The notes under the pieces: generated by a model
The model's input: only the letters and a program-made list of their open reading frames with translations
Databases searched by the model: none
What the model was told of the DNA's origin: nothing
Shown here: in pieces, positions 1-13,466 of the stretch
How the letters are laid out: every line of letters starts with the position of its first letter
Position numbering within the stretch: position 1 is the first letter of the stretch
UHGV virus genome: UHGV-0850785
DNA from: a virus
Reading direction: 5' to 3' (one strand)
DNA: 13,466 nucleotides
Position numbers and translations under genes: made by a program

Positions 1-36
1 AAAATCCCCTTAGTTTTTAAGTGGGTTTTTGTATGA
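1..36 (+). CDS. 3' end (last 11 codons) of an upstream gene cut by the window edge; function unknown, by Mu gene order possibly the DNA-circulation/tail protein
   Basis: Frame 1 is open from position 1 to TGA at 34-36; this stop overlaps ATG 33-35 of the next gene (ATGA), the same coupling pattern seen elsewhere in this operon. Far too short to identify. Confidence 0.25.
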   Translation, partial: KIPLVFKWVFV

Positions 37-929
37 ATAGGAAAAAACTAAGGGTAACGATCACCCTGAACGGAAAAAACCAAAACGGTGAGCAAAAAGT
101 ATTCGAGAGCGAATACAATCAACTGTCATCGTCAGGGCTTCGGGTTTCTTGTACCATTGTTTCGGGCAATGGAAGTTTATCGCCTACTGCTAAAATTCAG
201 GTCTATGGATTGTCGCTAACTAAAATGCTTGCGCTTTTCCGTGTGCAGTGGAATACGCTAGATGCAATGCTAAATGAAGTTGCAATCGAAGCGGGCGAAG
301 AAGGCAAGCCGTTTGAGTTGATTTATAAGGGCAATATCACAACCGCAACAATTAATATGGAGTCCGCACCCGACCCATTTTTAGACATTGATAGCGTTGT
401 CGGATTGGTTGAGCAAATGAAGCCTGCTGAGCCTTTAGCTGTCATTAACGATGTTGACGTTGCGGAAGTGGTTAGAATTATCACTGTGGACAGGATGGGC
501 TATGAGTTCGAGAACAATGGCGTATCTCAAATTATCCCTGATGGTTTCATGTCTGAGGGTGCGAACCTAGAAACAATCCGACAGTTAGCGCATGATTATG
601 ATTTCGATTTATATATTGAGCATAAATTGATTGCCATCGCCCCACGAAACACTAAGCGCGAAATCACCATCCCTCAGATAACACCAAAAGGAGGTCTTGA
701 GGGCTACCCTACCCCCGATATTAAGGGTATATCGTTTAAATGCTTTTATACTCCCCTAGTTCGCTTCGGTGGAAACTTGGAAGTAAAAGATAGTATCATT
801 GAAGTCTGCAATGGTATATGGCGCGTCTACGGCTTGAAAACCATTCTTGAAAGTGGCGTTCCAAATGGGCGCTGGTCTATGGAAGTAAATGCAACTTGGG
901 CGAATAGTACCGATGCCGTTAGAAAATGA
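33..929 (+). CDS. probable baseplate hub protein (Mu gp44 / P2 gpD position)
   Basis: About 298 aa ORF immediately upstream of the gpV-W-J-I block. Function is inferred mainly from synteny, not a recognised motif. In-frame TAA at 18-20 bounds the ORF; the track start is GTG 21, but ATG 33 forms an ATGA overlap with the upstream frame, so I prefer 33. Confidence 0.55.
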   Translation: MNRKKLRVTITLNGKNQNGEQKVFESEYNQLSSSGLRVSCTIVSGNGSLSPTAKIQVYGLSLTKMLALFRVQWNTLDAMLNEVAIEAGEEGKPFELIYKGNITTATINMESAPDPFLDIDSVVGLVEQMKPAEPLAVINDVDVAEVVRIITVDRMGYEFENNGVSQIIPDGFMSEGANLETIRQLAHDYDFDLYIEHKLIAIAPRNTKREITIPQITPKGGLEGYPTPDIKGISFKCFYTPLVRFGGNLEVKDSIIEVCNGIWRVYGLKTILESGVPNGRWSMEVNATWANSTDAVRK

Positions 930-1554
930 TCAACAGACAACGAATTATAGAGCATCCCAGAGCGTTGGCGGTGCTGCTGAATTTGAAGCCATTGTGCGCT
1001 CACTGATGGGTAAGAATCACACCTTAATGTTGGGTGAGGTGATGGCTATCACTCAAGAAGCAAGCAGCACTGATGCGGTGGGCTATCTTTCCGTCCGTCC
1101 AATGGTTTTCATGATTGATGGTTCAAACAATAACTATGAACGTGCCACGATTACTAACGTGCCTTTCTTTCGATTGCAGGCGGGCGGTAATGCAGTCATT
1201 CTAAATCCAAAAGTGGGCGATATTGGTTTGATTGCTTATTGTGAACGTGACATTTCGATGGTGAAGCGCAGCAAGCAGCAAGCAGCGCCAAACTCTCGCA
1301 GGCAGTTTAATATCAATGATGCGGTGTACTTGGGCGGTATGCTGAACGGTGCGCCTACTCAATACATTCAGTTTCTTGACAGTGGCATGAACATTAAGAC
1401 GACTGGCGATGTAAACATTAACGGCTTAACGATTGCACCGAGTGGCATTTTAACGCTTGCAAATGGCGTTGTAGTCGATACGCATATTCACGACCAAGCA
1501 AACGACAGTGACGGAAACACAGAGCAACCAGTGGGGACACCAAGAAATGGCTAA
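889..1554 (+). CDS. baseplate assembly protein V / central spike (Mu gp45, P2 gpV family)
   Basis: 221 aa with an OB-fold-like motif (PKVGDIGLIAY) and a C-terminal His-x-His (THIH, 1483-1491) typical of spike apex metal sites. Sits between hub and W/J genes. Start is ambiguous: ATG 889 has a GGAAG only 3 nt upstream, and ATG 913 is an alternative. The gene overlaps the upstream stop by 41 or 17 nt. Confidence 0.7.
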   Translation: MQLGRIVPMPLENDQQTTNYRASQSVGGAAEFEAIVRSLMGKNHTLMLGEVMAITQEASSTDAVGYLSVRPMVFMIDGSNNNYERATITNVPFFRLQAGGNAVILNPKVGDIGLIAYCERDISMVKRSKQQAAPNSRRQFNINDAVYLGGMLNGAPTQYIQFLDSGMNIKTTGDVNINGLTIAPSGILTLANGVVVDTHIHDQANDSDGNTEQPVGTPRNG

Positions 1555-1903
1555 CACTCTTTTTTTACTTCCCGATACTTGGGACTTAACATTAGATTCA
1601 AGCGGAAATATTGCTATCGCTAGTGATGTTTATCAGCAAGCACAAGACATTGCTTCTGCTTGCCGTGTGTTTCGAGGTGACATGTATTTCGATAGTGCGG
1701 AAGGTATCCCCTACTCCGAGTCGATTCTAGGCAAATCGTCTTATCCACTCGGTCTATATCAGGCAGAATTACGCAAAGCAGCCCTATCGGTTGATGGCGT
1801 GGTTAGTGCTAATATAACATTCAATAAAATTGAAAATCGGGTGCTAAGCGGCATGATTAAATTTACAAATGATCAAGATCAGACAGGAGTTGTGAGCTTA
1901 TGA
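1547..1903 (+). CDS. small baseplate protein (gpW/gp25-like or Mu gp46-like)
   Basis: About 118 aa ORF between V and J. ATG 1547 overlaps the V stop (TAA 1552-1554) and the stop overlaps the J start (ATGA at 1900-1903). The track's GTG 1508 is a possible alternative start. Family assignment is by size and position only. Confidence 0.55.
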   Translation: MANTLFLLPDTWDLTLDSSGNIAIASDVYQQAQDIASACRVFRGDMYFDSAEGIPYSESILGKSSYPLGLYQAELRKAALSVDGVVSANITFNKIENRVLSGMIKFTNDQDQTGVVSL

Positions 1904-3090
1904 TTCCTGATATTGAAATCACAGAAAATGGGATTATTGCACCCACAACAGATGAAGTTCTCGCAGGGGTTTGGGAGGTTTTAAAGACCGCATTCGGTTC
2001 AAGTTTAAATACTGCAATGAATACCCCGCAAGGGCAGTTAGCAACATCAATTACAGCGATTATTCAGAATGAGCGAAACAATTGGATTCAATTAATGAAT
2101 CAGATTGACCCGCAGTATTCTACAGGAATTTGGCAAGATGCCATCGGTGAGCTGTACTTTATCACTCGCCAATCTCAAACGTATTCAATTGCTCAAATTC
2201 GATTGTACGGCTTGAATGGCACGGTAGTTCCGTCAGGCTATAAAATCAGTGACACGGCAGGGAATATTTGGGAAACGACAACACGGTTAATTATTGACAC
2301 GACTGGTTATATTGATGGTTATGTTCAGTGTACCGTTGCAGGGGCAATCAATGCAGCCATTGGCACAATTACAAGCATCATTGTGGCGCTCTCAGGTTTA
2401 GACCGTGCAACAAATACAAGCGCAGCCGTTGCAGGTGTCAATGCTGAAAGCACGGATAACTTCGAGCAGCGCAGACAAGAGTCGGTAGCAGTAAATGCAA
2501 AACTAACCGATGCTGCGGTACGTGGCGCTGTGGCAAATTTATCAAACGTGGTCGATGTTTGGGTGAAATCAAATCCAACCGATGCTACTGTCAATTTTGG
2601 CGTGACTAATTACCCAGTGACACGGAATACTTTGCTTTGTTCTGTCGTTGGCGGTGATGATGAAGATATTGCGTGGCAGATTTTAGTAAAAGCGGGAACT
2701 GGTTGCTCGTTCGCAGGGAATACGGAAGTCACTGTTTATGACAATGACACCTACACAGTAGACCCGCCTGATTATAAAGTGAAGTTTTTGCGTCCGACAT
2801 TAAAAACGGTTAAGTTTAAAATCACGCTTGAAAATAAAAACGAAATGTCACTGCAAGATGAAAAGGCAATGAAAACCGCCATTCTTAGTGCGCTAGAAAC
2901 AGGAAAAACGCGCGCTCGCATCGGTCAAAAGCTTAGGGCTTCGGCTTATGTTTACCCAGTTAGCAGTGCATCGGATTTAAGCTTGATTAGTGTTGAGGTA
3001 AGCTTCGATGGCACAACGTGGGCTAATTATTTAGAGTTGGGCGTTGATGAATACCCAGTAACTACTGAATTCGATATTGAGGTCGCATAA
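1900..3090 (+). CDS. baseplate J-like protein (Mu gp47 / P2 gpJ family)
   Basis: 396 aa, the size and operon position of baseplate wedge J proteins. ATGA overlap with the upstream gene and TAATG overlap with the downstream gene. Confidence 0.75.
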   Translation: MIPDIEITENGIIAPTTDEVLAGVWEVLKTAFGSSLNTAMNTPQGQLATSITAIIQNERNNWIQLMNQIDPQYSTGIWQDAIGELYFITRQSQTYSIAQIRLYGLNGTVVPSGYKISDTAGNIWETTTRLIIDTTGYIDGYVQCTVAGAINAAIGTITSIIVALSGLDRATNTSAAVAGVNAESTDNFEQRRQESVAVNAKLTDAAVRGAVANLSNVVDVWVKSNPTDATVNFGVTNYPVTRNTLLCSVVGGDDEDIAWQILVKAGTGCSFAGNTEVTVYDNDTYTVDPPDYKVKFLRPTLKTVKFKITLENKNEMSLQDEKAMKTAILSALETGKTRARIGQKLRASAYVYPVSSASDLSLISVEVSFDGTTWANYLELGVDEYPVTTEFDIEVA

Positions 3091-3728
3091 TGTTTGAAGT
3101 TAAAGATACGTTGATGTCGCAGTATGCAAATAGCCCTGCAATTGTCGGGATTATTGATGGAATAGCCGATGCACTAGACCCTAATGCCACCGTGGATGAA
3201 TTTTATTCATTGCTATGGAATCTAAGCACCGCAAAGACATGGGGCTTAGATATTTGGGGACGCATTGTTGGCATGAGTCGAAACGTGCAAATGAGCGACC
3301 CCGATGCCGTAACATTCGGTTTTAAAACTAACCCTGTGTCGCAAAACTTCACACCCTTTAATGTCGCACCGTTCAGCGCAAGCGGTGCAAAATTCAACAG
3401 TTATCGACTGCCTGATAACCTCTATAAAGAGCTAATCATTATCAAGGCAGCTTCAAATATTCTCTATGCAACTGCGCCCAATATTAATAAGTATCTTCAA
3501 ATGATTTTCAGTGAAAAGGCTTACTACTACATCACGGGTCACATGACAGCAGCTTATATATTTGAATTTGAATTAACCGCATTTCAGCGTTTAATTGTCT
3601 ATACTTTGAAGTTATTACCTGAGCCGTGCGGTGTGTTAATCTCTTATGAAGAAAGAGCAGTTTCGGAGATATTTGGATTCGATGGCACAGAATATGAAAC
3701 ATTTGATAACGGAGTATTTGTTCGATGA
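3090..3728 (+). CDS. tail protein I-like baseplate protein (Mu gp48 / P2 gpI position)
   Basis: 212 aa ORF directly after J and before the fiber. Coupled by TAATG (3088-3092) and ATGA (3725-3728) overlaps. Confidence 0.6.
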   Translation: MFEVKDTLMSQYANSPAIVGIIDGIADALDPNATVDEFYSLLWNLSTAKTWGLDIWGRIVGMSRNVQMSDPDAVTFGFKTNPVSQNFTPFNVAPFSASGAKFNSYRLPDNLYKELIIIKAASNILYATAPNINKYLQMIFSEKAYYYITGHMTAAYIFEFELTAFQRLIVYTLKLLPEPCGVLISYEERAVSEIFGFDGTEYETFDNGVFVR

Positions 3729-4441
3729 GCAATCCTGATGTTATGTGGGCAAAAGCATTTGCGTGGAATGCTACAAACAGAAATACGATTCAAGATGAGC
3801 GGCAATCGTCACAAGATGCACAAGATGCCACGCTCAATGAAGGCTTTCCGCTTATCACAATGACCGCCAAAAATGCAGGAGGTATCGCTCCGAACGGTCA
3901 AGATATGAACGGTGCGCTTTATGCGATTAGTTCAGACATGGTTCATCGCCAAAAAGGTCTACGAATCCAATTTGATTCTGCCTATGCGACAAAAATCGGA
4001 GGTTATGATCAAGGCTGTATTCTTGCGTCTAACGACTACACACGTGATTACATTAGCCTTATCCCGAACAATTTAACCGATCCAAACGGTAGCGGGACTG
4101 CGGGACGTTGGGCTATATATTCAGGCGCTGGCTCTATTGCTTCTGCAACTGCGAGCATTGCGGGCATTGTTAAGATTGTTGATAGTTTGTCGAGTACCGC
4201 AACGGATGCAGCATTAACTGCTAATCAAGGTAGAATTCTGAGTGGTCTCACACAGCCAGCTACCACTACAAATGTTGGTATTACTCGATTTGCAACTGCG
4301 ACAGAGGTGGCGAATAAGTCAACTACACAAGCAGCAATTACAGCAGCAAACGCCGCAACAGTAGCGCAAAGCACAGACCTTGGTAAACAGTTCCGCCGCA
4401 TTTTTAACCACTTCCTGATTGCTGGATCGGGATACTGCTGA
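3725..4441 (+). CDS. tail fiber protein, N-terminal (baseplate-attachment) region only; 3' end runs into the junction
   Basis: Follows the gpI-like gene, as the fiber does in Mu/P2. Contains the conserved fiber N-terminal motif pattern (GIVKIVDSLSSTATDAALTANQG ... GITRFATATEVANKSTTQAAIT). At 238 aa it is far shorter than typical fibers. The last ~20 codons (after ~4380) read as antisense of the convergent gene, and no fiber chaperone gene follows. Confidence 0.65.
   Translation: MSNPDVMWAKAFAWNATNRNTIQDERQSSQDAQDATLNEGFPLITMTAKNAGGIAPNGQDMNGALYAISSDMVHRQKGLRIQFDSAYATKIGGYDQGCILASNDYTRDYISLIPNNLTDPNGSGTAGRWAIYSGAGSIASATASIAGIVKIVDSLSSTATDAALTANQGRILSGLTQPATTTNVGITRFATATEVANKSTTQAAITAANAATVAQSTDLGKQFRRIFNHFLIAGSGYC
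4319..4441. other. breakpoint zone between the myovirus baseplate module and the podovirus structural module (best estimate ~4380)
   Basis: Convergent ORFs 3725..4441 (+) and 4319..6139 (-) overlap by 123 nt. Each ORF's terminal ~20 codons are the antisense reading of the other's protein-like sequence. Composition and strand polarity switch here. Confidence 0.5.
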
Positions 4442-6139
4442 AAGCTGCGTGATGACCTGCGAAGGCATTATGCCAGTCTGAGCCACAAGCCGAACAACCC
4501 CATCATGAGTGGAGGCATCATTAATACGAAAGTTCTGCGCCATTTCTGTGTAATCAGCAGCTTTCTGCATTGACTTGTTGCTTGGGTCTAATTTTTCACC
4601 TATTGTCAGCGCCTCATTGAATCTGCGTGAATCCCGTTGCGCCTGAATTGCTTCATTTGATCTCTGAAGCAATGCAGACAATTTTCCGTAAGCATCGAGT
4701 TTTAACGCATAGTGAGGATCGTTAACCTCAGGCTTCACTTTCTGCATTTCTTCTTGCTGCTGAGAAGGAGGCAAATACTGAATTGCCTGGAATATTCTCG
4801 CGTTATCAATCGCTATATCCAGTTGATTGATTATTTTATCTGCGTTTTTTCCATACCCCCTGATGATGGTCTCCTGAGCCGGTATATAATCTGGAACCTC
4901 ACCGTTATATAGCTGGGCCATGGTGTTATTAATAGCTGGCTCAAGCTGTTCTAATATTAACTTCCTTTGCTTTTCTATCTGACTATTAGCAAGGTTATCT
5001 ATTTGATAAATAGTCAGCGGATCCATTCCAGTTTTATTTTTTCTATATCGGGAAAGCCACCCTTGTGTTTCTGATGGAAGATTTCGGATAAATTCTTCTT
5101 CTGATATTTCACCTTTACGTGGATCACCGACTTTGGCGATCAGTTTATCCACGTTACCCATCCCCCAGTTATATGCTGCTCCGGTCAATATTTCGGAACC
5201 GTACTTACCATACAGTTGATTTACATAGTCACTGGCGAGCATTTCATGCTGTTGTTCGTCCGTAGGGTTGTATTCAACGCCACGCTTGGCCGCCAGTTCT
5301 TTTCCTGTGCCCGGCATTAACTGGTATTTCCCCTGGGCTCTCTCTCCAGAAGATGTTATCGGTCCCTCAAGAAGACTACCATCAGGATTAAAATGTCGAT
5401 CACCTGATTCAACAAGGCGTATGGCAAGCATGTCCATGCCTCCAGAATCATTTTTCTGAAACAGACCATTTAGCCATCCTTCTGGATTGGCAGCGGCATA
5501 ATTCTTCGCCCGCATTTCTGTGGCACTGCGATCATCACTTTCTATTTCTTCCAGAATGCGTTCTTGTGACCATCCCCTGGCAGCTCCATATCTGGCAATG
5601 GCTACCATTCTGGAATTTCTGGCTAAAGTGGCAGTTTGCGGGTCATTCCAGGCATCCGCTTCATTTTGTATCCATAATTTTCTCGTTGCCTGATATTGCT
5701 CATCTTCATAGGCATTTGTCTGCCCTATCTCATGTCTGAGAACTCCAGTACTGAACTGAATTTTCTGTGTTCTGGCTTGTTGCAAAAACATATTTCTTGC
5801 TGCTTCATCAGTCAATGAAGCAGCTATTTCTTCCACATCCTGATCAAATCCAGATATGTACTCTTGCCCCTTACCAATCGCATTTTTGCCTTGTTGTGCA
5901 TAAAAACCGGTTTGAGGGTTATAAAGACGTTCATTGCTGCGCTGATTAAGCTGAAGGATGGCATCCTGAGACAATGCAACATTCGCTTTCTGCCTGGCTT
6001 CACCATATGCCACCGCATACTGATCTGCGACATTCGCCAGCACCTGACCTGCTTGAGGAACATCGAAGGTCTGAAAACCACCGGTTTGCACACCACGACT
6101 TTGCACCTGGCGTCCGGATGTAGTAGGAACAACAGGCAT
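4319..6139 (-). CDS. internal virion protein with lytic transglycosylase (SLT) domain (T7 gp16-type ejection protein); C-terminal ~19 residues probably not native
   Basis: 606 aa. Residues ~240-330 carry the classic SLT signature (LVESGDRHFNP ... GKYQLMPGTG ... AAYNWGMGNV), with the putative catalytic Glu at residue 244 (coords ~5408-5410). Strong RBS GGAGG 6 nt upstream (6146-6150); ATG overlaps the stop of the upstream gene (ATGA). The terminal Cys-rich tail (VCALRYCCGVCCCNCCLCS, 4319-4378) is the antisense of GCA/GCT-rich fiber codons. Confidence 0.8.
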   Translation of the reverse strand: MPVVPTTSGRQVQSRGVQTGGFQTFDVPQAGQVLANVADQYAVAYGEARQKANVALSQDAILQLNQRSNERLYNPQTGFYAQQGKNAIGKGQEYISGFDQDVEEIAASLTDEAARNMFLQQARTQKIQFSTGVLRHEIGQTNAYEDEQYQATRKLWIQNEADAWNDPQTATLARNSRMVAIARYGAARGWSQERILEEIESDDRSATEMRAKNYAAANPEGWLNGLFQKNDSGGMDMLAIRLVESGDRHFNPDGSLLEGPITSSGERAQGKYQLMPGTGKELAAKRGVEYNPTDEQQHEMLASDYVNQLYGKYGSEILTGAAYNWGMGNVDKLIAKVGDPRKGEISEEEFIRNLPSETQGWLSRYRKNKTGMDPLTIYQIDNLANSQIEKQRKLILEQLEPAINNTMAQLYNGEVPDYIPAQETIIRGYGKNADKIINQLDIAIDNARIFQAIQYLPPSQQQEEMQKVKPEVNDPHYALKLDAYGKLSALLQRSNEAIQAQRDSRRFNEALTIGEKLDPSNKSMQKAADYTEMAQNFRINDASTHDGVVRLVAQTGIMPSQVITQLSAVSRSSNQEVVKNAAELFTKVCALRYCCGVCCCNCCLCS

Positions 6140-6714
6140 CAGTAACCTCCTATTTTGAATCGGGAGTCAGAATTCATAAAACCTGAGTTAGATAACATTG
6201 GCGTCCCACCACTAGATGTACTTCCTTTAGAGAACGGACTCCACGTCCCACCAAACATCTGGTACGCACCGTATGCCTTCAGAGGCGCAGTGAGCAATGT
6301 TGTTGCTGCTCCCACATTCCCCTGTTTACGGGCTGAACTGGCTTCTGCTTTATAGTTGGCAGCCTGAACCTGATAACCGTAAGCCTCGCGTTGCGCGTTA
6401 TTCACCGTCGTCAGCGAATCAAGAGCGCCAAACTGGGCAGTGTCGCCAAATATATCCAGCGCGTTACCTGTAGATAAATCAGCGCCGGTAGCCCCCATTG
6501 TCGCCGCCTGTGTACCAAGCCGCTGTCGGGTCTCTCTGCGCCGTTGCTCAGCTTCAGCGTTACCTCTGTTTATTGCATCATTTGCCTGAGCTGTGGCTAT
6601 ATCTGCGTTCGCTTCTGCAACCTTCGAGGCATACTTTCCCTGTTGGTACTGGGTGTATGCCTGAATGCCACTCATGGCGAGCATTGCGCCACCAGCAATA
6701 ACCGGATCGCACAT
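6139..6714 (-). CDS. putative internal virion protein (T7 gp14 position); Gly/Ala/Gln/Thr-rich
   Basis: 191 aa with a hydrophobic N-terminal segment (PVIAGGAMLAMSGIQAY) followed by a low-complexity region. GGAGA RBS 7 nt upstream; TAATG overlap with the upstream gene and ATGA overlap with the SLT gene. Function is from position only. Confidence 0.55.
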   Translation of the reverse strand: MCDPVIAGGAMLAMSGIQAYTQYQQGKYASKVAEANADIATAQANDAINRGNAEAEQRRRETRQRLGTQAATMGATGADLSTGNALDIFGDTAQFGALDSLTTVNNAQREAYGYQVQAANYKAEASSARKQGNVGAATTLLTAPLKAYGAYQMFGGTWSPFSKGSTSSGGTPMLSNSGFMNSDSRFKIGGY

Positions 6715-7178
6715 TATTTTCTCTCCATGTGAAATCTGTGGAAATTAAGACCAAGAGCACCATAAGGCGCGGCTTCTTCAAGCCTGAATCCAAGCCAGTG
6801 CAGCCATGCTTTGGCAACATGGTTTCGCTCGTCGACGTAGTTTTCCAGGCGCGGATAAACTGCCAGCATCTGCTGCAATACCGGGCGGCAGTGGCGCAGA
6901 AATGTCTTCTGATATTTTTCAATACGGCTGGTCCCGACCAGCCAGGGCGTACCATTGCCACCGATCATTGACGCCGGAGATACACCAAACATGGTTACCA
7001 GTTCTCTGTTCGCGAACCCTGACCAGGCCATAGTCGCAGTGCGCAGACCAACACGCAGCGCATCTTCGGTAGTCATCAGCGATACCGCATACAGTTCGTC
7101 AATATCAGCCTGACGAACATCCGGCAAAATCATCTGAAGATGCTCTTCGGTTGCGGGAATAATTTGAACATCGATCAT
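6714..7178 (-). CDS. hypothetical virion protein (T7 gp13 position)
   Basis: 154 aa ORF. ATGA overlap with the tail tubular B stop (7176-7180); GGGGGA 5 nt upstream. No motif I can name with confidence. Confidence 0.5.
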   Translation of the reverse strand: MIDVQIIPATEEHLQMILPDVRQADIDELYAVSLMTTEDALRVGLRTATMAWSGFANRELVTMFGVSPASMIGGNGTPWLVGTSRIEKYQKTFLRHCRPVLQQMLAVYPRLENYVDERNHVAKAWLHWLGFRLEEAAPYGALGLNFHRFHMERK

Positions 7179-9649
7179 CAGAATCCCCCAACAGTAAGGC
7201 GAGGAATAACGGCAAGAACAGACAGCGGCAACGGGTCAAGCTGACGGATTTTTACACGTCCGTTTTTGCCCCAGTTACTGTCCAGCTTCACTTCTACTTT
7301 TCCGGTAGCATCATCAACAGGATCATCGTAGAACTCGAATTCACGCTGTGGATATTCGTACCATTTACCGCCGGGCGTAGTCGCCCAGATGCCGCGACTG
7401 GCATTCACAACCAGAGTAACGGACGGGATCACCTGTTTTTTGTCCAGCAGCGTTTCCTGTCCGTTAATGTTGATATCCAACGTTTCGAATTCAGCAGTTA
7501 TTGGCAGGCCGATGTGCACAACAGCCCCCGGTGATTCCAGCGTGACGGCACCTCCGGAAACTACTTTCTGTGGTTCCACGTTCGCATCAGAGAGGATGTT
7601 TACGGTCTGACCTTCAAGATGAGACAAGCCTCCAAATGTCCGGAGCGCCATCTGCCAGTTCGTGGTGGCCACATTCCTGAGGGATGGCGGGACGTTCCTG
7701 TTAGCACGAACCACTACAGCGGTATTGCTGGTTACAGAAATAATGTCGCAACGTAATTCTTTTGACACTTCATCGCCAGTATCAGGATCAGTTCCGGTAT
7801 AAGGGAACTGTAGTTGCGCACCGACATCACTACTGGTGAAGTACGCACCACCAGAAACACTGATTGTATATTCCGCACGGTAATCCCATTCACCAGAACC
7901 ACCAGTGATGGTCATCGTTCTGTCAGACGTATTTCTTCCATCATAGCTAAGGCCAGAATCAACAAAGAAAGCATCTTCATCGCTGGTAAATAAACGGCTG
8001 GACAGTCTCTCGATGTATCTCACTGTTTGCCCGTTAACGGTTCGGTTAACGACGAAATACACCGCATCTTCATTGCCTTCGCTGATACTGCATGTGCTTT
8101 CATATTTTCCGGTACTGGATTGTGGTGCCCATGCAAAAACCTGCTGATCACGCAAATAGGTCATCACCAGTAATTTACCGTCATCACGAATGCAGAAGGC
8201 GCTGGAGTAAGGGACAATAGAGAAGCACCAGTCAACAATGCTGTGCTTCTGAAAAAGATGATTGGCAAGGATGGTCAGGTCGTTCCCCTGATAGCCGTCA
8301 ACATCGAATGAATAGGCCAGATCACGGACAACACTGCCTTTCTCCTGGACGAACAGAGCAATATTCGCCACGGCAATTGGTGGGACGTTGCTTGAGCCAT
8401 TTGATCCCTGAGAGCTGAATGCAAATGATGATGGGGTTAACACTTTGTTCTGGTCGCCGGTGATGACGTACTCACCTCCGGAAGTCAGCGCCACCAGCGA
8501 ACCAACATCAATCAGGTGGCGGATCTCATTAACCTGACGCCCGGCATAGGTGTAGATAATTCTGTCGTCATCCTGCGTAGGATTGCTTTTGCCAAAATCC
8601 TTATAATCCCCAGTACGGCTGGCCCAGATAGTCTGAGGGAACGCTGTCGATGCGGCGAAGTAAAGACGTTGTTGATAATAAACAACAGTGCCAGGATAAC
8701 CGTTAACACTATTCCAGGCATATTTAGCCCATTTATAGCTGGCATTATCCTCGCCAACTACCTGCGAAGGGATATAGGAAATCACCTCAGCAGTTGCAGT
8801 AGTTCCATTTGCAGCAGAGATACGGGCAATGCCAAAACCACTGTGCAGATACTCCCACTCAATGCCAGTATCATCATCACCGGATCCGCCCCAGCCATCC
8901 CATGATGTTCCTTCTGTATGCGAAGGGCGCAAAGTGCCTGTTTTGCCTGCTGTAACGGCGCGATAGTAGTTACTGTCTGCACGGCGAATATCGCCAATCG
9001 ATGTACTCTTACTTGTTTCCCATACCGGCACTGAATCCACTGCAGGCTGTTCCAGATAGAACAATTTGCCTACCTGCTCCGCGCCAAAAATAGAGGCGCT
9101 TGCCGTTAACGTAATTGTCCCGGTGCTGGCGCTGGCATAAACCGTCACTGACTCGTCAATATTGATATCTTCAAATGGACCGTTCTTCGTTACCACATCA
9201 ACCAGTTGCCAGTTGTCATGAGCATATCGGCGCAACTCTTTCGGCGGGTATGCAGGGTGAACCAGCGTAAGCACGTCGGCGCTTTGCGTGAATTTAATTC
9301 GGAACAGATCGGCTTCAGTATATGGCGTGGCAATTTCATAAATAACATTGCTGCTGTTCAGCACCAACGCACCATCTTTGATAACGCGCATGTACTGGTG
9401 TCCGAACTCCAGAGCATAAGTCTGAACCGTCGAGAACTGGAACGGGATCAGGCGGCATTTCCGATTTGGGTATTTGGCGGCACCGACAAAACGCGTACCA
9501 GGTCGATTCTCAACTCCGCCATACTGCCGCACGATAAAGTTATCGCACTTGCGCAATGCCACCTGGTACTTCGCCATGTCGATACGACCGTACAACGACG
9601 GTCCAATTTCACCACCGGCAAAGCTGGGCTGGATCCAACTGATAGCCAT
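7178..9649 (-). CDS. tail tubular protein B / nozzle (T7 gp12 family)
   Basis: 823 aa. N-terminus MAISWIQPSFAGGEIGPSLYGRIDMAKYQ ... ENRPGTRF matches the pattern I associate with gp12-like nozzle proteins. Size and position directly after a gp11-like gene fit; ATGA overlap at 9647-9651. Confidence 0.75.
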   Translation of the reverse strand: MAISWIQPSFAGGEIGPSLYGRIDMAKYQVALRKCDNFIVRQYGGVENRPGTRFVGAAKYPNRKCRLIPFQFSTVQTYALEFGHQYMRVIKDGALVLNSSNVIYEIATPYTEADLFRIKFTQSADVLTLVHPAYPPKELRRYAHDNWQLVDVVTKNGPFEDINIDESVTVYASASTGTITLTASASIFGAEQVGKLFYLEQPAVDSVPVWETSKSTSIGDIRRADSNYYRAVTAGKTGTLRPSHTEGTSWDGWGGSGDDDTGIEWEYLHSGFGIARISAANGTTATAEVISYIPSQVVGEDNASYKWAKYAWNSVNGYPGTVVYYQQRLYFAASTAFPQTIWASRTGDYKDFGKSNPTQDDDRIIYTYAGRQVNEIRHLIDVGSLVALTSGGEYVITGDQNKVLTPSSFAFSSQGSNGSSNVPPIAVANIALFVQEKGSVVRDLAYSFDVDGYQGNDLTILANHLFQKHSIVDWCFSIVPYSSAFCIRDDGKLLVMTYLRDQQVFAWAPQSSTGKYESTCSISEGNEDAVYFVVNRTVNGQTVRYIERLSSRLFTSDEDAFFVDSGLSYDGRNTSDRTMTITGGSGEWDYRAEYTISVSGGAYFTSSDVGAQLQFPYTGTDPDTGDEVSKELRCDIISVTSNTAVVVRANRNVPPSLRNVATTNWQMALRTFGGLSHLEGQTVNILSDANVEPQKVVSGGAVTLESPGAVVHIGLPITAEFETLDININGQETLLDKKQVIPSVTLVVNASRGIWATTPGGKWYEYPQREFEFYDDPVDDATGKVEVKLDSNWGKNGRVKIRQLDPLPLSVLAVIPRLTVGGF

Positions 9650-10254
9650 CAGGACAACCTCGCAATGGTAAACTCGTCAACCGGTGGCAGTGGTTCCTGT
9701 GATTCATTCTGGCTATGCGAGCCAGCACTAAGAATCACGCGATTGTACATATTGAGGGCAAACGTACCGAGGTCTGCATTCCCAGTCAGCGCCATGTTAA
9801 TAGCTGCCGCAAGACGCCAGGCCAACGCCTCCATAAAAATGGCATCAAACATGTTCACATCTGAAACGCGAGAGACATACTTGAGCCATGCCTGCGGCTG
9901 GTCTGTGTAGATCAACTTTCCTGTTCCGTTGGTGTCTGCACCAACTTCGTACTGAACGCGCATTGCTGCTGTTGGATTGCGTACACCAGGAAGCATAATT
10001 TCAGTAATGCGCAGACAATCTGACGGGTACTGATACGCATATTCCCAGTCAGGCGGTGGATTGCTCGTATCTGCAAGCGCCACGCGTTTGGTAGCAAAGT
10101 TCCAGTCAAAATCAGAAAGCACAGCATCACGGCAGGCCTCAAAGTGCAGCGAACATTCCCCCGCTTCCTTGCTGGCTTCCGTCAGGCTGTTAATGCTGCG
10201 GCTATTGCCAATATTGGACAGCGCACGATTGCAGATCTCTACTACAGAGGCCAT
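9649..10254 (-). CDS. tail tubular protein A / adaptor (T7 gp11 family)
   Basis: 201 aa, similar in size to T7 gp11 (~196 aa), immediately upstream of the gp12-like gene. TAATG overlap with the upstream gene at 10252-10256. Confidence 0.7.
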   Translation of the reverse strand: MASVVEICNRALSNIGNSRSINSLTEASKEAGECSLHFEACRDAVLSDFDWNFATKRVALADTSNPPPDWEYAYQYPSDCLRITEIMLPGVRNPTAAMRVQYEVGADTNGTGKLIYTDQPQAWLKYVSRVSDVNMFDAIFMEALAWRLAAAINMALTGNADLGTFALNMYNRVILSAGSHSQNESQEPLPPVDEFTIARLS

Positions 10255-10577
10255 TACTCACCCCCATTGCCGTACAGGGTTTCAGCCGCTGATTTTTCTA
10301 CATCCCCGGAAACAGGAGCGATCGCCATATCAGTGATCTGCAGATCGGCGCTGCGATTAACCCCATCGTCAGTTTCTCTGGCAGACAGGCCTCGAATAAC
10401 AGCCTTTGCAGTTATCATCACTTCTGTTCCGACGCCCTGAGGTTGCGCCTTCAGCTTATTCAATGTGTCGTTATTAAGAGTGATGCACAGCCCCCACGGG
10501 TATTCATCGCGAGTTCTGGTTTCTCCGCTCTCATCCTGGTAGCTGTCAGTGCCGGTTTTGAGGTTTACGAGTTCCAT
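10254..10577 (-). CDS. hypothetical small structural protein (~107 aa)
   Basis: ORF directly upstream of and overlapping the gp11-like gene. The track start GTG 10583 lies inside the AGGAG RBS (10583-10587); ATG at 10575-10577 has 5-nt spacing, so I prefer it. Confidence 0.5.
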   Translation of the reverse strand: MELVNLKTGTDSYQDESGETRTRDEYPWGLCITLNNDTLNKLKAQPQGVGTEVMITAKAVIRGLSARETDDGVNRSADLQITDMAIAPVSGDVEKSAAETLYGNGGE

Positions 10578-10594
10578 ATACACTCCTGCAATAA

Positions 10595-10610
10595 AGGGGC
10601 CGAAGCCCCT
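10595..10610 (-). terminator. intrinsic-terminator-like hairpin (6-bp G/C-rich stem, UUCG tetraloop) followed by UUUAUU
   Basis: Minus-strand sequence AGGGGC-TTCG-GCCCCT then TTATTG, in the 44-nt gap between the 111-aa and 107-aa genes. The downstream RBS follows immediately, suggesting an attenuator rather than a full stop. Confidence 0.5.
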
Positions 10611-10627
10611 TGTCTGATCCGCGAGGC

Positions 10628-10963
10628 TTACACGCCCAGTTCTTTACGCTTATCTGCGATCTTCTCGCGGAGCGTTTCGGCTTTGGCGTTATGGTGTGGC
10701 TTCTCGTTAAAGAGCAATTCGTACTCTTCACGGAGCTTATCCAGTTCACCATCATCTGACACATCGTTGATGATTTTGGTGCTGGTTGCTGCCATTGACA
10801 CCTTTCCTGCAATTTTTGCTTTTGCCTGTCTGGCTGCATCGTTAACAGGTTCCAGTGCGCTACCAGGCTCACCTTCGTATTCGATTTCTGCCCCCTCCGG
10901 CCACAGAGTGTTATGGATATGAGAGAGGCGCAGAACGCGGTATCTTGGTTTCTCACCTGACAT
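10628..10963 (-). CDS. hypothetical small head-associated protein (~111 aa), highly charged C-terminal helix
   Basis: ORF between the 145-aa gene and the hairpin. The track start GTG 10972 lies within the RBS AAGGTGA; ATG 10961-10963 has 5-nt spacing. C-terminus is Lys/Glu-rich (DKLREEYELLFNEK ... REKIADKRKELGV). Confidence 0.5.
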   Translation of the reverse strand: MSGEKPRYRVLRLSHIHNTLWPEGAEIEYEGEPGSALEPVNDAARQAKAKIAGKVSMAATSTKIINDVSDDGELDKLREEYELLFNEKPHHNAKAETLREKIADKRKELGV

Positions 10964-10973
10964 CGATATCACC

Positions 10974-11411
10974 TTAACCAGTTACTTTTGAGCGGATCGG
11001 ATACGGCGTATTGGCATCAACATCAAGACTGATACCAGCAGTGAATTCGCCAGCCGTTAGTGGGCCAGTTGCGACGGAGTAGTTAACACGCAGATATCGC
11101 TGAACACCGGCAGGCACCTTTGCAGAAACAACTCGTTTACCTGCTGTCAGGGCGGTCTTTGCCAGTGCGCCACTATCATAAATAGTGGTCCATGAGCTGT
11201 TATTCTCACTCGTCTGCAACTGGATGTTTACAGTTGCATCACCGCTTGCCGCGGCGGCTGTGTTAACCAGCGCCCAAAACTCAAGCGGGTAACCCACGCC
11301 GATATCACGACGTTTTCCGTCAATTGGACCGAGATCGATTACGTCAGTAGAAGCCGCGGTATTCGTAACCGCCTGAGCTTCGGAGAACATCAACAGTTTG
11401 TCGGTGATCAT
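10974..11411 (-). CDS. hypothetical protein, possible capsid decoration/accessory protein (145 aa)
   Basis: First gene after the major capsid gene, with a GGAG RBS 7 nt upstream. Thr/Ala/Ser/Val-rich composition suggests a beta-rich fold. Function is from position only. Confidence 0.5.
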   Translation of the reverse strand: MITDKLLMFSEAQAVTNTAASTDVIDLGPIDGKRRDIGVGYPLEFWALVNTAAAASGDATVNIQLQTSENNSSWTTIYDSGALAKTALTAGKRVVSAKVPAGVQRYLRVNYSVATGPLTAGEFTAGISLDVDANTPYPIRSKVTG

Positions 11412-11462
11412 CTTCTTTCTCCATTAGTGGGTCTGTTACGACCAACAGGTTAATAACAGGCG

Positions 11463-12455
11463 TTACACCACGCGGGCTTCTGTTTCCAGAAGCGCATCAG
11501 TTTCACGGATTGGTACACCACGGAATGAAGTCCACCACTCGCCTTCAGTCTCTTTTACGCTGATAGCCAGAGATGTTTTCTCCAGAGATTGCAGATCAAG
11601 AGCCTGGCCTACAGTGCGGTTCATGTAGAACACCGGGCGACCCATGCCACGGTTTGGAATGCGATGCAGTGCTTTAACCATCAACTTCGCAATATTTGCG
11701 GCAGAGGAAGGTTCTGAAAGATTGCTGACATCGATGTTTGCAATGCGAACAACATAACGCCAGTCACGCAGAGCAAGTCCGTTGTCCCATTTGTAATGGG
11801 TACGGTAGCCTTCGTACTTGCCGCCATTAACATCTTCCAGTGTCACCTGGCCTTTATCTTCCATCTGGATTCCAGCCTTCTGCCCTTTCGGGAAGATGCC
11901 ATGCACGGTGTTTTCGCCCCACACCACTAACCAGATTGAGGTGTTATCTGTACCCGTGCCACCAGCATCAATGATGTTCTGAGCATTACCCGCAGACAGG
12001 CTGGAATAGCGGGAGGACAGTCCCATAAACTGCTGAGGGTTAACGCTGGAATCACCATAAAACAACGTCTGCGCCATCTGCTGATTCATCGCTTCAATAA
12101 ATGCGCGGTCTTCAGACAGGCGGAATTCGGCGGTATTACCGTTCAGATCAGCCAGTGACTTATCGACTTCAGCATAGGTTTCCAGCATTCCAACGGAATC
12201 GGTGACCTGCACTGTGGTTGATTTGCTTGGCTGTACGCCATAGTTCAGCAAACGCCAGGTGGCTGAAGGTAAACCAGAACGAATGGTGGTTCGGTGTCCG
12301 GTAGGAAGGTTCCCTTCGACAAAAGGCATATCCTGAAGGATCGGGTTAGTTTGACCGAGAAGCTCGATAATCTTATCGACTTTCCCGTTTGGATCGACGC
12401 GCTTACCCCAGTCAGCCAGCGTTAGCGCAGTTAAGCCTTTAACAGCCATTGTCAT
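11463..12455 (-). CDS. major capsid protein
   Basis: 330 aa, directly downstream of the scaffold gene. The N-terminal region (LADWGKRVDPNG ... ILQDMPFVEGNLPTGH ... AFIEAMNQQMAQTLFYG) resembles podovirus major capsid proteins I recall. The second ATG (12447-12449) has better RBS spacing (GAGAGGA 8 nt upstream), so the true start may be 12449. Confidence 0.8.
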   Translation of the reverse strand: MTMAVKGLTALTLADWGKRVDPNGKVDKIIELLGQTNPILQDMPFVEGNLPTGHRTTIRSGLPSATWRLLNYGVQPSKSTTVQVTDSVGMLETYAEVDKSLADLNGNTAEFRLSEDRAFIEAMNQQMAQTLFYGDSSVNPQQFMGLSSRYSSLSAGNAQNIIDAGGTGTDNTSIWLVVWGENTVHGIFPKGQKAGIQMEDKGQVTLEDVNGGKYEGYRTHYKWDNGLALRDWRYVVRIANIDVSNLSEPSSAANIAKLMVKALHRIPNRGMGRPVFYMNRTVGQALDLQSLEKTSLAISVKETEGEWWTSFRGVPIRETDALLETEARVV

Positions 12456-12463
12456 TTCCTCTC

Positions 12464-13159
12464 TTATTTGCCATAGAGCACTTCGGCCGCACTACGCTGG
12501 CCTTCATTACCACCGGTGACCATGCCATCTTCAGACATCGCCTTTCCGATTTTCACGAACGTTTTGACCAGATCAGGGTGATTACCCAGCCCGGTGGTGT
12601 TCAGATATTCTTTGAGCTCAGGTGTCCCGAACTGGTCAAGCGCACGCTGTGCGGCGCTAAGGTTAGAAATCAACTTGTCGCCACCGATTTCTTTGTCAGC
12701 TTTTACATCCGCAGCCCACTGCTCGGTTGTTTTCTGCCAGGCTTCTGCCTGGCGCTGCTGAACACCTGCCAGAATCTTCGGATAAGCATCAACCAGCTTT
12801 TGCGCTTGCTCGTTGGTCAGGTTTAGTTCTCGAGCCACCGGCTCGAACTCCTTCAACGCTTCTGTATCCAGCTCTACGCCTTCGGCAGCCTGAAACTCGT
12901 ACTTCTCAGGCGCACCCTCTGGTTTATCGCCGTCCTTTTTTTCATCCTGCTTATCGTTTTCAGACTTTTTGTCATCAGCAGGTTTATCGCCATCAGCAAC
13001 AGGTTGTGGCTTATCACCTTCCTGTTGTGATGGATCACCAACTGGAGCAGGGTTATCACCTGCAGGCGCTGACGGTTCTGACGCAGCCGGAGCTGCTCCA
13101 CCATCGACTGGTTGCTCATTGCAAAGACGGCGATACAGCAAACGCTCAAATAAATTCAT
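12464..13159 (-). CDS. scaffolding protein
   Basis: ~231 aa immediately upstream of the capsid gene. Acidic Pro/Asp/Lys-rich low-complexity N-terminal half with GDKP repeats, then a helical region. The track start GTG 13165 sits in the AGGAG RBS; ATG 13157-13159 has 5-nt spacing. Confidence 0.7.
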   Translation of the reverse strand: MNLFERLLYRRLCNEQPVDGGAAPAASEPSAPAGDNPAPVGDPSQQEGDKPQPVADGDKPADDKKSENDKQDEKKDGDKPEGAPEKYEFQAAEGVELDTEALKEFEPVARELNLTNEQAQKLVDAYPKILAGVQQRQAEAWQKTTEQWAADVKADKEIGGDKLISNLSAAQRALDQFGTPELKEYLNTTGLGNHPDLVKTFVKIGKAMSEDGMVTGGNEGQRSAAEVLYGK

Positions 13160-13161
13160 GA

Positions 13162-13458
13162 TCACTCCTGTTCACTGGCCTCTTTGGCCATCTTCAAATA
13201 CTGTTCAGGGCAATGCGCCATAACGCGCTGAAACAGTTCCAGCGCCAGATTGCGTTGCCCCTCATTAAATGCCATTGCCATAGCGTCCATCGGTGAGATA
13301 GCGGAAAACACACGGCCTTTCTCCAGCACCGACCAGACAACGCGACGCCCCTGTTCACTGCTCATGACAAAGCGAATGTCATCAATTTCACGCTGCGCCA
13401 TGTCACGTTGCTTACGGGCGTTTTCTTCTTTCAGTTGATCGTCTTCGTAATCTGTCAT
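13162..13458 (-). CDS. hypothetical small acidic protein (98 aa) between the presumed portal gene and the scaffold gene
   Basis: ORF whose stop (TGA 13162-13164) lies in the scaffold RBS/spacer. Its ATG (13456-13458) overlaps a TGA (13455-13457) that would end a minus-strand gene entering from the right edge (ATGA). No recognisable motif. Confidence 0.5.
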   Translation of the reverse strand: MTDYEDDQLKEENARKQRDMAQREIDDIRFVMSSEQGRRVVWSVLEKGRVFSAISPMDAMAMAFNEGQRNLALELFQRVMAHCPEQYLKMAKEASEQE

Positions 13459-13466
13459 TGTGATTG

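What the first reader, a model, noticed from the sequence alone, without database searches (positions are those of the whole stretch)
1..13466. Abrupt compositional and polarity switch coinciding with the breakpoint
Hand-counted 60-nt lines give about 32-43% GC in the baseplate module (e.g. 1-60 about 32%, 3061-3120 about 37%, 4261-4320 about 43%) against about 50-55% in most of the podovirus module (e.g. 7201-7260 about 52%, 5941-6000 about 52%). Coding strand flips from + to - at the same place. Two modules with different nucleotide composition suggest different evolutionary, and possibly host, origins.
Basis: seen in the sequence. Interest (0 to 1): 0.4.

Follow-up and report, generated by a model that had tools for sequence, protein, structure and literature searches.

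The report
Chimeric join of two unrelated phages
The window is a blunt, mid-gene join of a fragment of an Acinetobacter-type phage and a fragment of an Escherichia phage, both found separately in one human-gut metagenome, so the strand flip is almost certainly a sequencing or assembly artefact, and the GC step lies 1.6 kb away, inside the Escherichia phage.

Summary
The coding strand flips from + to - at base 4384. GC does differ: 0.438 for 1-4383 against 0.507 for 6140-13466. But the two switches do not coincide. The best-fit GC change point is at about 5935 (support 5829-6264). The 1.76 kb just right of the breakpoint (4384-6139) has GC 0.448, no different from the left half.

The GC step belongs to the right-hand phage. 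An intact Escherichia albertii prophage, identical to the window but for 2 bases, shows the same drop at the same gene boundary.

The window is two pieces:
- Bases 1-4384 match contig CYGL01000279.1 with 1 mismatch. This is the baseplate module of a myovirus whose only cultured relatives are Acinetobacter phages.
- Bases 4384-11453 match contig CYGL01000890.1 with 1 mismatch. This is an epsilon15/phiV10-like Escherichia podovirus, and 4384-13466 matches an E. albertii prophage.

Both contigs belong to one human-gut metagenome assembly, and each continues natively past the break. The join shares a single base, cuts both flanking genes mid-ORF, and is absent from every collection searched.

The different origins are supported. 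A natural hybrid genome is not: this is most likely a chimeric contig. Interest is low.

The parts
1..4383 (+). Piece A: fragment of an Acinetobacter-type myovirus baseplate module. GC 0.438. Identical but for 1 base (position 22) to CYGL01000279.1 positions 256-4639.
   Evidence: PHROG and Pfam assignments. Only Acinetobacter phages match at DNA level.
33..929 (+). Baseplate hub gene (E217_GP41-like, phrog_196).
889..1554 (+). 221-aa baseplate-module protein with no PHROG match.
1547..1903 (+). Sheath initiator / gp25-like wedge protein (PF10934, phrog_120).
1900..3090 (+). Baseplate J protein (PF04865).
3090..3728 (+). Phage_Wedge1 / structural protein (PF11041, phrog_587).
3725..4441 (+). 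Truncated tail-fibre gene. The native protein is 308 aa in CYGL01000279.1. Only about the first 219 codons (to 4383) are native; the last 19 codons read the antisense of piece B.
4384..4384 (.). The junction. A single T is shared by both parents, so this is a blunt join with no homology. There is no repeat, terminator, tRNA or att-like sequence at the site.
4319..6139 (-). Truncated SLT-transglycosylase internal-virion (ejection) gene of the epsilon15-like phage. The native protein is 902-905 aa. Codons 1-585 (6139 down to 4385) are native; the last 21 codons read the antisense of piece A. The native part is a low-GC cassette (GC 0.448, GC3 0.385).
5829..6264 (.). Support interval of the real GC change point (best estimate 5935). 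It brackets the boundary at 6139 between the SLT gene and the gp14-like gene. It also contains the point (6233) where phiV10-type phages stop matching the window.
6139..13466 (-). Head-tail core of the epsilon15/phiV10-like (Uetakevirus-type) phage, GC 0.507. Genes, from 6139 upward: gp14-like internal virion protein, second internal virion protein, tail protein B (823 aa), tail protein A, gp10-like protein, 111-aa protein, Bbp16-like protein, major head protein, protease, Bbp19-like protein.

Best explanation
The window is a chimeric sequence, not one natural genome. Two DNA fragments from different phages present in the same human-gut metagenome sample were joined end to end, in opposite orientation, at base 4384. 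One is an Acinetobacter-type myovirus and the other an Escherichia epsilon15/phiV10-like podovirus. The join could have arisen in vitro, as a chimeric amplification or ligation product, or in silico, as a misjoin or as contigs concatenated without a spacer. The strand flip and the change of oligonucleotide signature at 4384 follow directly from that join. The separate GC step at about 5.9-6.2 kb is real biology of the Escherichia phage. Its ejection-protein cassette (the SLT gene and the genes after it) is a lower-GC mosaic module that replaces a roughly 50% GC allele found in phiV10-type relatives.

Shown: the two origins, the blunt mid-gene junction, its absence elsewhere, the co-occurrence of both parents in one assembly, and the native GC step.

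Inferred: that the join is artefactual, and by which route.
For: 1. Window 1-4384 matches CYGL01000279.1 with 1 mismatch. Window 4384-11453 matches CYGL01000890.1 with 1 mismatch. Both contigs belong to assembly GCA_001292545.1, and each continues natively beyond the break.
2. [quoted passage not shown] It therefore holds many phages side by side.
3. The right piece over its whole length (4384-13466) matches an Escherichia albertii contig with 2 mismatches. There the SLT gene is intact at 902 aa.
4. The parents share only 1 nt at the junction, and no other similarity between them exceeds chance-level matches of up to 17 nt.
5. Both flanking genes are cut mid-ORF: tail fibre 308 to about 219 native codons, SLT 902 to 585 native codons. 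Each then reads through into the antisense of the other piece.
6. The junction is absent from 5,426 complete E. coli genomes, where all 45 matching records start at window base 4384.
7. The junction 40-mer and 23-mer are absent from the IMG/VR and JGI metagenome collections, and the 40-mer from the GTDB species genomes.
8. The two chimeric ORF products are absent from the 153-billion-gene index.
9. As a control, the native sequence across the same point is in 15 IMG/VR contigs.
10. GC: the change point is at 5935, not 4384. The same drop from 0.52 to 0.45 at the gp14-like/SLT boundary is seen in intact prophages L004 and L007. phiV10 carries a different allele with GC 0.496.
Against: - No reads or coverage could be examined, so the artefact is inferred and not demonstrated.
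- A repeat-driven de Bruijn or overlap misassembly would need a shared k-mer at the join, and there is none. The artefact must therefore be a chimeric molecule or read, or a spacer-less concatenation, and I cannot say which.
- The window is not simply built from the two CYGL01 contigs. It extends 2 kb beyond the end of CYGL01000890.1 and has one private base in each half (positions 22 and 10362). Its exact source is unknown.
- That the sample was amplified by multiple displacement amplification before sequencing rests on my own recollection of the Malawian-twin virome study. The paper was not available.
Confidence: 0.88

Rival explanations
1. A real illegitimate (homology-free) recombination event in nature joined an Acinetobacter-type myophage fragment to an Escherichia epsilon15-like phage fragment, giving a defective hybrid or rearranged molecule that was packaged or present in the gut sample.
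For: Both parents co-occur in the same sample. Joins with 0-1 nt of microhomology are what non-homologous end joining or illegitimate recombination produces. Phage genomes are mosaic in general (established knowledge).
Against: - The inferred hosts belong to different orders.
- Both pieces are about 99.98% identical to their unjoined parents in the same assembly, so any such event would be extremely recent.
- Two essential structural genes are destroyed and face each other, so the product cannot be a working phage.
- The junction is unique among all collections searched.
- Natural mosaic joints normally fall at gene or domain boundaries and recur in relatives. This one does neither.
Confidence: 0.05
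2. Two prophages or prophage remnants lie side by side in one bacterial chromosome, with deletion between them, so the composition difference reflects two successive acquisitions by one host.
For: Tandem and decayed prophages with truncated genes are common in Enterobacteriaceae (established knowledge). The right half is a known temperate prophage type in E. coli and E. albertii.
Against: - The 484 bases of the left half that were tested (3900-4383) have no match in 5,426 complete E. coli genomes.
- Baseplate J has no relative in 185,579 species-representative genomes.
- The left half's relatives are Acinetobacter phages and phage-sized (about 42-48 kb) metagenomic contigs.
- In the one assembly that has both pieces they lie on different contigs, each continuing as intact phage sequence.
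Confidence: 0.03
3. The GC difference is just gene-to-gene noise or a strand-composition effect of the polarity flip, with no real compositional domains.
For: 60-nt lines have a standard deviation of 0.05-0.066, so single hand-counted lines are weak evidence. GC content, unlike skew, is not affected by strand.
Against: The whole-window change-point log-likelihood ratio is 33. A against C gives p = 3e-14 and B against C gives p = 4e-6. GC3, RSCU and tetranucleotide signatures all separate the segments when compared with non-overlapping native references.
Confidence: 0.02

Closest known systems
Chimeric contigs or reads in amplified viral metagenomes (multiple-displacement-amplification or ligation chimeras; contigs concatenated without a spacer)
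   Same: Two unrelated templates from one sample are joined bluntly with 0-1 nt of overlap, often in inverted orientation. Genes are truncated at the join. The junction is not reproducible elsewhere, and both parental continuations are present in the same sample.
   Different: Classical multiple-displacement-amplification chimeras are mostly intramolecular inversions (my own knowledge). Here the two arms come from different genomes. No read-level data were available to show the mechanism.
Escherichia phage TL-2011b and phiV10 / Salmonella phage epsilon15 (Uetakevirus-type temperate podoviruses)
   Same: Window 4384-13466 has the same gene order, running from the window's right end towards the junction: Bbp19-like, protease, major head, Bbp16-like, gp10-like, tail A, tail B, two internal virion proteins, SLT ejection protein. 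Identity to TL-2011b is 98.3-98.9% nt. It has the same internal GC drop at the SLT cassette as TL-2011b-type prophages.
   Different: The SLT gene is cut at codon 585 of about 902-905. phiV10 itself matches only from window base 6233 onward and carries a different, roughly 50% GC allele at that position (p18, 49% aa identity over the N-terminal 207 aa).
Acinetobacter myoviruses (phage Acjo_20 of A. johnsonii; more distantly Obolenskvirus AB1, AbP2, phiAC-1)
   Same: Same baseplate gene order: hub, 221-aa protein, sheath initiator, baseplate J, wedge1, tail fibre. These are the only cultured phages with DNA-level similarity, 81 of 81 records.
   Different: Identity is only 66.5% nt over 60% of the piece, and 65.8% aa for J against Acjo_20 (41-45% against Obolenskvirus). 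GC is 0.41-0.44 against 0.37-0.38 for Obolenskvirus (PMC10888812 table). It is therefore a different, uncultured lineage, and its host is inferred, not shown.
Mosaic module replacement in temperate phages (GC-deviant cassettes)
   Same: The true GC step (5829-6264) brackets a gene boundary, with alternative alleles in related phages. GC, GC3 and codon usage there are distinct from the head-tail core.
   Different: This concerns the step inside the Escherichia phage, not the junction at 4384 that the finding describes.

Membership tests
Artefactual chimeric contig | Each side matches a different natural sequence that continues uninterrupted past the breakpoint. | tested here: met
   L002 continues past 4639. 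L005 and L004 continue past the break with an intact SLT gene.
Artefactual chimeric contig | Both parental sequences are present in the same sample. | tested here: met
   CYGL01000279.1 and CYGL01000890.1 are both in GCA_001292545.1, a human gut metagenome assembly.
Artefactual chimeric contig | The junction is not reproducible in independent data. | tested here: met
   Absent from complete E. coli genomes and from the gene index. The junction 40-mer and 23-mer are absent from IMG/VR and JGI metagenomes, and the 40-mer from GTDB species genomes. The native control was found 15 times.
Artefactual chimeric contig | Junction-spanning reads are missing or anomalous (coverage drop, clipped reads). 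| not testable with these tools
   No read data are accessible.
Natural phage mosaic joint | The joint lies at a gene or domain boundary and leaves the ORFs intact. | tested here: not met
   Both flanking genes are truncated mid-ORF, with 19- and 21-codon antisense read-through tails.
Natural phage mosaic joint | The recombinant arrangement recurs in related genomes. | tested here: not met
   No second occurrence in any collection.
Uetakevirus-type (epsilon15/phiV10-like) phage, right half | High nucleotide identity and collinear structural gene order with members. | tested here: met
   98.3-98.9% to TL-2011b over 4384-13466 and 98.5% to phiV10 over 6233-13466, with collinear genes.
Obolenskvirus (genus), left half | At least 70% nucleotide identity over the genome to members (ICTV genus criterion, established knowledge). 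| tested here: not met
   Only 17-27% of the piece aligns, at 67-72% identity, to Obolenskvirus phages. The best hit of any kind is Acjo_20 at 66.5% over 60%. The piece is related but not a member. Only a 4.4-kb fragment could be judged.
GC-deviant mosaic cassette within a phage (step at about 5.9-6.2 kb) | The composition step is present in intact relatives at the same gene boundary, with alternative alleles in other relatives. | tested here: met
   In L004, gp14-like is 0.521, SLT 0.452 and the 1007-aa gene 0.463. L007 is similar. phiV10 p18 is 0.496 and only 49% identical over the N-terminus.

The most novel reading that the evidence does not exclude
The junction is real. It would be a recent homology-free recombination between an Acinetobacter-type myophage and an Escherichia epsilon15-like podophage, captured in virus-like-particle DNA from a child's gut. 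That would be direct evidence of DNA exchange between phages of hosts from different bacterial orders.
Probability: 0.04. Interest if true: 0.6.

Novelty: not a real feature. Interest (0 to 1): 0.08.

Why it matters
As biology it matters little. The hybrid of baseplate module and podovirus module is almost certainly not a genome that exists. The genuine GC step is an ordinary mosaic cassette in a well-known prophage family.

It matters as quality control in three ways:
- The window should be flagged as chimeric, so that its two junction ORFs (238 aa and 606 aa) and any 'myovirus-podovirus hybrid' reading are not propagated.
- %GC alone missed the true junction. The two sides happen to have the same GC there, and the tetranucleotide signature and direct matching located it.
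- A GC step is not by itself evidence of a breakpoint.

If the junction were real, it would be a rare captured case of recombination between phages of different host orders.

Tried and rejected
- I looked for the junction as an exact 40-mer and 23-mer in IMG/VR and JGI metagenomes, and as a 40-mer in GTDB species genomes. Nothing was found.
- I looked up both chimeric ORF products in the gene-position index. Neither is on record.
- I searched 185,579 species-representative genomes for a relative of baseplate J to name the left half's host. No confirmed hit.
- The protein homologue search for J gave almost only unnamed metagenomic proteins, so host assignment rests on cultured-phage matches.
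- I searched for repeats, inverted repeats, tRNAs, terminators and promoters at the junction, as signs of integration, transposition or a natural convergent gene end. Nothing exceeded chance.
- I looked for shared k-mers between the two parents that could explain a graph misassembly. The longest is 17 nt and lies elsewhere, so that route is rejected.
- I tried to read Reyes et al. 2015 (PNAS), the Malawian-twin virome paper, for the amplification and sequencing methods. It is not held. Run and assembly accessions gave no paper except PMC10888812.
- I considered adjacent prophages in one chromosome and rejected it (see rivals).
- A second GC change point was tested and adds only 0.8 lnL units.
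Full report
**1. What the sequence shows**

The sliding-window profile gives GC of about 0.40-0.48 up to about 6000 and about 0.49-0.53 from about 6000 to the end. GC skew is positive up to about 4250 and negative afterwards.

All long ORFs left of about 4400 are on the + strand and all to the right are on the - strand. Two ORFs, 3725-4441 (+) and 4319-6139 (-), overlap by 123 nt.

But the left-hand lines were drawn from the low tail of a distribution whose mean is 0.437.

**2. The two switches are 1.6 kb apart**

| Segment | Coordinates | GC |
|---|---|---|
| A | 1-4383 | 0.438 |
| B | 4384-6139 | 0.448 |
| C | 6140-13466 | 0.507 |

- The maximum-likelihood GC change point is 5935, with a 2-lnL support interval of 5829-6264. 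The log-likelihood ratio is 33.1 there and 20.2 at 4383. A second change point adds only 0.8.
- On 60-nt lines, A against B is not significant (p = 0.70). B against C gives p = 4e-6 and A against C gives p = 3e-14.
- GC3 is 0.33-0.46 for the A genes, 0.385 for B and 0.47-0.56 for the C genes.

So %GC does not change at the polarity switch. What changes there is the GC-normalised tetranucleotide signature, measured against references that do not overlap the window:
- 1.5-kb windows left of the join correlate at 0.66-0.78 with the rest of the Acinetobacter-type contig, and at 0.36-0.48 with the Escherichia-phage references.
- Windows right of the join correlate at 0.19-0.46 and 0.58-0.76 respectively.

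Codon usage (RSCU) gives three classes:
- A correlates at 0.86 with the rest of its contig.
- C correlates at 0.74 with the terminase and portal genes of the Escherichia prophage.
- B correlates at 0.68 with the gene that natively follows it, but only at 0.28 with A and 0.37 with C.

**3. What the two pieces are**

Left piece, on the + strand: baseplate hub (E217_GP41-like), a 221-aa protein, sheath initiator, baseplate J, Phage_Wedge1 and a tail fibre.
- At DNA level it matches only Acinetobacter phages, 81 of 81 records. The best is A. johnsonii phage Acjo_20, at 66.5% nt over 60% of the piece.
- Baseplate J is 65.8% identical to Acjo_20 and 41-45% identical to Obolenskvirus-type phages.
- Other homologues are unnamed metagenomic proteins, many on phage-sized contigs of about 42-48 kb.
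- There is no relative of baseplate J in the GTDB species representatives, and window 3900-4383 has no match in complete E. coli genomes.

Right piece, on the - strand: the structural core of an epsilon15/phiV10-like temperate podovirus. Listed from the window's right end towards the junction, the genes are Bbp19-like, protease, major head protein, Bbp16-like, gp10-like, tail proteins A and B, two internal virion proteins and an SLT-transglycosylase ejection protein.
- It is 98.3-98.9% identical to Escherichia phage TL-2011b.
- It is 98.5% identical to phiV10-type phages, but only from window base 6233 onward.
- It differs by 2 bases in 9083 from Escherichia albertii contig AASIJY010000045.1.

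**4. The junction**

Window 1-4384 equals CYGL01000279.1 positions 256-4639 with one mismatch, at position 22. Window 4384-11453 equals the reverse complement of CYGL01000890.1 positions 1-7070 with one mismatch, at position 10362.

Aligning the window with both parents shows a single shared T at 4384. To the right the Acinetobacter-type contig continues with its own sequence, and to the left the Escherichia-phage contig continues with its own.

Both genes are cut mid-ORF:
- The tail fibre is 308 aa natively. About 219 native codons remain, followed by 19 codons of antisense read-through.
- The SLT protein is 902-905 aa natively. 585 native codons remain, followed by 21 codons of read-through ending ...CCGVCCCNCCLCS.

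There is no repeat, palindrome, tRNA, terminator or other site at the join. The two parents share nothing longer than a 17-mer, and that lies elsewhere.

**5. Provenance and uniqueness**

Both best matches lie in a single assembly, GCA_001292545.1. [quoted passage not shown] The sample therefore holds Acinetobacter-type and Escherichia phages side by side.

I read 'HumMal, Ma_F259' as the Malawian-twin gut virome study (Reyes et al. 2015). I recall that it used multiple displacement amplification. Both the identification and the recollection are my own knowledge, and I could not check them because the paper is not held.

A 1-nt deletion in an A6 run splits the SLT gene in CYGL01000890.1, outside the window. 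This shows that this assembly contains homopolymer-type sequencing errors.

The chimeric junction was not found in any of these:
- 5,426 complete E. coli genomes, where all 45 matching records begin exactly at window base 4384;
- IMG/VR and JGI metagenomes (40-mer and 23-mer) and GTDB species genomes (40-mer);
- the gene index, searched with both chimeric products.

As a positive control, the native Escherichia-phage sequence across the same point is in 15 IMG/VR contigs. The native left continuation is not in IMG/VR, in keeping with the rarity of that phage.

**6. Explanation of the junction**

The most economical reading is a chimeric record. Its features are:
- two co-occurring templates joined bluntly in opposite orientation;
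- two essential genes destroyed;
- both unjoined parents present at about 99.98% identity in the same sample;
- no second occurrence anywhere.

Because there is no shared k-mer, a repeat-induced graph misassembly is unlikely. A chimeric molecule or read from amplification or ligation, or contigs concatenated without a spacer, fits better. I cannot tell these apart without reads or the record's history.

A real illegitimate recombination cannot be excluded. It would have to be very recent, join phages of hosts from different orders, and yield a non-functional product. I put it at about 5%.

**7. Explanation of the GC step**

The step is native to the Escherichia phage.
- In the intact E. albertii prophage, GC falls from 0.521 (gp14-like gene) to 0.452 (SLT gene, 902 aa). 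It stays low through the next gene (1007 aa, 0.463) and a 175-aa gene (0.352).
- An E. coli prophage (L007) shows the same pattern.
- phiV10 and L013 carry a different gene in that position: 837 aa, GC 0.49-0.50, and about 48-49% identity to the window's allele over only the first 207-219 residues. DNA matches of phiV10-type phages to the window stop at 6233.

It coincides with neither the polarity switch nor the junction.

**8. Verdict**

The strand flip and the GC difference are real, but they do not coincide, and the quoted GC contrast is exaggerated.
The different origins and probable hosts are right. GC was not the valid evidence, and the two modules do not belong to one natural genome.
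- Novelty: not a real biological feature.
- Interest: low, apart from flagging the record as chimeric.

Noticed in passing
window 5829-6264 (gene boundary at 6139); L004 13392-19672: TL-2011b-type Escherichia prophages carry a lower-GC ejection-protein cassette: SLT gene 0.45, next gene of about 1000 aa 0.46, then a 175-aa gene 0.35. Its codon usage is distinct from the head-tail core. phiV10-type relatives have a different allele of about 50% GC. This is a natural mosaic replacement whose donor is unknown.
   Followed up: partly
window 22 and 10362 (also 5334): Each half has one base found in neither parental match. Position 22 is T where L002 has G, inside a G5 run and intergenic. Position 10362 is C where L004 and L005 have A, a synonymous Gly72 change in the gp10-like gene. 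Position 5334 agrees with the metagenome contig L005 and differs from E. albertii L004 (Gln269 against Arg). The window is therefore closest to the gut-metagenome sample but is not built from its deposited contigs.
   Followed up: partly
L005 7583 (CYGL01000890.1), outside the window: A 1-nt deletion in an A6 homopolymer splits the SLT gene into 783 + 121 aa in the metagenome contig, relative to the intact 902-aa gene of L004. This looks like a homopolymer sequencing error.
   Followed up: partly
window 4319-4441: The 123-nt overlap of the two convergent ORFs is a by-product of the join. Each frame runs on into the antisense of the other piece until the first stop. On the minus-strand ORF this gives a Cys-rich 21-residue tail, which should not be read as a real domain.
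   Followed up: yes
window 889-1554: The 221-aa baseplate-module protein has no PHROG match and only a weak Pfam N-terminal hit. Yet it belongs to a 90%-identity cluster of 310 members from many metagenomes. The neighbouring J and wedge1 proteins have clusters of only 2 members. It is a much more conserved or more widely shared gene than its neighbours.
   Followed up: no
window 4501-6000, 10251-11000, 12501-13000: There is strong negative AT skew on the + strand (-0.17 to -0.29) in the SLT gene and in two stretches of the head-module genes. Their coding strands are therefore markedly A-rich over T. This was not examined further.
   Followed up: no
L014 12255-13468 and L015 7562-8775 (E. coli prophages related to the right half): In two E. 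coli genomes an IS3-family transposase (HTH_Tnp_1/rve domains) interrupts this prophage type, once inside the SLT gene and once inside tail protein B. These are real examples of how these genes get truncated in nature, and they look unlike the junction in the window.
   Followed up: no

What the first reader, a model, noticed from the sequence alone, without database searches (positions are those of the whole stretch)
3725..6139. Both modules lose their receptor-binding end at the junction
In Mu/P2-type operons the fiber gene is followed by its C-terminal receptor-binding region and a fiber-assembly chaperone. In T7-type operons the internal virion proteins are followed by the tail fiber or tailspike gene. 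Here the myovirus fiber stops after its conserved N-terminal anchor, and the podovirus module stops within or just after its last internal virion protein. Neither module encodes a host-recognition domain in this window. That fits a deletion spanning the 3' ends of two prophages, or a hotspot at host-range cassettes.
Basis: inference. Interest (0 to 1): 0.5.

Follow-up and report, generated by a model that had tools for sequence, protein, structure and literature searches.

The report
Chimeric contig joining two unrelated phages
Two phage genes really are cut short here, but most likely because DNA from two unrelated phages in a human gut metagenome was joined artificially during amplification, library preparation or assembly, so it tells us nothing about host-range evolution.

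Summary
A myovirus tail-fibre gene (3725→) and a podovirus SLT internal-virion-protein gene (←6139) are both truncated. They meet tail-to-tail at one point, base 4384.

The proposed cause, a deletion between two prophages or a host-range hotspot, is not supported.
- The left arm (1-4384) matches contig CYGL01000279.1 with one mismatch. That contig is an Acinetobacter-phage-like myovirus.
- The right arm matches CYGL01000890.1 of the same assembly with one mismatch. It is 99.98% identical to an Escherichia coli Uetakevirus prophage.
- A published paper describes this assembly, 'HumMal', as human gut metagenomic sequence.
- In both contigs the genes run on intact past the breakpoint. The fibre is 308 aa and is followed by a 944-aa tailspike. 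The SLT gene (902-905 aa in relatives; split in CYGL01000890.1 by a one-base homopolymer deletion) is followed by a gp16-like gene.
- The two native sequences share only one base at the join. No repeat flanks it.
- The junction 42-mer is absent from three public collections.
- None of 5,426 complete E. coli genomes holds the left arm. In 44 of 45 that hold the right arm, the gene is uninterrupted across the site.
- The 18- and 21-residue ORF tails are antisense read-through.

Verdict: most likely a chimeric contig with no biological meaning. Interest is low.

The parts
1..4384 (+). Left arm: part of the baseplate and fibre module of an Acinetobacter-phage-like myovirus, GC 0.438.
   Evidence: 4383 of 4384 bases match CYGL01000279.1 positions 256-4639. 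Gene order matches Acinetobacter phage Acjo_20. Baseplate J is 65.8% identical at protein level to Acjo_20. GC.
21..929 (+). Baseplate hub protein. The gene caller's ATG start is at 33.
   Evidence: Pfam E217_GP41 at 1.5e-10 and phrog_196 'baseplate hub' at 4.7e-50. Called as 298 aa in the native contig.
889..1554 (+). Probable central spike protein.
   Evidence: Pfam PF18352 N-terminal domain at 3.2e-06. A gene of the same 221-aa length sits at this position in Acjo_20.
1547..1903 (+). Baseplate wedge / sheath-initiator (gp25-like) protein.
   Evidence: phrog_120 at 3.9e-29. Pfam Sheath_initiator on the identical 118-aa gene of the native contig.
1900..3090 (+). Baseplate J-like wedge protein.
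   Evidence: Pfam Baseplate_J at 1.9e-14 and phrog_6 at 3.3e-59. The exact protein is on CYGL01000279.1 and on a Logan contig from run ERR975268.
3090..3728 (+). DUF2612 / Phage_Wedge1 baseplate protein.
   Evidence: Pfam PF11041 at 5.5e-42. The exact protein is on CYGL01000279.1.
3725..4384 (+). Tail fibre 1, native residues 1-220 of 308: N-terminal anchor and shaft, without the C-terminal domain.
   Evidence: Identical to the native gene up to G220. phrog_1396 and phrog_12796 'tail fiber'. C-terminal-domain families phrog_14531 (residues 212-299) and phrog_26525 (191-307) hit only the native protein.
4384..4384 (.). Junction: the one base (T) shared by the two native sequences, where the arms are joined tail-to-tail.
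   Evidence: Base-by-base comparison with both native contigs.
4385..4441 (+). Read-through tail of the fibre ORF: 18 codons plus a stop, read from the antisense strand of the SLT gene.
   Evidence: This DNA matches the E. coli prophage SLT gene on the opposite strand.
4319..4383 (-). Read-through tail of the SLT ORF: 21 Cys-rich codons plus a stop, read from the antisense strand of the fibre gene.
   Evidence: This DNA matches CYGL01000279.1 fibre sequence on the opposite strand.
4384..6139 (-). SLT-domain internal virion (ejection) protein, native residues 1-585 of 902-905.
   Evidence: Pfam SLT at 2e-07. phrog_1044 positions 1-612 of 900. The native full-length protein covers 1-900 of 900. 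Identical to CYGL01000890.1.
6139..6714 (-). T7 gp14-family internal virion protein.
   Evidence: Pfam T7_gp14 at 4.4e-08 and phrog_418 at 1e-72.
6714..7178 (-). Internal virion protein.
   Evidence: phrog_308 at 8.9e-62.
7178..9649 (-). Tail protein, 823 aa.
   Evidence: phrog_376 'tail protein' at E = 0. The exact protein is on CYGL01000890.1 and on contig AASIJY010000045.1.
9649..10254 (-). Tail protein, 201 aa (tail tubular type).
   Evidence: phrog_394 at 4e-86 and phrog_9239 'tail tubular protein'.
10254..13458 (-). Uetakevirus head genes: Gp10-like (10254-10577), a 111-aa protein (10628-10963), Bbp16 cement protein (10974-11411), major capsid protein (11463-12449), protease/scaffold (12464-13159) and Bbp19-like (13162-13458).
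   Evidence: PHROG matches. Pfam labels on the near-identical locus L003. TL-2011b annotation.

Best explanation
The window is most likely a chimeric contig. Bases 1-4384 come from an Acinetobacter-phage-like myovirus. Bases 4384-13466 come from an E. coli Uetakevirus (epsilon15/phiV10/TL-2011b type). Both phages were present in one human gut metagenome sample.

The two pieces were joined end-to-end at an arbitrary point inside two genes by a non-biological event. The likeliest event is a chimeric molecule or read made during whole-genome amplification or library ligation, which the assembler then followed. Each truncated gene reads on into the antisense strand of the other arm until a chance stop codon. 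That produces the two overlapping convergent ORFs of 238 and 606 aa.

The receptor-binding ends were never lost from either phage. They sit on the intact copies of both phages in the same data set.

Shown here: the origin of each arm, the intact native copies, the blunt junction, and the uniqueness of the junction. Inferred: the step at which the join arose.
For: - Left arm: 4383 of 4384 bases match CYGL01000279.1. Right arm: 7069 of 7070 bases match CYGL01000890.1 of the same assembly, GCA_001292545.1.
- Both contigs continue natively past the breakpoint. The fibre is 308 aa and is followed by a 944-aa tailspike-like fibre with a Peptidase_S74 chaperone domain, then a holin and an endolysin. 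The SLT gene continues and is followed by the gp16-like gene.
- A published paper describes that assembly ('HumMal, Ma_F259_Contig_N') as human gut metagenomic sequence. It also holds a complete Obolenskvirus genome.
- The arms point to different hosts. The 15 best baseplate J matches are all Acinetobacter phages. Left-arm GC is 0.438, against 0.507 for the right arm outside the SLT gene. The left arm has no match in 5,426 complete E. coli genomes, and the GTDB representative scan (close relatives only) found none. The right arm is 99.98% identical to contig AASIJY010000045.1 (organism not checked) and 98.4% to Escherichia phage TL-2011b.
- The natives share only 1 nt at the junction. The longest common substring within 150 nt either side is 8 nt, equal to the shuffled mean of 8.07. 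No repeats flank the join.
- The junction 42-mer is absent from genome contigs, viral contigs and metagenome contigs. Neither chimeric protein is on record.
- 44 of 45 E. coli genomes with this prophage type are uninterrupted across the site. Ten natural loci all have a protein of at least 837 aa at this position, followed by further large virion proteins.
- Signs of a genuine shotgun contig. The window's one difference from CYGL01000279.1 lies 22 nt from its left end. Its right end stops exactly before a C7 run. The sister contig carries a homopolymer indel.
Against: - No read-level data were available, so the join has not been shown to lack read support.
- The source record of the window was not found. 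The left-arm 50-mer occurs in the metagenome collection only in CYGL01000279.1. The sequencing and amplification method of the window's own assembly is therefore unknown.
- Both breaks lie near domain boundaries. The fibre breaks at residue 220, where its C-terminal domain begins. The SLT gene breaks at nt 1756, about 50-100 nt before a naturally variable segment. A random artefact does not predict this, although multi-domain proteins offer many such boundaries.
- Inter-molecular chimeras are, from my own recollection, the less common class of amplification chimera.
Confidence: 0.8

Rival explanations
1. A real illegitimate recombination or deletion. A bacterium carried both elements as neighbouring, convergently oriented prophages. 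A deletion removed everything between the middle of the fibre gene and the middle of the SLT gene, leaving a dead hybrid remnant.
For: Both genes are truncated and joined directly, as a deletion would leave them. A join with 0-1 nt of microhomology is compatible with illegitimate recombination. Both breaks fall near domain boundaries.
Against: - The arms belong to phages of different host groups, Acinetobacter-like against E. coli.
- No complete E. coli genome holds the left arm, and the GTDB representative scan found no close relative of it.
- Intact copies of both phages, each differing by one base, occur in the same metagenome assembly.
- The junction occurs nowhere else in the collections searched.
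- There is no host DNA in the window.
Confidence: 0.07
2. A recombination hotspot at host-range cassettes. Fibre and tailspike regions exchange often, so both operons tend to break just upstream of their receptor-binding parts.
For: The fibre break is at the start of the C-terminal domain. The Uetakevirus ejection-protein and tailspike region is mosaic. phiV10-type phages share DNA with the window only from 6233 onwards, and SLT alleles diverge from about gene nt 1800.
Against: - 44 of 45 E. coli prophages are continuous across the exact site.
- The break in the SLT gene lies inside an ejection protein. It is separated from the tailspike by about 950 nt of SLT gene, a 3-kb gp16-like gene and about 6 kb of accessory genes.
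- Nothing is exchanged at the join. It links two antisense gene fragments and no functional cassette.
- There is no invertase site, repeat or homology.
Confidence: 0.02
3. A purely in-silico join. Two contigs or contig fragments were concatenated without a spacer by scaffolding, by database processing, or when the window was prepared.
For: Each arm matches a public contig almost perfectly and the join shares at most one base. The window as a whole is not in any searched collection.
Against: - The junction is not at the end of either public contig. It corresponds to position 4639 of 24,249 in one and 7070 of 8,770 in the other.
- The right arm extends 2,012 nt beyond the end of CYGL01000890.1.
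- Each arm carries one private silent substitution.
- Together these point to an independent assembly, not a cut-and-paste of the deposited contigs.
Confidence: 0.1

Closest known systems
Chimeric contigs in amplified metagenome and virome assemblies (template-switch chimeras of multiple displacement amplification, ligation chimeras)
   Same: Sequences from two different genomes of one sample are joined at an arbitrary point with at most one shared base and inside genes. The intact parental sequences are present in the same data.
   Different: From my own knowledge, not checked here: classical amplification chimeras mostly join inverted segments of the same molecule a few kb apart. Here the two partners are different phages. 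The amplification and sequencing method of the source was not verified.
Uetakevirus phages and prophages (Salmonella phage epsilon15, Escherichia phages phiV10 and TL-2011b)
   Same: Right arm 4384-13466 is 98.4% identical to TL-2011b and 99.98% identical to contig AASIJY010000045.1. The gene order is the same from the Bbp19-like gene to the SLT protein.
   Different: The window lacks the last 317-320 residues of the SLT protein, the 1004-1007-aa gp16-like protein, the accessory region, the 697-aa tailspike, the O-acetyltransferase and the lysis genes that follow in TL-2011b.
Acinetobacter myophages (phage Acjo_20; genus Obolenskvirus)
   Same: Gene order matches: hub, spike, gp25-like, baseplate J, DUF2612, fibre 1, fibre 2. 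Baseplate J is 65.8% identical to Acjo_20 and 41-45% to Obolenskvirus-type Acinetobacter phages. Both phages have two fibres with a common N-terminal anchor.
   Different: DNA similarity is nearly nil: one 173-nt match at 75.6%. The left phage is a distinct, uncultured relative with an unverified host. In the window its fibre 1 is cut at residue 220 and fibre 2 is missing.
Invertible fibre segments of Mu and P1 (Gin/Cin systems)
   Same: The break in the fibre lies at the junction between the constant N-terminal part and the variable C-terminal part. From my own knowledge, that is where those systems recombine.
   Different: There is no invertase gene, no inverted repeat and no alternative fibre C-terminus. 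The sequence beyond the break is the antisense of an unrelated podovirus ejection protein.

Membership tests
Chimeric contig (non-biological join) | The two sides derive from different genomes or organisms. | tested here: met
   The left arm resembles Acinetobacter myophages, is absent from 5,426 E. coli genomes, and found no close relative in the GTDB representative scan. The right arm is a 98-99.98% E. coli Uetakevirus.
Chimeric contig (non-biological join) | The unjoined parental sequences exist and continue through the breakpoint in the same data set. | tested here: met
   CYGL01000279.1 and CYGL01000890.1 of one assembly each differ from the window arm by one base and run on natively.
Chimeric contig (non-biological join) | The junction is unique and not reproduced in independent samples or genomes. 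| tested here: met
   The junction 42-mer is absent from three collections. The chimeric proteins are not on record.
Chimeric contig (non-biological join) | Few or no reads or read pairs span the junction, or coverage steps at the junction. | not testable with these tools
   No read data are accessible. The window's own source record was not found.
Deletion between two adjacent prophages | Both prophages reside in one replicon of one host. | tested here: not met
   No genome searched holds both. The left arm has no hit in E. coli genomes, and the GTDB representative scan found no close relative of it. The source is a metagenome.
Deletion between two adjacent prophages | Host DNA or att sites flank the remnant. 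| tested here: inconclusive
   The 13.5-kb window holds only phage structural genes on both sides. Its flanks are unknown.
Host-range cassette hotspot | Independent breakpoints recur at the same site in relatives. | tested here: not met
   44 of 45 E. coli prophages are continuous for 500 nt either side of the SLT break. Ten natural loci all have a full-length gene. The fibre side could not be surveyed for lack of close relatives.
Host-range cassette hotspot | The exchange yields an alternative functional receptor-binding module. | tested here: not met
   Beyond each break lies antisense DNA of the other phage, giving 18- and 21-residue nonsense tails.
Uetakevirus structural module (right arm) | Near-identical DNA and the same gene order as epsilon15/phiV10/TL-2011b-type phages. 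| tested here: met
   98.4% identity over 99% of the arm to TL-2011b, with matching gene order.
Obolenskvirus-like myovirus baseplate module (left arm) | Same gene order and protein homology across hub, baseplate J, DUF2612 and the fibres. | tested here: met
   Gene order matches Acjo_20. Baseplate J is 41-66% identical to Acinetobacter phage proteins. Genus membership by nucleotide identity is not met, since only one 173-nt DNA match was found.

The most novel reading that the evidence does not exclude
The junction is a real DNA molecule: a hybrid made by illegitimate recombination between an Acinetobacter-type myovirus and an E. coli Uetakevirus, or between their prophages in an unexpected common host. 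That would imply the two phage types meet in one cell and break near receptor-binding domain boundaries.
Probability: 0.05. Interest if true: 0.45.

Novelty: not a real feature. Interest (0 to 1): 0.06.

Why it matters
As biology it most likely does not matter. The 'loss' of host-recognition genes comes from a chimeric contig, and both phages keep their full fibre and tailspike sets on intact contigs of the same sample.

It matters as quality control. Gene callers will report two plausible ORFs here, a 238-aa 'tail fibre' and a 606-aa 'SLT protein' with a Cys-rich tail. Prophage or mosaicism analyses could then mistake the contig for an inter-family recombinant.

If read data showed the junction to be real, it would be an unusual case of DNA exchange between phages of different bacterial orders.

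Tried and rejected
- Exact look-ups of the two chimeric proteins: not on record.
- Junction 42-mer in genome, viral and metagenome collections: no hit.
- A left-arm 50-mer: absent from viral contigs. In the metagenome collection it occurs only in CYGL01000279.1. The window's own source record therefore stayed unidentified.
- Search for close relatives of baseplate J in GTDB representative genomes: none confirmed. No bacterial host could be assigned from prophages.
- Megablast of the left arm against phages gave only a 173-nt match. Protein-level searches were needed.
- Exact look-up of the 107-aa Gp10-like protein, to trace the private substitution at 10362: uninformative. The change is synonymous and the protein occurs in about 30,000 blocks of the collection.
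- Search for the original paper of the metagenome by DOI, by PMC id and by the word 'HumMal': not held. I recall that 'HumMal' is the Malawian twin gut virome made with multiple displacement amplification and pyrosequencing, but this is unverified.
- A Mu/P1-type invertible fibre segment and an IS- or att-mediated junction were considered and rejected. No repeats, no invertase and no homology lie at the join.
- No structure prediction or large protein-database search was run. The identical native genes already answer the question.
Full report
**Anatomy of the window**

The window has two blocks of genes that converge. Genes on the + strand run from 21 to 4441. They encode a baseplate hub (E217_GP41, phrog_196), a spike-like protein, a gp25-like wedge protein, baseplate J, DUF2612/Wedge1 and a tail fibre. 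Genes on the - strand run from 13458 down to 4319. They encode a Bbp19-like protein, a protease/scaffold, the major capsid protein, Bbp16, a Gp10-like protein, two tail proteins, two internal virion proteins including a T7 gp14 homologue, and an SLT-domain protein. The fibre ORF (3725-4441, 238 aa) and the SLT ORF (6139-4319, 606 aa) overlap tail-to-tail by 123 nt.

**Where each arm comes from**

- The exact 212-aa DUF2612 and 396-aa baseplate J proteins are on record only on contig CYGL01000279.1 (24,249 bp) of assembly GCA_001292545.1; baseplate J is also on a short Logan contig of run ERR975268.
- Window 1-4384 equals positions 256-4639 of that contig, with one mismatch at window position 22.
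- The exact 823-aa tail protein is on CYGL01000890.1 of the same assembly and on contig AASIJY010000045.1.
- Window 4384-11453 equals CYGL01000890.1 with one mismatch, at 10362. That change is synonymous and is private to the window among 11 natural sequences.
- Window 4384-13466 differs at two positions from contig AASIJY010000045.1 and is 98.4% identical to Escherichia phage TL-2011b.

**The junction**

Identity to the left contig ends at 4384 and identity to the right contig begins at 4384. The two native sequences share only that T. Within 150 nt either side, the longest common substring of the two natives is 8 nt, the same as in shuffled sequence (mean 8.07). No direct or inverted repeat brackets the join.

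- Fibre: residues 1-220 are native (…STDLG), followed by 18 residues translated from the antisense of the SLT gene.
- SLT protein: residues 1-585 are native (…AAELF), followed by 21 Cys-rich residues translated from the antisense of the fibre's Ala/Thr-rich shaft.

**What normally follows each break**

*Left phage (CYGL01000279.1).*
- The fibre is 308 aa. Its last 88 residues form a C-terminal domain (phrog_14531, phrog_26525, phrog_18834).
- Next comes a 944-aa second fibre or tailspike (phrog_4636 'tail spike') with a Peptidase_S74 chaperone domain at residues 787-820.
- Then come a 93-aa protein, a holin and an M15 endolysin.
- The two fibres share an N-terminal anchor: 38% identity over residues 35-121, E = 2e-16.
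- The closest isolated relative, Acinetobacter phage Acjo_20, has the same order, with fibres of 259 and 684 aa.

*Right phage.*
- The SLT protein is 902 aa in AASIJY010000045.1 and 905 aa in TL-2011b.
- It is followed by a 1004-1007-aa gp16-like internal virion protein (phrog_342).
- In TL-2011b there follow about 6 kb of accessory genes (Arc, Ant, YafO, Bro-N), a 697-aa tailspike (phrog_1640, phrog_1171), an O-acetyltransferase and the lysis genes.

Two details need correcting. The SLT protein is not the last internal virion protein. The myovirus module resembles Acinetobacter myophages, not Mu or P2.

**Why this is not a prophage deletion or a hotspot**

1. The assembly that holds both parental contigs is called 'HumMal, Ma_F259_Contig_N'. 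A paper on Obolenskvirus phages describes it as human gut metagenomic sequence and found a complete Obolenskvirus genome in it (PMC10888812). The source is therefore a mixed community, not one genome.
2. The arms point to different hosts.
   - The 15 best baseplate J matches are all Acinetobacter phages, and 85 of 159 phage records matching the fibre are Acinetobacter phages.
   - The left arm has GC 0.438 and its contig 0.413, close to Acjo_20 at 0.405.
   - The left arm has no match in 5,426 complete E. coli genomes, and a scan of 185,579 species representative genomes, which finds close relatives only, confirmed none.
   - The right arm is an E. coli prophage type found in 45 complete E. 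coli genomes.
3. Both parental sequences continue intact through the breakpoint in the same assembly.
4. The junction 42-mer is absent from the genome, viral and metagenome collections, and neither chimeric protein is on record.
5. In 44 of 45 E. coli genomes the sequence is uninterrupted for 500 nt either side of the SLT break. In ten further natural loci the gene at this position is 837-935 aa and is followed by large virion proteins.

**Best explanation**

The window is most likely a chimeric contig. The few differences from the deposited contigs suggest an independent assembly of the same phage populations, not a cut-and-paste of the public contigs:
- one substitution 22 nt from the window's left end;
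- one private silent substitution at 10362;
- a right arm that extends 2,012 nt beyond CYGL01000890.1;
- a right end that stops exactly before a C7 homopolymer.

The sister contig carries a one-base homopolymer deletion that splits its SLT gene into 783 + 121 aa. That is the error type of pyrosequencing.

From my own knowledge, unverified here, 'HumMal' is the Malawian twin gut virome, which used multiple displacement amplification, a method known to create chimeric molecules. The papers that could confirm this were not held. A join with only one shared base fits a chimeric read from template switching or ligation. It does not fit a repeat-induced graph misassembly, which would leave a shared k-mer at the join.

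**What speaks against this, and what is left open**

- No reads were available and the window's own record was not found, so lack of read support is inferred, not shown.
- Both breaks lie near domain boundaries. The fibre breaks at residue 220, where its C-terminal domain begins. The SLT gene breaks at nt 1756, about 50-100 nt upstream of a segment that varies among natural alleles. I regard this as coincidence, because these proteins have many boundaries and nothing functional is joined.
- A real illegitimate recombinant cannot be excluded. I put it at about 5-7%.

**Verdict**

The feature is most likely an artefact. Interest is low.

Noticed in passing
window 4384-6233; L003 13392-16100: The Uetakevirus ejection-protein region is a natural mosaic. 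phiV10-type phages share DNA with the window only from 6233 onwards. SLT-gene alleles of E. coli prophages diverge from about gene nt 1800 and strongly at 2280-2520. The gene after gp14 is 837-935 aa in ten natural loci. This part of the right arm also has lower GC, 0.448 against 0.507.
   Followed up: partly
L004 (CYGL01000890.1) about 7584: A one-base homopolymer deletion (A6 to A5) relative to contig L003 splits the SLT gene of that contig into 783 + 121 aa. This is probably a sequencing error of the pyrosequencing type.
   Followed up: yes
window 13466 (right end) and window 22: The window ends exactly before a C7 run present in the near-identical contig L003. Its only difference from CYGL01000279.1 lies 22 nt from its left end. 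Both suggest that the window is a complete shotgun contig.
   Followed up: partly
L002 3980-4906 and 4906-7740: The left phage encodes two consecutive fibres with a shared N-terminal anchor: 38% identity over residues 35-121, E = 2e-16. The second is 944 aa and carries a Peptidase_S74 intramolecular chaperone domain. Acinetobacter phage Acjo_20 has the same pair, 259 and 684 aa.
   Followed up: partly
L002 7833-8114: A 93-aa ORF after the second fibre matches only the extreme C-termini of long tail-protein families (phrog_16355 positions 749-799 of 799; phrog_27613 positions 632-699 of 779). It may be a fibre fragment or a small accessory tail protein.
   Followed up: no
L002 9350-11977: The left phage contig carries ERF and SSB recombination genes on the opposite strand, just after the lysis genes. 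No integrase was seen in the 14 kb read, so its lifestyle is unknown.
   Followed up: no
window 4319-4383 (- strand): The 21-residue read-through tail of the SLT ORF has 9 cysteines (…CALRYCCGVCCCNCCLCS). It is the antisense of GCA/GCT-rich fibre shaft codons. It could be mistaken for a metal-binding motif by automatic annotation.
   Followed up: yes

What the first reader, a model, noticed from the sequence alone, without database searches (positions are those of the whole stretch)
4319..4441. Tail-to-tail breakpoint fusing a myovirus baseplate operon to a podovirus structural operon
Two convergent, clearly real genes (tail fiber 3725..4441 on + and SLT internal virion protein 4319..6139 on -) overlap by 123 nt with no spacer or terminator. 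The last ~20 residues of the minus-strand protein (VCALRYCCGVCCCNCCLCS) are just the antisense of GCA/GCT-rich fiber codons (QAAITAANAATVAQS). The last ~20 residues of the fiber (KQFRRIFNHFLIAGSGYC) are the antisense of protein-like SLT sequence (SRSSNQEVVKNAAELFTK). This is what results when two unrelated sequences are joined near ~4380 and each ORF runs ~20 codons into foreign antisense before a chance stop. It could be a natural deletion fusing two adjacent decaying prophages, a misassembly, or an engineered join; the sequence alone cannot say which.
Basis: partly seen in the sequence, partly recalled or inferred. Interest (0 to 1): 0.8.

Follow-up and report, generated by a model that had tools for sequence, protein, structure and literature searches.

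The report
Chimeric join of two unrelated phages
The overlapping gene ends are real in the sequence, but they mark the exact base where pieces of two unrelated phage genomes from one human-gut virome were stuck together, almost certainly in the tube or the computer, so this is a data-quality flag and not biology.

Summary
Two convergent ORFs overlap by 123 nt because two unrelated sequences are joined at window base 4384.

- **Left side.** Window 1..4384 matches contig CYGL01000279.1 of assembly GCA_001292545.1 with 1 mismatch. This is an uncultured myophage whose only named relatives are Acinetobacter (Obolenskvirus-like) phages.
- **Right side.** Window 4384..13466 matches a very common E. 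coli TL-2011b-like podophage module. It has 2 mismatches to an E. coli contig. It has 1 mismatch to contig CYGL01000890.1 of the same assembly.
- **Same sample.** That assembly is a human-gut metagenome, so both phages co-occur there. Each parent contig reads straight through the breakpoint.
- **Truncations.** The fibre-like protein is natively 308 aa and only 220 aa are kept. The SLT protein is natively about 900 aa and only 585 aa are kept. None of 240 homologues has either odd tail.
- **Junction.** The parents share a single base at the join. There is no repeat, spacer or scar.
- **Not seen elsewhere.** The junction is absent from three public collections, and both fused ORFs are absent from the gene index.
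- **No common genome.** No complete E. coli genome carries the left part.

Best reading: a chimeric contig made by a library, assembly or concatenation error. It is not a prophage fusion. Interest is low.

The parts
1..4384 (+). Left parent segment: baseplate and tail-fibre module of an uncultured Obolenskvirus-like myophage. It equals CYGL01000279.1 positions 256..4639.
   Evidence: 1 mismatch in 4384 bases, at window 22. All 81 matching phage records are Acinetobacter phages at 66-72% nt identity. IMG/VR contigs give about 83.5% nt identity.
33..929 (+). 298-aa baseplate protein (Pfam E217_GP41)
   Evidence: Called gene L003 288..1184 with precomputed Pfam
889..1554 (+). 221-aa baseplate-module protein
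   Evidence: Called gene L003 1144..1809; ORF list
1547..1903 (+). 118-aa tail sheath initiator (PF10934)
   Evidence: Called gene L003 1802..2158
1900..3090 (+). 396-aa Baseplate_J protein
   Evidence: Best isolate match is Acinetobacter phage Acjo_20 at 65.8% aa.
3090..3728 (+). 212-aa baseplate wedge protein (PF11041)
   Evidence: The exact protein was found only in GCA_001292545.1.
3725..4384 (+). Native part (aa 1-220 of 308) of a short tail-fibre-like protein. It is cut right at the start of its exchangeable C-terminal module.
   Evidence: 100% identical to P0001 over aa 1-220. Weak Phage_fiber_rpt hit. More than 20 IMG/VR loci match only aa 217/219-308.
4385..4441 (+). Read-through tail of the fibre ORF (KQFRRIFNHFLIAGSGYC*). 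It is the antisense of the SLT gene and not native coding sequence.
   Evidence: No homologue shares a 5-mer with it.
4384..4384 (.). The junction: one T shared by both parents, with no spacer, repeat, linker or N run
   Evidence: Base-by-base comparison with both parents. No shared k-mer longer than 10 nt within 300 nt of the breakpoints.
4319..4384 (-). Read-through tail of the SLT ORF (TKVCALRYCCGVCCCNCCLCS*). It is the antisense of Ala-rich fibre codons and not native coding sequence.
   Evidence: No homologue shares a 5-mer with it.
4385..6139 (-). Native part (aa 1-585 of 902-905) of the podophage SLT-domain virion protein (TL-2011b gp37). About 320 C-terminal residues are missing.
   Evidence: SLT domain at aa 263-342.
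4384..13466 (-). Right parent segment: structural module of a TL-2011b-like E. coli podophage, running from the portal gene 3' end to the SLT gene
   Evidence: 2 mismatches in 9083 bases to AASIJY010000045.1 and 1 mismatch in 7070 bases to CYGL01000890.1. Matches in 560 of 5,426 E. coli genomes.
6139..6714 (-). 191-aa virion core protein, T7 gp14 family
6714..7178 (-). 154-aa internal virion protein
7178..9649 (-). 823-aa tail protein
   Evidence: The exact protein is present in GCA_001292545.1 contig 890 and GCA_012361995.1.
9649..10254 (-). 201-aa tail protein
10254..10577 (-). 107-aa Gp10-like capsid staple protein
10974..11411 (-). 145-aa Bbp16 capsid cement protein
11463..12449 (-). 328-aa major capsid protein (Pfam GP7)
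12464..13159 (-). 231-aa protein annotated as protease/peptidase
13162..13458 (-). 98-aa Bbp19-like protein

Best explanation
Base 4384 is a non-biological join between two different phage genomes that co-occur in one human-gut virome or metagenome sample. The left piece is the baseplate/fibre module of an uncultured Obolenskvirus-like myophage. The right piece is the structural module of a TL-2011b-like E. coli podophage, in the opposite orientation. The join cuts both genes mid-sequence, so each ORF runs on into the antisense of the other gene until a chance stop. That produces the 123-nt overlap, the Cys-rich tail and the missing terminator.

Shown: the identity of both parents, the exact breakpoint, the truncations, the lack of homology at the join, and the absence of the junction elsewhere.

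Inferred: that the join was made in vitro (a chimeric library fragment or amplification chimera), in silico (two contig ends joined or concatenated), or by deliberate splicing. Both breakpoints lie just before hypervariable gene cassettes, where assemblers tend to end contigs. That favours end-to-end joining of two contig ends, but only weakly.
For: 1. Each flank is nearly identical to an independent sequence that continues past the breakpoint. The left flank has 1 mismatch in 4384 bases to CYGL01000279.1, which goes on to a complete 308-aa gene and a 944-aa fibre. The right flank has 1 mismatch in 7070 bases to CYGL01000890.1, which continues 1700 nt colinear with E. coli prophages.
2. Both parent contigs belong to one assembly, GCA_001292545.1. 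[quoted passage not shown]
3. The junction 30-mer is absent from IMG/VR, from 241 M JGI metagenome records and from 100,044 species genomes. Neither fused ORF is in the index of 153 G gene positions.
4. The left part is in no complete E. coli genome. Its named relatives are all Acinetobacter phages. The right part is in 560 of 5,426 E. coli genomes.
5. None of 240 homologues carries either tail. Median native lengths are 309 aa and 896 aa.
6. Two essential virion genes are truncated, tail to tail, with only 1 nt of overlap and no repeat.
7. The flanks show essentially zero divergence from the intact parents, so the event is extremely recent.
8. The breakpoints lie 23-80 nt and 86-90 nt before natural variable cassettes.
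9. A 2017 review states that, with one exception, all gut viromes generated to that date relied on PCR or MDA amplification. MDA is a known source of chimeras.
Against: - No reads could be mapped, so there is no direct evidence of missing read support.
- The window is not byte-identical to the public parent contigs: it has SNPs at 22 and 10362 and runs 2012 nt past the end of contig 890. Its own source assembly is unknown and could in principle hold real support for the join.
- The junction is not typical of an MDA chimera. Those are mostly intramolecular and more than 70% show 2-21 nt of complementarity at the junction.
- The join is not explained by a shared repeat that would fool a de Bruijn assembler.
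- The host of the left phage is inferred only from its relatives.
Confidence: 0.85

Rival explanations
1. A genuine in vivo hybrid molecule. Illegitimate (homology-free) recombination between the replicating myophage and the podophage or prophage in one co-infected cell gave a defective hybrid DNA. This was packaged and was abundant enough in the virome to assemble.
For: Both phages are in the same sample. A junction with 0-1 nt of homology is compatible with illegitimate end joining. The left phage's host is not established experimentally.
Against: All named relatives of the left phage infect Acinetobacter, and the right phage is an E. coli prophage type. An essential virion gene of each phage is destroyed at the join, so the molecule could not propagate by itself. 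The junction is unseen elsewhere. The intact parents are present in the sibling assembly.
Confidence: 0.08
2. A natural deletion in a bacterial chromosome that fused two neighbouring decaying prophages.
For: The TL-2011b-like element is a common E. coli prophage. Deletions between adjacent prophages do occur (general knowledge).
Against: None of 5,426 complete E. coli genomes has the left part at all. A conserved 24-mer of the left phage group is absent from 100,044 species-representative genomes. The closest named relatives are free Acinetobacter phage isolates of about 43-46 kb and about 42-kb viral contigs. The parents come from a gut metagenome as separate intact contigs. Neither flank shows decay: there are no other frameshifts or stops in the window's genes.
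Confidence: 0.03
3. Nothing is joined. The two genes natively overlap by 123 nt and natively end in these tails.
For: The ORFs are intact and open as read.
Against: Identity to each parent stops at one base. All full-length homologues are about 300 aa and about 900 aa. Homologue coverage of the query stops at aa 220 and aa 585, and no homologue shares even a 5-mer with either tail.
Confidence: 0.01

Closest known systems
Chimeric contigs in amplified virome/metagenome assemblies (library ligation chimeras, MDA chimeras, contig mis-joins)
   Same: Two co-occurring genomes are joined mid-gene with no homology. Both parents exist intact in the same sample. The junction is unique. The source is a gut metagenome from the era when viromes were PCR- or MDA-amplified.
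   Different: Classical MDA chimeras are mostly intramolecular, and most show 2-21 nt of junction complementarity (PMC1855051). This join is intermolecular with 1 nt of overlap. That fits a blunt ligation or a contig-end concatenation better.
Natural phage mosaicism (module exchange at gene or domain boundaries)
   Same: The left breakpoint falls within 1-3 residues of the natural boundary of the fibre's exchangeable C-terminal module. The right breakpoint lies about 90 nt before a mosaic boundary in the SLT gene.
   Different: Natural mosaics keep orientation and reading frames and give working genes. This join is tail to tail, runs into antisense sequence, truncates two essential genes, and links phages whose relatives have different host orders.
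Escherichia phage TL-2011b and related E. coli prophages (right part)
   Same: 97.9% nt identity to TL-2011b over 9.1 kb with the same gene order. 98.8% to the best complete E. coli genome and 99.98% to an E. coli draft contig.
   Different: The SLT gene is cut after codon 585 of 902-905. The downstream 1004-1007-aa gene and the rest of the phage are absent.
Obolenskvirus-like Acinetobacter myophages (AB1, Acjo_20) (left part)
   Same: Same gene order, with the baseplate genes, wedge protein, short fibre and long fibre all on one strand. The only named relatives are of this kind.
   Different: Only 66-72% nt identity, and 41-66% aa identity in baseplate J. GC is about 42-47%, against 37-38% for Obolenskvirus genomes. 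It is a distinct uncultured lineage with about 83% nt relatives in IMG/VR.

Membership tests
Chimeric (artefactual) contig junction | Each flank matches an independent sequence that continues colinearly past the breakpoint | tested here: met
   L003 reads on into a complete 308-aa gene. L007 and L006 read on 1700 nt or more.
Chimeric (artefactual) contig junction | The junction is not reproduced in independent data | tested here: met
   The 30-mer is absent from viral contigs, genome contigs and metagenome contigs. The fused ORFs are not on record. No phage or E. coli record spans it.
Chimeric (artefactual) contig junction | Both parents are present in the same sequenced sample | tested here: met
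   Contigs 279 and 890 both belong to GCA_001292545.1. That record set is described as a human gut metagenome.
Chimeric (artefactual) contig junction | Reads do not support the junction, or coverage steps at it | not testable with these tools
   No read data or mapping tool was available.
MDA chimera (Lasken-Stockwell type) | Inverted orientation of the joined segments | tested here: inconclusive
   The two gene sets are convergent at the join. With two unrelated parent molecules there is no common reference strand, so 'inverted' in the sense of PMC1855051 cannot be assessed.
MDA chimera (Lasken-Stockwell type) | Intramolecular, with both parts from one template | tested here: not met
   The parts come from two unrelated genomes.
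MDA chimera (Lasken-Stockwell type) | 2-21 nt of complementarity at the junction (over 70% of cases) | tested here: not met
   Only 1 nt is shared. This is still compatible with the minority class.
Natural phage mosaic junction | The join preserves orientation and open reading frames and gives functional genes | tested here: not met
   The join is tail to tail. Both genes are truncated and extended by antisense read-through.
Natural phage mosaic junction | The junction is shared by independent genomes | tested here: not met
Fusion of adjacent prophages in one bacterial genome | Some bacterial genome carries both elements | tested here: not met
   The left part is absent from 5,426 complete E. 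coli genomes. A conserved 24-mer is absent from 100,044 species representatives. The 24-mer test is exact-match only, so it is weak for distant relatives.
TL-2011b-like podophage structural module (right part) | Colinear high identity to TL-2011b over the stretch from the portal gene to the SLT gene | tested here: met
   97.9% over 9.1 kb with the same gene order
Obolenskvirus (genus) (left part) | Genus-level nucleotide identity (about 70% over the genome) to Obolenskvirus members | tested here: inconclusive
   Only 17-60% of the 4.4-kb query aligns, at 66-72% identity. GC is higher than in the genus. It is a related lineage, and membership is not shown.

The most novel reading that the evidence does not exclude
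The junction is a real, packaged hybrid DNA formed in vivo by homology-free recombination between an Obolenskvirus-like myophage and an E. coli TL-2011b-like podophage. That would imply that this lineage, known only through Acinetobacter-phage relatives, replicates in the same cell as an E. coli prophage. It would also mean a virome captured an inter-family phage recombination intermediate.
Probability: 0.07. Interest if true: 0.5.

Novelty: not a real feature. Interest (0 to 1): 0.1.

Why it matters
The value is as quality control. The window should not be read as one genome, and the two fused ORFs (238 aa and 606 aa) should not enter protein databases as real proteins. Any "myovirus-podovirus hybrid" or host-range inference drawn from this contig would be false. 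The case also shows that a long convergent overlap, together with a compositionally odd tail such as poly-Cys read from antisense Ala codons, is a simple sequence-only sign of a chimeric join. If the join were real, which is unlikely, it would document recombination between phages of different families and apparently different hosts.

Tried and rejected
- **Fused ORFs.** I looked up both in the gene-position index. Neither is on record.
- **Junction 30-mer.** I scanned IMG/VR, GTDB species genomes and JGI metagenomes. There were no hits.
- **Tracing the source by SNP.** I looked up the Gp10-like protein that overlaps SNP 10362. The protein is ubiquitous (30,506 blocks), so this gave nothing.
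- **Repeat or microhomology.** I looked for one that could explain an assembler mis-join or template switch. The longest shared word near the breakpoints is 8-10 nt, and the only 17-mer is far away. This was rejected.
- **Terminator or promoter at the join.** None was found.
- **Mosaic boundary exactly at the right breakpoint.** The nearest is 86-90 nt further on, so it is close but not coincident.
- **Reyes et al. 2015 PNAS virome paper.** I tried to read it to confirm the amplification and sequencing method, but it is not held. The link from "HumMal, Ma_F259" to that study rests on my memory. Only "human gut metagenomic sequences" is documented.
- **Prophage relatives of the left phage.** I scanned species genomes with a conserved 24-mer and found none. 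This is an exact-match test only.
- **DGR or programmed overlap.** I considered these and dropped them, because nothing in the sequence supports them.

Full report
**Observation.** The ORF list and translations confirm a 238-aa ORF on the + strand (3725..4441) and a 606-aa ORF on the - strand (4319..6139). They converge and overlap by 123 nt. No terminator-like or promoter-like site lies at the overlap.

**Locating the breakpoint.** A megablast of 3000..5800 against phages and against 5,426 complete E. coli genomes gave hits that all start at query base 1385, which is window 4384. None extends to the left of that base.
- Base-by-base comparison shows that identity to Escherichia phage TL-2011b starts at 4384.
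- An exact-protein look-up of the neighbouring baseplate genes led to contig CYGL01000279.1 of GCA_001292545.1.
- Window 1..4384 equals positions 256..4639 of that contig with one mismatch, and identity ends at 4384.
- The two parents therefore share a single T.
- The right part (4384..13466) has 2 mismatches in 9083 bases to an E. coli draft contig (AASIJY010000045.1). It has 1 mismatch in 7070 bases to contig CYGL01000890.1, which belongs to the same assembly as the left parent.

**What was cut.**
- In the left parent the gene is a 308-aa fibre-like protein followed by a 944-aa fibre. The window keeps aa 1-220 and adds 18 foreign residues.
- In TL-2011b and in E. coli prophages the SLT-domain protein is 902-905 aa. 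The window keeps aa 1-585 and adds 21 residues.
- The 120 best fibre homologues have a median length of 309 aa and cover 92% of the query, which is 220 of 238 residues.
- The 120 best SLT homologues have a median length of 896 aa and cover 97% of the query, which is 585 of 606 residues.
- None of the 240 homologues shares a 5-residue word with either tail.

**Who the parents are.**
- The right part is a very common E. coli podophage structural module. It matches in 560 of 5,426 genomes, is 97.9% identical to TL-2011b, and has the same gene order from the portal gene to the SLT gene.
- The left part has no match in any complete E. coli genome.
- All 81 phage records that match the left part are Acinetobacter myophages, at 66-72% nt identity.
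- Its baseplate J protein is closest to Acinetobacter phage Acjo_20 at 66% aa identity. The next 24 hits are all Acinetobacter phages.
- Acjo_20 has the same one-strand gene order through two fibre genes.
- IMG/VR holds relatives at about 83% nt identity on contigs of up to about 43 kb.
- A 24-mer conserved in this group is absent from 100,044 species-representative genomes.

**Where they come from.**
[quoted passage not shown] GCA_001292545.1 is therefore a gut metagenome or virome assembly, not an isolate.
- From memory this is the Malawian-twin virome study. I could not open that paper.
- A 2017 review states that, apart from one study, all gut viromes to that date used PCR or MDA amplification.
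- Contig 890 differs from the E. coli contig by a 1-nt deletion in an A6 run that frameshifts its SLT gene. That is a typical pyrosequencing-type error.
- Both parent contigs read through the breakpoint.
- The window is not identical to them. It has SNPs at 22 and 10362 and extends 2012 nt beyond contig 890, so it comes from another assembly of the same or a sibling sample.

**Is the junction seen anywhere else?** No.
- The 30-mer across it is absent from IMG/VR, from GTDB species genomes and from JGI metagenomes.
- The fused ORFs are not in the gene index.

**Mechanism.**
- The parents share no repeat. The longest common word within 300 nt of the breakpoints is 8-10 nt. A repeat-driven graph mis-join and a microhomology-primed template switch are therefore both unsupported.
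- Classical MDA chimeras are mostly intramolecular, and more than 70% show 2-21 nt of complementarity at the junction (PMC1855051). This join would belong to the minority class.
- Both breakpoints lie just before natural variable cassettes.
  - The fibre's C-terminal module begins at aa 217-219, and more than 20 unrelated IMG/VR loci match only aa 219-308.
  - Some fibre homologues carry an alternative Gp53-like_C domain from aa 225.
  - Nucleotide homology among relatives ends at window-equivalent 4221, 4407 or 4464 and resumes at 4650.
  - E. coli prophage variants of the SLT gene diverge sharply 86-90 nt beyond the breakpoint.
- Assemblers tend to end contigs at such strain-variation branch points. 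An end-to-end join of two contig ends is therefore the most specific reading, with a chimeric ligation fragment as the alternative. This step is inference and was noticed after the fact.
- A deliberate splice cannot be excluded from sequence alone. There is no linker, scar or N run.

**Why not biology.**
- The join is tail to tail and destroys an essential virion gene of each phage.
- It links phages whose relatives infect different bacterial orders.
- It shows no divergence from the intact parents in the same sample, and it is unique.
- A natural fusion of adjacent prophages is disfavoured, because no searched bacterial genome carries the left element.
- A real in vivo hybrid molecule remains possible at a few percent. 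It could be tested by read mapping or by junction PCR on unamplified DNA.

**Verdict.**
- The origin is most likely artefactual (0.85).
- It is not a real biological feature, and interest is low (0.1).

Noticed in passing
window 3725..4384; L003 3980..4906; IMG/VR loci L033-L098: The short fibre family is modular. It has a conserved N-terminal part of about 220 aa and an exchangeable C-terminal domain of about 90 aa that starts at aa 217-219 (motif LGVGQTW). That domain alone is found in more than 20 otherwise unrelated viral contigs. Some homologues carry a Gp53-like_C domain (PF21882) in its place.
   Followed up: partly
L007 about 7584 (CYGL01000890.1), outside the window: The public virome contig has a 1-nt deletion in an A6 run relative to the E. 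coli contig L006. This splits its SLT gene into 783-aa and 121-aa ORFs. It is probably a homopolymer sequencing error in the deposited assembly.
   Followed up: yes
window 4385..6139 versus 6140..13466; L006 15233..15900: The SLT gene has lower GC (0.40-0.48) than the rest of the podophage module (0.50-0.54). Its 3' third is a mosaic hot spot among E. coli prophages, with 16-60 mismatches per 100 nt. In other prophages the gene at this position encodes 837-935-aa proteins with no SLT Pfam hit.
   Followed up: partly
window 22: The single difference from the left parent (T here, G in CYGL01000279.1) creates a GTG. This makes the mechanical ORF start at 21 instead of at the native ATG at 33. It has no effect on the called protein.
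   Followed up: yes
window 1..4384; L019-L025: The left phage belongs to an uncultured lineage with GC of about 42-47% and about 83% nt relatives on IMG/VR contigs of up to about 43 kb. It is a sister to the Acinetobacter Obolenskvirus-like phages. Exact copies of two of its proteins (212 aa and 396 aa) were found only in this one assembly and in run ERR975268. Its host is unknown.
   Followed up: partly
window 889..929: The 298-aa and 221-aa baseplate genes overlap by 41 nt on the same strand. The overlap is conserved in the parent contig and in phage Acjo_20, so unlike the 123-nt overlap it is native.
   Followed up: no

What the first reader, a model, noticed from the sequence alone, without database searches (positions are those of the whole stretch)
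4319..7178. Compact ejection/internal-core set with a centrally placed transglycosylase domain
T7 uses gp14, gp15 and gp16 (SLT at the N-terminus of gp16), about 2,260 aa together. Here, after a gp13-position protein (154 aa), there is one gp14-position protein (191 aa) and a single 606-aa protein whose SLT signature sits mid-protein (residues ~240-330), followed by a more AT-rich Lys/Asn/Ile/Gln-rich helical region. Either the core is unusually compact, or the protein is truncated by the junction and originally extended further.
Basis: partly seen in the sequence, partly recalled or inferred. Interest (0 to 1): 0.45.

Follow-up and report, generated by a model that had tools for sequence, protein, structure and literature searches.

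The report
Phage injection gene cut by chimeric join
The "compact" phage DNA-injection gene set is not real: the window joins two unrelated phage sequences. The join cuts a well-known 902-905-residue cell-wall-cutting injection protein at residue 585 and removes the large gene that follows it.

Summary
The three minus-strand ORFs (154, 191 and 606 aa) and the SLT signature are present as described. The 606-aa "protein" is not a natural product.

- **Two blocks.** Window 1-4384 matches virome contig CYGL01000279.1 with one mismatch; it carries an Acinetobacter-type myovirus baseplate and fibre module. Window 4384-13466 is 99.98% identical to epsilon15/TL-2011b-like E. coli prophage DNA.
- **The join.** The blocks meet tail-to-tail at 4383/4384 with a 1-nt overlap. 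Both source contigs run uninterrupted through that point.
- **The 606-aa ORF.** It is residues 1-585 of a 902-905-aa protein plus 21 Cys-rich residues read from the antisense strand of the cut fibre gene.
- **Homologue lengths.** All 117 full-coverage homologues among the 120 best are 890-906 aa; none is about 600 aa.
- **Missing gene.** Relatives carry a 1004-1007-aa T7-gp16-like gene next, without an SLT domain. The window has no trace of it.
- **Natural size.** The natural set is 154 + 191 + 905 + 1004 aa, which is T7-sized.
- **SLT position.** In the full protein the SLT domain sits in the N-terminal third. An SLT on the gp15-position protein is already documented.

Interest is low.

The parts
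6714..7178 (-). 154-aa internal virion protein, T7 gp13 / epsilon15 gp13 family. Complete gene.
   Evidence: phrog_308 E 9e-62. T7 gp13 hits the same PHROG at E 1e-42. A same-length gene sits at this position in TL-2011b, E. coli 13E0780 and epsilon15.
6139..6714 (-). 191-aa virion core protein, T7 gp14 family (predicted outer-membrane pore former). Complete gene.
   Evidence: Pfam PF24072 T7_gp14 at 33.7 bits against a 27-bit cut-off. phrog_418 E 1e-72. RefSeq names the identical-length E. coli gene 'virion core protein, T7 gp14 family'.
4385..6139 (-). Codons 1-585 of a 902-905-aa SLT-domain internal virion (ejection) protein in the gp15 position. This is the genuine part of the 606-aa ORF.
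   Evidence: 582/588 residues identical to TL-2011b gp37 (905 aa), diverging after F585. tblastn places residues 1-585 at 6139..4385. phrog_1044 profile positions 1-612 of 900 are matched.
5105..5437 (-). Lytic transglycosylase (SLT) domain, residues about 235-345. The putative catalytic E244 lies at 5408-5410.
   Evidence: PF01464 on residues 263-342, E 2e-7. P. aeruginosa Slt structures match at E 0.002. E244/S245, G270/Q273 and A322/Y323/N324/G326 are invariant in 17 homologues. hhalign lines residues 220-347 up with the T7 gp16 SLT region 12-129 (weak, E 0.0034).
4319..4384 (-). Artefactual tail of the ORF: 21 codons plus a stop read from the antisense strand of the fibre gene after the join.
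   Evidence: No homology to gp37 beyond residue 585. 9 of 21 residues are Cys, against 0 of 585 before the join. This DNA is identical to the CYGL01000279.1 fibre gene.
4383..4385 (.). Chimeric join between the two source sequences. It has a 1-nt overlap (T4384) and no flanking repeats.
   Evidence: The left source matches through 4384 and the right source from 4384; both sources continue with their own sequence past this point. No direct or inverted repeats flank it. A 36-mer spanning the join is absent from the viral, genome and metagenome collections.
3725..4441 (+). Tail-fibre gene of the unrelated myovirus block, itself cut at codon 219/220 of 308. The last 19 codons are antisense read-through of the SLT gene.
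   Evidence: In the source contig the gene is 308 aa and is followed by a 944-aa gene. It is 302-313 aa in IMG/VR relatives. PHROG tail-fibre hits cover only the N-terminal part of 445-504-position profiles.
7178..10254 (-). Context upstream of the internal-protein genes: an 823-aa tail protein and a 201-aa tail protein, in the positions of epsilon15 gp12 and gp11 (gp11 is T7 tail-tubular-A-like).
   Evidence: phrog_376 and phrog_394 'tail protein'. epsilon15 gp11 carries an HHpred note to T7 tail tubular protein A. The gene order is the same in TL-2011b and in E. coli prophages.

Best explanation
**What the window is.** It is a chimera of two unrelated phage sequences joined tail-to-tail at 4383/4384.
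- The right block (4384-13466, minus-strand genes) is the structural operon of an epsilon15/phiV10/TL-2011b-like temperate E. coli podovirus.
- The left block (1-4384) is the baseplate and fibre module of an Acinetobacter-type myovirus.
- The join cuts the podovirus gene for its 902-905-aa SLT-bearing internal virion protein after codon 585. It also deletes the following 1004-1007-aa T7-gp16-like gene.
- The apparent 606-aa protein and the "compact core" are consequences of the join.

**Origin of the join (inferred).** Both sources occur as separate, uninterrupted contigs in one metagenomic or viromic assembly. So the join is most probably a sequence artefact: a chimeric contig, an amplification chimera, or a constructed splice. 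I cannot tell which of these it is.

**How the natural module works (inferred from T7 and epsilon15 work, not shown here).**
- The gp13-like protein (154 aa) is an internal virion protein.
- The gp14-like protein (191 aa) leaves the capsid first and forms the outer-membrane pore.
- The 905-aa protein occupies the gp15 position. It extends the channel across the periplasm and cuts peptidoglycan with its SLT domain (catalytic E244).
- The gp16-like protein (1004 aa, no SLT) reaches and spans the inner membrane.
For: **Join and sources**
- Megablast identity to TL-2011b and to 45 E. coli genomes stops exactly at window 4384.
- Window 1-4384 differs from NCBI GCA_001292545.1 contig CYGL01000279.1 by one base.
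- Window 4384-13466 has 2 mismatches in 9083 nt to E. coli contig AASIJY010000045.1. It has 1 mismatch in 7070 nt to CYGL01000890.1, a contig of the same assembly.
- All these sources continue with their own genes past the join point.
- Both genes at the join are cut mid-ORF.
- GC shifts from about 0.43 to about 0.51 between the blocks.
- CYGL01 is an assembly called 'HumMal' with contigs named Ma_F259_Contig_N, so it is not an isolate genome.
- The closest cultured relatives of the left block are Acinetobacter myophages.
- The 606-aa product is not on record among 153 billion gene positions.

**Natural gene lengths**.

**Family assignments**.

**Missing parts absent from the window**.

**Mechanism by analogy**: the review PMC8954989 gives the roles of T7 gp14/15/16 and states that the SLT domain can swap to the gp15 homologue. 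PMC12391199 describes the epsilon15 core exiting the capsid to form a periplasmic tube.
Against: - I have no read-level data, so a real recombinant molecule in the sample is not formally excluded.
- The window differs from the same-assembly contigs at two single bases (22 and 10362). It also extends 2 kb beyond contig CYGL01000890.1. So it is not a plain concatenation of those two deposited contigs.
- The mechanistic roles are by analogy only. The 905-aa protein shows no significant sequence similarity to T7 gp15 (hhalign E 0.11, probability 0.5%).
- The AlphaFold model was poor (pLDDT 61.8, pTM 0.27). The fold search gave only generic helical-repeat hits.
Confidence: 0.93

Rival explanations
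1. Natively compact ejection set: the 606-aa protein is complete and, with the 191-aa protein, does the work of T7 gp14, gp15 and gp16 together.
For: The ORF has a start and a stop, and it follows the gp13- and gp14-like genes with typical overlapping junctions.
Against: - The last 21 residues are antisense fibre-gene sequence.
- Full-coverage homologues are all 890-906 aa.
- The PHROG profile is 900 positions long and only 1-612 are matched.
- The nearly identical source contigs continue to 902-905 aa and then carry a 1004-1007-aa gene.
Confidence: 0.01
2. The join is a real biological event. Illegitimate recombination or deletion between two co-resident phage genomes produced a defective molecule that was then sequenced.
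For: - Both source sequences come from the same sample assembly, so the molecules could have met.
- The window is not simply the two deposited contigs pasted together: it has two single-base differences and a longer right arm.
Against: - The hosts differ. The closest cultured relatives of one block infect Acinetobacter; the other block is an E. coli prophage.
- Both genes are destroyed, and the convergent orientation yields no functional phage.
- There is only a 1-nt overlap, with no repeats, att site or IS signature.
- The join is absent from the viral, genome and metagenome collections and from 5,426 complete E. coli genomes.
- Both sources are also assembled intact in the same sample.
Confidence: 0.05

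Closest known systems
Escherichia phage TL-2011b gp35-gp38 (NC_019445), with identical-order prophage genes in E. coli (for example strain 13E0780, WP_080029405-WP_080029408)
   Same: - 98-99% nucleotide identity across the whole right block.
- Same order: tail protein, 154-aa protein, gp14-like protein, SLT protein.
- The SLT protein is identical at 582 of the first 585 residues.
   Different: - There the SLT protein is 905 aa and is followed by a 1004-aa gp16-like protein. The window stops at codon 585.
- TL-2011b's gp14-like protein is 181 aa with a different C-terminal tail. The 191-aa form is the one found in E. coli prophages.
Salmonella phage epsilon15 gp13-gp17 (AY150271; Uetakevirus)
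   Same: - Same gene order and sizes for gp11 (201 aa), gp12 (825 aa), gp13 (154 aa) and gp14 (180 aa).
- gp15 (842 aa) is annotated as a putative lytic transglycosylase and shares the N-terminal roughly 250 aa (43% identity) and the SLT region.
   Different: - Beyond the SLT domain the proteins diverge.
- epsilon15 has gp16 (634 aa) and gp17 (918 aa), with no BLASTP similarity to TL-2011b gp37 or gp38 in the pairs compared (gp38 against gp17, gp37 against gp16).
T7 internal core / ejectosome (gp13, gp14, gp15, gp16)
   Same: - gp13 and gp14 homology is detectable (phrog_308; PF24072).
- The gp16-like protein of the relatives is in the same PHROG as T7 gp16 (phrog_342).
- The total size of the natural set is similar: 191 + 905 + 1004 = 2100 aa against 2261 aa.
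   Different: - The SLT domain sits at residues about 235-345 of the gp15-position protein, not at the N-terminus of gp16.
- The gp16-like protein lacks profile positions 1-202.
- No significant sequence similarity to T7 gp15.
K1E / K1-5 gp35 and SP6 gp36 (gp15-like ejection proteins of 978-982 aa; muralytic activity reported for K1E and K1-5)
   Same: The peptidoglycan-degrading activity is carried by the gp15-position protein rather than by gp16. The review PMC8954989 describes this as a known domain swap.
   Different: I did not compare the sequences here. Those phages are lytic Autographiviridae-type; this is a temperate epsilon15-like lineage.

Membership tests
T7 gp14 family (Pfam PF24072) | Score above Pfam's gathering threshold over most of the profile | tested here: met
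   The 191-aa protein scores 33.7 bits against a 27-bit cut-off, residues 1-167 on profile positions 1-182 of 187. RefSeq gives the same family name to the identical-length E. coli gene.
T7 gp14 family (Pfam PF24072) | Ejected into, and forms a pore in, the outer membrane | not testable with these tools
   Needs virion and ejection biochemistry or cryo-ET.
T7 gp13 family (phrog_308) | Profile match shared with T7 gp13, and position immediately upstream of the gp14-like gene | tested here: met
   The window's 154-aa protein hits phrog_308 at E 9e-62 and T7 gp13 hits it at E 1e-42. The synteny is shown.
SLT / family-1 lytic transglycosylase (Pfam PF01464) | Profile match above threshold and a conserved catalytic Glu (E-S motif) with the downstream G..Q and AYNxG motifs | tested here: met
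   31 bits against 21.3. E244-S245, G270/Q273 and A322-Y-N-W-G326 are invariant in 17 homologues. P. aeruginosa Slt structures are matched.
SLT / family-1 lytic transglycosylase (Pfam PF01464) | Muralytic activity producing 1,6-anhydromuropeptides | not testable with these tools
   Needs a zymogram or HPLC of digestion products, with an E244 mutant as control.
T7 gp15 family (phrog_1339) | Detectable sequence or profile homology to T7 gp15 | tested here: not met
   T7 gp15 hits only phrog_1339, and the SLT protein does not hit it. hhalign of the 17-sequence family profile against T7 gp15 gives E 0.11, probability 0.5%. The Foldseek search of the low-confidence model found no T7 gp15 among the 50 best hits shown, and no hit reached E <= 0.001.
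T7 gp15 family (phrog_1339) | Gene position between the gp14-like and gp16-like genes | tested here: met
   This holds in TL-2011b and in E. coli prophages. In the window itself the gp16-like gene is missing.
T7 gp16 family (phrog_342) | A gp16-like gene present downstream of the SLT gene | tested here: not met
   It is present in relatives (TL-2011b gp38, 1004 aa, phrog_342 E 5e-210, profile positions 203-1225). It is absent from the window: tblastn finds no hit.
   Of the 120 best homologues, all with 100% query coverage are 890-906 aa. The shorter ones are partial records or come from short contigs.

The most novel reading that the evidence does not exclude
The join at 4383/4384 is a real DNA molecule. 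On this reading, an illegitimate recombinant between an Acinetobacter-type myovirus and an E. coli epsilon15-like podovirus co-occurred in one gut sample and was captured by sequencing, rather than being produced by assembly, amplification or construction.
Probability: 0.04. Interest if true: 0.25.

Novelty: not a real feature. Interest (0 to 1): 0.06.

Why it matters
It matters mainly as a caution. A podovirus with a much reduced ejectosome would have been interesting, because the T7-type core is thought to need an outer-membrane pore, a periplasmic tunnel and an inner-membrane component. Here the reduction comes from a chimeric join, and the natural module is T7-sized (154 + 191 + 905 + 1004 aa).

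The real biology underneath is an SLT domain carried by the gp15-position protein, paired with a gp16-like protein that lacks the SLT part. This is a clean example of the domain swapping already described for podovirus ejection proteins. It is not new.

Tried and rejected
- **Join in public collections.** I searched a 36-mer spanning the join in viral contigs, genome contigs and metagenome contigs and found no match. An exact look-up of the 606-aa product found nothing on record.
- **Origin of the left block.** The search for related loci on genome contigs with the fibre N-terminus found nothing. The source was found instead by exact protein look-up.
- **Solved structures by sequence.** The gp14-like, gp13-like and gp16-like proteins have no detectable match to solved structures by sequence.
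- **Profile comparison with T7.** The comparison with T7 gp15 gave an insignificant alignment: residues 577-724 against gp15 489-616, E 0.11. It lies just beyond the cut and cannot be used as evidence. The match to the T7 gp16 SLT region was weak (E 0.0034, probability 9%).
- **Structure prediction.** AlphaFold2 on the 905-aa homologue with a 17-sequence, low-diversity alignment gave pLDDT 61.8 and pTM 0.27.
- **Fold search.** Foldseek against the PDB returned only generic alpha-solenoid proteins, with nothing at E <= 0.001. I discarded these hits.
- **Other signals at the join.** There are no tRNA genes, no Rfam families and no repeats flanking the join. An integrase-, IS- or att-mediated junction was therefore rejected.
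- **Natural prophage deletion in E. coli.** I rejected this because none of the 5,426 complete E. coli genomes carries the left block.
Full report
**1. The observation**

The window has plus-strand genes from 21 to 4441 and minus-strand genes from 4319 to 13458. The two sets overlap convergently over 4319-4441. The three ORFs of the finding are there:
- 6714..7178, 154 aa
- 6139..6714, 191 aa
- 4319..6139, 606 aa

Their family assignments hold up:
- The 154-aa protein is in phrog_308 (E 9e-62), the PHROG that T7 gp13 also hits.
- The 191-aa protein passes the Pfam gathering threshold for the T7 gp14 family, PF24072 (33.7 against 27 bits).
- The 606-aa ORF carries a genuine SLT domain. PF01464 matches residues 263-342 at E 2e-7, and P. 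aeruginosa Slt structures are matched.
- The motifs E244-S245, G270..Q273 and A322-YNWG326 are invariant in 17 homologues.
- Residues 361-585 are indeed lower in GC (0.427) and richer in K/N/I/Q (0.32). They are predicted helical.

**2. The 606-aa ORF is not a natural protein**

- Megablast identity to Escherichia phage TL-2011b and to 45 complete E. coli genomes stops exactly at window 4384.
- The ORF matches TL-2011b gp37 (905 aa) at 582 of 588 residues and diverges after F585.
- The remaining 21 residues contain 9 cysteines, against none in the first 585. They are read from the antisense strand of a tail-fibre gene.
- The PHROG profile of the family (phrog_1044) is 900 positions long, and the ORF matches only positions 1-612.
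- In a search of 5.8 billion proteins, every one of the 120 best homologues that covers the whole query is 890-906 aa. The only shorter entries are a record labelled "partial" and fragments from short contigs.

No homologues of 590-610 aa exist.

**3.

- In TL-2011b, in E. coli 13E0780 and in E. coli contig AASIJY010000045.1, the SLT gene is followed directly by a 1004-1007-aa gene.
- That protein hits phrog_342, "internal virion protein with endolysin domain", at E 5e-210. This is the PHROG of T7 gp16.
- The match covers only profile positions 203-1225 of 1235, so the protein is a gp16 homologue without the N-terminal SLT part.
- Neither that protein nor residues 586-905 of the SLT protein has any tblastn match in the window.
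- The natural set is 154 + 191 + 905 + 1004 aa. The gp14- to gp16-equivalents sum to 2100 aa, against 2261 aa in T7. The core is not compact.
- The SLT domain occupies about 26-38% of the 905-aa protein, so it is not central.

**4. What the junction is**

- The left block (1-4384) differs by one base (position 22) from NCBI assembly GCA_001292545.1, contig CYGL01000279.1. In that contig the fibre gene runs on to 308 aa and is followed by a 944-aa gene, a holin and an M15 peptidase.
- IMG/VR relatives at about 84% nucleotide identity have 302-313-aa fibre genes.
- The closest cultured relatives of the left block are Acinetobacter myophages. Baseplate J is 65.8% identical to that of phage Acjo_20.
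- The right block (4384-13466) has 2 mismatches in 9083 nt to E. coli contig AASIJY010000045.1. It has 1 mismatch in 7070 nt to CYGL01000890.1, a contig of the same assembly as the left block.
- Every source continues with its own sequence through the join point. The join shows a 1-nt overlap (T4384) and no flanking repeats.
- Both genes at the join are cut mid-ORF, and GC shifts from about 0.43 to about 0.51.
- A 36-mer across the join is absent from the viral, genome and metagenome collections. The chimeric product is not on record.
- A paper lists CYGL01000085.1 as "Assembly HumMal, Ma_F259_Contig_623" (PMC10888812). The assembly is therefore metagenomic or viromic, not an isolate. My recollection that it is a human gut virome is from memory and unverified.

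I conclude that the join is a sequence artefact: a chimeric contig, an amplification chimera, or a constructed splice. I cannot tell which. A real recombinant molecule is not formally excluded, and I put it at about 5%.

**5. How the natural module most likely works (inference by analogy)**

- In T7, gp14 forms the outer-membrane pore and gp15 forms the periplasmic tunnel. gp16 contributes an N-terminal transglycosylase and an inner-membrane and cytoplasmic part (review PMC8954989).
- In epsilon15 the internal core leaves the capsid and forms a tube across the periplasm (PMC12391199, citing Chang et al. 2010).
- Here the gp13- and gp14-like proteins are true homologues of their T7 counterparts, and so is the gp16-like protein of the relatives.
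- The 905-aa protein occupies the gp15 position and carries the SLT activity.
- Homology of the 905-aa protein to T7 gp15 is not demonstrable. hhalign gives E 0.11, the two share no PHROG, the structure model was poor and the fold search was uninformative.
- So this module works like a T7 ejectosome by position and by partial homology. I do not file the SLT protein as a member of the gp15 family.

**6. Comparison with what is known**

- An SLT or lysozyme activity on the gp15-like protein instead of gp16 is explicitly described for K1E and K1-5, and is summarised as a known domain swap (PMC8954989).
- epsilon15 gp15 (842 aa) is already annotated as a putative lytic transglycosylase.
- The window's genes are 98-100% identical to known phage and prophage genes.
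- Nothing here is new, and the distinctive claim of compactness is an artefact.

**7. Verdict**

- Novelty: not a real feature. The underlying genes are already known.
- Interest: 0.06.

Noticed in passing
window 1-4384 (left block): This block is an Acinetobacter-type myovirus baseplate module: hub, spike-like protein, gpW-like, baseplate J, DUF2612 wedge and fibre N-terminus. It differs by one base from virome contig CYGL01000279.1. It has no match at megablast sensitivity in cultured-phage records beyond one 173-nt stretch (75.6% identical, Acinetobacter phage vB_AbaM_IME284). The fibre-proximal part tested (3900-4383) has no match in 5,426 complete E. coli genomes.
   Followed up: yes
window 22 and window 10362: These are the only differences from the same-assembly contigs. 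Position 22 is T here and G in CYGL01000279.1. Position 10362 is C here and A in CYGL01000890.1 and in the E. coli contig; it lies inside the 109-aa capsid-staple-like ORF 10254..10583. The window also extends about 2 kb beyond the end of CYGL01000890.1. So the window is not a plain paste of the two deposited contigs.
   Followed up: partly
L016 (CYGL01000890.1) 5315-8022, outside the window: In this deposited virome contig the SLT gene is split into 783-aa and 121-aa ORFs by a 1-nt indel near codon 758. The reference for comparison is the 902-aa E. coli version. It is either an assembly error or a pseudogene.
   Followed up: partly
window 6150-6233 (3' end of the gp14-like gene): This is a natural mosaic boundary. 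phiV10-type phages are 98-99% identical from 7300 down to 6233, and then their SLT proteins share only about 45% identity over the first 248 aa. TL-2011b's gp14-like protein is 181 aa, with a different C-terminal tail from the 191-aa form here. GC also drops from 0.51-0.54 to 0.40-0.48 across the SLT gene.
   Followed up: partly
L012/L017 (epsilon15 AY150271) compared with the review PMC8954989, Table 1: The review lists the epsilon15 ejection proteins as gp11 (229 aa), gp12 (499 aa) and gp13 (708 aa), and calls them "small". The GenBank record gives gp11 as 201 aa (tail-tubular-A-like), gp12 as 825 aa, gp13 as 154 aa, gp14 as 180 aa and gp15 as 842 aa (SLT). The sizes do not match, so the table's epsilon15 row may refer to other genes or another phage.
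   Followed up: partly
L001 9849-12863 (TL-2011b gp38) compared with L017 (epsilon15 gp16, gp17): The distal half of the ejection module differs within this phage group. TL-2011b-type phages carry a T7-gp16-like protein (phrog_342). epsilon15 carries gp16 (phrog_1145) and gp17, with no BLASTP similarity to TL-2011b gp37 or gp38 in the pairs compared (gp38 against gp17, gp37 against gp16).
   Followed up: partly
window 6714-7178: The epsilon15 homologue of the 154-aa protein carries a GenBank note of an HHpred match to GNAT acetyltransferases. Pfam finds nothing for this protein at E <= 0.01. A possible acetyltransferase fold for the T7 gp13 family was not examined.
   Followed up: no

What the first reader, a model, noticed from the sequence alone, without database searches (positions are those of the whole stretch)
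10254..11411. Three uncharacterised small genes between major capsid and tail tubular A
T7 itself has nothing between gene 10 and gene 11. Here three ORFs (145, ~111, ~107 aa) are inserted, each with its own RBS, and the first two lie upstream of the hairpin. The 145-aa protein is Thr/Ala/Ser-rich. The ~111-aa protein has a strongly charged helical C-terminus. None carries a motif I can name. They are candidates for decoration, cement or head-to-tail adaptor proteins, but that is positional inference only.
Basis: inference. Interest (0 to 1): 0.45.

Follow-up and report, generated by a model that had tools for sequence, protein, structure and literature searches.

The report
Capsid cement gene plus two helpers
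The three small genes are the normal, conserved genes that follow the coat-protein gene in epsilon15/phiV10-type phages: the first encodes the well-known cement protein that clamps the shell together, the third belongs to a family that databases call "capsid staple" but which comparative evidence shows is optional and almost certainly not the staple, and the middle one is conserved and still uncharacterised.

Summary
In detail: three tightly packed minus-strand ORFs (145, 111 and 107 aa), each with an RBS, with a GC hairpin between the second and third. All are under purifying selection (dN/dS 0.11-0.16). The framing is wrong. The window is a phiV10/epsilon15-type phage (Uetakevirus, 98-99% DNA identity), not T7 with an insertion, and the arrangement is ancestral to the epsilon15/BPP-1 group.

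- **145 aa:** a Bbp16-family capsid cement protein (Pfam 4.7e-47; solved BPP-1 and Carin-1 capsid chains, 1e-25 and 1e-22).
- **107 aa:** an epsilon15 gp10 homologue (Pfam PF21628; NCBI "capsid staple protein"). That name rests on PDB 3J40, which a 2022 AlphaFold re-analysis attributes to the 130-aa Bbp16 homologue. Supporting this:
  - The gene lies after the terminator-like hairpin.
  - It sits beside the portal in other lineages.
  - It is missing from BUCT711, whose coat is 93% identical to epsilon15's.
  - It is missing from 48 of 79 related viral contigs.
- **111 aa:** epsilon15 gp9 family (phrog_590), function unknown. It follows the cement gene in every lineage where it was detected. 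It has an SH3-like N-domain, a variable linker and a helical C-domain.

The genes themselves are already known. The point of interest is the mis-named "staple" family.

The parts
11463..12455 (-). Major capsid protein (330 aa), epsilon15 gp7 / BPP-1 Bbp17 family. Context only: first gene of the shell cassette.
   Evidence: Pfam PF20911 GP7, 9e-149. The left boundary of the mosaic block lies at its start codon.
10974..11411 (-). Bbp16-family capsid cement (decoration) protein, 145 aa, 15.2 kDa.
   Evidence: Pfam PF21190 Bbp16, 4.7e-47, full length. PDB 3j4u_H 'cementing protein' 1.5e-25 and 8cjz_B 'Capsid Decoration Protein' 1.6e-22; 8cjz_B is identical to the Carin-1 gp42 translation. Conserved N-terminal and RYLRxNY motifs across 8 lineages. 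dN/dS 0.11. NCBI name 'Bbp16 family capsid cement protein'.
10628..10963 (-). epsilon15 gp9-family protein, 111 aa (phrog_590), function unknown. Built of an SH3-like N-domain (about residues 6-40), a helix plus variable Ala/Lys-rich linker, and a conserved two-helix C-domain (73-108).
10590..10611 (-). GC-rich hairpin (7-bp stem, UUCG loop) followed by UAUU. Probable partial intrinsic terminator separating the shell genes from gp10 and the tail genes.
   Evidence: Sequence and fold. Identical core in phiV10, Tyrion and PAT1. A different hairpin with a U-tract sits at the same site in epsilon15, where it is annotated as a rho-independent terminator, and in BUCT711. The simple consensus scan did not call it.
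10254..10577 (-). epsilon15 gp10-family protein, 107 aa, pI 4.4 (Pfam 'Gp10-like', NCBI 'capsid staple protein'). An optional accessory gene whose place in the virion is unknown.
   Evidence: Pfam PF21628 1.2e-51. PDB 3j40_N 2.2e-21. AF2 model, pLDDT 76, with a long beta-hairpin (53-88) and no jellyroll. No fold match in PDB or BFVD outside its own family. Gene position varies between lineages. Absent from BUCT711 and Kp4865-1 and from 48/79 related loci.
9649..10254 (-). Tail tubular protein A / adaptor (201 aa), epsilon15 gp11 homologue. Context only: the right boundary of the mosaic block lies at its start codon.
   Evidence: phrog_394 4e-86. 85% identical to epsilon15 gp11, against 35-43% for the four genes upstream. 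Its ATG overlaps the gp10-like stop codon.

Best explanation
The region is the distal part of the capsid-shell cassette of a phiV10/epsilon15-type podophage (Uetakevirus). It is not an insertion into a T7-like genome.

**Gene 1 (145 aa)** is the Bbp16-family cement protein. By homology to solved capsids, it is a jellyroll protein whose dimers sit upright on the outer surface across the two-fold and quasi-two-fold interfaces between capsomers. It is present about 1:1 with the coat protein and clamps the shell.

**Gene 2 (111 aa, epsilon15 gp9 family)** is translated right after the cement gene, upstream of a terminator-like hairpin, so it is made together with the coat and cement proteins.
- It has a small SH3-like N-domain, a length-variable flexible linker and a helical C-domain.
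- My best inference is that it is a capsid-specific assembly or DNA-packaging helper, comparable in logic to lambda gpFI, or a flexibly tethered low-occupancy surface protein. It does not look like an ordered shell subunit.

**The hairpin** attenuates transcription, so everything downstream is made in smaller amounts, as Tphi does after T7 gene 10.

**Gene 3 (107 aa, epsilon15 gp10 family)** is translationally coupled to the adaptor gene. It is an optional accessory protein, probably a low-copy virion or head-assembly component. It is not the 'capsid staple' that its database name claims; that density belongs to the gene-1 family.

**Shown here:** family memberships, gene order, conservation, the mosaic boundaries and the presence/absence pattern.

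**Inferred:** the actual roles of genes 2 and 3, and terminator activity of the hairpin.
For: **Identity of the phage.** 98-99% DNA identity to phiV10, TL-2011b and PAS61. phiV10 p11-p13 are annotated as similar to Bbp16, epsilon15 gp9 and epsilon15 gp10.

**Gene 1.**
- Pfam Bbp16 4.7e-47.
- 3J4U_H 1.5e-25 and 8CJZ_B 1.6e-22 over nearly the full length.
- In BPP-1, Bbp16 is the second most abundant virion protein, is modelled at 3.5 A, and its deletion abolishes infectious phage (PMC3863775).
- The same role was modelled at 3.16 A in PhiXacm4-11.

**gp10 is not the staple.**
- An AlphaFold re-analysis of the epsilon15 map found that only the 130-aa protein fits the 'gp10' density (PMC9207676). 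That protein is epsilon15 gp8, the Bbp16 homologue.
- BPP-1 and the CP2/PhiXacm4-11 group encode gp10 homologues (Bbp20; ORF12/gp18). Their high-resolution shells nevertheless contain only coat plus cement protein.
- My AF2 model of the 107-aa protein has no jellyroll.
- BUCT711 and Kp4865-1 lack any gp10 homologue genome-wide (best E 0.39 with filters off). BUCT711's coat and cement proteins are still 93% and 90% identical to epsilon15's.
- 48 of 79 IMG/VR loci with that cement type lack gp10, while 79/79 keep gp9.

**Expression logic.** A hairpin is conserved at the same site despite about 40% protein identity of the flanking genes.

**Cassette.** Identity between phiV10 and epsilon15 is 73-88% for portal, scaffold, adaptor and nozzle (gp5 65%). 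It is 35-43% for coat, cement, gp9 and gp10. The breakpoints fall at the coat and adaptor start codons.

**gp9 architecture and linkage.**
Against: - The roles proposed for genes 2 and 3 are inferences. No fold or profile match supports any specific biochemical function.
- Proteomics of epsilon15 virions reportedly detected gp10 (as summarised in PMC9207676), so it may still be capsid-associated. It also co-segregates with the coat/cement cassette in the phiV10-epsilon15 comparison.
- The hairpin has a weak U-tract. It was not called by the consensus terminator scan, and its folding z-score is only -1.0 to -1.2.
- The jellyroll fold of the 145-aa protein was not predicted here, only inferred from homology.
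- The window's prophage appears truncated downstream, so these genes may not currently build virions in this particular sequence.
Confidence: 0.72

Rival explanations
1. The database reading is right. The 107-aa gp10-family protein is the capsid 'staple' that dimerises across two-fold axes (PDB 3J40), and the 145-aa protein is a second decoration protein or something else.
For: 3j40_N matches the 107-aa protein at 2.2e-21. Pfam names the family 'Major coat protein-like' and NCBI names it 'capsid staple protein'. Reviews and a 2025 paper repeat the assignment. gp10 peptides were reportedly found in epsilon15 virions. gp10 co-segregates with coat and cement genes in the phiV10-epsilon15 mosaic.
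Against: The 3J40 assignment was made at 4.5 A, when gp10 was the only known candidate of about 12 kDa. An AlphaFold re-fit favours the 130-aa Bbp16 homologue. The BPP-1 (3.5 A) and PhiXacm4-11 (3.16 A) shells hold only coat plus Bbp16-type cement, although both lineages encode gp10 homologues. The AF2 model lacks a jellyroll. The gene lies after the terminator-like hairpin with low-copy tail genes. Phages with 93%-identical coat protein have no gp10 at all.
Confidence: 0.05
2. The 107-aa gp10-family protein is a portal-vertex component, such as a ring, plug or head-completion factor acting with the portal and adaptor.
For: Its gene is always next to a portal-vertex gene. It is directly after the portal in BPP-1, BcepC6B, Jess A and DC33, in the TerL-portal interval in CP2, and directly before and overlapping the adaptor gene in Uetakeviruses. 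It lies downstream of the hairpin. The model shows a long protruding beta-hairpin, typical of ring-forming subunits.
Against: It was not among the proteins modelled in the 3.45 A PhiXacm4-11 portal-adaptor-nozzle map, although that phage encodes a homologue. It is absent from viable relatives. It diverges with the coat genes (42%), not with the portal or adaptor (82-85%). There is no fold similarity to stoppers or adaptors, and no profile match to lambda FII or T7 gp7.3.
Confidence: 0.15
3. The 111-aa gp9-family protein is a genuine second decoration protein or head fibre. Its N-domain docks on coat or cement protein while the linker and helical domain project outwards.
For: It is co-transcribed with coat and cement genes upstream of the hairpin and co-inherited with them. 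Distant homologues carry long coiled-coil or low-complexity extensions after the same N-domain. Carin-1 encodes head-spike genes at the equivalent position.
Against: The epsilon15 capsid density is reported as fully accounted for by the coat protein plus one small protein. In DC33 the homologue is the N-domain alone. There is no homology to any known decoration protein or to the Carin-1 spike base, which was not detected by the gp9 profile.
Confidence: 0.2
4. One reading: a T7-like phage that acquired a novel three-gene insertion of unknown structural proteins between gene 10 and gene 11.
For: The tail genes are T7-like in type (gp11, gp12 and gp14 homologues). T7 itself has only Tphi between genes 10 and 11.
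Against: The coat protein is of the epsilon15 gp7 / BPP topology family, not the T7 gp10 family. The genome is a Uetakevirus. The arrangement is shared by distant lineages and is therefore old. Two of the three genes belong to named families.
Confidence: 0.02

Closest known systems
BPP-1 Bbp16 cement protein (PDB 3J4U chain H), Carin-1 gp42 (PDB 8CJZ chain B), PhiXacm4-11 gp26, epsilon15 gp8
   Same: The 145-aa protein matches full length (37-47% identity in the 8-sequence alignment). It shares the conserved N-terminal MIxDKLLxFSxxQAVT...VIDLG and RYLRxNY motifs. Its gene lies directly after a GP7/Bbp17-type coat gene.
   Different: It is 5-15 residues longer than the epsilon15, Carin-1 and BPP-1 versions, with a short insertion near residues 30-35 and a C-terminal extension like that of PhiXacm4-11 gp26. 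Nothing suggests a different function.
epsilon15 gp10 ('capsid staple', PDB 3J40 chains H-N; Pfam PF21628)
   Same: The 107-aa protein is a clear sequence homologue (42-43% identity, 2e-21), the same length, and in the same position before the adaptor gene.
   Different: The function attached to the family name is probably wrong. It was re-assigned by AlphaFold fitting and is contradicted here by gene presence/absence, gene position and predicted fold.
epsilon15 gp9 / phrog_590
   Same: The 111-aa protein is 39-40% identical to epsilon15 gp9, has the same N- and C-terminal modules, and has the same position.
   Different: The linker is longer than in epsilon15 (111 vs 94 aa). Some homologues carry 2-4 tandem copies of a linker unit of roughly 26 aa. 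No function is known for any member.
Lambda gpFI DNA-packaging chaperone (PDB 2LSM)
T7 gene 10 - Tphi - gene 11 arrangement
   Same: A hairpin directly follows the high-copy shell genes and precedes the adaptor and nozzle genes.
   Different: Here two extra genes (cement, gp9) lie before the hairpin and one (gp10) after it. The hairpin would be read by host RNA polymerase, whereas Tphi is read by T7 RNA polymerase. This phage shows no T7-type RNA polymerase context in the window.

Membership tests
Bbp16-family capsid cement protein (Pfam PF21190) | Full-length profile match above the curated threshold | tested here: met
   159.5 bits against a cutoff of 27.1; residues 9-127 match profile positions 1-115 of 115.
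Bbp16-family capsid cement protein (Pfam PF21190) | Sequence homology to cement proteins modelled in solved capsids | tested here: met
   3j4u_H 1.5e-25 (residues 1-141) and 8cjz_B 1.6e-22 (residues 1-130). Family motifs are conserved in 8 lineages.
Bbp16-family capsid cement protein (Pfam PF21190) | Gene immediately downstream of a GP7/Bbp17-type (BPP-topology) HK97-fold coat gene | tested here: met
   Coat gene 11463-12455 (PF20911, 9e-149) is followed by the 145-aa gene after a 51-nt spacer. The same order was found in every lineage where the cement gene was detected.
Bbp16-family capsid cement protein (Pfam PF21190) | Eight-stranded jellyroll fold | not tested
The fold is inferred from homology to 3J4U/8CJZ and from the PhiXacm4-11 description.
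Bbp16-family capsid cement protein (Pfam PF21190) | Dimers on two-fold and quasi-two-fold axes, about 1:1 with the coat protein | not testable with these tools
   Needs cryo-EM or quantitative proteomics of this phage.
epsilon15 gp10 family (Pfam PF21628 'Gp10-like'; NCBI 'capsid staple protein') | Sequence membership | tested here: met
   173.5 bits against a cutoff of 27. 3j40_N 2.2e-21.
epsilon15 gp10 family (Pfam PF21628 'Gp10-like'; NCBI 'capsid staple protein') | Functional claim in the name: an obligatory shell subunit forming the inter-capsomer staple | tested here: not met
   There is no jellyroll in the AF2 model. The gene is absent from the complete genomes of BUCT711 and Kp4865-1, which have epsilon15-type coat and cement proteins, and from 48/79 related loci. 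Homologue-encoding phages have shells of coat plus Bbp16-type cement only. The literature has re-assigned the density.
epsilon15 gp9 family (phrog_590) | Sequence membership and position after the cement gene | tested here: met
   phrog_590 5.1e-61, full length. BLASTP to epsilon15 gp9 8e-19. Position conserved.
Lambda gpFI packaging chaperone | Sequence or profile homology to gpFI | tested here: not met
   hhalign probability 0.19%, E 0.31.
Lambda gpFI packaging chaperone | Fold similarity to the gpFI C-domain (2LSM) | tested here: inconclusive
Lambda gpFI packaging chaperone | Stimulates prohead-terminase docking and is absent from mature virions | not testable with these tools
   Needs genetics or biochemistry.
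Head-to-tail adaptor / head-completion proteins (T7 gp11, lambda FII, T7 gp7.3) | Homology of any of the three ORFs to these families | tested here: not met
Intrinsic (rho-independent) terminator | GC-rich stem-loop followed by a U-tract, conserved in position | tested here: inconclusive
   7-bp GC-rich stem with a UUCG loop. The tail UAUUG is U-poor unless the last two stem pairs open (UUUAUU). The consensus scan did not call it. The position is conserved, with a stronger U-tract, in epsilon15 (annotated as a terminator) and BUCT711.

The most novel reading that the evidence does not exclude
Two linked readings are not excluded by the evidence.

1. The gp10 family is annotated as 'capsid staple protein' or 'major coat protein-like' across many enterobacterial prophage records and in Pfam. 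It may in fact be a dispensable accessory protein with an unrecognised fold and an unknown role. Candidates are a low-copy packaged protein or a head-assembly modulator that travels with, but is not needed by, the coat/cement cassette.
2. The universally retained gp9 family may be a previously unrecognised capsid-specific assembly or packaging chaperone of epsilon15/BPP-1-type podophages. It would work like lambda gpFI: the SH3-like domain binds the shell, and the linker plus helical domain recruit terminase or another partner.
Probability: 0.2. Interest if true: 0.5.

Novelty: already known. Interest (0 to 1): 0.3.

Why it matters
For the genome scan, this turns an apparent 'novel insertion' into ordinary, conserved phage morphogenesis genes.

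The useful by-product concerns annotation. Public databases name two different proteins of the same prophage as the occupant of one capsid site: 'Bbp16 family capsid cement protein' and 'capsid staple protein'. The comparative data assembled here independently support the 2022 structural re-assignment:
- natural gp10-less phages whose coat protein is 93% identical to epsilon15's;
- the variable gene position;
- the placement after the terminator-like hairpin.

If that is accepted, the Pfam PF21628 description and the NCBI product name should change, and PDB 3J40 chains H-N should be read as carrying the wrong sequence.

This matters for anyone using epsilon15/phiV10-type capsids for display or engineering, where the cement protein is the surface-exposed handle. 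It also matters for phage structural annotation pipelines.

Two small conserved families are left with defined, cheap knockout experiments: gp9, which is always present, and gp10, which is optional.

Tried and rejected
**Fold searches**

**Profile comparisons**
- All negative: gp10 family against the Carin-1 gp40 head-spike base, lambda FII and T7 gp7.3, and gp9 family against lambda FI.
- BLASTP of gp9 against BPP-1 Bbp15 gave no alignment.
- The gp9 profile did not detect the small genes at the equivalent position in BPP-1, BcepC6B, Carin-1 or CP2.
- NCBIfam has no model for any of the three proteins.
- Sequence search of the PDB with gp9 gave only chance hits.

**Searches that gave no useful diversity or data**
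- The search for related loci with the gp10 alignment returned 80 loci whose matches were 99-100% identical to the query, so it added no diversity.
- Proteins that appear to fuse gp10 with ClpP (P0021, P0117) are reciprocal chimeras at a shared QITDMAI heptapeptide on short metagenome contigs. I judged them assembly artefacts, not domain fusions.
- The consensus terminator scan did not flag the hairpin.

**Literature**
- Not held in the library: Kropinski 2007, Jiang 2006, Baker 2013 and d'Acapito 2023. The epsilon15 virion proteomics is therefore cited only second-hand.
- The searches for '8CJZ' and for Bbp20/Bbp19/Bbp15 found nothing relevant.

**Hypothesis downgraded**
- I first favoured a portal-vertex role for gp10, on gene adjacency. 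I downgraded it after three results: the PhiXacm4-11 tail map, the mosaic analysis and the gp10-less genomes.
Full report
**1. What is in the sequence**

All genes between 4319 and 13458 run on the minus strand. In transcription order they are:
- a 98-aa Bbp19-like gene (13458-13162);
- a 233-aa scaffold-type gene (13165-12464);
- the 330-aa major capsid protein (12455-11463; Pfam GP7, 9e-149);
- the three ORFs of the finding;
- a 201-aa tail-tubular-A/adaptor homologue (10254-9649);
- an 823-aa nozzle homologue, two internal virion proteins, and an SLT-domain protein.

The three ORFs, from reading the minus strand:
- **ORF1:** 11411-10974, 145 aa, ATG, with GGAGA 6 nt upstream.
- **ORF2:** 10963-10628, 111 aa, ATG. 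Its AAGGTGA Shine-Dalgarno overlaps the ORF1 stop codon. An in-frame GTG at 10972 would add three residues, but phiV10 and Tyrion annotate 111 aa.
- **ORF3:** 10577-10254, 107 aa, ATG, with AGGAG 5 nt upstream. Its TAA overlaps the adaptor ATG (TAATG).

Between ORF2 and ORF3 lies AAGGGGC-UUCG-GCCCCUU followed by UAUU (10611-10590).

The ORFs are real genes:
- dN/dS against Enterobacter phage Tyrion is 0.11, 0.16 and 0.11. For comparison, the coat protein gives 0.04 and the adaptor 0.03.
- Each exact protein sequence occurs on about 150 to at least 1000 public contigs.

**2. What phage this is**

The 1.5 kb around the finding is 98-99% identical to E. coli phages PAS61, phiv142-3, TL-2011b and phiV10, genus Uetakevirus, the epsilon15 group. 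The coat protein belongs to the epsilon15 gp7 / BPP-1 Bbp17 family, not the T7 gp10 family.

T7 does have only terminator Tphi between genes 10 and 11. T7 is nonetheless the wrong reference. Epsilon15 shows the same order: gp7 (coat), gp8 (130 aa), gp9 (94 aa), an annotated rho-independent terminator, gp10 (111 aa), gp11 (adaptor) and gp12.

**3. ORF1 is the cement protein**

Sequence evidence:
- It matches Pfam Bbp16 full length (4.7e-47).
- It matches two chains of solved capsids: BPP-1 'cementing protein' 3J4U_H (1.5e-25) and 'Capsid Decoration Protein' 8CJZ_B (1.6e-22). The 8CJZ_B sequence is identical to the translated gp42 'cement protein' of Cobetia phage Carin-1.

What is known about the family:
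- In BPP-1, Bbp16 is the second most abundant virion protein. It was modelled at 3.5 A, and its deletion abolishes infectious particles (PMC3863775).
- In PhiXacm4-11, the 148-aa homologue is an eight-stranded jellyroll. [quoted passage not shown]

An eight-lineage alignment shows conserved N-terminal and RYLRxNY motifs. NCBI already names this exact protein 'Bbp16 family capsid cement protein'.

**4. ORF3 carries a name that is probably wrong**

It belongs to Pfam PF21628 'Gp10-like, major coat protein-like' (1.2e-51) and matches PDB 3J40 chain N, epsilon15 gp10 (2.2e-21). NCBI calls the family 'capsid staple protein'.

That name comes from the 4.5 A epsilon15 map. A 2022 re-analysis states that gp10 was chosen because it was the only known candidate of about 12 kDa. 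It also reports that its AlphaFold model does not fit the density 'outside of two long strands', and that only a 130-aa epsilon15 protein fits (PMC9207676). The 130-aa protein is gp8, the Bbp16 homologue.

My own evidence points the same way.
- **(b) Solved shells of phages that encode homologues.** BPP-1 encodes a gp10 homologue, Bbp20 (PF21628, 4e-20), next to its portal gene. Xanthomonas phage CP2 encodes one (ORF12) in the interval between the terminase large subunit and portal genes, and PhiXacm4-11 gp18 is its counterpart. The 3.5 A and 3.16 A shells of BPP-1 and PhiXacm4-11 contain only coat plus Bbp16-type cement. gp18 is also not among the proteins modelled in the 3.45 A tail map.
- **(c) The gene moves between lineages.** It lies directly after the portal in BPP-1, BcepC6B, Caulobacter Jess A and Limnohabitans DC33. 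It lies upstream of the portal in CP2, and before the adaptor in Uetakeviruses.
- **(d) Natural absence.** Klebsiella phage BUCT711 (an isolated phage) and Kp4865-1 go straight from gp9 through a hairpin to the adaptor gene.
  - They have no gp10 homologue anywhere in their genomes (hmmsearch with filters off, best E 0.39).
  - BUCT711's coat and cement proteins are still 93% and 90% identical to epsilon15's.
  - Among 79 IMG/VR loci with that cement type and an adaptor gene in range, 48 lack gp10 within the stretch searched (about 6 kb on each side of the cement gene, forward-strand ORFs only) and 31 have it. All 79 keep gp9.

A protein that can be missing from phages with an almost identical shell cannot be the obligatory inter-capsomer staple.

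**5. The hairpin and expression logic**

The hairpin core is identical in phiV10, Tyrion and PAT1. Epsilon15 and BUCT711 have a different GC hairpin with a clearer U-tract at the same place, even though the flanking proteins are only about 40% identical.

In the window the U-tract is weak, the consensus scan missed it, and the folding z-scores are modest. Terminator activity is therefore inferred, not shown.

If it attenuates transcription, coat, cement and gp9 are made in bulk, while gp10 is made with the low-copy tail proteins. This is the same logic as T7 gene 10, Tphi and gene 11. It fits a roughly 1:1 cement protein encoded by ORF1, not ORF3.

**6. A mosaic cassette**

| Protein | phiV10 vs epsilon15 identity |
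|---|---|
| portal | 82% |
| gp5 | 65% |
| scaffold | 73% |
| coat | 43% |
| cement | 35% |
| gp9 | 40% |
| gp10 | 42% |
| adaptor | 85% |
| nozzle | 88% |

Sliding nucleotide identity between the window and epsilon15 falls from 70-85% to about 45-55% at the coat start (about 12455). It returns to about 80% at the adaptor start (about 10254). The finding therefore lies inside a four-gene exchange unit.

In BUCT711 versus epsilon15 the conserved unit is coat, cement and partly gp9 (93%, 90% and 59%). There is no gp10, and the flanks are 49-57% identical.

I read this as follows. gp9 is tied to the shell genes. gp10 travels with them when present but is not required by them.

**7. ORF2 (gp9 family)**

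There is no Pfam, NCBIfam or PDB match. It matches phrog_590, function unknown (5e-61), and is 39% identical to epsilon15 gp9.

Alignment and AF2 (pLDDT 65) show three parts:
- a conserved beta-rich N-domain (about residues 6-40);
- a helix followed by a low-confidence, Ala/Lys-rich linker of variable length, with tandem duplications in some homologues;
- a conserved two-helix C-domain.

An exhaustive profile search found 294 relatives. Most share only the N-domain and carry unrelated tails (low-complexity, coiled-coil). A few carry the C-domain behind other N-termini.

The gene sits directly after the cement gene in the window, PAT1, epsilon15, BUCT711, DC33 (N-domain only, 65 aa) and Jess A.

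On the anatomy alone I favour a capsid-specific assembly or packaging helper. The relevant features are bulk co-expression with the shell, co-inheritance with the coat gene, a tolerant flexible linker, and the report that the epsilon15 capsid density is fully accounted for by the coat protein plus one small protein. The logic is that of lambda gpFI, which bridges the prohead and terminase-DNA (PMC13595911). I put this at about 25-30%. A flexibly tethered surface protein is the main rival, at about 20%.

**8. Verdict**

- The genes are already known: identical proteins are in public phage and prophage records.
- One has a well-established function.
- One has a name that published and present evidence contradict.
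- One remains uncharacterised.

Interest is modest. The useful output is a comparative-genomic argument that the 'capsid staple protein' annotation should move from the gp10 family to the Bbp16 family, plus clear knockout and proteomics tests for gp9 and gp10.

Noticed in passing
window 1-4441 (+ strand) and junction near 4384: The left third of the window encodes myovirus-type baseplate proteins on the opposite strand (Pfam E217_GP41 hub, Baseplate_J, DUF2612, tail-fibre repeats). Similarity to Uetakevirus prophages stops abruptly at position 4384. This leaves the SLT-domain internal virion protein at 606 aa, against about 837 aa in phiV10 p18. Positions 1-4383 have no near match in 5,426 complete E. 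coli genomes or in the phage collection. This could be a prophage remnant abutting another element, or an assembly chimera.
   Followed up: partly
window 10254-12455; compared with L001 and L002: Coat, cement, gp9 and gp10 form one mosaic exchange block between phiV10-type and epsilon15-type phages (35-43% identity, against 65-88% for the flanking genes). The breakpoints fall at the coat and adaptor start codons.
   Followed up: yes
L093/L094 (Klebsiella phage BUCT711), L095 (Kp4865-1), L096-L175: There are natural gp10-less Uetakeviruses whose coat and cement proteins are 93% and 90% identical to epsilon15's. 48 of 79 related IMG/VR loci lack gp10 and all keep gp9.
   Followed up: yes
proteins P0021 and P0117 (ENA metagenome contigs of 2.3 kb and 1.1 kb): These are reciprocal gp10::ClpP chimeras joined at a shared QITDMAI heptapeptide. 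They are most likely k-mer assembly artefacts, not real fusions, and they explain the stray PF00574 labels in the hit list.
   Followed up: partly
proteins P0150, P0153, P0163, P0168 (gp9-family homologues): The linker region contains 2-4 tandem copies of a unit of roughly 26 aa (for example LEPLNDAARSAKAKAKHKVESTSVVAA). The linker length is evidently free to vary.
   Followed up: no
window 13162-13458 (-): This 98-aa gene belongs to Pfam PF25181 'Bbp19-like phage protein', function unknown. It is conserved next to the scaffold gene in epsilon15, BPP-1, DC33, Jess A and Carin-1.
   Followed up: no
window 12464-13165 (-): This gene sits in the scaffold position but is labelled 'protease' or 'endoprotease' in PHROGs and RefSeq (phrog_458). 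Pfam finds no protease domain, and the BPP-1 capsid proteins are reported uncleaved. The label looks inherited rather than tested.
   Followed up: no
public annotation of the window's proteins; PMC12391199; PMC7602432: NCBI names the 145-aa protein 'Bbp16 family capsid cement protein' and the 107-aa protein of the same prophage 'capsid staple protein', so two names refer to one capsid site. A 2025 epsilon15 paper and a 2020 review still describe gp10 as the staple. The 2025 paper places it on the inner surface.
   Followed up: partly
L090 (Limnohabitans phage DC33, PQ492659.1): The GenBank taxonomy line places this 39-kb phage in Inoviridae. It nevertheless encodes an epsilon15-type coat, cement, adaptor and nozzle set, so the record appears misclassified.
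   Followed up: no
L004 (Cobetia phage Carin-1) 4531-6493: Between the cement and adaptor genes, Carin-1 carries a 'head spike base protein' (gp40) and two further genes in place of gp9 and gp10. The slot after the cement gene seems to be a hot spot for lineage-specific capsid accessories.
   Followed up: partly

What the first reader, a model, noticed from the sequence alone, without database searches (positions are those of the whole stretch)
10581..10627. UUCG-tetraloop hairpin attenuator separating head genes from tail genes
The only sizeable gap inside the podovirus operon carries a perfect 6-bp G/C-rich stem with a UUCG tetraloop followed by UUUAUU on the coding (minus) strand, then immediately the RBS and start of the next gene. 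T7-like phages place a terminator after the capsid gene to over-express head proteins relative to tail proteins. Here it sits after capsid plus two small genes, implying those two are made at capsid-like stoichiometry (decoration or cement candidates).
Basis: partly seen in the sequence, partly recalled or inferred. Interest (0 to 1): 0.4.

Follow-up and report, generated by a model that had tools for sequence, protein, structure and literature searches.

The report
Conserved terminator-like hairpin in phage operon
A short, very stable RNA hairpin followed by a U-rich stretch sits between two small genes of an epsilon15/phiV10-type phage structural operon; it is real and conserved and looks like a weak transcription terminator, but the same feature is already annotated in phage epsilon15 and it does not divide head genes from tail genes.

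Summary
The hairpin is real. On the minus strand it reads AAGGGGC-UUCG-GCCCCUU (10611..10594, -12.7 kcal/mol), then UAUUGC, the SD AGGAG and the ATG at 10577.

Energy alone is not exceptional. Position, U-rich tail and conservation are. Every relative with the order capsid-gp8-gp9-|-gp10-gp11-gp12 has one hairpin at this spot, in 21 sequence variants. These include compensatory A-U/G-C changes, other loops and sense-strand G.U pairs.

The window is a Uetakevirus structural operon, about 98% identical to phiV10 and TL-2011b. The epsilon15 RefSeq record already marks the homologous stem-loop as a predicted rho-independent terminator.

- The downstream gene is the homologue of the epsilon15 gp10 capsid "staple" (PDB 3J40), a head protein.
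- It is not the only gap. The capsid-gp8 gap (11412..11462) holds a second conserved hairpin without a U tract.
- The first small gene is a Bbp16-family cement protein, as guessed. The second is of unknown function.

Best reading: a partial intrinsic terminator and/or 3'-end stabiliser that lowers downstream mRNA. No transcript data exist. Ordinary and already known; interest is low.

The parts
10594..10611 (-). HP2, the hairpin of the finding: AAGGGGC (10611..10605), UUCG loop (10604..10601), GCCCCUU (10600..10594)
   Evidence: Sequence. Fold -12.7 kcal/mol, z -3.0. Conserved with compensatory changes in 21 variants. The covariance model finds one hit per locus, always at this gap on the sense strand.
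10588..10595 (-). U-rich tract UUUAUUGC. Its first two U can pair with the AA at the base of the stem.
   Evidence: Sequence. TransTermHP-style tail score -4.16. Tail columns are 0.82 identical and U-rich in all enteric relatives, but not in two high-GC relatives.
10612..10627 (-). 16-nt spacer between the stop codon of the gp9-like gene and the stem (GCCUCGCGGAUCAGAC). It is poorly conserved except for GCC(U/C)C.
   Evidence: Column identity 0.59 against 0.90-0.94 for the hairpin. Alignment.
10583..10587 (-). Shine-Dalgarno AGGAG of the gp10-like gene. It lies 6 nt after the stem and 5 nt before the ATG at 10577.
   Evidence: Sequence. The stem-to-SD distance is 4-7 nt in nearly all relatives.
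10628..10963 (-). gp9-like gene (111 aa), function unknown, upstream of the hairpin
   Evidence: phiV10p12 / epsilon15 gp9 homologue. No Pfam or PDB match; phrog_590, unknown function.
10254..10577 (-). gp10-like capsid staple protein gene (107 aa), immediately downstream of the hairpin
   Evidence: PDB 3J40_N gp10, E 2e-21. Pfam PF21628 Gp10-like, E 1e-51. NCBI name 'capsid staple protein'.
10974..11411 (-). gp8-like Bbp16-family capsid cement protein gene (145 aa)
   Evidence: Pfam Bbp16, E 5e-47. PDB 3J4U_H and 8CJZ_B by sequence. The AF2 model hits 8CJZ and 3J4U_H.
11427..11446 (-). HP1, a second conserved intercistronic hairpin in the capsid-gp8 gap: GUUGGUC-GUAACA-GACCCAC. The window's copy carries a U11444.C11429 mismatch. 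There is no U tract, and SD GGAG follows.
   Evidence: Covariation count: 96.4% paired, G-C/A-U and C-G/U-A exchanges.
11463..12455 (-). Major capsid protein gene (epsilon15 gp7 family)
   Evidence: Pfam PF20911 GP7, E 9e-149. Annotated as major head protein in phiV10 and TL-2011b.
7178..10254 (-). gp11- and gp12-like tail genes (T7 tubular-tail A/B analogues), the first true tail genes downstream
   Evidence: PHROG tail protein families, E 4e-86 and 0. The epsilon15 annotation cites T7 tail tubular protein A.

Best explanation
HP2 is a factor-independent (intrinsic) terminator-type RNA hairpin inside the late structural operon of an epsilon15/phiV10-like podovirus. The operon is presumably read by host RNA polymerase (assumed; not checked here).

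Proposed mechanism: as the polymerase transcribes past the gp9-like stop codon, the C(UUCG)G-capped 7-bp G/C-rich stem folds in the nascent RNA over the interrupted U tract UUUAUUG. A fraction of polymerases release there. The retained 3' hairpin also protects the upstream capsid-gp8-gp9 mRNA from 3'-exonucleases. The net effect is more capsid-module mRNA than downstream mRNA (gp10 staple, tail tube, internal virion proteins).

Termination is expected to be partial, for two reasons. The U tract is short and interrupted. The stem also begins only 16 nt after the stop codon, where a terminating ribosome can still interfere.

Shown: the structure, its single-copy position, its conservation as a sense-strand RNA helix, and its conserved U-rich tail in enteric relatives.

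Inferred: that it terminates transcription, how efficiently, and that it stabilises the upstream RNA.
For: - Anatomy: 5 G-C plus 2 A-U pairs, UUCG loop, 5 U in the 6 nt after the G/C core, and AA upstream able to pair with UU.
- TransTermHP-style scores are hairpin -9.5 and tail -4.16. This passes that program's candidate cut-offs and is rare in random sequence, 9 per 1.5 Mb.
- Conservation: all loci with the gene order capsid-gp8-gp9-gp10-gp11-gp12 carry one hairpin here, down to 34% gp10 identity. There are 21 distinct variants, and 125 of 126 inner pairs are canonical.
- On alignment A3, 96.8% of cells are paired. Seven cells changed on both sides, against 1.2 in shuffles (0 of 500 shuffles reach this).
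- The G.U pairs in L129 and L140 fit only the sense-strand RNA.
- Loops are mostly stable tetraloops (UUCG, GAAA).
- The hairpin columns are 0.90-0.94 identical, against 0.59 for the 5' spacer.
- The U-rich tail is specific to HP2. The sister hairpin HP1 has A-rich tails.
- The covariance model finds exactly one copy per locus.
- The epsilon15 RefSeq record annotates the homologous stem-loop (7664..7686) as a rho-independent terminator.
- The operon-end terminators annotated in epsilon15 have longer U runs than HP2, which fits partial strength.
- In E. coli, terminators closer than about 30 nt to a stop codon are partly repressed by the ribosome. Termination efficiency was 0.12 to 0.8 at 17-18 nt (PMC4824070).
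Against: - No transcript 3'-end or coverage data exist for this phage group.
- Two high-GC relatives (L100 Stenotrophomonas, L103) keep a strong hairpin at the same place but have no U tract. That fits a stability or processing role better than canonical termination.
- The sister hairpin HP1 also lacks a U tract.
- The gene immediately downstream encodes the capsid staple, which is needed in about the same copy number as the capsid protein. A strong terminator here would be counter-productive.
- The simple consensus scan did not call it.
Confidence: 0.6

Rival explanations
1. HP2, like HP1, is an mRNA processing and stability element rather than a terminator. After endonucleolytic cleavage in the flanking single-stranded spacer, the hairpin acts as a 3' barrier to exonucleases for the upstream segment. 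It may also act as a 5' cap-like stem that protects the downstream gp10 (or gp8) message from 5'-end-dependent RNase E decay. This would set segmental mRNA half-lives without releasing the polymerase.
For: - Two analogous hairpins bracket gp8-gp9. Each starts 15-17 nt after a stop codon and ends 3-8 nt before the next SD, and HP1 has no U tract at all.
- High-GC relatives keep HP2 without a U tract.
- More distant relatives place strong U-less hairpins right after the capsid or gp8 genes.
- Both hairpins precede genes for capsid accessory proteins (gp8 cement family, gp10 staple) that need high expression.
Against: - In every moderate-GC host the tail of HP2 is U-rich and nearly invariant (T at 4 of 5 tail columns, 0.77-0.95 identity), whereas HP1 tails are A-rich. 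So the U tract itself looks selected.
- No cleavage-site evidence exists.
- This explanation is not exclusive of the terminator explanation.
Confidence: 0.22
2. The hairpin serves translation of the gp10 staple gene. Sitting 4-7 nt upstream of the SD, it would keep the SD single-stranded and insulated from upstream sequence, or couple gp10 initiation to gp9 termination. In the minimum-energy fold, the CCU just after the gp9 stop pairs with the AGG of the SD around the hairpin.
For: - The stem-to-SD spacing is tightly conserved, and it persists in relatives without a U tract.
- The minimum-energy fold of the gap pairs GCCUCGCGG with UUGCAGG around the hairpin.
- GCC(U/C)C after the stop codon is conserved in enteric relatives.
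Against: - The outer helix shows no consistent covariation. Changes in L006, L131 and L089 break it rather than compensate (inspection).
- It appears in only about 8% of the ensemble and is largely absent from the centroid.
- A stable hairpin is not needed to expose an SD.
Confidence: 0.1
3. It is a regulated attenuator in the strict sense. An alternative pairing, for example GCCUC after the stop with the GGGGC 5' arm, or a protein or antiterminated polymerase, would switch the terminator on or off.
For: GCCUC (GCCCC in the Cronobacter-type relatives) is complementary to the 5' arm GGGGC and lies just under a terminating ribosome.
Against: - It is only a 5-bp helix with a 12-nt loop, set against a -12.7 kcal/mol hairpin.
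- It is absent in epsilon15, Pantoea and Rahnella-type relatives, which keep the hairpin.
- There is no Rfam match in the window.
- No antiterminator gene is annotated in epsilon15.
Confidence: 0.04
4. It has no RNA function. It would be a chance palindrome, a dispersed repeat (REP-like), or a DNA-level protein-binding site.
For: Hairpins of similar energy occur by chance several times per window. The region z-score is unremarkable.
Against: - One copy per locus, always at the same gap and strand.
- Compensatory changes and complete stem replacement with the structure kept.
- G.U pairs that would be A.C mismatches on the other strand or in a DNA palindrome.
Confidence: 0.04

Closest known systems
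Predicted rho-independent terminator annotated between gp9 and gp10 of Salmonella phage epsilon15 (RefSeq NC_004775.2, stem_loop 7664..7686 on +, 7647..7681 on -)
   Same: Same genus (Uetakevirus) and same gap between homologous genes. It has a G/C-rich 7-bp stem and a tetraloop, a U-rich tail, and then the SD and start of the staple gene.
   Different: The sequence differs: CGGGGCC-AUUC-GGCCCCG plus CUUUUCUAU in epsilon15, against AAGGGGC-UUCG-GCCCCUU plus UAUUG here. The epsilon15 gap is 64 nt rather than 50 and has an extra small upstream hairpin. The epsilon15 annotation is a prediction, not an experiment.
Phage T7 terminator T-phi, downstream of capsid gene 10 (own knowledge)
   Same: A partial terminator inside a podovirus structural gene cluster, placed after the capsid module and before the tail-tubular genes 11 and 12. 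The gene order here is syntenic: gp11/gp12-like tail genes, a T7-gp14-family protein and an SLT protein.
   Different: T-phi acts on T7 RNA polymerase, whereas this phage group presumably uses host polymerase (not checked here). T-phi directly follows the capsid gene. Here two genes (cement-family gp8, and gp9) precede the hairpin and one further head gene (gp10 staple) follows it.
C(UUCG)G hairpins of E. coli and phage T4 intercistronic regions and terminators (Tuerk et al. 1988; own knowledge)
   Same: The same extra-stable tetraloop with a C-G closing pair, in an intercistronic region of a phage late transcript.
   Different: That is a motif class rather than a homologous family. In relatives the loop is exchangeable here (GAAA, GGAU, AUUC, UUUC, UUCA).
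Intercistronic stem-loops that set differential mRNA stability within operons (e.g. malEFG REP, Rhodobacter puf, pap; own knowledge)
   Same: A stable hairpin between cistrons that could protect the upstream segment. HP1 in particular has this anatomy, with no U tract.
   Different: It is single-copy, not a dispersed REP family. HP2 carries a conserved U tract.

Membership tests
Intrinsic (rho-independent) transcription terminator | G/C-rich stem of about 5-14 bp with a short loop (3-8 nt) in the nascent RNA | tested here: met
   7-bp stem with 5 G-C pairs, 4-nt UUCG loop, -12.7 kcal/mol. TransTermHP-style hairpin score -9.5 to -11.3.
Intrinsic (rho-independent) transcription terminator | U-rich tract of about 7-9 nt immediately 3' of the stem | tested here: inconclusive
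   UUUAUUGC has 5 U in 8 counted from the G/C core, but only 3 in 8 after the full 7-bp stem. Tail score is -4.16 against a cut-off of -2.5. The consensus scan did not list it. The tract is shorter and more interrupted than in the operon-end terminators of epsilon15. It is absent in two high-GC relatives.
Intrinsic (rho-independent) transcription terminator | Located on the transcribed strand downstream of a stop codon, outside coding sequence | tested here: met
   It starts 16 nt after TAA 10630..10628 on the operon strand, in a 50-nt non-coding gap.
Intrinsic (rho-independent) transcription terminator | RNA 3' ends / polymerase release at the U tract, without Rho | not testable with these tools
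   No Term-seq, RNA-seq or in vitro data were found for Uetakevirus late transcripts.
Intrinsic (rho-independent) transcription terminator | Structure, rather than sequence, maintained in evolution | tested here: met
   21 variants with 96.8% pairing, compensatory A-U/G-C changes, and replaced stems and loops in distant relatives.
Regulated attenuator (terminator/antiterminator switch) | A conserved, mutually exclusive alternative structure or a known ligand- or protein-binding leader | tested here: not met
   No Rfam hit. The candidate alternative pairings (GCCUC:GGGGC, CCU:AGG) are weak and do not covary.
Dispersed repetitive extragenic palindrome (REP-like) | Many copies per genome | tested here: not met
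   The covariance model R1 finds exactly one hit in the window and one per related locus.
   The first downstream gene is the gp10 capsid staple homologue. The upstream genes in the window include a protease and a Bbp19-like protein, and in relatives the portal gene too, none needed in capsid-like numbers (their copy numbers are own knowledge).

The most novel reading that the evidence does not exclude
HP1 and HP2 could form a matched pair of intercistronic hairpins. Each begins about 16 nt after a stop codon and ends about 6 nt before the SD of a capsid-accessory gene (gp8 cement family, gp10 staple). Together they would work as dual-purpose processing and stability modules: a 3' barrier for the upstream message and a 5' protective stem for the downstream one. 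This would tune capsid : cement : staple stoichiometry after transcription, with termination only a side effect.

A linked possibility concerns which small protein is the 420-copy external cement in epsilon15-like phages. It may be the Bbp16-family gp8, as in BPP-1 and PhiXacm4-11, rather than gp10. In that case HP2 really would mark the end of the high-copy capsid genes.
Probability: 0.15. Interest if true: 0.45.

Novelty: already known. Interest (0 to 1): 0.15.

Why it matters
If it works as proposed, the hairpin is one of the dials that set how much capsid-module mRNA is made relative to tail and internal-virion mRNA in a widespread group of temperate enterobacterial podoviruses (phiV10, TL-2011b, epsilon15). 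This is a routine kind of phage gene-dosage control, and it is already predicted in the epsilon15 annotation. The practical value is modest: better annotation of Uetakevirus prophages, and a compact natural part (hairpin plus SD) for tuning expression. The more interesting by-products are the second conserved hairpin after the capsid gene and the unresolved question of which small protein is the 420-copy cement in these capsids.

Tried and rejected
- Rfam scan of the whole window at E <= 1: no hit.
- The built-in promoter/terminator scan did not list the hairpin. I traced this to how it counts the tail after the maximal stem, and re-scored with the published TransTermHP parameters.
- SD-masking outer helix (CCU:AGG plus GC:GC) and a GCCUC:GGGGC antiterminator: considered and rejected as main functions, because they are weak and do not covary.
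- REP-like repeat: rejected, single copy.
- Two viral-contig scans returned only 100%-identical loci and added no diversity. Diversity came from the genome scan and from distant-protein queries.
- MAFFT put the divergent hairpins out of structural register. I therefore counted pairs on loop-centred, ungapped subsets.
- gp8/gp10 paralogy: rejected by profile-profile comparison.
- The epsilon15 genome paper and Baker et al. 2013 could not be read because they are not held. A search for 8CJZ in papers found nothing.
- No transcriptomic data for the late operon in the vB_EcoP_ZX5 paper.

Full report
**What the window is.** Bases 4384..13466 are about 98% identical to the temperate Escherichia podoviruses phiV10, TL-2011b, phiv142-3 and vB_EcoP_ZX5. 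They are 76-82% identical to Enterobacter phage Tyrion, Salmonella phages 65FD and PAT1, and a Klebsiella prophage. These belong to the genus Uetakevirus, whose type member is Salmonella phage epsilon15.

All genes of this part lie on the minus strand. In order of transcription they are:
- a Bbp19-like protein (13458..13162)
- a protease (13165..12464)
- the major capsid protein of the epsilon15 gp7 family (12455..11463)
- a 145-aa Bbp16-family protein (11411..10974)
- a 111-aa protein of unknown function, gp9-like (10963..10628)
- a 107-aa gp10-like protein (10577..10254)
- gp11- and gp12-like tail proteins (10254..7178)
- two internal virion proteins
- a truncated SLT-domain protein

**The observation.** On the minus strand the gp9-like gene ends with TAA at 10630..10628. 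After a 16-nt spacer come AAGGGGC (10611..10605), UUCG (10604..10601) and GCCCCUU (10600..10594). Then follow UAUUGC, the Shine-Dalgarno AGGAG (10587..10583) and ATG at 10577.
- The stem is 7 bp (5 G-C, 2 A-U), and the loop is the extra-stable C(UUCG)G type.
- The hairpin alone folds at -12.7 kcal/mol and holds 72% of the ensemble, with z = -3.0 against shuffles.
- Energy alone is not rare. The wider 66-nt region has z = -0.67, and shuffled windows contain about five hairpins of -12 kcal/mol or better.
- The built-in consensus scan did not list it, because after the full 7-bp stem only 3 of the next 8 bases are U.
- I re-scored it with the TransTermHP scheme, using parameters read from PMC1852404. 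The 5-bp G/C core scores -9.5 and the tail UUUAUUGCAGGAGUG scores -4.16. Both pass that program's candidate cut-offs.
- It is the best hairpin-plus-tail candidate on the operon strand. Only 9 candidates as good occurred in 1.5 Mb of random sequence of the same GC content.
- The statement that this is the only sizeable gap is wrong. The capsid-gp8 gap (11462..11412) is 51 nt. All other junctions are 14 nt or less, or overlap.

**Conservation.** I collected 141 loci that encode a gp10 homologue, from phage records, IMG/VR contigs and GTDB genomes.
- Every locus with the order capsid-gp8-gp9-gp10-gp11-gp12 has one strong hairpin (-11 to -23 kcal/mol) just upstream of the gp10 SD. This holds down to 34% gp10 identity, in Stenotrophomonas.
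- There are 21 distinct hairpin variants, and 125 of 126 of the six inner pairs are canonical.
- The sixth pair alternates A-U and G-C. Loops are UUCG in most variants, but also UUCA, GAAA, GGAU, AUUC, UUUC and CUC.
- The stem is wholly replaced in L100, L103 and L140 while the structure is kept.
- On an ungapped 22-sequence alignment, 96.8% of cells are paired. Seven cells changed on both sides, against 1.2 in shuffles (0 of 500 shuffles reach this). The slide control is weak here because the arms are G and C runs.
- The G.U pairs in L129 and L140 make sense only for the sense-strand RNA.
- Hairpin columns are 0.90-0.94 identical, against 0.59 for the 5' spacer.
- A covariance model built from these sequences finds exactly one hit per locus, always at this gap and on the coding strand. 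So it is not a dispersed repeat.
- In distant phages where the gp10 gene sits elsewhere (upstream of the protease and capsid genes, or after gp11), no hairpin precedes it. Strong hairpins there follow the capsid or gp8 genes instead.

**The tail.** In all relatives from moderate-GC hosts the sequence after the G/C core is U-rich: UUUAUUG, UUUCUUG, UUUUUUG, UUCUUG, UUUACUCU, UUUCUUUUC or CUUUUCUAU. The U positions are nearly invariant. Two high-GC relatives keep the hairpin but have no U tract. The operon-end terminators annotated in epsilon15 have longer U runs than the gp9/gp10 hairpin. This fits a terminator of partial strength. In E. coli, a terminator placed less than about 30 nt after a stop codon is partly repressed by the terminating ribosome. 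Termination efficiency was 0.8 in one series and 0.12 in another at 17-18 nt (PMC4824070). The stem here starts 16 nt after the stop.

**Already annotated.** The RefSeq record of epsilon15 (NC_004775.2) carries a stem_loop feature labelled 'rho-independent terminator; transcriptional termination' at 7664..7686 (+), and one at 7647..7681 (-). Both lie in the homologous gp9-gp10 gap. Its sequence is CGGGGCC-AUUC-GGCCCCG followed by CUUUUCUAU. That is a prediction; I found no experimental mapping.

**Why the head/tail reading fails.**
- The gene immediately downstream matches PDB 3J40 chain N, epsilon15 gp10 (E 2e-21; 43% identity by tblastn). It is Pfam PF21628, and NCBI names it 'capsid staple protein'.
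- gp10 is described as the second capsid protein of epsilon15, sitting between capsomers (PMC3863775; PMC12391199).
- So a head protein needed in about capsid-protein numbers lies downstream of the hairpin. The first true tail genes begin one gene further on.

- The 145-aa protein just after the capsid gene is Pfam Bbp16 (E 5e-47). It matches the BPP-1 cement protein 3J4U_H (E 1.5e-25) and the Carin1 capsid decoration protein 8CJZ.
- An AF2 model of modest quality (pLDDT 66) also finds these two as its best structural matches.
- The gp9-like protein has no assignable function.

**A second hairpin.** The capsid-gp8 gap holds another conserved hairpin, HP1 (11446..11427).
- In 69 close relatives it is GUGGGUC-GUAACA-GACCCAC (-12.4 kcal/mol).
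- Other relatives have AUGGGCC-...-GGCCCAU, AGCGGCCCG-GUAA-CGGGCUGCU, GGCGGGCC-GCG-GGCCCGCC and others.
- On 16 ungapped sequences 96.4% of cells pair, against 16-50% when slid. There are G-C/A-U and C-G/U-A exchanges.
- It starts 15-17 nt after the capsid stop codon and has no U tract. The SD of the cement-family gene follows directly.
- The window's own copy has a G-to-U change that leaves a U.C mismatch and weakens it.
- epsilon15 lacks HP1, having only a 12-nt gap.

**Mechanism.** The best-supported reading (confidence about 0.6) is a partial intrinsic terminator that also leaves a protective 3' hairpin on the capsid-module message. This would lower downstream mRNA relative to upstream mRNA.

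The main rival (about 0.2, and not exclusive) is a pure processing and stability element. The U-less sister hairpin and the U-less high-GC relatives favour it.

A role in presenting or coupling the gp10 ribosome-binding site (about 0.1) is suggested by the very tight stem-to-SD spacing of 4-7 nt. However, the candidate SD-masking helix is weak and does not covary. A regulated attenuator, a chance palindrome or a DNA-level site are unlikely.

**Verdict.** It is a conserved terminator-type hairpin already predicted in the type phage of the genus, and it is mis-framed as a head/tail divider. Interest is low (0.15). Transcript 3'-end mapping and a two-reporter assay with stem and U-tract mutants would settle the mechanism.

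Noticed in passing
window 11427..11446 (minus strand), in the 51-nt capsid-gp8 gap 11412..11462: A second conserved intercistronic hairpin (HP1). Relatives show rich covariation (GUGGGUC-GUAACA-GACCCAC in 69 loci, and quite different stems elsewhere). It starts 15-17 nt after the capsid stop codon, has no U tract, and the SD of the cement-family gene follows directly. The window's own copy has a G-to-U change that gives a U.C mismatch.
   Followed up: yes
window 10974..11411 and 10254..10577 (minus strand); epsilon15 gp8/gp10; BPP-1 Bbp16/Bbp20: These phages encode both a Bbp16-family cement homologue (gp8) and the gp10 'staple'. In BPP-1 (3.5 A) and PhiXacm4-11 (3.16 A) the external 420-copy dimer is the cement protein encoded next to the capsid gene (Bbp16 in BPP-1; gp26, whose family I did not test, in PhiXacm4-11). 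In epsilon15 (4.5 A) that position was assigned to gp10. BPP-1 also has a gp10 homologue, Bbp20. The two families are unrelated by profile comparison. The AF2 model of the gp10-like protein has no PDB neighbour, not even 3J40. Which protein is the cement in Uetakeviruses deserves a re-check.
   Followed up: partly
window 1..4441 (+ strand) and the junction near 4384: The left 4.4 kb encodes a myovirus baseplate module: hub, Baseplate_J, DUF2612 and a tail-fibre repeat. It is only about 67% identical at the nucleotide level to Acinetobacter AB1-like phages. Its GC content is 0.43-0.45, against 0.50-0.52 for the rest. It converges on the Uetakevirus operon, whose SLT gene is cut to 606 aa. No complete E. 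coli genome contains this junction. Possible explanations are a chimeric assembly or an unusual recombinant or remnant prophage.
   Followed up: partly
loci L133-L137, L099, L138 (relatives): In more distant phages the gp10-family gene has moved, either upstream of the protease and capsid genes or after gp11. There it has no hairpin in front of it, while strong U-less hairpins follow the capsid or gp8 genes.
   Followed up: partly
window 5799..5824: A 26-nt near-perfect palindrome, GCUGCUUCAU-...-AUGAAGCAGC (-14 to -16 kcal/mol on either strand), lies inside the SLT-protein coding region. On the + (antisense) strand it is listed as terminator-like, with tail UAUUUCUUCC.
   Followed up: no
window 12735..12754: A stable hairpin (-13.5 to -15 kcal/mol, GCCAGGC-AGAA-GCCUGGC on the minus strand) lies inside the protease gene. 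It has no U tract.
   Followed up: no
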